NCBI RefSeq assembly: GCF_006345805.1 | Contig: NC_043011.1 | Span: 31,136,464-31,200,463, forward strand | DNA length: 64,000 nucleotides | Origin: Octopus sinensis | Taxonomy: Eukaryota | Reading direction: 5' to 3' | In this document: positions 1-64,000 of the stretch, piece after piece | Position numbering within the stretch: position 1 is the stretch's first letter | Layout: each line of letters opens with the position of its first letter | The notes under the pieces: generated by a model | Told to the model about the DNA's origin: nothing | The model's database searches: none | Seen by the model: the letters and a program-made list of their open reading frames with translations, nothing else | Position numbers and translations under genes: made by a program

Positions 1-475
1 TCCGCAACCCGGACGGAGAAAGCCCCTCTCCTTCAGTTGAGATGAAATCGATGTAGATAGAGCTTTTCGGAGTGACCCCGCAGCCCACGCTCTGGAGCTG
101 GAGTGAAGAACAACTCTTTCGAGAGGTTACACTTTCTGCTTATGATGTTGTGAACGAGAATGAGATCACCACGGCAGTGTCATTTATCGAGAGAATAAAG
201 GTCGAGCGTCTTCAGCCTTTCTTCATAAGACAAATGCTTGAGACCAAGAACCATGCGGGTAGCCAGCTTCTGGACTCTTTTGAGATGAAGTATGTCTTTG
301 AGGAGATAAGGAGAAGAGGCTTGAAGCCCGTACTCCAATATGGGTCTCACCAGCGTGACATAGAGCGGTTGGAATATGGCTGCTGTGAGCATTCCGAATG
401 ACCGTCAAACCAAAAACAGAACTCTGCGTGCTTTGTTGGCAGCATGGACGCATTGGGCCATACTTGTCTGTGGTG
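1..475 (-). mobile_element. CR1/L2-type LINE 3' fragment (RT C-terminal region), degenerate
   Basis: Minus strand reads AANKARRVLF..LYVTLVRPILEYGLQASSPYLLKDILHLKRVQKLATRMVLGLKHLSYEERLKTLDLYSL, a typical CR1 ORF2 C-terminus. Same family as 50131-50702. Confidence 0.85.
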
Positions 476-799
476 TTATTCCTGTTTTCTACCACTATCA
501 TTTCTATCAGTAACTTTGGAATAAATCATAACTGATCCCCAAAAATTTGTATACTCATTCTTCCTTATATACAGATTCAAAATGAATAAATAAAAAAAAT
601 ATTCGTTGCATGGAATGAAGAAATATGTGTATTAAAGTATTAAACCAGATGACACATAGTTTGTGCCAGTCCTAATGATATATATGGAATACATCTCTCT
701 ACCCTTCATCTATTTGCTGTGTTTGTTTAGCCACTGGTCTAAATCCTACATCCTTAAAACTCCATTGGTTTTACCTATTACACAAACATTACATTGCAG

Positions 800-989
800 A
801 TCTGAGCTGACTCAGTACACTTCAATTCGGCAAGCTTCCCTTAGTCTTCGTCAGTTATCAAATAATCGTGATACTCCAATAAATATAAGAAGTGCCTCTT
901 TGTCACTTGCACATCAAAAGCGCCGACAGCGTCTCAACAAGGCCCATGGAAATACATCTCAATCTGCCCCAACAACGTTACAGAGGTAA
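800..989 (+). CDS. Probable terminal coding exon of an unidentified upstream gene
   Basis: Acceptor cattgcag at 792-799, then an open frame SELTQYTSIRQASLSLRQLSNNRDTPINIRSASLSLAHQKRRQRLNKAHGNTSQSAPTTLQR* with coding-like GC and CpG content in AT-rich surroundings. AU-rich UTR-like sequence follows, with AATAAA near 1306. No homology recognised. Confidence 0.45.
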
Positions 990-1326
990 TAATTTTATAT
1001 ATATATATAACTGTTTAAAATTCATTTTCACCAACATGAATTATTGTATATTATATTATAATGGATATATTATATTGTAATGGATTATTGTAAATTTTAT
1101 TATGTGTCTCCAAACACACATACAAATATATACATATCTGTAAGTGTGTTGATAGAGAATTTGAAGTTTCACTGATATATGGTTTAAGAAACTTTAAGAT
1201 TGCTGTCAACAAAAGTAAATCATTTTAAATATCAGACTCTACATTTATACTGAGTCTTTATTTCAATTAATGTTTGTTGCTTTTATCTATACAAAAATAC
1301 TTTTAATAAATTATTTTATGTATGTG

Positions 1327-1650
1327 TGAAGGCACATTGTTAGAGTGTTGGGCTCACAATCATGAGGTGGTGAGTTTGATTCCTGGGCCAGGCTGTGTGT
1401 CATGTTCTTGAGCAAGACACTTTTTCATGTAGCTCCAGTTCACTTAGCTGTGGAAATGAATTGTGACATCGCTGGTGCTAAGTTGTATCAGTCTTTGCCT
1501 TGCCCTTGGATAACATCAGTGGCATGGAGAAAGGAGGCTGGTATGCATGGACAACTGTTGGTCTTCCATAAACAACCTTGCCCAAACTTGTGCCTCAGAA
1601 GGAAACTTTCTAGGTGCAATCCCATGGTAATTTATGACTGAAGGGATTCC
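1327..1650 (+). mobile_element. tRNA-derived SINE (CORE/Meta-like central domain)
   Basis: Matches copies at 24443, 37148 and 51850 (gttcttgagcaagacact...gctccagttcacttagctgt). Confidence 0.75.
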
Positions 1651-1661
1651 TTTAAAAATAT

Positions 1662-1925
1662 GTATCATCATCATCATCATCGTTTAACATCCGTTTTCCA
1701 TGCTAGCATGGGTTGGACGGTTCAACCAGGGTCTGGGAAACCAGGAGGCTGCACCAGGCTCCAGTCTGATCTGGCAGTGTTTCTACAGCTGGATGCCCTT
1801 CCTAACGCCAACCACTGTGAGTGTAGTGGGTGCTTTTTACATGCCACGATCGGTTGGTGCTTTTTATGTGCCACAGGCACAGAAGCCAGCCAAGGCGGCA
1901 CTAGCATCGGCCACGTTCGGATGAT
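1662..1925 (-). mobile_element. RTE-tailed SINE/short retroelement with (GAT)n tail
   Basis: (cat)n-cgtttaacatccgttttccatgctagcatgggttgga motif, present more than 12 times in the window. Confidence 0.75.
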
Positions 1926-4900
1926 GCTTTATTTATATACATTTATATATGTATCCGGTGCCATGTAAAATGTACCCAGTCCACTCTCTGACATGATTGG
2001 TATTATGAAGGGCTTCCAGGTGTAAAAACCATGTCAAAATAGACAGTGGAGCTTGGTACAGTCCTCTGGCTTGCTAGCTTCTGTCATATCATCCTGCCCA
2101 TACCAGCAAGAAAAACAGACATTAGATGATGCTGGTCACAATGCACTTACTCATGTTGTTTTACTTTCCAATATCAACCTGCTCACTAGGTAGGCAGGCC
2201 AACGTTCCCCTCAGAAGGAATTCTAATCCATTACAGGGTTACCCATTCACAGCTGGGTGAACTGGAGCAAAGTGTTTCGCTCAACAACACAGTGCACTAC
2301 CAGCCTGGAAACTGAAACCGTGATCTTGCATTTTATGAATGCAACACCTAGGCCACACGCCTTGTCTTACACACACACATATACAACATCCCAGACAAAA
2401 AAAAAAAACTGATTGCTTTTGACTGCTGGAGGTGCAGTATGAGTAACTTGCTATCAAGAGCGTTGTGCCATCATGCCTATTTATAACTAGTTTTAGCAAT
2501 GGGTTTTTACAGCATGGAAACAAACTGATTAGAATATTAATAGATTGAATCTTGCATTTCTTGTGTAAACTGCATTTACAATATTTCTCATTCGGCTTTT
2601 GTATTCCTTTTCTCTTTTCATAAATGGCTGATATTACGTTGAATAACGAATGTTTTAGATGAAGATCAGAGAAAAACTGATTGCCATGCAGTATATTCAG
2701 ATACAAAGCTGAGACAGCCAAGAAATCTACAGAGGAATAAACATTTTCGGACTCTAATCACAATTGTAAAAAAAGAAAAAAATGCTATTATTTATTGACT
2801 CGATGTATTATTCCAAATTGTATACATACTTAAGATAAAATTATCCTATATTAAGGTACAGATTTAATTTTTTCTCTGAAAGGTGACATATCAAGAATAA
2901 GGTGCAGGTGTTACGTAGTTAGAAGTTTGTTTCCCAACCACATGGTTCCAGGTTCAATCCCACTTTGTGACACCTCGAGCAAGTGTCTTCTGCTATAGCC
3001 CTGGGCCAACCAAAGCCATGCGATTTGGTAGACGGAAACCTAAAGAAGCCTATTATATGTGTGTGTGTGTTAACTGTCTCTTTGCTTTGATATTTGTAAA
3101 CAAATGTTACTGTCCTTCGTTCATCTTCCATGAAAACGTTTGGTCAAAGAGAATGATTACTTTACTTGGAAACAGGCAAGGGTTGGCAACGAAAAGGTCA
3201 TCAGCCGTAGTAAATGCACTATAACAAAACTTATCCAACATGCAAATATAGAAAAGTGGACTTCAAAACGACAAGATATGATGTCTTGTATGAAATTTTA
3301 GAATGGGTCACTTAACTCCAACAATAAATTGGCTGCATTCAGCAAACTGGTAAACGGTAAAGAATTTAGTGTAGTGTGGTCAGTAAAATCCAAATGGACG
3401 GAAATGGATTTAATAGTGTATACTTTAGCTCAAGCATGAGAAACCCATGACATTGAGGCCACAAGCAACCCTTTTGCTTTTTTTTTATCATATGTATATC
3501 AAAGTCAGCTCTTCCTGTGCTGGTGGCACTTGAAAAGTAACCAGCATACTCTGTAAAGTGGTTGTCCAGCATTATGATGTACTTGTCTGTATGACTGGCG
3601 CACCTCGCAGTCTGACACCACTTGTTGTGTCTGTCCACTATTTATTTGTGGTGCAACAGCCTACTTCTCTCACTCGGGGTGTCCTCCACAACAGAAACCA
3701 TATCAAAATAGACAATTGGAGTCTAGACAGCTCTTTTCAAACCCTCCAACCCATGCCAGCATGGAAAACAGACATTAAACAACGATAATCCAGTCATTGG
3801 GCTACAGCTATGCAGAGGCAACATCCTGAAGGGGTTAAGAAAAAAAAACACATCAACCCGACTGGTACTTATTCTATAGATCTCTTGCCAAACTGCTAAG
3901 TTACATGGACATAAACAAACCAATCCAACATTTGGTTGTAAAGCAGTTGGATATAACACAGACATGCATGTTCTCTCCACTAGCCAGACTGATTTGCAGG
4001 CCATGAATTTGAGCTTCAGATCATACTGGTTTAATGAACCTAATCCACCACACTGACTCAAGAGAGGTGCAGTTTTTATATTCATACCCAGAAGTCAAGT
4101 CAATTACATTAACCCCAGTGCTCAACTAGTACTTATATCAATTCCATAAAGATGAAAGGCAAAGTCAACCTCAGCAGAATTTGAACTCTCAACGTCAGGA
4201 CGGACGAATTATCACTAAGCATTTCACCCAGCATATGAACAATTCAGCCAACTCACCCCCTCCTACTTCCTACTGTTAGTGGTGTGGACAGATTTTTTTT
4301 TGGTAATCTCTTATGGCCTGGCCCATTGCATGTAATTAAATTTACCTATGCCTACTTTAGACTAAAAGCAATTAACAGCATGATTAGCCAGCCATAAAAT
4401 GAGTAACTAAAGCCAGCTAAGACTGCTGAAAATAGTAATGTTAGAAAGGTGCTGGAAACCAAATATTAGGATCTGAGATGTTAAATTCATTGCTAACTGA
4501 GAGTATCTATTTGGTGCAACATGCTAGAAATAGCAGCCAAATCACACTAAAATCATCCTCTACAAAATAGCCACACTGATCTGGAGTTCCCTAAATGAGG
4601 CAGTTAGGATCAAAATGCCTCTAAATCATGTTTGACCTGGGGTTAAACTAAGGATCCCTATAACTTCACCAAGCTTAATGATAATCAACAAACTCATCAC
4701 CTTCAAACATCAATAAAGTGGAAATGGCTTAATTGACATTCCAGTATTGATTTCCAATAGGATCTATTGAGCTGTGTCAACAGAACTTGCAACATGAACT
4801 TTTTTGATGTTAAATTATACTTCATTCAATACTAACTTCTTGTTTTAAATCGATTTTAATTAAAACCTATCGAAGTTCCTACTACCAGCTTAATAATTAA

Positions 4901-4950
4901 AGTTATTTTACTAAATTGTTCATTATTTTCACAATTTAAAATTAAGTTAA

Positions 4951-5152
4951 CCCTTTTGATACCAACCAGGCTGAAACTGGCACTGAAATACAAATGTCTT
5001 AAGTTTTGAATTAAAATCTTCCATCAAACTTTAGTCACAATTTATGTTCCTAATATTAATAATAACTAAGTTATTTTAATTAAATTCTTTGTTATATTTA
5101 AAATTAATTGAAAGAAACAGAGCATCTCAAAATAAATATGGTAATGAAAGGG
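4951..5152. mobile_element. piggyBac-type MITE
   Basis: ttaa|cccttttgatacc...ggtaatgaaaggg|ttaa, i.e. short TIRs and TTAA TSD. Related copies at 34389-34603 and 49516-49720. Confidence 0.75.
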
Positions 5153-6270
5153 TTAAAGTCAGTGTATTTCAACAGAAAAACAGCCTCAATTTCAATAAAA
5201 ATAAGAAGGAAAAAAAACTTATTTATGCCAAAATCAGCTGTATATAATCCAGTGCTGAAGCCATGATTATCTCATTTATTCCAGTACATTTTACAATGTA
5301 CCTTTCCCCTTTAGACAATCAGGTAGAAGAGAAATTTTATTTCTACAAACTCTCAGCATGACCAAGCCTGCAGAAGTATACACCTCCTCCTAAATTAGAA
5401 ATTCACCAATATATATTTCTATGAGAATGTGCACACTAAAAGATACACCCAAGCACAATCTTTATTATCCAACCCCAACACACACTGGCTCGTTTCCTTA
5501 TTTAGCCCTTGCTTATTATCCACTCTCTTGTATTACATTTTTGATACCAAAGTAATGTTATGATTCATGCACAAGTTTGGCACAAACCAGGACAGAAGAC
5601 AGATGCTAACTTCAAGTTTGTCAGAAATAGCCAAGACCAATCAACAAACTGCAGAAATTAGTTATCTCTTTTGCTATGGAAATCAGATGCATCTGCTCAA
5701 AATTTCATTACCAATCTACCCTTTGTTGAGGAATGGCATATTTGAAACTATTTATAACAAGTTTATTGAGGCAATGTGATTTGCGGAAAATGCCAATTCT
5801 ATTCTTTGGCTGATATTTAACATCATTGCTGGAATAACCAATGAAATATAATTCCACATTGAAAAAGTTAATAAGCAATACACTAGATTCTGAAATCAAA
5901 TTTAAAATGGTTTTAGTTTTGATTGATTGATTGATTCTAGTTTCAGCTTATGAGCTGTGGCCATGCTGGGGCACCGCCATTTTGAAATATTGAAATATTA
6001 GGAAAATGAATTGGTAATTCTATTGTTTATCTAACATTGGCAAAATGCCATACATTTTCGGAGAAGAGTACATACTAGCCCATGTTTTACAGATCCTAAA
6101 TATGAAATGGTCAGAGTAGAATTTCAACTGAAACATGGAAATGAAACCAAATATTTTGTCAGAAACTCTACCTATTTTAACACTTACTATGTATATTAAA
6201 TAACACTGAAATAACTAGATTTGTGTAATAAAGCAAAAACTCTAAAACATGAAGCTGAGGCTCAATTTCT

Positions 6271-6276
6271 TTTATT
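6271..6276 (-). terminator. Polyadenylation signal of RPS27 copy A
   Basis: AATAAA on the minus strand about 35 nt after the stop codon. Confidence 0.6.
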
Positions 6277-6309
6277 TTAAACCATAAATAACTTCAGGTC
6301 ATCACTCTA

Positions 6310-13265
<6,956 letters not shown>

Positions 13266-13271
<6 letters not shown>

Positions 13272-13301
13272 GATGTTCCGTTAAACCGTACAGAAAGGAA
13301 G
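13266..13301 (-). CDS. RPS27: RPS27 copy A exon 1 (5' UTR plus ATG CCG at 13271-13266)
   Basis: Minus strand cttcctttctgtacggtttaacggaacatc ATG CCG|gttagt; two-codon first exon as in metazoan RPS27. Confidence 0.88.
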
Positions 13302-13328
13302 TTCAAGGGGGAAATTGCTTATATATAT
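13292..13328 (-). promoter_or_regulatory. TCT/5'TOP initiator (13292-13301) with upstream TATA-like element (13319-13328)
   Basis: CTTCCTTTCT 30 nt before the ATG; TATATATAAG about 18-27 nt upstream of it. Typical of ribosomal protein promoters. Confidence 0.7.
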
Positions 13329-14731
13329 AGTAATAAAGTTAACGACTTATTCTCAGCAATAGTATCGTATTCATGCCATTAATCTTTTTCTATAATTAAT
13401 TAAATTTTGCTGTATATCTAACAGAGAATATACGCTTTTTATGATATTTTTATTCTTCATATAGCAAATGCATATCATGAATATTGAAATCAGTGAAATT
13501 AGGTTTAGAATGTGACAAGTGTTGCATATTTAGGTGAAAATTAAACTCAGGTTGTTAAACCGTAACATTGGAATCAAATCCACCTGTTTATTCCTTGTTC
13601 TAATATACATAGCAGCAAATATACTACTTAATATAGTTTCCTTTCTCATTTTTTTTCCGTGGGTATAACTCCTAATTATGGACATTGATACTTTACCATG
13701 GGGAGGGAGGCAATTTTGAAATTTTGTCAATATGCAACAAGTTTGCTTCTTAATTTTTAATCAAATTAATTTTCCCTTTTTCCTCTTTGCGACTGAACTG
13801 CTCAATATATTTTTATTGAGAAATATGTTACCCCACCAATATTTCTTAAGCACGCGCTTCCCCTACACTCCATTTGACCCACCGTTAACATCACCTTTCC
13901 AGTTTATTTCATTATAACGAACCAACGACGCAGTTTCTATGAATTCACTCGACCCGCAGGAGATTGCAGCCAAATCTCCTTCAAATCATATTTTCATTAT
14001 TAGATAATATTGTCTTATGTACACTGTGGTTGAAAAAGAGACGGAGCTCCTGATGTTGGCTGGAATACTATTATCATAGATACGTCCGGTCAATCAGAGT
14101 TCATTTGGGACGTATTTGCTTTGCCATAAATACCGAAGATTCTCTCTCTTACTCTCTACATTCCTCCTCTCTCTTTCACTTTCTGCATTCTCTCTCTCTC
14201 TCTCCCTGCCTCCTTTTCTCTCTCTCATTCACACGTAACACACGGTATCCACCTAAGGTAGGTTTCCCCTACGTAAACCCGTTTGAAATAGTCAAATTTC
14301 ATTCACATCACACCCTACTGTTTTAAATAAAGAAAGGATGTATTGAATATTGTAATAGCTGGGGTATAATATACTTATGGCTAGAGTTTTATTGATATTG
14401 CTATCATTTATCTGTTTACGAAACTGAAAAAAATAAAAAGAAAGAAAGCTAAAGTTTGTGAAAGTGATGCCAAGATCTAATGGTCGCAGTTGAAACACTT
14501 TTGAATATAAAGCCTGTTCGATCAGAGTCATGCTGAGACTAACACAAACACTCACAGAAGTAAAGCACTAAGATATTTCATTCAGTGATGAATTGAGATC
14601 ATCTAGAATAAAAGTATCCTGACTAAAAATGCCGGGAAATATCCGCAGCCAGTGACCCACAAATTAGTAATTAAACAATCTATTCACTCAGTTATATCAC
14701 TTAAACTTTCCTCACTAACATAAATAATCCT

Positions 14732-15520
14732 GGATCTTTTCCTTTGTAACATAATTTCTTGTTAACTAAACACTTTTAAACTTTGTATACTGGTAGAATG
14801 TGTTTATAAAACATCATTTTTTTCTTGGCTTTATTGAGAAAATTCTATAGGCTGTAAGATATTTCGTCTGAAATTTCGAGCATTTCGGCAATTTTAACCA
14901 ATCGCTGGAGTCCATTTAGGTAAACAACATTCCGTGCTGTATGAATATGTCCCTCCTTTAAGAAACAGATTGGGTTTATTTACATTTGTGAAGAAAAAAA
15001 GATACCCTTCCCCAACCCCTAACCCTAAATCTAAAATAGATTGAAATGCAATAGATCGATACTAGGGCCATAATTATGGGTGACATTTTCATTTGACACT
15101 GCTAGAAAAAAATCCTATTTTCCGGAGCAGTGTCGTATGAAATTGTCACCCATAATTATGGCCCTAGTATCGATCTATTGCATTTCAATCTATTTTAGAT
15201 TTAGGGTGAGAGTTAGGGTTAGGGGTGGGGGAAGGGTATCTTTTTTCTTCACAAATGTAAATAAACCCAATCTGTTTCTTAAAGGAGGGACATATTCATA
15301 CAGCACGGAATGTTGTTTACCTAAATGGACTCCAGCGATTGGTTAAAATTGCCGAAATGCTTGAAATTTCAGACAAAATATCTTACAAACTATAGAATTT
15401 TCTCAATAAAGCCAAAAAAAAATGATGTTTTATAAACCCATTCTACCAGTATACAAAGTTTAAAAGTGTTTAGTTTACTAGAAATTGTGTTGAAAAGTGC
15501 CGTTCAAAAGGAAAAGATCC
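14732..15520. mobile_element. 789-bp fold-back non-autonomous DNA transposon (MITE) with 8-bp TSD
   Basis: Arms 14732-15103 and 15126-15520 are near-perfect reverse complements around a 22-nt loop. Ends GGATC/GATCC; flanked by ataatcct (14724-14731 and 15521-15528). Confidence 0.9.
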
Positions 15521-16823
15521 ATAATCCTTCCCGAATACTTCCAATTTCTTTGTAATTCTTGACTCTGACGCGTGGGGTTTGATGTCGCTTGAGTTGAACT
15601 GGTCAATGAAAACATGGAATAACTAAAGCAAATTCGTGAATATTTATTGCTGGACATAGATATTTGATGTTGACAAATTAAAGCATACTCTGAAAATATA
15701 GAAAGCTATCTGCGTGACATCATGTGGTCAGTCTAAAAATACTCGAAGTCATATGCACAAATTTCCGAGGCATTCAGTGGCGTCGGCAGTTTGTGGATCG
15801 TCTGCGCTGTAAGTTGCATGCCAAACGGTTTTTGTGGGGGTACAAGAAGTCAAATTTTAAAACATTTGAGAAAACTATATCATGCCACAGCTTCAAGCTG
15901 ATTGGTTGATTTATAGATATATCTCTACTTGTGGTTCACTCGTGGTGTCTGACTGAGTGTCTAGTGGTTAGGCTTCAAATCCCCACTACGGCCAGCTCCA
16001 TTGCGTGACTTTTAGAAGCCTCCTGGAACTTTTGTTTTGAGGCCCCATCCCTTCAATCAAAATTCAAAATCTATGCACCTTTTATTCATAGCTTTATTTT
16101 ATTTTATTCTAACTGAAGTTCAATATTTCACATTATCCTAAAGAACATCTTTAAAAGTACAAGTTCAATTTATCTAGGTCTATTATAAATTTCATTAAGT
16201 AAAATTTCCAGACATGAATAAAAAAAACACTTTTATAATCCAGTCAATTTTCAAAGACAAACATGGCATACTTTTCACTTCACGAAATCATCGATTAGTT
16301 CAGAATAATCAAGCTGAGGGCTAAGTTCATATCCAATAGATATCATAGACAATCCACAAAGTTTGGTACACGTTTTTGGTACAATGTAATATTTTTACAT
16401 GAACTTTTGCAGGTACAATGTGTTACCATTTTATTTCTTGAAATTTACAGTTAACATAGATAGTTTAATTCTTTTTCAACATCTTAACCAAAGTAAATAG
16501 ATGACTCATCTACAAACTTTGATCTTAACTGCAGAGGTCCTTTGAAACTGCAGGGGTTGCAGGGATACAGCCATGGCTCTGGCTATAGCTCACTCGTTTT
16601 GCTTGCTGATACAGTACTTTATGTTATTCAGAGAAATACTGGCATCAACCAGCAATATTTAGTCAAGCAAACTGTCCCAGATCCATTTCTATCCCCAGCA
16701 CATTCATTTATACTTTTTAGCCACCAAATATGTTCCTTAAAACAAAATCTAAAGGCCTAGATAGCATCCCTTCTATGACTTGTAAGCAATGTTATGAAAG
16801 TATTCCATCTTGTTCTTAAAATA

Positions 16824-17387
16824 CTCGGTTGTCCAGGAAGTTCATGCCGATTTATAGAAGCTTACATTTCGACTTGTTTTAGAACATGGTTGAGCCATTA
16901 AATAGGATTTGACTACACTTCCATTTAGAGCACAGTTTAAGCTGTCTTTTCGTGGAAGAAGGTTTATGTTCCTATAACCTGTGTTAATTCTGTAACCCTT
17001 TAAAATGGAAAATAAGAAAGTTCATTTTCAGCACTTGATGCTTTGGGAACCAGACAAAAATTGCTGAAGCTCAGCTGGGATGTGTTACCACACCCTCCAT
17101 ATTCACCAGATATTGCTCCTTTGGATTTCCACTTATTCAGGTCGCTGCAGAATAGTCTAATGGTAAAAATTTCAATTCCTTGGATGACGTAAAAAGATAT
17201 TTTCATGAATTCATTTCAATGAAACCACCTCAATTCTGGGAAGAGGGTATTTTCAAGTTAAAGGAAAGATGAAGACGCATTGTGCAACAAAATGGTTTAT
17301 ATTTGGTTGATTAAAAATGTAATGGCAAGTATTTATTGACCTTTTTCTTTCCTTTAAAAATCAGCACGAACTTTCCGGACAACCCAA
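16824..17387 (+). mobile_element. Internally deleted mariner element
   Basis: About 30-bp TIRs (ctcggttgtccaggaagttc / gaactttccggacaacccaa), TA at both ends, transposase C-terminus [26 protein letters not shown] with frameshift and stop. Confidence 0.9.
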
Positions 17388-18206
17388 TAGATTCATAAAT
17401 AAATACTGTAAGTCTCATATGCAAAAATAGGCTGTGTTAAATACCTGTGATAAGTTTGGAGAAAAGATTGCTGCTGTCTTACACTATTTCATTCATTTTA
17501 ATAACTGCTCCACAACTGAAAGCAATCGCATAGCTTGTACATGCGCCCGGCACAACTCTTGACTTTGCCAGACCCCATCCTGGGCCAATACAGCTTATAC
17601 AGCAAACTCAAAAGTTCTAACTCCATAAAACTGTTGCCCGGGGCAGACATCTCCTCCCTAGCTATGGTACTAACTTAAGAAGAAAAAAGTACCAGCAATC
17701 TATTCTTCTATTCTTCAAATTTGTCTTCCATCTTAGCAGCTGTGATATGTCTTCATTGGTTACATATATCATATATATATATTTGTTGTGCAAGATTTTT
17801 TATAGAAGCTTACCTTTATGGCTGATGGTTAGTAAGGAGAGACACACAAATAAGAAAGAAGAAAGCAAAGGACCACTGATGCAGTCACAGGAGTGTGACG
17901 AAAGAACTCTGGCCGAGATAAGATTAAGATTAATGTAAAAAATAAATAACACTGAAGCAAAGTAACACCAAATATATAGTACGTGTGTTTTTATTGGCTA
18001 AACTGGCAAAATGACCATTCCTAAATACTACAATATATATATATATAGTTGTATATATATATATATAAAGTATGGGGATTTAGTTCACAGGTGATCTAAA
18101 TGATTAGGTATGCTAGGTAAGTGCTGTAATGGATTACTAGGGCTCCAAGGTTGTAGCCAAGATGGTAGTTATGGAACCATTGCAGATTTCTGATGCAAGA
18201 GTTATA

Positions 18207-18875
18207 TAATTCTTAAAGAGGACAACAAACATTAAGGCAAGGCAAACATCTCAAGTCATATATATTATTATTACTGGAAAAAATTCAAAGTCTTACAGCT
18301 GTTTCTGGGATATCCCAGAGTGAATGGGATATTCTGTCATCAGAGACAAATAGGGAAGAATAGGGAAAATGAGAAGGGTGTATATTAATGAAATGACAAC
18401 ATAAAGGAAGGGACTAAAGGATAAGGAGATGAAGAGAGAGAAGAAAAAAGAAGCATAAAAGTTTATAGTTCAACTTTCCGATGTTGTAGATGCCGTTATT
18501 GTTTGCGTCTTTTTTCTCTGGATGCTTATAATATCCGGATTTTAACCAACATGGATCTCTACAGGATTGTACCTAAGGACTTAGGCATTTGTTTCTACAA
18601 CATCGGAAAGTTGAACTATGAACTTTTATGTTTCTTTTTTCTTCTCTCCCTTCATCTCCTTGTTCCTCTACTCCCTTCCTCTATGTTGTCATTTCATTAA
18701 TATACACCCTTCTCATTTTCCCTATTTGTGTCTGATGACAGAATATCCCATTCAGTCTGGGATATCCCAGAAACAGCTGTAAGACTGAAATTTCTCCAAT
18801 AATAATAATAATAATAATATATATGACTTGAGATGTTTGCCTTGCCTTAATGTTTGTTGTCCTCTTTAATAATTA
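18207..18875. mobile_element. Inverted repeat (arms 18207-18490 and 18594-18875), probably Penelope-like, each arm with a hammerhead ribozyme-like motif
   Basis: About 283-bp arms are reverse complements. Each contains CTGATGA...GAAACAGCTGTA. Confidence 0.7.
18290..18347 (-). ncRNA. Type I hammerhead ribozyme-like motif (stem II degenerate)
   Basis: GUCU-CUGAUGA-(stem II region)-GAAAC-AGCU-GUA-AGAC: complete catalytic core, 4-bp stem I, palindromic stem III. Mirror copy at 18728-18785 (+) has a stem I mismatch. Confidence 0.55.
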
Positions 18876-19520
18876 AATATATATATATATATATAGATAG
18901 ATCACTGTGACCGACCAGACTATCAAATGTTGCTACACATCGCTGGTCACAATGTGCTTCGCATTGTTTTAGCCTTCAGATGACACCACCCCACTGGCTA
19001 AGCAAGCAGGCCAAGATATATATATATACACTTCCCAACAGCTGTTTCAGATGAATTCTTATTGATGACTACATCAATTCTTTTGATTACATCAATACAA
19101 AAATCCATTGTCATCAGTTGATTTTAAGCAAAAATAATATTGGTATGTAAATGATTCAATTTCAAGGTCAAATTAAATTTCATCCTCTACCTACCTATAT
19201 GATTTTTTTAAAATATCAACTGATGGCAATGAATTTTTGCCATGACATAATGGAAATAATCAATGTATTCATCAATAAAAAATGCTGCTGAAACAGCTGT
19301 TGTGAATTTTTAAACTTCACTTTTTTTCTTCTTCTATACATACGCCATATTTGGAACAATCCTGAGGTTGGATCTGTAATTGATATTGGATCAGGTACAT
19401 GTGTGTGTACATATGTATGTATTAAGGGAAAGTTTACAAAAATAAACAAAAGACGAAGGCAGGTAGAGTACAAACAAACAAATGTATTAATATAGCGCTC
19501 AGGAATAGAAATAGAAAAAG

Positions 19521-19558
19521 TCTTTTACGTTTCGAGCCTACGCTCTTCAACAGAAAGA
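19521..19558 (-). ncRNA. Minimal Penelope-type hammerhead-like motif (core variant) within a repeat remnant at about 19400-19620
   Basis: UCUUU-CUGUUGA-A-GAGC GUAG GCUC-GAAAC-GUA-AAAGA. Confidence 0.45.
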
Positions 19559-19644
19559 TACACAGAAAAAAACAAGGAGAGAAAAAAATGCGTGTAGGAG
19601 CTAACGATCTATCATGGCATCCTGGTGTGTGTATATATATATAC

Positions 19645-19664
19645 AGATATAGATAGATAGATAA

Positions 19665-19741
<77 letters not shown>

Positions 19742-19805
19742 CAGATAGATAGATAGATAAATAGATAGGTAGGTAGATAGATAAAAAGATAGATAGATGG
19801 ATATA
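19645..19805. repeat. (GATA)n microsatellite
   Basis: Long run of agat units. Confidence 0.95.
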
Positions 19806-21357
19806 GATCTAGATGTTTGTCTATATATAATTATATATTGATTAACTTGTGGACATGTATATGAATACTTATAACATACAGCCAGTTAACAACAACTTAG
19901 TTTGCAAGCTCATTTCCCAGCCTGTCCCAGCATACTACATGTTGAAATACCTAGATTCTAATGAATCCTACAACTGGATATTATGAAATATATTCTATTC
20001 CTATAGCCTCTAGTTGCACCATATATGCTTTTTTTATTATCAAGTCCAAAGAGGGATAAATACTTGTAATTCCTTAGGGACAACTTGGCAACATTGACAG
20101 ATCAATGTTGATATTGATAGAACTCAAATAAGTTGGTGATTGGATGGGAAACATAAGCAGGCAGGGAATTCCAGAGGGATAATTTGGAGGAGAAAGATTT
20201 CCGCAAAGTGTTTAGTTAGGAGTCTGAGAGAGAATTTTTTATAAGGATAACAAGATTTGTGCCAAGTAAATTGTAATGGTGTCAGTGTTGTAACAACAGA
20301 AGAATGCAATGAGTCTAAAGTTAATGTTAGTATTCAGTGTTGGGGATTTGCCTGACAAGAGAGTGTCTGATACATGTAAATTGCCATATTTTTCTTTTTT
20401 CTTTTGCCATGTTCATACTGTCAATGTCTATCAAGTCCCACAAGCATCCATCAACCCTAATATAACTATATAAAATAAAATCAATCCAAAACTAAGGTAA
20501 ATCGTTAAGGTAAACTGACATAAACAAATCACACACAATCAATATTTTAAGCTGCGCTATAAATTTATGACACACCCAAATAATAAAATAGATAGAAACA
20601 CTGCAAACCCCAATACATTCAATGTTAGTTACTTTGATGAGTGGTCACATGTAGGAGTAAACAATCATCATCACCACCACCACCGCCGTCATCACCATCA
20701 TCATCATCGTTTAGTGTCCGTTTTCTGTGCTGGCATGGGTTGGATGGTTTGACAGGAGCTGGGCAGCTGTCCAGGCTCCAGTTGTCTGTTTTGGCATGGT
20801 TTCTATAGCTGGATACCCATCCTAACACCAAACACTTTACAAAGTGTACTGAGTGCCTTTTTGTGTGCCACCAGCATGGGTGCATTTTGCATGGCACTGG
20901 CATAACTTTTTTTTTATATCATGACACAGGCACAAGTGCATTTTACATGGCACCAGCTTCTCAGCTGGGAGAGGGAATGAAGTATGGCCATAAAGGACAG
21001 GACTCTATGTATGGATAGCTGTAATTTTACTTTGCTTGGTGTGTTTTCTCAAGTACAACAAACCACCACAAGTTATGGTCCCTTGCCATCTCCTCAGTAA
21101 GGCCCAGCATCTGAAGATCCTTTCTTACTACTGCATCCTACATCTTCCTGCGTCTACCCCTTTCACTGGATCTGTCCCAAACAATATAGAGTATAAATTT
21201 ACTTGTGCACATGATAGTTTCCAGCATAATAATAAAGGGTTATCGACTGATGAAACAGGTTAGCACAAAAAGATGGTTTAAAATAGGTCTCCAAATAGGG
21301 GAGCCACATGCACAATTTTTCAAAAATTGTTTGTTTTAAAATGCTAGATACAAAAAT

Positions 21358-21836
21358 AGGAGTGGTTGTGTGGTAAGTAGCTTGCTTATGAACCACATGC
21401 TTCCGGGTTCAGTCCCACTGTGTGACACCTTGGGCAAGTGTCTTCTACTATAGTCTTGGGCCGACCAAAGCCTTGTGAGTGGATTTGGTAGACAGAAACT
21501 GAAAGAGGCCTGTCGTATATATGTATATACATATACTTTATTCAAAAGCAGCAGAAAATTCAACAAAACCTGTTACTCTGAGTTTCACGTTCCTGTTCGT
21601 CGGACAGTTTTTGCTATATATATATGTATGAGTGTGTATATGTTTGTCCCCCCAACATCGCTTGTCAACCGATGCTGGTGTGTTTAGGTCCCCCGTAACT
21701 TAGCAGTTCGGCAAAAGAGACCGATTGAATAAGTACTAGGCTTACAAAGAATAAGTCCTGGGGTCGATTTGCTCGACTAAAGGCAGTGCTCCAGCATGGC
21801 CACAGTCAAATGACTGAAACAAGTAAAAGAGTAAAA
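21358..21836 (+). mobile_element. tRNA-derived SINE with internal (TA/TG)n and (GTAAAAGA)n tail
   Basis: Highly similar to copies at 23156 (-), 44115, 52398 and 53672. Confidence 0.8.
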
Positions 21837-22830
21837 ATTTTTTTTAAATCTCCAAAAAAACTATTATCATAAAAAAATAATAGAATCTGTATTTAGAAAG
21901 AACAAGTTTGCTGTCACTGGACAGAGTAATAACTATATGTGCATATAACATACATAGATAAATTTATATATATATAAAGCTGAAGTTGTCTGTGTGTGTG
22001 TGGCAAGTTTGGTAGCCTTCAACTAGAATTGTCTTGACTCAAAGAAGTCTCATTACCTTGCCATTAACAAAGTAACAAACTTGAATTCTGCAAAGAAGTT
22101 AACATAAATCTATAACTCCCCACCCACCCCAAAAAAGAAAACCCTAACTTATATACAAATTCTTTTATTTGTTTCGGTAATTTTGACTGTTACGGAGACA
22201 TAAACACACCAACATTGGTTGTCAAGCGATGGTAGCGGGGACAAACACAGACACACACACACATATATATATATCATCTTCATCATCATCGCTTAACGTC
22301 CTGCTTTCCATGCTGGCTTGGGTTGGACTGTTTGACTGGGGACTGGTGAGCCAGGTGGCTGCACCAGGCTCCAATCTGATTTGGCAGAGATTCTACAGCT
22401 GGATGCCCTTCCTAACGCCAACCACTCTGAGAGTGTAGTAAATATCTATATACTACCAGAGATACCTGGCCCTGCTCAGGATTATATATAAATATATATA
22501 CATACATAAAAATATACATACACACACACACACATATATATATATACACACATACATACAAATATATATACACAAAGAGATAAATATATATATATATATA
22601 TATGAATATATCATCATCATCATCATCGTTTAGCGTCCGCTTTCCATGCTGGCATGGGTTGGACGGTTCAACCGGGGTCTTGGAATCCAGAAGGCTGCAC
22701 CAGGCCCAGTCTGATCTGGCAATGTTTCTATGGTTGTAAGTATATGTATACACACACACACACATATATATATATCTTTATACATATATACAAACATGTA
22801 TATAATTACATAGTGAAACTAACAGAAAAG

Positions 22831-22839
<9 letters not shown>

Positions 22840-22878
<39 letters not shown>
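22840..22878. repeat. (TA)n microsatellite within a SINE/microsatellite cluster (22200-22880)
   Basis: Direct inspection. Confidence 0.9.
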
Positions 22879-22884
<6 letters not shown>

Positions 22885-23155
22885 GACGAAAGTATTAATA
22901 GTGAAACTATTAAAACTGAAAAATATCTCACATTACAGTAGAAATGTTAGTTTCACTCTTGACATGTAATACTGAAATAGTGTACGAGATAAGAGATTGC
23001 TCCGGGCTCGCATTAGACAAGAAGTTGAAAAACTTTTGGCCCATGACACTCATGGTCCCTAAGTAAGGCATGTGTAAAATTTGAATGAAATCAGTTGAGT
23101 AGTTCTCGAGTGCGCACATAGAAGCAGACTGACATTCTCAGTTTTATGCGTATAT

Positions 23156-23561
23156 ACTCTTTCTCTCTCTTTTACTTGTTTCAGTCATTTGACTGCGGCC
23201 ATGCTGGAGCACCACCTTTAGTCGAACAAATCAACCCCGGGACTTATTCTTTGTAAGCCCAGTACTTATTCTATCGCTCTTTTTTGCCGAATCGCTAAGT
23301 GACGGCGACGTAAACACACCAGCATTGGTTGTCAAGCAATACTAGAGGGACAAACACAGACAAACACATATATATATATATACATACATATATACGACGG
23401 GCTTCTTTCAGTTTCCGTCTACCAAATCTACTCACAAGGCTTTGGTCGGCCTGAGAGGCTATAGTAGAAGACACTTGCCCAAGATGCCACGCACTGGGAT
23501 TGAACCCAGAACCATGTGGTTGGTAAGCAAGCTACTTACCACACAGCCACTCCTGCGCCTA
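23156..23561 (-). mobile_element. tRNA-derived SINE
   Basis: Reverse complement of the 21358 family. Confidence 0.8.
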
Positions 23562-24442
23562 TATATATATATATACATATATACAATGGGCTTCTTTCAG
23601 TTTCCGTCTACCACATCCACTCACAAGGTTTTGGTTGGCCTGAGGCTATAGTAGAAGACACATGTCCAAGGTGCCATGCAGTGGGACTGAACCTGGAACC
23701 ACGTGGTTGTGAAGCAAGCTTCTTATCACACAGCCATGCCTGTGCCTATGCTCACATTTCTGAGAGTATGAGTGGTTATGCAATGATTGCACATAAATAG
23801 GGGAAGAGAGAGAGAAGAGAGAGAGAGTTTGTGTGTGTGTTTGGAATTTCTGATTTTTTTTTACATGACATGACAGGTTTTAAAGGTTAAAAAGCATTTA
23901 TGAATAGAAAAGCATCCAATGTCCAAACAGAAAATTGCACAATATTGATTTGTGTTATGTCATTTCTTCCTTTCTTTTTATCTTTTACTCTCTTTGTAAC
24001 TCTCACACCATTATCTCTAGTCTTTCTCTCTCTTTTCCTTTCCTTTGTATTGAAAATCACTCTTGCAACCACTCTCTTATATCTTTTTCCTCATCCCATC
24101 ACTATTCCCCCTCTTAATTACTTACTTTCTCTTCTCTCACTATATCACTACTCCCCCTCCCCTTGCTCTTCACTTCCTATTGCATTGACTCATCCAAATT
24201 GCTACTTTTTTTCTCAACCTTTCACTCCAGCCCAAATTTTCTTTTAGCCTAAGACTTAGGGCCTAAGTCGTCTATACAACTGTCCCCCAAGATTGTCACC
24301 TTTCTTATAAAATATTTTCATGTGATATTTTAACCTACAAGCCACTCTATAAGAATATATTCAAACCATTTTGATGGTATGTGTATGTGTGTGTGTGTAT
24401 GTGTTTCTCTTCAATGCAATCTAAAAATGCAGTATTTAGCAT

Positions 24443-24762
24443 GTGAAGGCGCATGGCTCAGTGGTTAGAGCGTCGAGCTTATGATCATGAGGTTGTGAGT
24501 TCAAATCCTGGACCGGGCTGCAAGTTGTGTTCTTGAGCAAGACACTTTATTTCACGTTGCGCCAGTTCACTCAGCTGTAGCAATGAGTTGCGACATCACA
24601 GGTGCTAAGTTGTATCAGCTGTTGCCTTTCCCTTGGATAACACTGGTGGCGTGGAGAGGGGAGGCTGGTATGCTTGGGCGACTGCTGGTCTTCCATAAAC
24701 AACCTTGCCCGAACTTGTGCCTGGGAGGGTAACTTTCTAGGTGTAATCCCATGGTCAGTCAT
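24443..24762 (+). mobile_element. tRNA-derived SINE (CORE/Meta-like)
   Basis: tRNA-like head with A box (tggctcagtggtt) and B box (gttcaaatcc), followed by the family body. Confidence 0.8.
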
Positions 24763-27050
24763 GGAGTTTAGGTGTTTCGCTCATAAACACACCCATCGCC
24801 CGGTCTGAGATTCGAACCCACAATCCCTTGACCACAAGTCTGCTACTCTAACCACTAGGCCATGTGCCTCCACTTTACAGAGTGTACTGGGTGCTTTATA
24901 CGTAGCACTTGCGTGGGTGCTTTGTATATGGCACTGGCATGGGTGTTTTATACCTGGCACCAGCAAAGGTGTTTTTTATGTGGAACCAGTATGGGTGTTT
25001 TTTGTGCGGCATCAGAAATATAAATCAGTTTGATCTGGCTACACACAACTTAAATTTTTGCTAGCTTCTAACAGAAACCTAGCTCACTCAGGTTATGATT
25101 TAGTTATGAGCCTTTACATACTGAGTTCAAATCCTGCTGAGATCAACTTCGTTTTTCATCCTTGCTTTCATTGATAAAATAAAGTACCATTCAAGTACTG
25201 GGATAGATATTATCAATTAATCCTCTCTCCTCAAAATTACTGGCCCTGTGCCTAAATTAAAAACAAGTGGAAGCATAGGCACAGGCATGAATGAGCTTAA
25301 GAAGCTTGCTTTGCAACTATGTGATTTCAGGTTCAGTCCCACTGCACAGCACCTTGAGCAAGTGTCTTCTACTGGAGCCACAAAATCAACCTTGTAAATG
25401 AAGTAGGTAGATGGAAAAGGCGGAGGCTTGATGTATATGTGTGTGTGTGTCTTTGTCCTTCCTATTATTTGATGTGGTGTTGCTTTGTTTATGTCCCTGT
25501 AACTTAATGGTTAAGCAAAGTGACCAATAAAATGAGTACTGGACTTTAAAACAAGTGCAGGAGTTGATTTGTTTTACTAATCCTTCAAGGTGGTGCACTG
25601 GATGGCACTGCCCTCTCACTGTTCAATGGTGCACCCTCAGATTTAGAAAATAGCATTTACAAAAATTAGTGACCACCCAGAATATTCTGAAGCACCTCCA
25701 AGCACCAAAGTCTGGCTATGGGCTTGCAGCATGGTCGCAATTTAATGACAGAAACAAGTAAAAGATAAATGAATTACTATCAATAGTCTTCCTAAAGTGC
25801 AAGGCGGCAAGTTGGCAGAATTGTCACTACACTGGGCACAATGCTTAGCAGCATTTTGTCCGTCTTTATGTTTTGAGTTCAGATCCTGGTGAGGTCGACT
25901 TTGCTTTTCCTCCTTTCGGGGTCAATAAAATAAATACCAGTTGAACACGGGAACTGATGTAATTGATTTATGCCTTCCTCTGAAATTGCTAGCCTTCTGC
26001 TAAAATTCGAAAACAATAGTCTTCCTAAGTTGGTGAGCAGACAGTATTGTTAGTATGCCGTACAAAATGCTTAGTAGCAGTTTTCCTGACTTTACATTCT
26101 GAGTTCAAATTCCACCAAGTTTGATAAAATAAGTACCAATGTCGATGTAACGAACTAGTCCCCCAGCGCTAAACTTTCAGGCTTTGTGTCTATAGAAGGG
26201 ATTATTAATAGCTATCCTAAGGTGGCAGGCTAACAGACTTATTAGCATGCCAGACAAAATTCTTATTAACATTTCATTTGTCTTTACATTCTGAGATTCT
26301 GCCAAGGTGGATTTTGCCTTTCATCCTCCCGGGGTCGATGAAATAGCTACCCTGTTGAGCACTGGGATTGATGTAATTGACAAGTACCCCTGCTCCATTA
26401 AAATTTCAAGCCTTCTGCCTATAGTAGAAAGGATTATTAGTCTTAAGGCAGACATACTGATCGGATATGGATTAAAAAGCGTTCCTTCTATGACCATTCC
26501 ATTTCTTTCCTTTTTTTTTCATGAAACAGTTGCCTGATAATATTTAGTTCATTTCTTTTTGTGTTCAAATTCCGCCAGCAACAACACCTGAACATTATCG
26601 ACAATACGCCTTTTTTGTAATTGCACGGGCCCTACGTTAAGATACCATTTTCACTTCAATTCTGGTGAAACTAAAAGCAGCAGAGATGTTACTTTCAGAG
26701 CAATCGAACCCGCGAAATAGTTTTTTTTTCTATGTTGGGTTGAAACCATAGATAACACTTCACCCTCGACACAAATAGCGTCAAAATATCCTATTTATTC
26801 TCCTTAGTAAGGGATTTGTGTTTAATTAGCAGGAGAAAGTATTTTCAGTCTCTACTATTTTCTCCCTAAAGTCCTAAAGAAGTGAATAACCACATTTCAG
26901 TAGCCATCAACTTTTAATATAGGATTTGTACAAATCCAAAACAAAGTTGTTCTCAGAATAGTATTTTTCGTTTTCTAGCGTAAATGGAATGTTTCTGAGT
27001 AAAGTGCAGCAAATATATTAACTAAAGCAGGGGAACTATCAGCTGAATAC

Positions 27051-27697
27051 GTGACTGTTTCTCTCTGTCTCTTTCTATTTTCTTCTAATTTCACAGTTAC
27101 TCTCTCATTTTCTCCCTCTCTATTTAATCTCGCCTTTTCTCGCTCAAATTTCTTTTCCCTCTCTCTCTTTCTTTCTAATCTCGCAATCCCCCCCTCTCTG
27201 TTAAATTATATATTTTATATCTCTATTCACCCTCTCTTTATATAAGTATTTCTCTCTCCCTCTCTCTTTCTCTCAATATAAATCTCTTTCTTCCTCTCTG
27301 TCTTATTTTGTATATAGTTATCTCTCTCCTCTCTCTTACTTTGTATATGACTATATCTCTCCCCTCTCTCATACTTTATATATAACTATATCACTCTGAC
27401 CCCTCTCTTCTATTTTATATATATATATACACACACAGAAAAATATATTTGTCTCCCCCTCTCTCTCTATATATATATATATATTCCCCCACTCTCTCTA
27501 TATATTCCCCCTCTCTCTCTATATATATATATATATTCCCCCACTCTCTCTATATATTTCCCCCTCTCTCTATATATATATATTTCTCCTCTCTTTTACT
27601 TTATATATAACTTTCTCTTTTATCTCGCAATTTGACCTCTCTCTCTTTGTCAGCTTATACACCTCTATATATCTTTCTCTCTCTTCGTTCATCTCTT
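27051..27697. repeat. (CT)/(TA) compound low-complexity minisatellite upstream of RPS27 copy B
   Basis: Repeated ctctctctatatatatattccccc units. Confidence 0.85.
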
Positions 27698-27763
27698 ACA
27701 CGTACTACTACAGCAGTCCAATTTCATCTTATCCAACTTGGTTATTTGCTTGCGAAGTAAACC

Positions 27764-45456
<17,693 letters not shown>

Positions 45457-45585
45457 ACATAAGATGGTTTGAGGACGTTTATTAGGCCAGGAGTGTTAGG
45501 TTTATTAAGCTCAGTGAGCTAACGTGGATGACTGAACACAAATAATGCAAGATGGCCTTCGTTTCATATCTTCCTTTTTATTTTA

Positions 45586-45617
45586 AATAAAATTTCTTAT
45601 GAAAATTTGATAATAAA
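45586..45617 (+). terminator. Polyadenylation signals of RPS27 copy B
   Basis: AATAAA at 45586-45591 and 45612-45617, 130-160 nt after the stop. Confidence 0.55.
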
Positions 45618-46619
45618 TGTTATTTCAAAATATGTTGTGAGTTTTTTTTTTCCTTTCCTTTCTTATCACCTTTTTGATTATTTCTGGTACCTCTGGGTGA
45701 GAAGCTTTGGTTCCCAGCTGCAGCAAGGTTTTTGCCCCTATTTCTAACCATACTCTTGTAACCTCCCACCCCTCTTGATCCATTCCCCATATCCTACCTT
45801 GCTCTTTGCTCTGGTACCCCATTACATCTTCCCTTATAAAATGCAGAGTAGTCATGTATCTCTTTGTAGTAAGACAATTGTTTGTACTTGTCCTCTATGA
45901 TAATTTACTACCCTCCCAGGCACCTAGCATATAGCCACTACTTCCAGCACTTAGATGAGGGGTCCCTTTTTGATGATTTTAGCACCTTGGTCATTATAAA
46001 TGTGAATTGGTCACTAACGACCCACCGATTTTTCATTTATATATTGAGTGGTGGTAGTATTGGTTTCAAATTTTGGCACAAGGCCAGCAATTTCAGGAGC
46101 AGGAGTAAGTTGATTACATTGACTTCAGTGTTCAGCTGGTACATATATTTTTGACCCCCCCTCCTCCCAAAGGATGAAAAGCAAAGTCAACCATGGCAGA
46201 ATTTGAACTGAACTCAGAATGTAAAAACATAAAATGCAGCTAAACACTCACTGCCTTGAGTTTTGTTGCTTGTTCCTTCTCAAGCCATGACTGGCTTCCT
46301 TGGTGTATAGGTTCCCCACCTGGATGGAATACCGGAGAGCTGCAAGATGCAGGAGGAACAGAAGTTCCCGTGGAGCATAGGTGTTTCGCTCATAAACACA
46401 CACATTGCCCAGTCTGAGATTTGAACCTGTGAGTCTGCTGCTCTAACCACTAGGCCATGTGTCTTCACACTGCCTTGAGTAGTGATAACATTTCTATTTA
46501 CTATGAGGACAAGGCCAACAATTTCAAAGGAGCAAGTTGATTACATCGTCTCCAATTGGTACTTATTTTATTGACCCTGATGGACAAAATGCTAAGAATT
46601 TTACCTGGTGCTCAAACAA

Positions 46620-46857
46620 TTCTTATTTCTTTATTGCTCAAAAGGGGCTAAACATAGAGGGCATGAACAAGGACAGACAAACGGATTAAGTCGATTACAT
46701 CGACCTCAGTGCATAACTGGTACTTGATTTATCGACCCCGAAAGGATGAAAGGCAAAGTCGACCTCTGCAGAATTTGAAGTCAGAACATAATGGCAGACG
46801 AAATACTGCTAAGCATTTCGCCCGGCGTGCTAACGACTCTGCCAGCTCACCGTCTTG
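46620..46857 (-). mobile_element. tRNA-derived SINE
   Basis: Reverse complement of 43486-43720. Confidence 0.7.
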
Positions 46858-47343
46858 AGTGGTGGTAATATTAAAATTGTTTTGTAGTATTGCTATCATG
46901 ACTCCAATACATAGGAATCCCCCTAGTTTCATTGATGTTGTACTCAGCTGTGCATTCTACCGTTACCTGCATACAGTTAGATATTTTTGTCATTTTTAAA
47001 TAGTTTAATCTGATTAATTTTTTACACAAAAAGTATATCCTCTCAGACCTGGTAAGTATATTAGAAAATGCTTCACCGAGGAGGTATGAAACCGAATTGT
47101 CCAGAATTTTTACTGTACTTATCAACCGTTCCACTTTTCCAGTTATCTCCCTTGACTAGTAGCAATAATTTCTATGGACGAAAATTGCTTTCGATTCACT
47201 GATAGACATTCAATGTCTAAAGGGAGTTTAGCCATGAACAGTACCTGCCTGTAAATGGTTTTACTTATAAAAAAAGCAACCAATTATATTATTACACTAA
47301 CTTGAGCGGCTCATGATTATTTTTTTCCAAAAAATAACTCTGA

Positions 47344-47690
47344 GCACCTTTTCAAACTCCACCCATCTAACACCCGTGGACATATTTACAAAGTCAGAAA
47401 ACAGCACAGCTCCCATGACTTCAGGAAACATCTTTTCACACTGAGAGTTGCTGAAGCATGGAACAAACTGCCAGCATCAGTTGTTAGTTGTTGGAGCACT
47501 GCATCCTTCAAAACTTCCATGCTTTCTGAGATTCGCCAACACTACACCTGACTTTCTCCCCTCCATACACATGCAAGCATGTATCTGACTCCTGCATTGT
47601 TTGCTTTCCAGACATTTGTACATTACTGCATATACTCTGACAAGTTGTGGTGCACCTGAGCACTGTATACAATAATTTCATTATTATTAT
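47344..47690 (+). mobile_element. CR1-type LINE 3' end
   Basis: TRGHIYKVRKQHSSHDFRKHLFTLRVAEAWNKLPASVV...SFKTSM then a (TTA)n tail. Confidence 0.8.
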
Positions 47691-50130
47691 AAGCATTTGA
47701 TTGACCAAACTGACTGAATCTGATCTCTTACCTCTCCTACAATGTCATTCAAAAAAAATAAACGATCACGTCATTGAAATCTTAAAGCTATAGATAATAC
47801 TGCATCAACGTCTGGTTCATTAGCATTTTGCTACTTATAATTTCTTTTGAGCCCATCTTAAAATACTAAATCTCACCATTTCATTGGCTTCCTCCTGTAG
47901 AAGTACTTTACTTCACTCAGCTATTCTTCATATATCCATAGCTGTTTCTCTTCTTGCTCACTACAGGCAATGCCCACTTTTTCTCTTAACACTTTAATTT
48001 CCAAGGTAGCATACTTGAATAATTCCTTTCTAACCTTGGAGTGTTCTCCATGGTCACTAACCATGCATTTTCTCTGTATGCACACAAATCATTCAGTTAG
48101 CTTTTTGGTTAGAAGTTTTTGTTGCCAGCAGTTACAACTCCCCAATATATATTTTCCCCCCTCTAGTCCCAACTACTATTCTTTTGCAACATCCCTACCT
48201 TCAATTTTAACTACCAGCAAGCCTCCTGGATTCTTGAAAAGCACATCTTTTATTAGGTAACAAGTTCATACATGCTTATTCACCTCCCACATGGTTATAT
48301 AGCAACCAGGTTTCATTGACTAGTTTCAAGCTTCTTGAGACATTGATTAGAGTGAGATCTAGGTCACCTGGCAAACCCTTATGATTGAGAACTAATCCCT
48401 CAAACACACCTGCTCAACTTGCATGTTGAAGTCTATGCAAGAGCATAATTCATTGTATAACTTGGATTCCGTGAATTAACTTTTGTATGCTTCTGGCTAA
48501 GTTAGAAATCCAGGCAATGTAATTAATACTGCTAATGCTGAGAATCACATGATTTTTTTCACAAATTGATAAGTTCTGTTCCTGAAACAACTTATTCCAT
48601 GGTGTATGGTATAACTATGTTCTCATGTAGAAATTTTATATTTTAGGTAAGCATTGTTAAAAAGCCCAACCTTTCCTTAACCAGTTCATATATACATGTA
48701 TTTGCAATCCTTAAAATATCCAAAACAAAAGTACTTTTATATAAGTAACAGTACAACGCAGTGATAGGAAAGAAACTGTTAGTTCTAAAGGCAATTTCAC
48801 TGCAGTTCACAGTAAAAAAAAAAATCTCCTTTATAGTAAGGGTATCTTAGCAGTTCAGTGGAACTCTGTTGGAACCCCAGGTTCATTTCTGGCTCAACAA
48901 CTTCCTCAGTAGAGGAAACCAAAGAGAGGTAACCGTGAGTTGCCTAAAAGGGTTTAGTCAATGAAATAAACCCCATATTTACACCTTTACTATAAAGCAA
49001 AAAATTTTTTTCGGGGTGAACTGCAGTAAAATAACTAATCTTAAGTACTTTTTACTTTGCTTGTCTCCTACCATTTAAATACAATCTTGTTAAATTTAAA
49101 AAAAAATTACCCGGCCTTATTTTCTGCTTAAAAAACGTTTCCTTTGCATTTAGATATTCTTTTAGTTCTTCGGAATCCTTTCACTCAAGTGTTTTTCTTA
49201 TCTTTCAAACGTTTTTGTTGTTTATAGCCAACAATTGTAAGCGTTTTCAGCATACTTTAACTTGTCTCAGTTGTTATACTGAGGCCATGACAGTATACTG
49301 CCTGAAATGGGTTTAGTCAATGAAATCAACTCCATATTATTTTATTAGTATCAACATTATGGGGATATGAATGAACCGATACCCATCATCAAGCAGAGAC
49401 ATGCACACACCTCTACAGTTTCCATCTGCTCATTCCACTCACAAAGTAATTACTTGGCCATGCAGTGGAGCTGAAACTGAACACGTAGCCACATGGCTGC
49501 AAAGAAAATTCCTAACCCTTTCGTTACCAACCCAGCTGAAACAGGCTCTGTTTCTGAGTATGTCTTGTTTTCATAAGATTTGAATTCAAATCTTCTACAA
49601 AGCCTTAGTCACAATCTATGTTCCTAACACTAGATGAATAACTAAATTATTTTACCAAATTTTTTGTTGTATTTAAAGTAATTGAAAGAAAAACAGAGCA
49701 TCTCAAAATAAGATACAGTAAGGGCTTATATATGTACATAAATTAATCCTTTAATTTCCATGTATTTTTTAACACACCTATTTCTATACACATGTGCATT
49801 ATTAATGCAACTAGGTACAAAATCGGACTAGTTGCATAAATCAATTGTTTAGAGTTAACAGATGCACCAACACCAGAAGTTTGAATAATACCCTTAAAGT
49901 AGATGTAGATGTAACTTAGTATAACTGAACCCAAATTTTACAAGTCTTGATGACAAAACCACTTAAAATAATGTAAGGATACAAATGGTGCAGGAATGGG
50001 AATTTCAAACATTTGTGTCAGGGATATCAGGCTTATGATGGTTACAGCCCAAAGACAAGGCATGAAAAGAGTGTATATTATGTGAAAACAATTCACCATC
50101 TGCAGTACAGGTACTAATTGCCAAGACTGA

Positions 50131-50702
50131 TTGACCTGGTGCACTGCCTAAGAACCAAAGCTTGCAATGGTGCTAATGCTCAGACCCATATTGGAGTATG
50201 GGATTCAGGCCTCTTCTCCTTATCTCCTCAAAGACATACAGCATCTCGAAAGAGTCCAGAGGCTGGCTACCCGCATGGTTCATGGTCTCAAAAATTTGTC
50301 CTACGAAGAAAGGCTGAGGACGCTCGACCTTTATTCTCTTGAAAAACGCCGCCGCCGTGGTGATATCATTCTCGCCCACAACATTATAAGCGGAAAGTGT
50401 AACCTCTCGAAAGAGCTGTTCTTCACTCCTGCTCCAGAGCGTCGGCTGCGGGGTCATTCCGAAAAGCTCTACCTGCGACGATTTCATCTCAATCGAAGGA
50501 GAGGAGCTTTCTCCGTCCGGGTTGCGGATCCGTGGAACAAGCTGCCAGACGAGATGGTGAAGATGCCGACGACCGCTTTGTTCAAAGCCTCCCTGGACCT
50601 CAAGTGGCCTGAACTCTTTACATGAACACCACCCTGTACTTAACTCCATGTCCCCCTACATGGCCTTGCTATTTGCTTTTGAGCCAAATTAACTAACTAA
50701 CT
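50131..50702 (+). mobile_element. 5'-truncated CR1-type LINE with open ORF2 C-terminus (50167-50625) and (CTAA)n tail
   Basis: RPILEYGIQASSPYLLKDIQHLERVQRLATRMV...RRRRGDII...RGHSEKL...FSVRVADPWNKLP. Confidence 0.9.
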
Positions 50703-50793
50703 AATAATATAAATATTCAGAATGTTAGAGATACTGTCATAAAAAAAAACAAAAAAACAAAACAAAACAAAGACCAACAATTTAACAATTTTA

Positions 50794-50850
50794 TTACTTT
50801 GCACCAGTTGATCCAAAACCTCCCTCGCCTCGCAAGGTATCGTCCAAACT
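50794..50850 (-). CDS. DUT: DUT last exon (motif 5)
   Basis: SLDDTLRGEGGFGSTGAK*. Confidence 0.92.
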   Translation of the reverse strand, partial: SLDDTLRGEGGFGSTGAK

Positions 50851-53393
50851 CTGAAAAATAGAAGGATAAGAAAATCAAAATCAAGATTTACATGTTGTCT
50901 GAAAAATATATTGAAAGAAAAAAAAAAAAATCTATAACAGAGCAAGTAAATTCAATAAAGAACAATAGTTAACCAACTTACTACACACTCTTCCAGTTCT
51001 GCAGTGAATATCCTCTCTAACACTAGCTGGGCAACACGGTCCCCTTTGTTGACTGAGATACAAAACATCAAATAAATAAAACAATTACTTTTACTAAAGT
51101 ATAAAAAAAACAGAAAGATCAGATCAGTTATATTGGGAAATAAAGAAAAGTAAAATAATAAAATGATTTTTTCTTTATTCTCATTACATGGAAAAAAGAA
51201 ATACAACCTACCTTTGAAATCAGTCTCAGAAAAATTGAAAAGAAGAACACCAACATTTCCTCTGTAATCTTGATCAATAACTCCAGCTGAAAGGAGAAAC
51301 AAAGACAGCTGTAATTCTTTTTTGAAGCACCAACTTGATGTTTGATTAACTTCAGAAACGCATACTCCCACCTCTTTTTATTACACAAATGTAAATATGG
51401 ACTTCTATACAAGAAAATCGTATTATGGTATCAGTCACATTGGAGATAATGCTTGTGACAATTTTATTAACATAGTAACCCAATTTTGCTTACATGGTTG
51501 GTAGACTGGTCAATACAATGTGTGTAACCAAGTAATAACTTCGATTTGATATCACATGGTAATACAGAAGAGAACTTACCTCCAACATCAATGAAATGCT
51601 TTAAAGCCAGTCCTGAACGAGGAGCTACAAAATAAAAATACAGTCCATCAGGTAAGATACTGACTAGGTAAAAACTGACAAAAAAACAAGCAACCTGATA
51701 CTGATCACATTATCTTGTCATAGCTTAATATTTATTTTGCTATGTTGCCGAGCAAGGTAGATAATAACCAGCCCCAGCTCTTCTGATCTGGATGAGTGAT
51801 CAATAAAAACATTCGTATTATTCTACTGACTATTAGAGCTATTACCACCTAAAGACCCCCTTCGGTCATGAATGACCATGGGATTGCACCTAGAAAGTTA
51901 CCCTCCTAGACACAAGTTCGGGCAAGGTTGTTTATGGAAGACCAGCAGTCGCCCATGCATACCAGCCTCCCCTCTCCACACCACCAGTGTTATCCAAGGG
52001 AAAGACAAAGGTCGATACAGCTTGGCACCAGTGACGTCGCAACTCATTTCTACAGCTGAGTGAACTGGAGCAACGTGAAATAAAGTGCCTTGCTCAAGAA
52101 CACAACACCCAGCCCGGTCCGGGATTCGAGCTCACAACCTCACAATCGTAAGCTCGACGCTCTAACCACTGAGCCATGCGCCTTCACTATATTACCACCA
52201 GCGACGGCTGAAAACAAAATTTTCAATTAATAATCTAAAAATTGGTTGCAATAGTACTTGGTCAACAATTTCATCATAACAGCTGGATGTGATTCCTACT
52301 ACCAGGAAATAATCAAAGAAGTAGAAATGGAACAACTTGTTTTAAAAACAGGTCCAAGTACACAAAGGAGTTTATTTGCTTAAGTAATTTAAAACAAGCA
52401 GGAGTGGCTGTGTAGCTTGCTAACCAACCACATGGTTCCGGGTTCAGTCCCACTGTGTGGCATCTTGGGCAAGTGTCTTCTACTATGGCCCCGGGCCGAC
52501 CAATGCCTTGTGAGTGGATTTGGTAGACGGAAACTGAAAGAAGCCTGTCATATATATGTATATATATGTGTGTGTTTGTCCCCCTAGCATTGCTTGACAA
52601 CCGATGCTGGTGTGTTTACGTCCCCGTCACTTAGCGGTTCGGCAAAAGAGACCGATAGAATAAATACTGGGCTTACAAAGAATAAGTCCCGGGGTTGATT
52701 CGCTCGACTAAAGGCGGTGCTCCAGCATGGCCGCAGTCAAATGACTGAAACAAGTAAAAGAGTAAGCATAACAACCTGAAAATATTTGTGTTGAACTACA
52801 CTAATGAGGGGAAATCTAGAATCTAGATATTTGCTCAAATAACCATTTGACTGATAAAAATGGCTTGCTTCCATCTTATAATTCTGCTTGTTCCTCCATT
52901 ACTCAGCCTGTCTGCAATGTTTTCACATGATCAGTTGAAGAGGGAAGGGAGGAGAGATGAGGGAGAGAGGTGGTTGTGAGCAAGGAACTAAGTTTTTTTT
53001 CTCCGTTACTTAGCCTGTCTGTAACACTTTCACTGATTAGTTGAAGGGTAAAGCGAATAATGAAAGAAAAGGGAGAAAAAGAAGGTAAGGTAAATAGTGA
53101 GCGTGCTGAGTATTAAGTAATCATGGTATTCCAGTTTCCTTTACTTTTCAATCATTAGCAGATGAGCGACTATCTTTTGATAGAAACAACACAGGCTATG
53201 CTTTCAGGTTTACTGTTAATTCTGTGAAATATTTATGGGTTCTGCTAGTAGGTAATATTTTACAAGGGAAATGAAGTCAATACAATTAGTTTATAACTTA
53301 CCCACTCTTCCATAACAGCCTTCAGGTAAAGCTATCTGGAGATCTGTTTTGGCTAGCAATTTTCCTTTAGAAGGGACTGTGTACTCATATGCA
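50794..53393 (-). CDS. DUT: dUTP pyrophosphatase (dUTPase), 3' five coding exons: 53302-53393, 51580-51624, 51212-51286, 50982-51052, 50794-50850; 5' exon not found
   Basis: Spliced: (S)[112 protein letters not shown]. Contains motifs 2-5; exon phases are consistent. Confidence 0.95.
50982..51052 (-). CDS. DUT: DUT exon (motif 4)
   Basis: (V)[23 protein letters not shown]. Confidence 0.93.
51212..51286 (-). CDS. DUT: DUT exon (motif 3)
   Basis: (A)[24 protein letters not shown]. Confidence 0.94.
51580..51624 (-). CDS. DUT: DUT exon (motif 2)
   Basis: (A)[14 protein letters not shown]. Confidence 0.93.
51850..52189 (-). mobile_element. Full-length tRNA-derived SINE with 10-bp TSD in a DUT intron
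   Basis: tattaccacc at 51840-51849 and 52190-52199 flanks a complete copy. Confidence 0.85.
52398..52765 (+). mobile_element. tRNA-derived SINE
   Basis: Same family as 21358. Confidence 0.8.
53302..53393 (-). CDS. DUT: DUT exon
   Basis: gttttag|T GCA TAT GAG...AGA GTG G|gtaagt = (S)[30 protein letters not shown]. Confidence 0.93.
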
Positions 53394-53671
53394 CTAAAAC
53401 AAAGAATTAAAAAAAAATATAGTTTTTCATTCTAAAAGGCTTAAATAATTGTAGCTATTAGGAATCTTATTTATATACCTCACCCAGCCAGTTCTATGAT
53501 GCAAGATCTACTGTAAAAAATTTAAGCCATTAACTTTATGTATCTTTCTTTCAGATATTAGTTGTTTATAATAAGACATTTCAGTGGACATTGTTGACTA
53601 TAATAAGAGAGAGCAGGGTAAAATAGCGATGTGTGTACATTAGCTATTATCTATAAAAGACTGCACCATAA

Positions 53672-54018
53672 GGTGCAGGAGTGGCTGTGTGGTAAGTAGC
53701 TTGCTTACCAACCACATGGTTCCGGGTTCAGTCCCACTGCGTGGCATCTTGGGCAAGTGTCTTCTACTATAGCCTCGGGCCGACCAAAGCCTTGTCAGTG
53801 GATTTGGTAGACGGAAACTGTAAGAAGCCCGTCGTATATATGTATATATATATGTGTGTGTGTTTGTCCCCCCAACATCGCTTGACAACCGATGCTGGTG
53901 TGTTTACGTGCCCGTAACATAGCGGTTCGTCAAAAGAGACCGATAGAATAAGTACTAAAGGCGGTGCTCCAGCATGGCCGCAGTCAAATGACTGAAACAA
54001 GTAAAAGAGTAAAGAGTA
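53672..54018 (+). mobile_element. tRNA-derived SINE
   Basis: Same family as 21358. Confidence 0.8.
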
Positions 54019-54408
54019 TATTAGAATTTCTTTGAGTATGGTTATAAAACACAGGCTTGGTGGTCAGTATTTTCACGAGAAACATTAGCTCATTCCTGTT
54101 GCTGAGCATTGAAGGTGGTGGTGGTGGATGAAGAGAATCTAACCTCCAAAATATCAAATTTTTCTCAAGTTCATGCACTAATTCTAGCCCCACCCCTCCC
54201 TTTAAATCAGGTTTGAAATTCTTCAAAGTAAAAATGAATTTTCTAAAAACTTGGTTATGAGCGCTTCTGAATAACTTCAGAACTATATATTGACACATAA
54301 ACACACAAAATTAACTGGCGCCGTCAGTTACAACGATGAGGGTTCCAGTTGATCAATGGAACAGCCGGCTCACGAAATGAATGTAGTTCTCAGTGATGCA
54401 GTTTTTCA

Positions 54409-54960
54409 GAATCGTAATCTTCGTCATATTTTTCTACGTATTTTGCAAATTAAAAAAAAAAAAAATAAAAATGAAGGGATGGGGGAGAGTACTCGAAGTT
54501 ATGACGGAAAAATCGGATCTTCTGAAAGCCCCCCCCCCCCCACCTCGTCAGCACGCATTTTTTCTCTCCCCCAGGCTGGTTATTTATTTTTTTTGTTCCC
54601 GGGTGAAGGTCTTTATTTTAATCAATTTTTTTTTTTACACCTAGTACTTTGTTTTTGGTGACCGGGTGCTAAACAGGATCCTGAAAGTTACGGATCGTGA
54701 ATTTTCCAAGTCGTCTCCCCACCCCTTAGGAAAACATTTCCCCCCGCAAATTTCTTTAAAATCGTAATCTATGCCACTTGAACGATATTTCTATAAAATT
54801 TCACTAATATATATATATATCCATTTTCCTGAAAGTTATGATGGAAAAATTGGATCTTGTGAATTTTCCGAAAGTCCTCTCCCCATCCGTTCGTCTGCGC
54901 AAATTTTTGTTTTCATATTCGGTTTCTGGGCAGTTATTTTTTTTATTTTTTGGTGACTGG
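54409..54960. repeat. Imperfect tandem repeat (three gaaagtta(t/c)g...ggatc...cccc...ccgggtg units), probable DNA transposon end remnant
   Basis: Unit motifs recur near 54494, 54682 and 54831. Confidence 0.5.
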
Positions 54961-55223
54961 GAGTTAAAGACGAAATGCCGCTAAGCATTTTGTCCGGCGT
55001 GCGTACTAAGGATTTTCTGTCAGCGCGCCGCCTTCGTTAATCACACAAAGAAAAATGATTTCGGTGTTTGTTTAGAATATTTCACACATTAATTATTAGT
55101 TAAGTTTCTCGCCCACTTAAAGCTTTTGTTGCCACCTATCGAAACGAAAGTCCTCCGCTCCCCGAAAAACAAACAAAAACCAACTTAATTTCTGTATAGA
55201 TTCGATCATCAATTTATACATAT

Positions 55224-55363
55224 ACACACACGTTCATACAAAACGTATACATATATATGGAAGCCCCCGCACACACACGTTCATACAAAACGTATACATA
55301 TATATGGAAGCCCCCAACACACACACGTTCATACAAAACATATGTATGGAAGCCCACACACAC
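55224..55363. repeat. 47-bp tandem repeat, about 3 copies
   Basis: acacacacgttcatacaaaacgtatacatatatatggaagcccc repeated. Confidence 0.9.
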
Positions 55364-55688
55364 AAGTAATCTCATTCATTCATACACATAATAAAGTGGG
55401 CGAAGAAATGTATCGTACATACTAGATGTAGTCTACACATCTTTCTGCACAGCGTGTGCATGTATTATCATTATTGATTTTTATCATTCCTATATCAATT
55501 TAATTTCCTAGAAATTATATGCTAATACTTTTTTTAAAGATAGCATTTGCTTTATGCCTATCTAGTTTAGTAAACCACTTTCGGGTAAACACGCCGTTTA
55601 ATTTCATTCACTTCGGACCTGCATTAACAGAGATACAAATGCAGAGGCGTAATGTTAAGTTTTGAGTATCCAGACCCATTGATCGAAA

Positions 55689-58203
55689 CGTAATTTATCG
55701 AAAACAAATGAACGAAAAAGCAATTGATGGAAATAACACTTATTCGAATAAAAAAGTAATCGAATTATAAATATTAAAACAATTTTGTTTTTTAAAAGGT
55801 TTATAATGGTTTTATTAATACCATCTTTTTAAAATTTAAAACGTTTATGTGCGCGCGTGCGTATGCATCATATTTACGTCCCTTTGTCCCGAGATCGATG
55901 ATATTGAAAAATGGCTGAATTTGTACCAAAAGAAAAAGGAAACCCCTTGTTATTATTCAATGGATACTTGTTCGTCAAAGAGAAGGAAGCTGGAAACAGA
56001 ACGTATTGGAAGTGCCAGAATTATAATAAGCACTGTAACTGTCGTGCCAAAACCGCTGGTGGTGAGATTATTTCTGTTTCCTGTGAACATAATCATACTG
56101 CTAATCCAGCTAAGGTCGAAGCGCGCCGAATTGCGAAAACAGTCAAGACTGAACCCGAAGAAACACCTAACTCACCCCAGTTTGTAATTTCAAATGTAGC
56201 TTCACATAATAGCACTGTTACAACTCCAGTACTACCTTTACATAATCATACAGTTATTCCAGCTAATGTCGAAGCGCCCCAACTTACGGGAAAAGTCAAG
56301 ATAGAACTTGAAACATGTGACTCTTCACCTCCGCATGTAGTTTCAACTGTAGCTTCAGATAACAGATTTGCTTCAACTCCAGTACTACCCTCAGTAAGTA
56401 ACATGAAACGAACAATTCAACAAGTACCTCGAGAAAAAAGAGCCAAATGTAGTAAAGATTTTCCAGAGGACCCTACCAAAACTAAAAAAGCTAAATTTGT
56501 TCAAAGCGAAAAAGGAAAACCTATGTTGTTAGTAGATGGATATTTGTTTGTTAAAGACAAGGAATTGAAAAATAAAAAATATTGGAAGTGTCAGAATTAT
56601 AAAAAATATTGTAAATGTCGTGCCAAGACAGATGGGGATGAGGTCATTTCAGTTTCTGGAGAACATAACCATGCCGGTAATCCAGTTAATGTTGAAGTGC
56701 GGCGATTTATGGAAAAAATTAAGAATGACTCTAAAGAAACTCACGATTCACCTCAATATGTAATTTTAAATGCTGCTTCAGATATTAGTAATCTAACAGT
56801 TCCCGCACTACCCCCGCTTAGTAGTATAAAACGGACGATTCGACGAGTGCGCCAACGAGAAATTTGCGGGTTACCTGTACCCAACCATAGAAAAGACATA
56901 ACCTTTCTTGACGAATATACCAAAACAAATAGGGGAGACGACTTCCTGTTGTTTGATTCGGGCCCAAGTGAAGACAGAATGTTGATATTTTCGACCCGAC
57001 AAAATCTGTATGTTCTTGATTCGTGTCAAAATGTCTTCATGGATGGCTCCTTTAAAACAGTGCCGGTAATATTTGATCAACTCTATACAATTCAAGGTCT
57101 TAAAAATGGATTTTGTCTTCCTTTGATATTTGGATTGTTACCCAATAGGAAAGAAGAAACGTACATTAAATTTGTTAAGACAGTAAAAACACTAGTACTG
57201 TTTTCAAACATTGATTCAATTACTACAGACTTTGAACCGACAATGATAAAGGCTGTCAGGACAGAATTCGATTCCGTTAATCTGTATGGTAGTTTTTTTC
57301 ATTTAGGGCATTGCCTATACAAAAAGGTATGCGCCTTCGATCTAAAAGAGAAATACAACACAGATGCACATTTTTCACTAAGTATTCGCATGCTTTTAGC
57401 TCTAGCTTTTGTTCCAACAGAGCAAGTGTATGATGCATTTGGAGCGCTAGTAGATGAAGCGGTATATCCTCCAGAGGCCCTTCCAGTAGTTGACTATTTC
57501 GAAGACACGTGGCTAGGACGACCATGTATTCGCAATGGTCGCCGTCCACCTATATTTGACTTAAAGATGTGGTCCTGTTTTGACAGAGTGCAACAGAATT
57601 TACCAGAAACAAATAACGCTATTGAAGTATGGCACCGAGCATTTTTGCATCAAGTCTCGGCGAACCGGTCAACAATTTGGAGATTTATAGAAGAGCTGAA
57701 GAGAGAACAATCTTTGAACGAGATTAATATAGAAAAATTACTCAGCGGAATGGAGTGCGAATCAAATACTAAAGAATGTCGCATTTCTGCCAAGCAACTT
57801 AAAAAACTCACTGAATCGTTTCAAGAATACACCAATGTAGTCGACTATCTATGCGCAGTAGCTCATAACGTGAGACTATAACGCTTTTTATAATTTTTTA
57901 CATCAGCTAAATAAATAGTTTGTAGAACGAAAACATTTGCACCTTTTTTAAATATTGATTCAGTTTCTTGTGACTTTGAACGAGCTATGACAAAAGGCCA
58001 CAGGTTTTCAGACTATCAACACCACACACATTATATACAACTTCATTCTAAAAATAAAAAAACACGACAATGTAATTTCCGCCCTTCAATCCTTTCTATA
58101 TTTCTAAAATCTGTTAATAATTCGACTAATTGTTGAATCGAGCAACTGCTACTTCGAACAACTGTCTTGTTTTTCGTTTAGCCATTTTCGATAAATTGCC
58201 ACG
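55689..58203 (+). mobile_element. Mutator-like (FLYWCH/MULE) element with decayed TIRs (about 55689-55772 and 58113-58203)
   Basis: The two flanks align as reverse complements at about 60/81 positions (manual count) and contain repeated TCGAA sub-motifs. No TSD recognised. Confidence 0.7.
55911..57881 (+). CDS. Intact 656-aa protein: two FLYWCH zinc fingers plus MULE DDE transposase domain (possibly domesticated)
   Basis: Two LL.(N/D)GYLF...YWKC...C.CRA...HNH motifs; MDGSFKTVP..FDQLYTI, TDFE and TNNAIEVWH catalytic motifs. Single exon, good start context, AATAAA at 57910-57915. Confidence 0.9.
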   Translation: MAEFVPKEKGNPLLLFNGYLFVKEKEAGNRTYWKCQNYNKHCNCRAKTAGGEIISVSCEHNHTANPAKVEARRIAKTVKTEPEETPNSPQFVISNVASHNSTVTTPVLPLHNHTVIPANVEAPQLTGKVKIELETCDSSPPHVVSTVASDNRFASTPVLPSVSNMKRTIQQVPREKRAKCSKDFPEDPTKTKKAKFVQSEKGKPMLLVDGYLFVKDKELKNKKYWKCQNYKKYCKCRAKTDGDEVISVSGEHNHAGNPVNVEVRRFMEKIKNDSKETHDSPQYVILNAASDISNLTVPALPPLSSIKRTIRRVRQREICGLPVPNHRKDITFLDEYTKTNRGDDFLLFDSGPSEDRMLIFSTRQNLYVLDSCQNVFMDGSFKTVPVIFDQLYTIQGLKNGFCLPLIFGLLPNRKEETYIKFVKTVKTLVLFSNIDSITTDFEPTMIKAVRTEFDSVNLYGSFFHLGHCLYKKVCAFDLKEKYNTDAHFSLSIRMLLALAFVPTEQVYDAFGALVDEAVYPPEALPVVDYFEDTWLGRPCIRNGRRPPIFDLKMWSCFDRVQQNLPETNNAIEVWHRAFLHQVSANRSTIWRFIEELKREQSLNEINIEKLLSGMECESNTKECRISAKQLKKLTESFQEYTNVVDYLCAVAHNVRL

Positions 58204-58479
58204 TAGTTTTTCTTTGTATTTATTTTCGTTCACTTACATTTTCCTGACAACCAGCTAAAATAGGCAACAACACATTGCTTGTACACTGCTAGCAGTAGAA
58301 AGCATTATATCACCTCATATTACAATCAACTTTTTAAATCTTAAAACTTCTGACATTTTAGAAGTTTTCAAAGTAAACGGAGTTAGCTCCCTTGTGACAG
58401 CAGTAACCAGACAAAACGTTTCTTTTCCATGTAATAATTTTCCGCTTATTTTTAGCAGTTCATGATTTTTTTTCTAGAT

Positions 58480-58740
58480 GGTTCCGAGTTCAGCCCCACT
58501 GCATTGTACCTTGGGCAAACACTACAACCCTAGGCCAAATGAAGCCTAGTGAGTGGATCAGAAATCAGGAAACAAAGAGGTTTCGTTTTTATGTCTTAGT
58601 ACCCACATATAGCTTTGACAACCGGTGTTGGTTTATTTAAGCCCCATAATCTAGCGGTTCGGTAAAAGTGACCGACAGATTAAATACTGGGGTCGATTTG
58701 ATTGGCTAAACTCTTTAAGGCGGTGCTCCAGCAGGGTCCT
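58480..58740 (+). mobile_element. Degenerate tRNA-derived SINE
   Basis: Diverged copy of the 21358 family. Confidence 0.6.
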
Positions 58741-59319
58741 TTTAAATGAGAAATATCAAATGAAAATTTTATCTACGCCAGTTCTCTTTGAAACTCAATT
58801 AGATGATTTGCTAATGATGTAAAACCACTAAATCGGAATATTTGACATTTTAATATTCTTTTAGAGATAACGAGTCAATATACTAATTATGTAAAAGGGA
58901 TAAAGCAATAATTCCGAATATATATAGCGAGAGAGAGAGCACAACAAATTGACAGCGTAGACATGACCTTTTTTCTTTCGTCTAATTCCGAATAATTTAT
59001 TTGTAAAATTTGTGGTCTTCACTTTAATTTTCCTGTCACTCAGTCGCTACAAAGATTTTTGGATGGAGCTAGGCTCACTATTTTCGCTTGCATTGAAAAT
59101 GCGTTGTGTTTATAATGTCTATATTTCTAAGAGTTTATATACATTATTATATCGATTCTCCAGTCGGTCTTGACATATGAGGACCCTTCAACCCATTGAG
59201 TTTATGTTGAGTCGGGTATGTCATTAGTCCTGTCAAAAAGTTGCAAACCAGTCCAGATTGTGCCAGAGTGTGTGGATTACGGAAGTGTTGCTGCTGTGCT
59301 TGATAATGCTTTTGTCCAT

Positions 59320-62038
59320 CTGTTGGCATCCTTTTTGTCTCGGGAGACAATGGAGTTGCGCTTAAAATAATCTAGACCGGCTTTTACATTTCATGTCCTA
59401 ATACATCTCCTGCTGTGGCTGTGTAGTCCTATCCTGGACAAACACTCCCTCTGGCGGGTGCCGCAAATGTAGCGAAGACTGTTCCTGGCTGGTTGTAATG
59501 TCTTAGTTTCTTGTTGACGTCTTGTCTTGTCTTTCTTGTCTTGTCTTGCCTTGCCAATGTGTATATTGAGCTCAGCATCAAGGGATAGGTTGTAGGTGAC
59601 GGTAGAGCCAAGATAGGTAAACTTCTCCACCTCCTGTAATCTGTGGTCTCCAATATGTATGTTTAGGATGTCCAATGTAGCCTGACCCATGATGTTGGTC
59701 TTCTTGAGGCTGATAACTAAGCCAAAGTCGTTACATGCTTGCTCAAAACAGTTGATGAGCCTTTGTAGGGCTTCTGTGTGTGATACCAGAGTGGCATCAT
59801 CAGCAAATAGCATCTCCTTGATCAGGATGCTTCTGATTTTGGTCTTGGCACACAGGCATGAGAGATTGAACAGTTTCCCGTCACTTCTACTGTGCAGAAA
59901 CACTCCATCATCTGATGTCTGAAAGGCATGTGAGAGCAGCAGCGAGAAGATGCCAAATAATGTAGGAGCAAGGACACCTTGCTTTACCCTGTTTTTTATT
60001 TGGAAGGTGGCTGATGTTGAACCATTGTGCTGTATGGTGCCTTGCATATCATCATAGAAAGCTTTGATGATCCTCAGCAGCTTTGGTGGACATCCGATTT
60101 TTTGAAGCAGGATGAAGAGGCCTTTCCTACTTACCAAGTCAAAGGCCTTTGTCAGATCAATGAAGGCCATATATAATGGCATTTTCTGCTCTCCTGAAGT
60201 TGGCATATGGAGAATATCATGTCAATAGTTGATCTGCTTCTTCTAAAGCCACACTGCGATTCTGGATAAATTCGAGAAGCAAGCAGTTGTAGCCTGGACA
60301 GGATAACGCAAGCAAAGGTCTTTCCAACAGTAATTGTTACAATCACCACGGTCACCTTTGTTCTTGTAAAGCGTAATCATGTTAGCATCCTGCATATCCT
60401 GAGGGACTGTACCCTCTTTCCAGCACTGACACAGAAGCTCATGAAGGTGCCAAAGCAGGATGGTGTTCTTGCCGGCTTTGATGATCTGTGAGGGGATGCC
60501 ATCTTTTCCCGGGGCCTTGTTACTTGCTAGGGAGTCAATAGTCTTGGTGAGCTCTGCTATAGATGGTGGACTGTCAAGATATTGACACTCTCGATTGCAG
60601 CCTCAGCTACCATGGTCTCTCGTGAGTAGAGATCCTGGTAGTACTCCACCCATCTATCCATTTGCTTGCTTTGGTCCTTGATGAGATCTCTAGTAGTTGA
60701 TTTCAGAGGGGCTGACTTGGTTGCGGATGGACCGATGGCCTTCTTCAAACTGGCATACATCCCATGGGTGTCGCCAGCCGACTGGATACTGACAGATTTC
60801 CTGCCAATACCTATTTGCACAGCATCAGGCTGTCAGTTGGGTTTTATTTCTTGCCTTTCTGAGTTCTTCGAGTGACTTTGTAGAAGAATCACTCTTGTAT
60901 TGAATCAGAGCTGCACGGTTTGCTTCGATAACTGCTTCCAGCACTGAACCAATCTGGGTTTTGCCTTTCTCTCATGCCGAAAGTATCTATTGATGTGGTA
61001 TACAAAGCTTCCCTGATATAATTCCACCTACTTTCAGCAGAAGAGGTTGGGCAGCTAGAGGGCAACCTTGATAGAAACAGCAAAACATTTTTGCAGTGTA
61101 GGGTCCGAGGTTCTGGCAGTGTTAATGCGTGGTCGGCCCATTTTCTTGGAGTGATGGACTTTTTAAGGCAGAATCCTCACCCTGCTTCTAATTAGTGAGT
61201 GATCTGTGTCACAATCCGCGCTGTGGTAACTACAGGTCAGTTGAACAGAATTCAGAAAGGATCTTCGTGTAATGATGAAATCCAGCTGATGCCAGTGGTG
61301 AGATCTTGGATGTCTCCAAGATGCCTTGTTGGCAAAGAATGTGTTGGTGATGCACAGGTTATGGTATGTACAAAATTCAAGTAGTCTCTGACCATTGTCA
61401 TTCATGTTGCCAATACCAAAGTGTCAAACACACATGGGCCACGAATCATGGTCAGATCCCACGCGAGCGTTAAAATCTCCTAGAAGGTAGATGTTTTCAT
61501 TGGTTAGTATATTTTTAATGACACAGTTGAGATCTTTGTAGAACTGGTCCTTGGTCTCCTCTGAGTTGTAGAGAGTGGGAGCATAGATGCTCAATAGATG
61601 TACTGAACCAGATGTCAAGAGGCGCAGTGAGAGGATACGCTCAGTGCCTCCTGATGGTGGTTCTATTGAGGAGAATAATGAGTTTCTCACTGCAAAGCCA
61701 ACATCATGCTGACGAGGTTCTTCTGGATCGCTTCCCTGCCAAAAGAAGGTGAAATCCTGTTCTTTGAGTTTGCCGTTTGAGGGGAGTCTTGTCTCCTGCA
61801 GCCCAGCAACGTCATCAGATATAACAGGGCACATGGTCCTGACATTCCAGCTTGCTAACCACAGGACTGGTGGTTTGTCTTTTAGTTGTTTGCCGGATTT
61901 CTTTGAAGGTTGTCTCCTTTCCGTAACCCTGGATAGGGGCCCATACCGGGTACTGTCAGCCGGAGCCAGCTGAGCCCGGGACTCGTGTCAGGCAGGGTCG
62001 TCACTCCCTGAAGTAGTGAAGAAGTTCGCTACCCACTA
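59320..62038 (-). mobile_element. Near full-length degenerate RTE-clade LINE (APE endonuclease + RT), frameshifted
   Basis: LQETRL, SIYAPTL, LGDFNARVG and SDH-region APE motifs; QCGFR..RSTIDMIF, AFIDLTKAFD and LFADD RT motifs; terminal SRIGLHSHSRRC. Confidence 0.93.
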
Positions 62039-62047
62039 CCTTTTCAA

Positions 62048-62271
62048 GTAATGTTAAATTATTATCAAATTTTTCATTTTTTTAATTGTTATTTATATAT
62101 TTATTTTTAACCACTAATCTGCTATTACCACTGCCTCTGCTACTGCTGAAAATGATATTGCTGCTGCTGCTAATGATAAATGCGGGGCCCCTGTATGAAA
62201 ATTAGTGGTTAAAAATAAATATATAAATAACATTAAAAAAAAAGAAGAAAAATTTAATAATTTAACATTAC
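62048..62271. repeat. Short inverted repeat (71-bp arms 62048-62118 and 62201-62271), MITE-like
   Basis: gtaatgttaaattatt...ttttaaccactaat versus attagtggttaaaa...aataatttaacattac. Confidence 0.8.
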
Positions 62272-63179
62272 TGTCCTTCATCTAGGCTCGCAAAATTACA
62301 CGAAAACGTATAACTAATGTTCTAAACGACCAGTCACAATCACCTTCCTCCGAGAGCATTAGATTAATTAAATCATAACTGCGCCACAAGCTGGACTAAA
62401 AGTATTTCACCCAACGACACAGAAAATTGAATTAACAAAATCAACATTCTAACTGCACGCCAAAATATGCCATATGTAGCTACTGGCTGGCAAAGAAATC
62501 GCTGAAAAGAAAAATCCAGAAACTGAAAGAAAACGTCTTTTTTTCTATTTTATTAAAACCTTAAAACTAAAACATTACTAACCATATCGTATGGCAATGT
62601 CTAAGACAAGGTATGAATGTCGAATACGTTACGTTTGTGGATGAATACAATTTGTAAAAAAAAAAAAAAAAAAAAAAGGGCGAAAACACAAGACGATAGC
62701 TGCTTATTGTGGAGACTTTGGAAAATAACATTTTCCACGATAATAAGCAGCTCCACTGTATTTTAAAAAGTATTTTCGTTTGATAGTACTTATATGTGAA
62801 TTGAATGAAAGTAAACTTCAATTGTAAAAACTTTATATGATAATTTAGGTTACAGAAATTCTAAATCAAAACAAAATTCGGCGCGAACACGGTAACGTAC
62901 TGTCGCTCACAATTCATTCATCAATATACTTTCCCGCTGTCTGTAAGTGTTTACCTAACATACTAAAAATAGCAGGTAATCAAACTTTAAATAGTTTTAG
63001 CTGCTGTTTTTTTGTATGTTCGACGACCATCTAAAGGCCTCCATCTTCGGGCTAAAAAAGCTGGACTATGGCGGGAAAGTATGATTTCGCGGTTTATCTT
63101 CAATGGTCTTCTTCCACATAAGTACCACTGCCCTTGCCATTAATTAATGAAAATATTTCTTGACAATAACAGTAAATAT

Positions 63180-63820
63180 TTTTTTTTTGTTTCAGTCATT
63201 GGGCTGCGGCCACGCTGGGTCATCGCCTTGAAGAATTTAGTCGAACAGATCGACCCCAGTACTTTATCCTCTTTTGCCGCACCGCTAATGCGCGGAGACG
63301 TAAGCAAACCAACACCGATAAGTGGTGGTAGGAGACAAAAGGCCAATTACACATACATATACGACGGGCTTCCACACAATTTCCGCTTGCCAAATCCACT
63401 CACAAAGCTTTGGTCGACCCAAGACTATAGTAGACACTTGTTCAAGGTGTCACGCAGTGGGAATGAACCTGAAACCACGTGCCTATAAGAACTTTTAGAT
63501 AAGCATGTCTTTGAAACAAAGCAGGCGTGACTTCCCAACCACTGGATGGCACCTTGAGCAATTGTCTTTTACGACAGCCTCGAGCCAACAAAAGCATTAC
63601 GAGTGCCATTGGTAGACGAAAAGTGAAAAAAGCCCGACATGTATACAAGTGTCCAACCACCACATGACAACCAGCGTTGGTTTGTTTACGGCCACATAAC
63701 TGATTTGGCAAAAAGGTACTGATGAAATAAAGTACCAGGCTTTTAAAAAAGTACTGGGTAGATTCGTTCATCTAAAAACTCTTCAAGCATAGTTATGATC
63801 TTAATGACTGAAACAAAATA
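63180..63820. mobile_element. Two degenerate tRNA-SINE copies in opposite orientations
   Basis: 63180-63480 (-) and 63480-63820 (+) match the 21358 family. Confidence 0.6.
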
Positions 63821-64000
63821 AAAGAAATAGAAACGTTTTTAAAAAGTGCTAAAATTTTACTTCTTCGAGAATTTTTCTTCTTTTACATTCTTTCATTCTT
63901 ACAACTTAATTTTGTTACAAGCCTAAGTCTTTTGTATTTCATTCATACACGTCCCTAAAGCGAAGGGTGATCCACTTATTTTTAGATTTATTAAAACTTA

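What the first reader, a model, noticed from the sequence alone, without database searches (positions are those of the whole stretch)
55689..58203. Candidate domesticated Mutator transposase: intact 656-aa ORF between TIRs decayed to about 74% identity
Seen: an uninterrupted single-exon ORF with all three presumed catalytic acidic residues (DGSF, TDFE, NNAIE), a good start context and AATAAA 30 nt after the stop. The flanks 55689-55772 and 58113-58203 are recognisable inverted repeats matching at only about 60/81 positions, and no TSD is evident. The other transposase- and RT-bearing elements in the window are truncated or frameshifted. Known: TIRs of a recently mobile element are near-identical, and FLYWCH/MULE genes have been domesticated repeatedly (plant FAR1/FHY3 and MUSTANG). 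Inference: the element was immobilised long ago and its ORF has been kept by purifying selection as a host gene.
Basis: partly seen in the sequence, partly recalled or inferred. Interest (0 to 1): 0.8.

Follow-up and report, generated by a model that had tools for sequence, protein, structure and literature searches.

The report
Domesticated Mutator transposase gene in octopus
An ancient "jumping gene" that landed inside an intron of the octopus dUTPase gene stopped moving, and at least three octopus species have kept it as an ordinary protein-coding gene, apparently together with its own end sequences; this is a solid but not unprecedented case of a host taming a transposon.

Summary
Window 55911-57881 (+) is an intact 656-aa ORF with two FLYWCH zinc fingers and a MULE/IS256-type DDE core. 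It lies between real but imperfect inverted repeats (55691-55771 / 58114-58198, 60/80 matches). No TSD is detectable.

The domestication reading is strongly supported. The window is from assembly GCA_006345805.1, which I recall as Octopus sinensis. The ORF lies antisense in a dUTPase intron. O. bimaculoides has an intact 659-aa ortholog (XP_014769500.1) in the same intron. A third, more distant octopod has an intact 654-aa copy whose similarity runs about 200 bp past both TIRs.

- Ortholog dN/dS is 0.17-0.27 overall, about 0.02 for FLYWCH2, and below 1 on each branch.
- The ORF has 3 in-frame indels where about 55 are expected.
- The family's invariant CxxH cysteine is serine in all three octopods, and the histidine is also lost in the third species. 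The DDE triad is kept.

Their left-right asymmetry predates the three species. They are more conserved than synonymous sites, and all nine NCGA(A) motifs are invariant. The same TTCGAAAAC motif builds the TIRs of a mobile relative.

The O. bimaculoides ortholog was already listed as a TE-derived FLYWCH factor (PMC10027918). Copy number and expression remain untested.

The parts
55691..55771 (+). Left relic TIR. It carries four NCGAA motifs (ATCGAAAAC, AACGAAAAA, TTCGAATAA, ATCGAATTA).
   Evidence: Aligns to the right arm with score 51 vs null max 33. 72-76 of 81 positions are identical between species.
55772..55910 (+). Leader between the TIR and the ATG. Two blocks are identical in all three species (GTGCGCGCGTGCG at 55849-55861; GTCCCTTTGTCCCGAGATCGA at 55878-55898). 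They are candidate core promoter or 5' UTR (inferred).
   Evidence: Three-species alignment.
55911..57881 (+). Single-exon ORF of 656 aa plus stop: FLYWCH1, disordered linker, FLYWCH2, MULE DDE core, helical C-terminus.
   Evidence: dN/dS.
55911..56096 (+). FLYWCH zinc finger 1 (aa 1-62). It belongs to an N-terminal module duplicated in tandem (55908-56236 resembles 56484-56812 at 73.9% nt identity).
   Evidence: Pfam. Self-BLAST. pLDDT 83-91. omega about 0.09-0.18.
56097..56483 (+). Low-confidence (disordered) linker, with an internal repeat of about 150 nt (56087-56236 resembles 56240-56389). All three between-species indels fall here and all are in frame.
   Evidence: pLDDT below 50 for aa 78-190.. 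omega about 0.43.
56484..56672 (+). FLYWCH zinc finger 2 (aa 192-254). It corresponds to the single finger of all relatives and is the most constrained part of the protein.
   Evidence: omega 0.015-0.028 for aa 192-325. Invariant W225, C227, C234, H252, N253, H254. Fold match to human FLYWCH1 domain 2rpr, TMt 0.75.
56928..57656 (+). MULE/IS256-type RNase-H-like DDE core (about aa 340-582). Catalytic D378 is at 57042-57044, D440 at 57228-57230 and E572 at 57624-57626. The degenerate CxxH motif reads S461 (57291-57293) and H464 (57300-57302).
   Evidence: Fold match to ISCth4 and Hermes transposases. omega 0.17-0.20.
57882..58113 (+). 3' trailer. It is poorly conserved and indel-rich. AATAAA at 57910-57915 is not conserved.
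58114..58198 (-). Right relic TIR, with five NCGA(A) motifs when read inward. It is 85/85 identical between O. sinensis and O. bimaculoides.
50803..51622 (-). Context: 3' exons of the host dUTPase gene (motifs PRSG, GVIDQDYRG, DRVAQ, RGEGGFGSTG). The gene call spans window 50794 to beyond 64000, so the element lies antisense in one of its introns.
   Evidence: Gene calls. Motif scan.

Best explanation
This is a fossil Phantom/Muta-type Mutator-like element (MULE). It inserted, antisense, into an intron of the dUTPase gene before the last common ancestor of O. sinensis, O. bimaculoides and a third, more distant octopod.

Shown:
- The element has stayed at that site.
- Its transposase ORF has been kept intact by protein-level purifying selection on every branch.
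- It acquired a second FLYWCH module by tandem duplication.
- Its CxxH motif is degenerate while the DDE triad is kept.
- Its two ends are themselves conserved, including every NCGA(A) motif.

Inferred mechanism: the protein now works for the host as a sequence-specific DNA-binding factor. FLYWCH2, and less strictly FLYWCH1, would recognise TCGAA-type motifs, the repeat unit of the TIRs in mobile relatives. The RNase-H-like core would be kept as a structural or oligomerisation module, or as a catalytically crippled one, rather than as a working cut-and-paste enzyme. The conserved relic TIRs most likely serve as cis elements of the gene, either as promoter/terminator or as autoregulatory binding sites for its own product.
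For: Orthology and synteny:
- The exact protein maps to GCA_006345805.1 chromosome CM016873.1, inside a dUTPase gene on the opposite strand.
- O. bimaculoides XP_014769500.1 (659 aa, 93% identity) lies in the same place in its dUTPase gene. DNA is colinear over 55319-58440 at 92.7% and in the surrounding intron.
- Identical contigs from four sequencing runs of a third species align to 55497-58421 at 83.8%, past both TIRs.

Selection on the ORF:
- Pairwise dN/dS is 0.17-0.27 (NG86 and ML); dS is 0.12 and about 0.3.
- Codon-position differences are 53/34/123.
- Branch-specific nonsynonymous:synonymous counts are 17:23, 13:19 and 47:81, against a neutral expectation of 78% nonsynonymous. Each has P<1e-5.
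- Non-coding DNA shows 22 indel events per 788 nt. That predicts about 55 in the ORF; 3 are observed, all in frame, P about 4e-20.

Family membership:
- Pfam FLYWCH x2 plus MULE.
- 13,882 representative clusters, typically about 465 aa with one FLYWCH.
- The AF2 model (pLDDT 77.8) best matches the IS256-family ISCth4 transposase, a FLYWCH domain and Hermes.

Loss of a transposition hallmark:
- The Cys of GCFFH is present in 25 of 25 relatives but is Ser in all three octopods. The His is Asn in the third species.
- Of only 6 changes at 67 highly conserved columns, 3 fall in residues 461-467.
- In Muta1, H307A in this motif cuts transposition by 99.5% (PMC5225508).

TIRs:
- 24 left-vs-right mismatches are fixed in all three species.
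- TCGAA/TTCGA occurs 8 times in 166 nt against 0.16 expected.
- 148/166 TIR columns are invariant, against 556/788 in other non-coding DNA (P 2e-7) and 77% of third codon positions. All 27 bases of the nine CGA cores are invariant.
- A mobile relative (L007) has 93%-identical TIRs built of TTCGAAAAC repeats and a 10-bp TSD.
Against: - No expression, protein or binding data were available here.
- Genome-wide copy number could not be measured. The window and the protein databases show none, but degenerate or MITE copies would be invisible to them.
- The third species is unidentified, and only about 200 bp of flank on each side supports its orthology.
- The DDE triad, the conserved Trp and 61 of 67 family-conserved positions are retained. 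Core omega is about 0.2, so residual catalytic activity cannot be excluded.
- Serine for cysteine is a conservative change whose effect has not been measured.
- The Pfam MULE score is marginally below the gathering threshold.
- TIR conservation rests on 166 nt.
Confidence: 0.8

Rival explanations
1. A domesticated but still catalytically active recombinase or nuclease. The protein and its own conserved ends would form a working pair that the host uses for a programmed DNA event (nick, break, excision or circle formation, or synapsis) at the dUTPase intron or at NCGAA-rich sites elsewhere. Kat1 acting on fossil hAT ends, PiggyMac and RAG/RSS are the analogies.
For: - The DDE triad is invariant, and W554, W574 and H575 are conserved.
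- Core omega is about 0.2, not relaxed.
- Both TIRs, and every CGA motif in them, are conserved beyond synonymous sites.
- Changes are confined to the CxxH stretch rather than spread over the core. That could mean altered rather than lost chemistry.
Against: - The CxxH Cys is lost in all three species and the His is lost in one. H-to-A in Muta1 removes 99.5% of activity.
- The element is still at the same site in three lineages.
- The arms are only 70-80% alike, with a 4-nt indel.
- No TSD or excision footprint was seen.
Confidence: 0.12
2. An ordinary autonomous transposon copy that is still mobile, or died only recently, and whose ORF is intact by chance or through selection among TE copies.
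For: The ORF and DDE triad are intact and the TIRs are recognisable. The family is a large, clearly mobile TE family elsewhere.
Against: - The same insertion site occurs in three species separated by dS of about 0.12-0.35, with the ORF open in all.
- omega is about 0.2 on each terminal branch, which TE-level selection cannot produce at one fixed locus.
- There is no TSD, the TIRs are 75% identical, and no second copy was found.
Confidence: 0.03
3. The conservation reflects a non-coding role. Examples are an antisense or intronic regulatory element of dUTPase, or an intronic inverted repeat forming RNA structure. The ORF would be incidental.
For: The element is nested antisense in a housekeeping gene. 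The TIRs and two leader blocks are conserved.
Against: - Substitutions concentrate at third codon positions, 53/34/123.
- All ORF indels are in frame.
- omega varies by protein domain, 0.02 in FLYWCH2 against 0.4 in the linker.
- No compensatory left/right changes occur in the arms.
Confidence: 0.03

Closest known systems
Octopus bimaculoides LOC106868647 / XP_014769500.1 ('Ob_68647')
   Same: This is the direct ortholog. It is 93% identical, 659 aa, has the same 2xFLYWCH+MULE architecture, and lies in the same dUTPase intron and orientation. Mukherjee & Moroz 2023 (PMC10027918, supplementary file 1) used it as the FLYWCH+MULE probe and count it among 'potentially TE-derived TFs'.
   Different: That paper reports family-level Ka/Ks and no synteny (no occurrence of 'synten' in its main text). 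I found no mention there of TIRs, the dUTPase location, ortholog-based dN/dS or the CxxH change.
Phantom/Muta-type MULE transposons (e.g. Muta1 of Aedes aegypti; Phantom group 20 of Dupeyron et al. 2019)
   Same: N-terminal FLYWCH finger plus a MULE DDE core with a CxxH motif and conserved Trp. TIRs carry subterminal repeats. TSD is 8-10 bp (PMC5225508, PMC6446971). The relative L007 shows all of these, with TTCGAAAAC repeats.
   Different: The octopus copy is fixed at one orthologous locus and has no TSD. Its TIRs are 75% identical, it has a second FLYWCH module, and it reads SxxH (SxxN in one species) instead of CxxH. Direct sequence comparison with Muta1 or Phantom was not done; the assignment rests on architecture and on relatives from crustaceans and springtails.
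Plant FHY3/FAR1 and MUSTANG (MULE-derived host genes)
   Same: A MULE transposase retained as a stationary host gene under purifying selection, with a WRKY/FLYWCH-fold N-terminal DNA-binding domain plus the transposase core (background from PMC6446971, PMC1702500 and PMC10027918).
   Different: An independent event in animals from a different MULE clade. Function is unknown here, and the relic TIRs are still recognisable and conserved.
Kluyveromyces lactis alpha3 (MULE-like) and Kat1 (hAT) domesticated transposases
   Same: These are domesticated transposases that kept catalysis for a host DNA event. Kat1 acts on fossil TIR imprints (PMC4763223, PMC4629796). They are the precedent for the minority reading that protein and ends are retained together.
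   Different: K. lactis alpha3 is reported not to be flanked by TIRs (PMC4629796). No catalytic activity is shown for the octopus gene, and its CxxH motif is degenerate.
FLYWCH-only transcription factors (human FLYWCH1, C. elegans FLH/PEB-1, Drosophila Mod(mdg4))
   Same: The same zinc-finger fold. The model matches PDB 2rpr with TMt 0.75, rmsd 1.6 A and 35% identity.
   Different: Those proteins lack the transposase core. The octopus protein keeps a full-length DDE domain.

Membership tests
Mutator-like (MULE) transposase, FLYWCH-bearing Phantom/Muta type | N-terminal FLYWCH zinc finger | tested here: met
   Pfam PF04500 E 7.4e-35, two copies. Zinc ligands are invariant. Fold match to 2rpr.
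Mutator-like (MULE) transposase, FLYWCH-bearing Phantom/Muta type | MULE/IS256-type RNase-H-like domain with a DDE triad | tested here: met
   PF10551 scores 27.2 bits, marginally under the 27.6 cutoff. However, D378, D440 and E572 align with invariant or near-invariant columns. There are 13,882 homologous clusters, and the best fold match is ISCth4 transposase.
Mutator-like (MULE) transposase, FLYWCH-bearing Phantom/Muta type | CxxH motif between the second D and the E | tested here: not met
   GSFFH in O. sinensis and O. bimaculoides and GSFFN in the third species, against GCFFH in 25 of 25 relatives for Cys and 24 of 25 for His.
Mutator-like (MULE) transposase, FLYWCH-bearing Phantom/Muta type | Terminal inverted repeats | tested here: met
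   Present and significant, but 75% identical with a 4-nt indel. They share the TCGAAAAC motif with the TIRs of relative L007.
Mutator-like (MULE) transposase, FLYWCH-bearing Phantom/Muta type | 8-11 bp target site duplication | tested here: not met
   No consistent 8-10 bp direct repeat at the termini in any of the three species.
Mutator-like (MULE) transposase, FLYWCH-bearing Phantom/Muta type | Multiple dispersed copies or evidence of mobility | tested here: inconclusive
   No other copy in the 64-kb window. One gene per genome in the protein collection, and no paralog between 60% and 87% identity. Whole-genome BLAST was not possible with these tools.
Domesticated (exapted) transposase gene | Orthologous copy at the same genomic site in different species | tested here: met
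   The same dUTPase intron in O. sinensis and O. bimaculoides. In the third species the flanks are colinear beyond both TIRs.
Domesticated (exapted) transposase gene | Purifying selection between orthologs (dN/dS well below 1) and an intact ORF | tested here: met
   omega 0.17-0.27 pairwise and 0.16-0.21 per branch, each P<1e-5. Indel deficit P about 4e-20.
Domesticated (exapted) transposase gene | Loss of mobility hallmarks | tested here: met
   No TSD. The TIR asymmetry is fixed in all three species. The CxxH motif is degenerate.
Domesticated (exapted) transposase gene | Expression and a host function | not testable with these tools
   No RNA-seq, proteome or phenotype data were accessible. 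Whether the Logan runs SRR11869385/390/391/394 are RNA or DNA could not be determined.

The most novel reading that the evidence does not exclude
The transposase and its own two ends have been retained together as a functional pair for tens of millions of years. On this reading the host gene still recognises, and perhaps nicks, synapses or excises, its own fossil TIRs inside the dUTPase intron. That would be an animal counterpart of Kat1 with its fossil imprints, or of RAG with RSS. The altered CxxH motif would have retuned the chemistry rather than killed it.
Probability: 0.1. Interest if true: 0.85.

Novelty: new member of a known kind. Interest (0 to 1): 0.5.

Why it matters
Well-documented domestications of Mutator-type transposases are mainly plant genes (FHY3/FAR1, MUSTANG) and one yeast gene (alpha3). 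In animals, FLYWCH proteins are assumed to descend from MULEs, but they usually lack the transposase core.

This locus captures an intermediate state with unusually complete anatomy:
- the transposase core, the DNA-binding fingers and both relic ends are all still present at one orthologous site;
- selection is measurable on each part;
- a mobile relative shows what the ends looked like originally.

That gives a concrete, testable system for how a transposase becomes a host factor, using FLYWCH binding to NCGAA motifs and the CxxH change. It also adds ortholog-level evidence to a gene that had only been catalogued as 'potentially TE-derived'.

It does not overturn anything. Transposase domestication is a familiar process.

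Tried and rejected
- Identifying the third species. Full-text searches for SRR11869385/390/391/394 and for the prefixes SRR118693/SRR118694 found nothing relevant; the only hit was an unrelated 7-digit accession. The species, and whether the runs are RNA or DNA, stay unknown, so I make no expression claim from them.
- A second protein search with the octopod-specific N-terminal 330 aa. It found no further octopod orthologs and no other two-FLYWCH protein.
- TSD search within about 40-45 bp of each terminus (about 35 outside and 5-9 inside the TIR) in three species. It found nothing consistent; the single 8-mer with one mismatch in O. sinensis overlaps the TIR itself and is absent from the other species.
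- The AATAAA after the stop as support for a transcription unit. Rejected, because it is deleted in O. bimaculoides.
- TIR arms as an RNA hairpin. No compensatory left/right changes occur and complementarity is only 70-80%.
- TIRs on the Tara Oceans relative L006. The contig lacks the 3' end; only 5' TTCGAA motifs were seen.
- K. lactis alpha3 as a precedent for 'domesticated MULE with TIRs'. The literature I could read says alpha3 is not TIR-flanked, so Kat1 is the better analogy.
- The bacterial promoter/terminator scanner and Rfam were not used, because they do not apply to an animal nuclear gene.
Full report
**1. What is at the coordinates.**
The region holds one uninterrupted ORF, 55911..57881 on the + strand, 656 aa, ATG start. 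Pfam gives two FLYWCH zinc fingers (E 7.4e-35). It also gives the MULE transposase domain at 27.2 bits, marginally under the 27.6 cutoff. In an alignment with 27 relatives they sit on invariant or near-invariant columns D378, D440 (with E442) and E572.

An AlphaFold2 model built on that alignment has mean pLDDT 77.8. It shows two beta-sheet fingers, a disordered stretch at aa 78-190 and a well-ordered alpha/beta core. Foldseek against the PDB returns ISCth4, an IS256-family transposase and so from the prokaryotic sister group of MULEs. It also returns a FLYWCH domain of human FLYWCH1 (TMt 0.75, rmsd 1.6 A) and the hAT transposase Hermes.

**2. The inverted repeats.**
A gapped local alignment pairs 55691-55771 with the reverse complement of 58114-58198. 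The score is 51, against 19.4 +/- 3.2 (max 33) for shuffles and 16 +/- 2.8 (max 31) for 500 equally spaced pairs from the window. No target-site duplication is detectable. No second copy of the ORF, the element or the TIRs exists in the 64-kb window.

**3. Where the window comes from, and context.**
The exact protein is on record once, on chromosome CM016873.1 of assembly GCA_006345805.1. The ORF lies inside a gene on the opposite strand whose 145-aa product hits dUTPase. I located four dUTPase motif-bearing exons on the minus strand at 50803-51622. The gene call runs from window 50794 to beyond 64000, so the element sits antisense in a dUTPase intron.

**4. Orthologs.**
The 90%-identity cluster of the protein has one other member: Octopus bimaculoides XP_014769500.1 (LOC106868647), 659 aa. 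Its locus (L008) shows the same arrangement, with the ORF antisense inside the dUTPase gene. BLASTN gives colinear similarity across the element (L008 9396-12517 = window 55319-58440, 92.7%) and through the surrounding intron.

A second relative, P0002, is 654 aa and 87-88% identical. It comes from four Logan assemblies (SRR11869385/390/391/394) as essentially identical 2.8-3.0 kb contigs. These align to window 55497-58421 at 83.8%, which is about 200 bp beyond both TIRs on each side. That copy is therefore at the orthologous site too. It is about equally distant from the other two species, so its host is an outgroup to them. I could not identify the species.

**5. Selection on the ORF.**
- Pairwise dN/dS by NG86 and ML: 0.25-0.27 for O. 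sinensis vs O. bimaculoides (dS 0.11-0.12), and 0.17-0.20 for either species vs the third (dS 0.29-0.35).
- Bootstrap 95% range for O. sinensis vs the third species: 0.13-0.24.
- Differences by codon position: 53/34/123.
- Changes assigned to single branches by parsimony, as nonsynonymous:synonymous, are 17:23 (O. sinensis), 13:19 (O. bimaculoides) and 47:81 (third species plus the internal branch). The neutral expectation is 78% nonsynonymous. Each branch has omega 0.16-0.21 and P<1e-5. Selection is therefore still acting on the lineage sampled by the window.
- Non-coding parts of the same alignment carry 22 indel events in 788 nt. That predicts about 55 in the ORF; 3 are seen, all in frame and all in the disordered linker (P about 4e-20).
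- Constraint is uneven across the protein. FLYWCH2 plus its linker (aa 192-325) has omega 0.015-0.03. The MULE core and C-terminus have 0.17-0.20. The duplicated N-terminal module has 0.25-0.5.

TE-level selection cannot maintain one fixed locus in separate species. This pattern is the classical signature of a host gene.

**6. What changed relative to mobile relatives.**
The family is very large: 13,882 clusters at 50% identity with E<=1e-3, and 928 with E<=1e-30. Its members are typically about 465 aa and start aligning at query residue about 195, so they have one FLYWCH finger. Named members come from a prawn and a springtail, and others from marine plankton metagenomes.

The octopod protein alone has a second N-terminal FLYWCH module. 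It arose from a tandem duplication of about 576 nt (55908-56236 resembles 56484-56812 at 73.9%), with a further internal repeat of about 150 nt. The duplication is shared by all three species.

Among 67 columns that are at least 90% conserved in the 25 non-octopod relatives, the octopods differ at only 6. Three of the six lie within residues 461-467:
- the Cys of the GCFFH (CxxH) motif is Ser in all three species;
- the neighbouring Gln is His in all three;
- the His itself is Asn in the third species.

In the FLYWCH-bearing MULE Muta1, alanine substitution of any DDE residue abolishes transposition, and H307A in the CxxH motif reduces it by 99.5% (PMC5225508). I infer that cut-and-paste competence is no longer what selection preserves. 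Altered or residual catalysis is not excluded, because the DDE triad and the rest of the core are kept.

**7. The ends are conserved, not decaying.**
In a six-way alignment (left and right arm from three species), 24 columns differ between the arms identically in all three species. The asymmetry therefore predates their common ancestor. A majority-rule ancestor has 62/79 matches.

Since then the arms have changed little. The right arm is 85/85 identical between O. sinensis and O. bimaculoides, while adjacent non-coding DNA is 90-92% identical. Across three species, 148/166 TIR columns are invariant, against 556/788 in the other non-coding parts (Fisher P 2e-7) and 77% of third codon positions.

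The arms are arrays of NCGA(A) motifs at matching positions: 9, 23, 55 and 71 on the left, and 9, 23, 43, 59 and 75 on the right. TCGAA/TTCGA occurs 8 times in 166 nt against 0.16 expected from the window (P 9e-12). All 27 bases of the nine CGA cores are invariant in all species, despite containing CpG (P about 8e-5 under the flank rate).

A relative with 54% protein identity (locus L007) is a bona fide transposon. It has 93%-complementary TIRs made of tandem TTCGAAAAC units, a 10-bp TSD (GTAGCATGGG) and a slightly broken ORF. A 60% relative also has TTCGAA motifs at its 5' end.

The octopus arms are thus genuine family TIRs, and the motif is the likely transposase-binding unit. That last step is an inference, by analogy with the subterminal repeats of Muta1. 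Their conservation suggests they are now cis elements of the gene. I did not see compensatory left/right changes, so an RNA-hairpin role is unlikely.

**8. Mechanism.**
- Shown: an old, immobile MULE insertion at an orthologous site. Its ORF and its ends are both under purifying selection, and the strongest constraint is on FLYWCH2.
- Inferred, most likely: the product is a sequence-specific DNA-binding host factor that recognises TCGAA-type motifs. The transposase core would serve as a scaffold or oligomerisation domain, and the relic TIRs as promoter/terminator or autoregulatory sites.
- Minority alternative, about 0.1: protein and ends are retained as an active pair for a host DNA transaction. 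This is like Kat1 and its fossil imprints in K. lactis (PMC4763223). By contrast, K. lactis alpha3, the known MULE-derived case, is reported not to be TIR-flanked (PMC4629796).

**9. Comparison with the literature.**
Dupeyron et al. 2019 place FLYWCH-bearing invertebrate MULEs in the Phantom family, with TSD of 8-10 bp (PMC6446971). Mukherjee & Moroz 2023 list FLYWCH among TE-derived transcription-factor families. They used exactly the O. bimaculoides ortholog (XP_014769500, 'Ob_68647') as their FLYWCH+MULE probe (PMC10027918). Their selection tests are family-wide, and the main text contains no synteny analysis. The gene was therefore already flagged as potentially transposon-derived. What is added here:
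- the locus anatomy (relic TIRs, dUTPase intron);
- ortholog-based selection tests;
- the CxxH change;
- the FLYWCH duplication;
- the conservation of the ends.

**10. Limits.**
- No whole-genome copy-number search was possible.
- No expression or protein evidence was available.
- The third species is unidentified and is represented by 3 kb only.
- The TIR statistics rest on 166 nt, and the non-coding comparison counts gap columns as variable.
- The Pfam MULE hit is just sub-threshold, although homology and fold leave no real doubt.

**11. Verdict.**
This is a new, well-evidenced member of a known kind, the domesticated transposase genes. Its ortholog was already catalogued. Interest is moderate (0.5).

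Noticed in passing
window 59394-60206 (-) and 61427-61834 (-); segment about 59320-62272: There are fragments of a LINE-type retrotransposon in the same dUTPase intron: a partial RVT_1 ORF of 271 aa and a partial endonuclease/exonuclease/phosphatase ORF of 136 aa. The O. bimaculoides alignment jumps from 59320 to 62272, so this looks like an insertion specific to the O. sinensis lineage.
   Followed up: partly
window 21358-21835, 23152-23560, 44109-44544, 52398-52765, 53675-54012, among others: A short interspersed repeat family of about 350-400 bp has many copies at 75-92% identity across the window. The third-species contig ends in a copy of it just beyond the right flank of the element.
   Followed up: no
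window 55849-55861 and 55878-55898: Two blocks upstream of the ATG are identical in all three octopods, inside an otherwise poorly conserved AT-rich leader: GTGCGCGCGTGCG and GTCCCTTTGTCCCGAGATCGA. They could be a core promoter or 5' UTR element. The second ends in another ATCGA motif.
   Followed up: partly
L007 1830-3983 (ENA assembly ERZ25072293): This is a near-complete mobile relative. Its TIRs are made of TTCGAAAAC repeats, it has a 10-bp TSD (GTAGCATGGG), and a long (CT)n microsatellite lies between the left TIR and the ORF. A frameshift near the C-terminus truncates the called protein to 396 aa.
   Followed up: partly
window 50167-50625 (+) and 50173-50649 (-): Two overlapping ORFs of about 150 aa lie on opposite strands just beyond the last dUTPase exon. 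Neither has a Pfam match. They may be a chance product of biased composition or the 3' UTR region.
   Followed up: no
window 50803-51622 (-): dUTPase exons carrying the motifs PRSG, GVIDQDYRG, DRVAQ and RGEGGFGSTG. The exon with the first motif (AGYDL-like) was not found by my regex, and the gene's 5' end lies beyond the window.
   Followed up: partly
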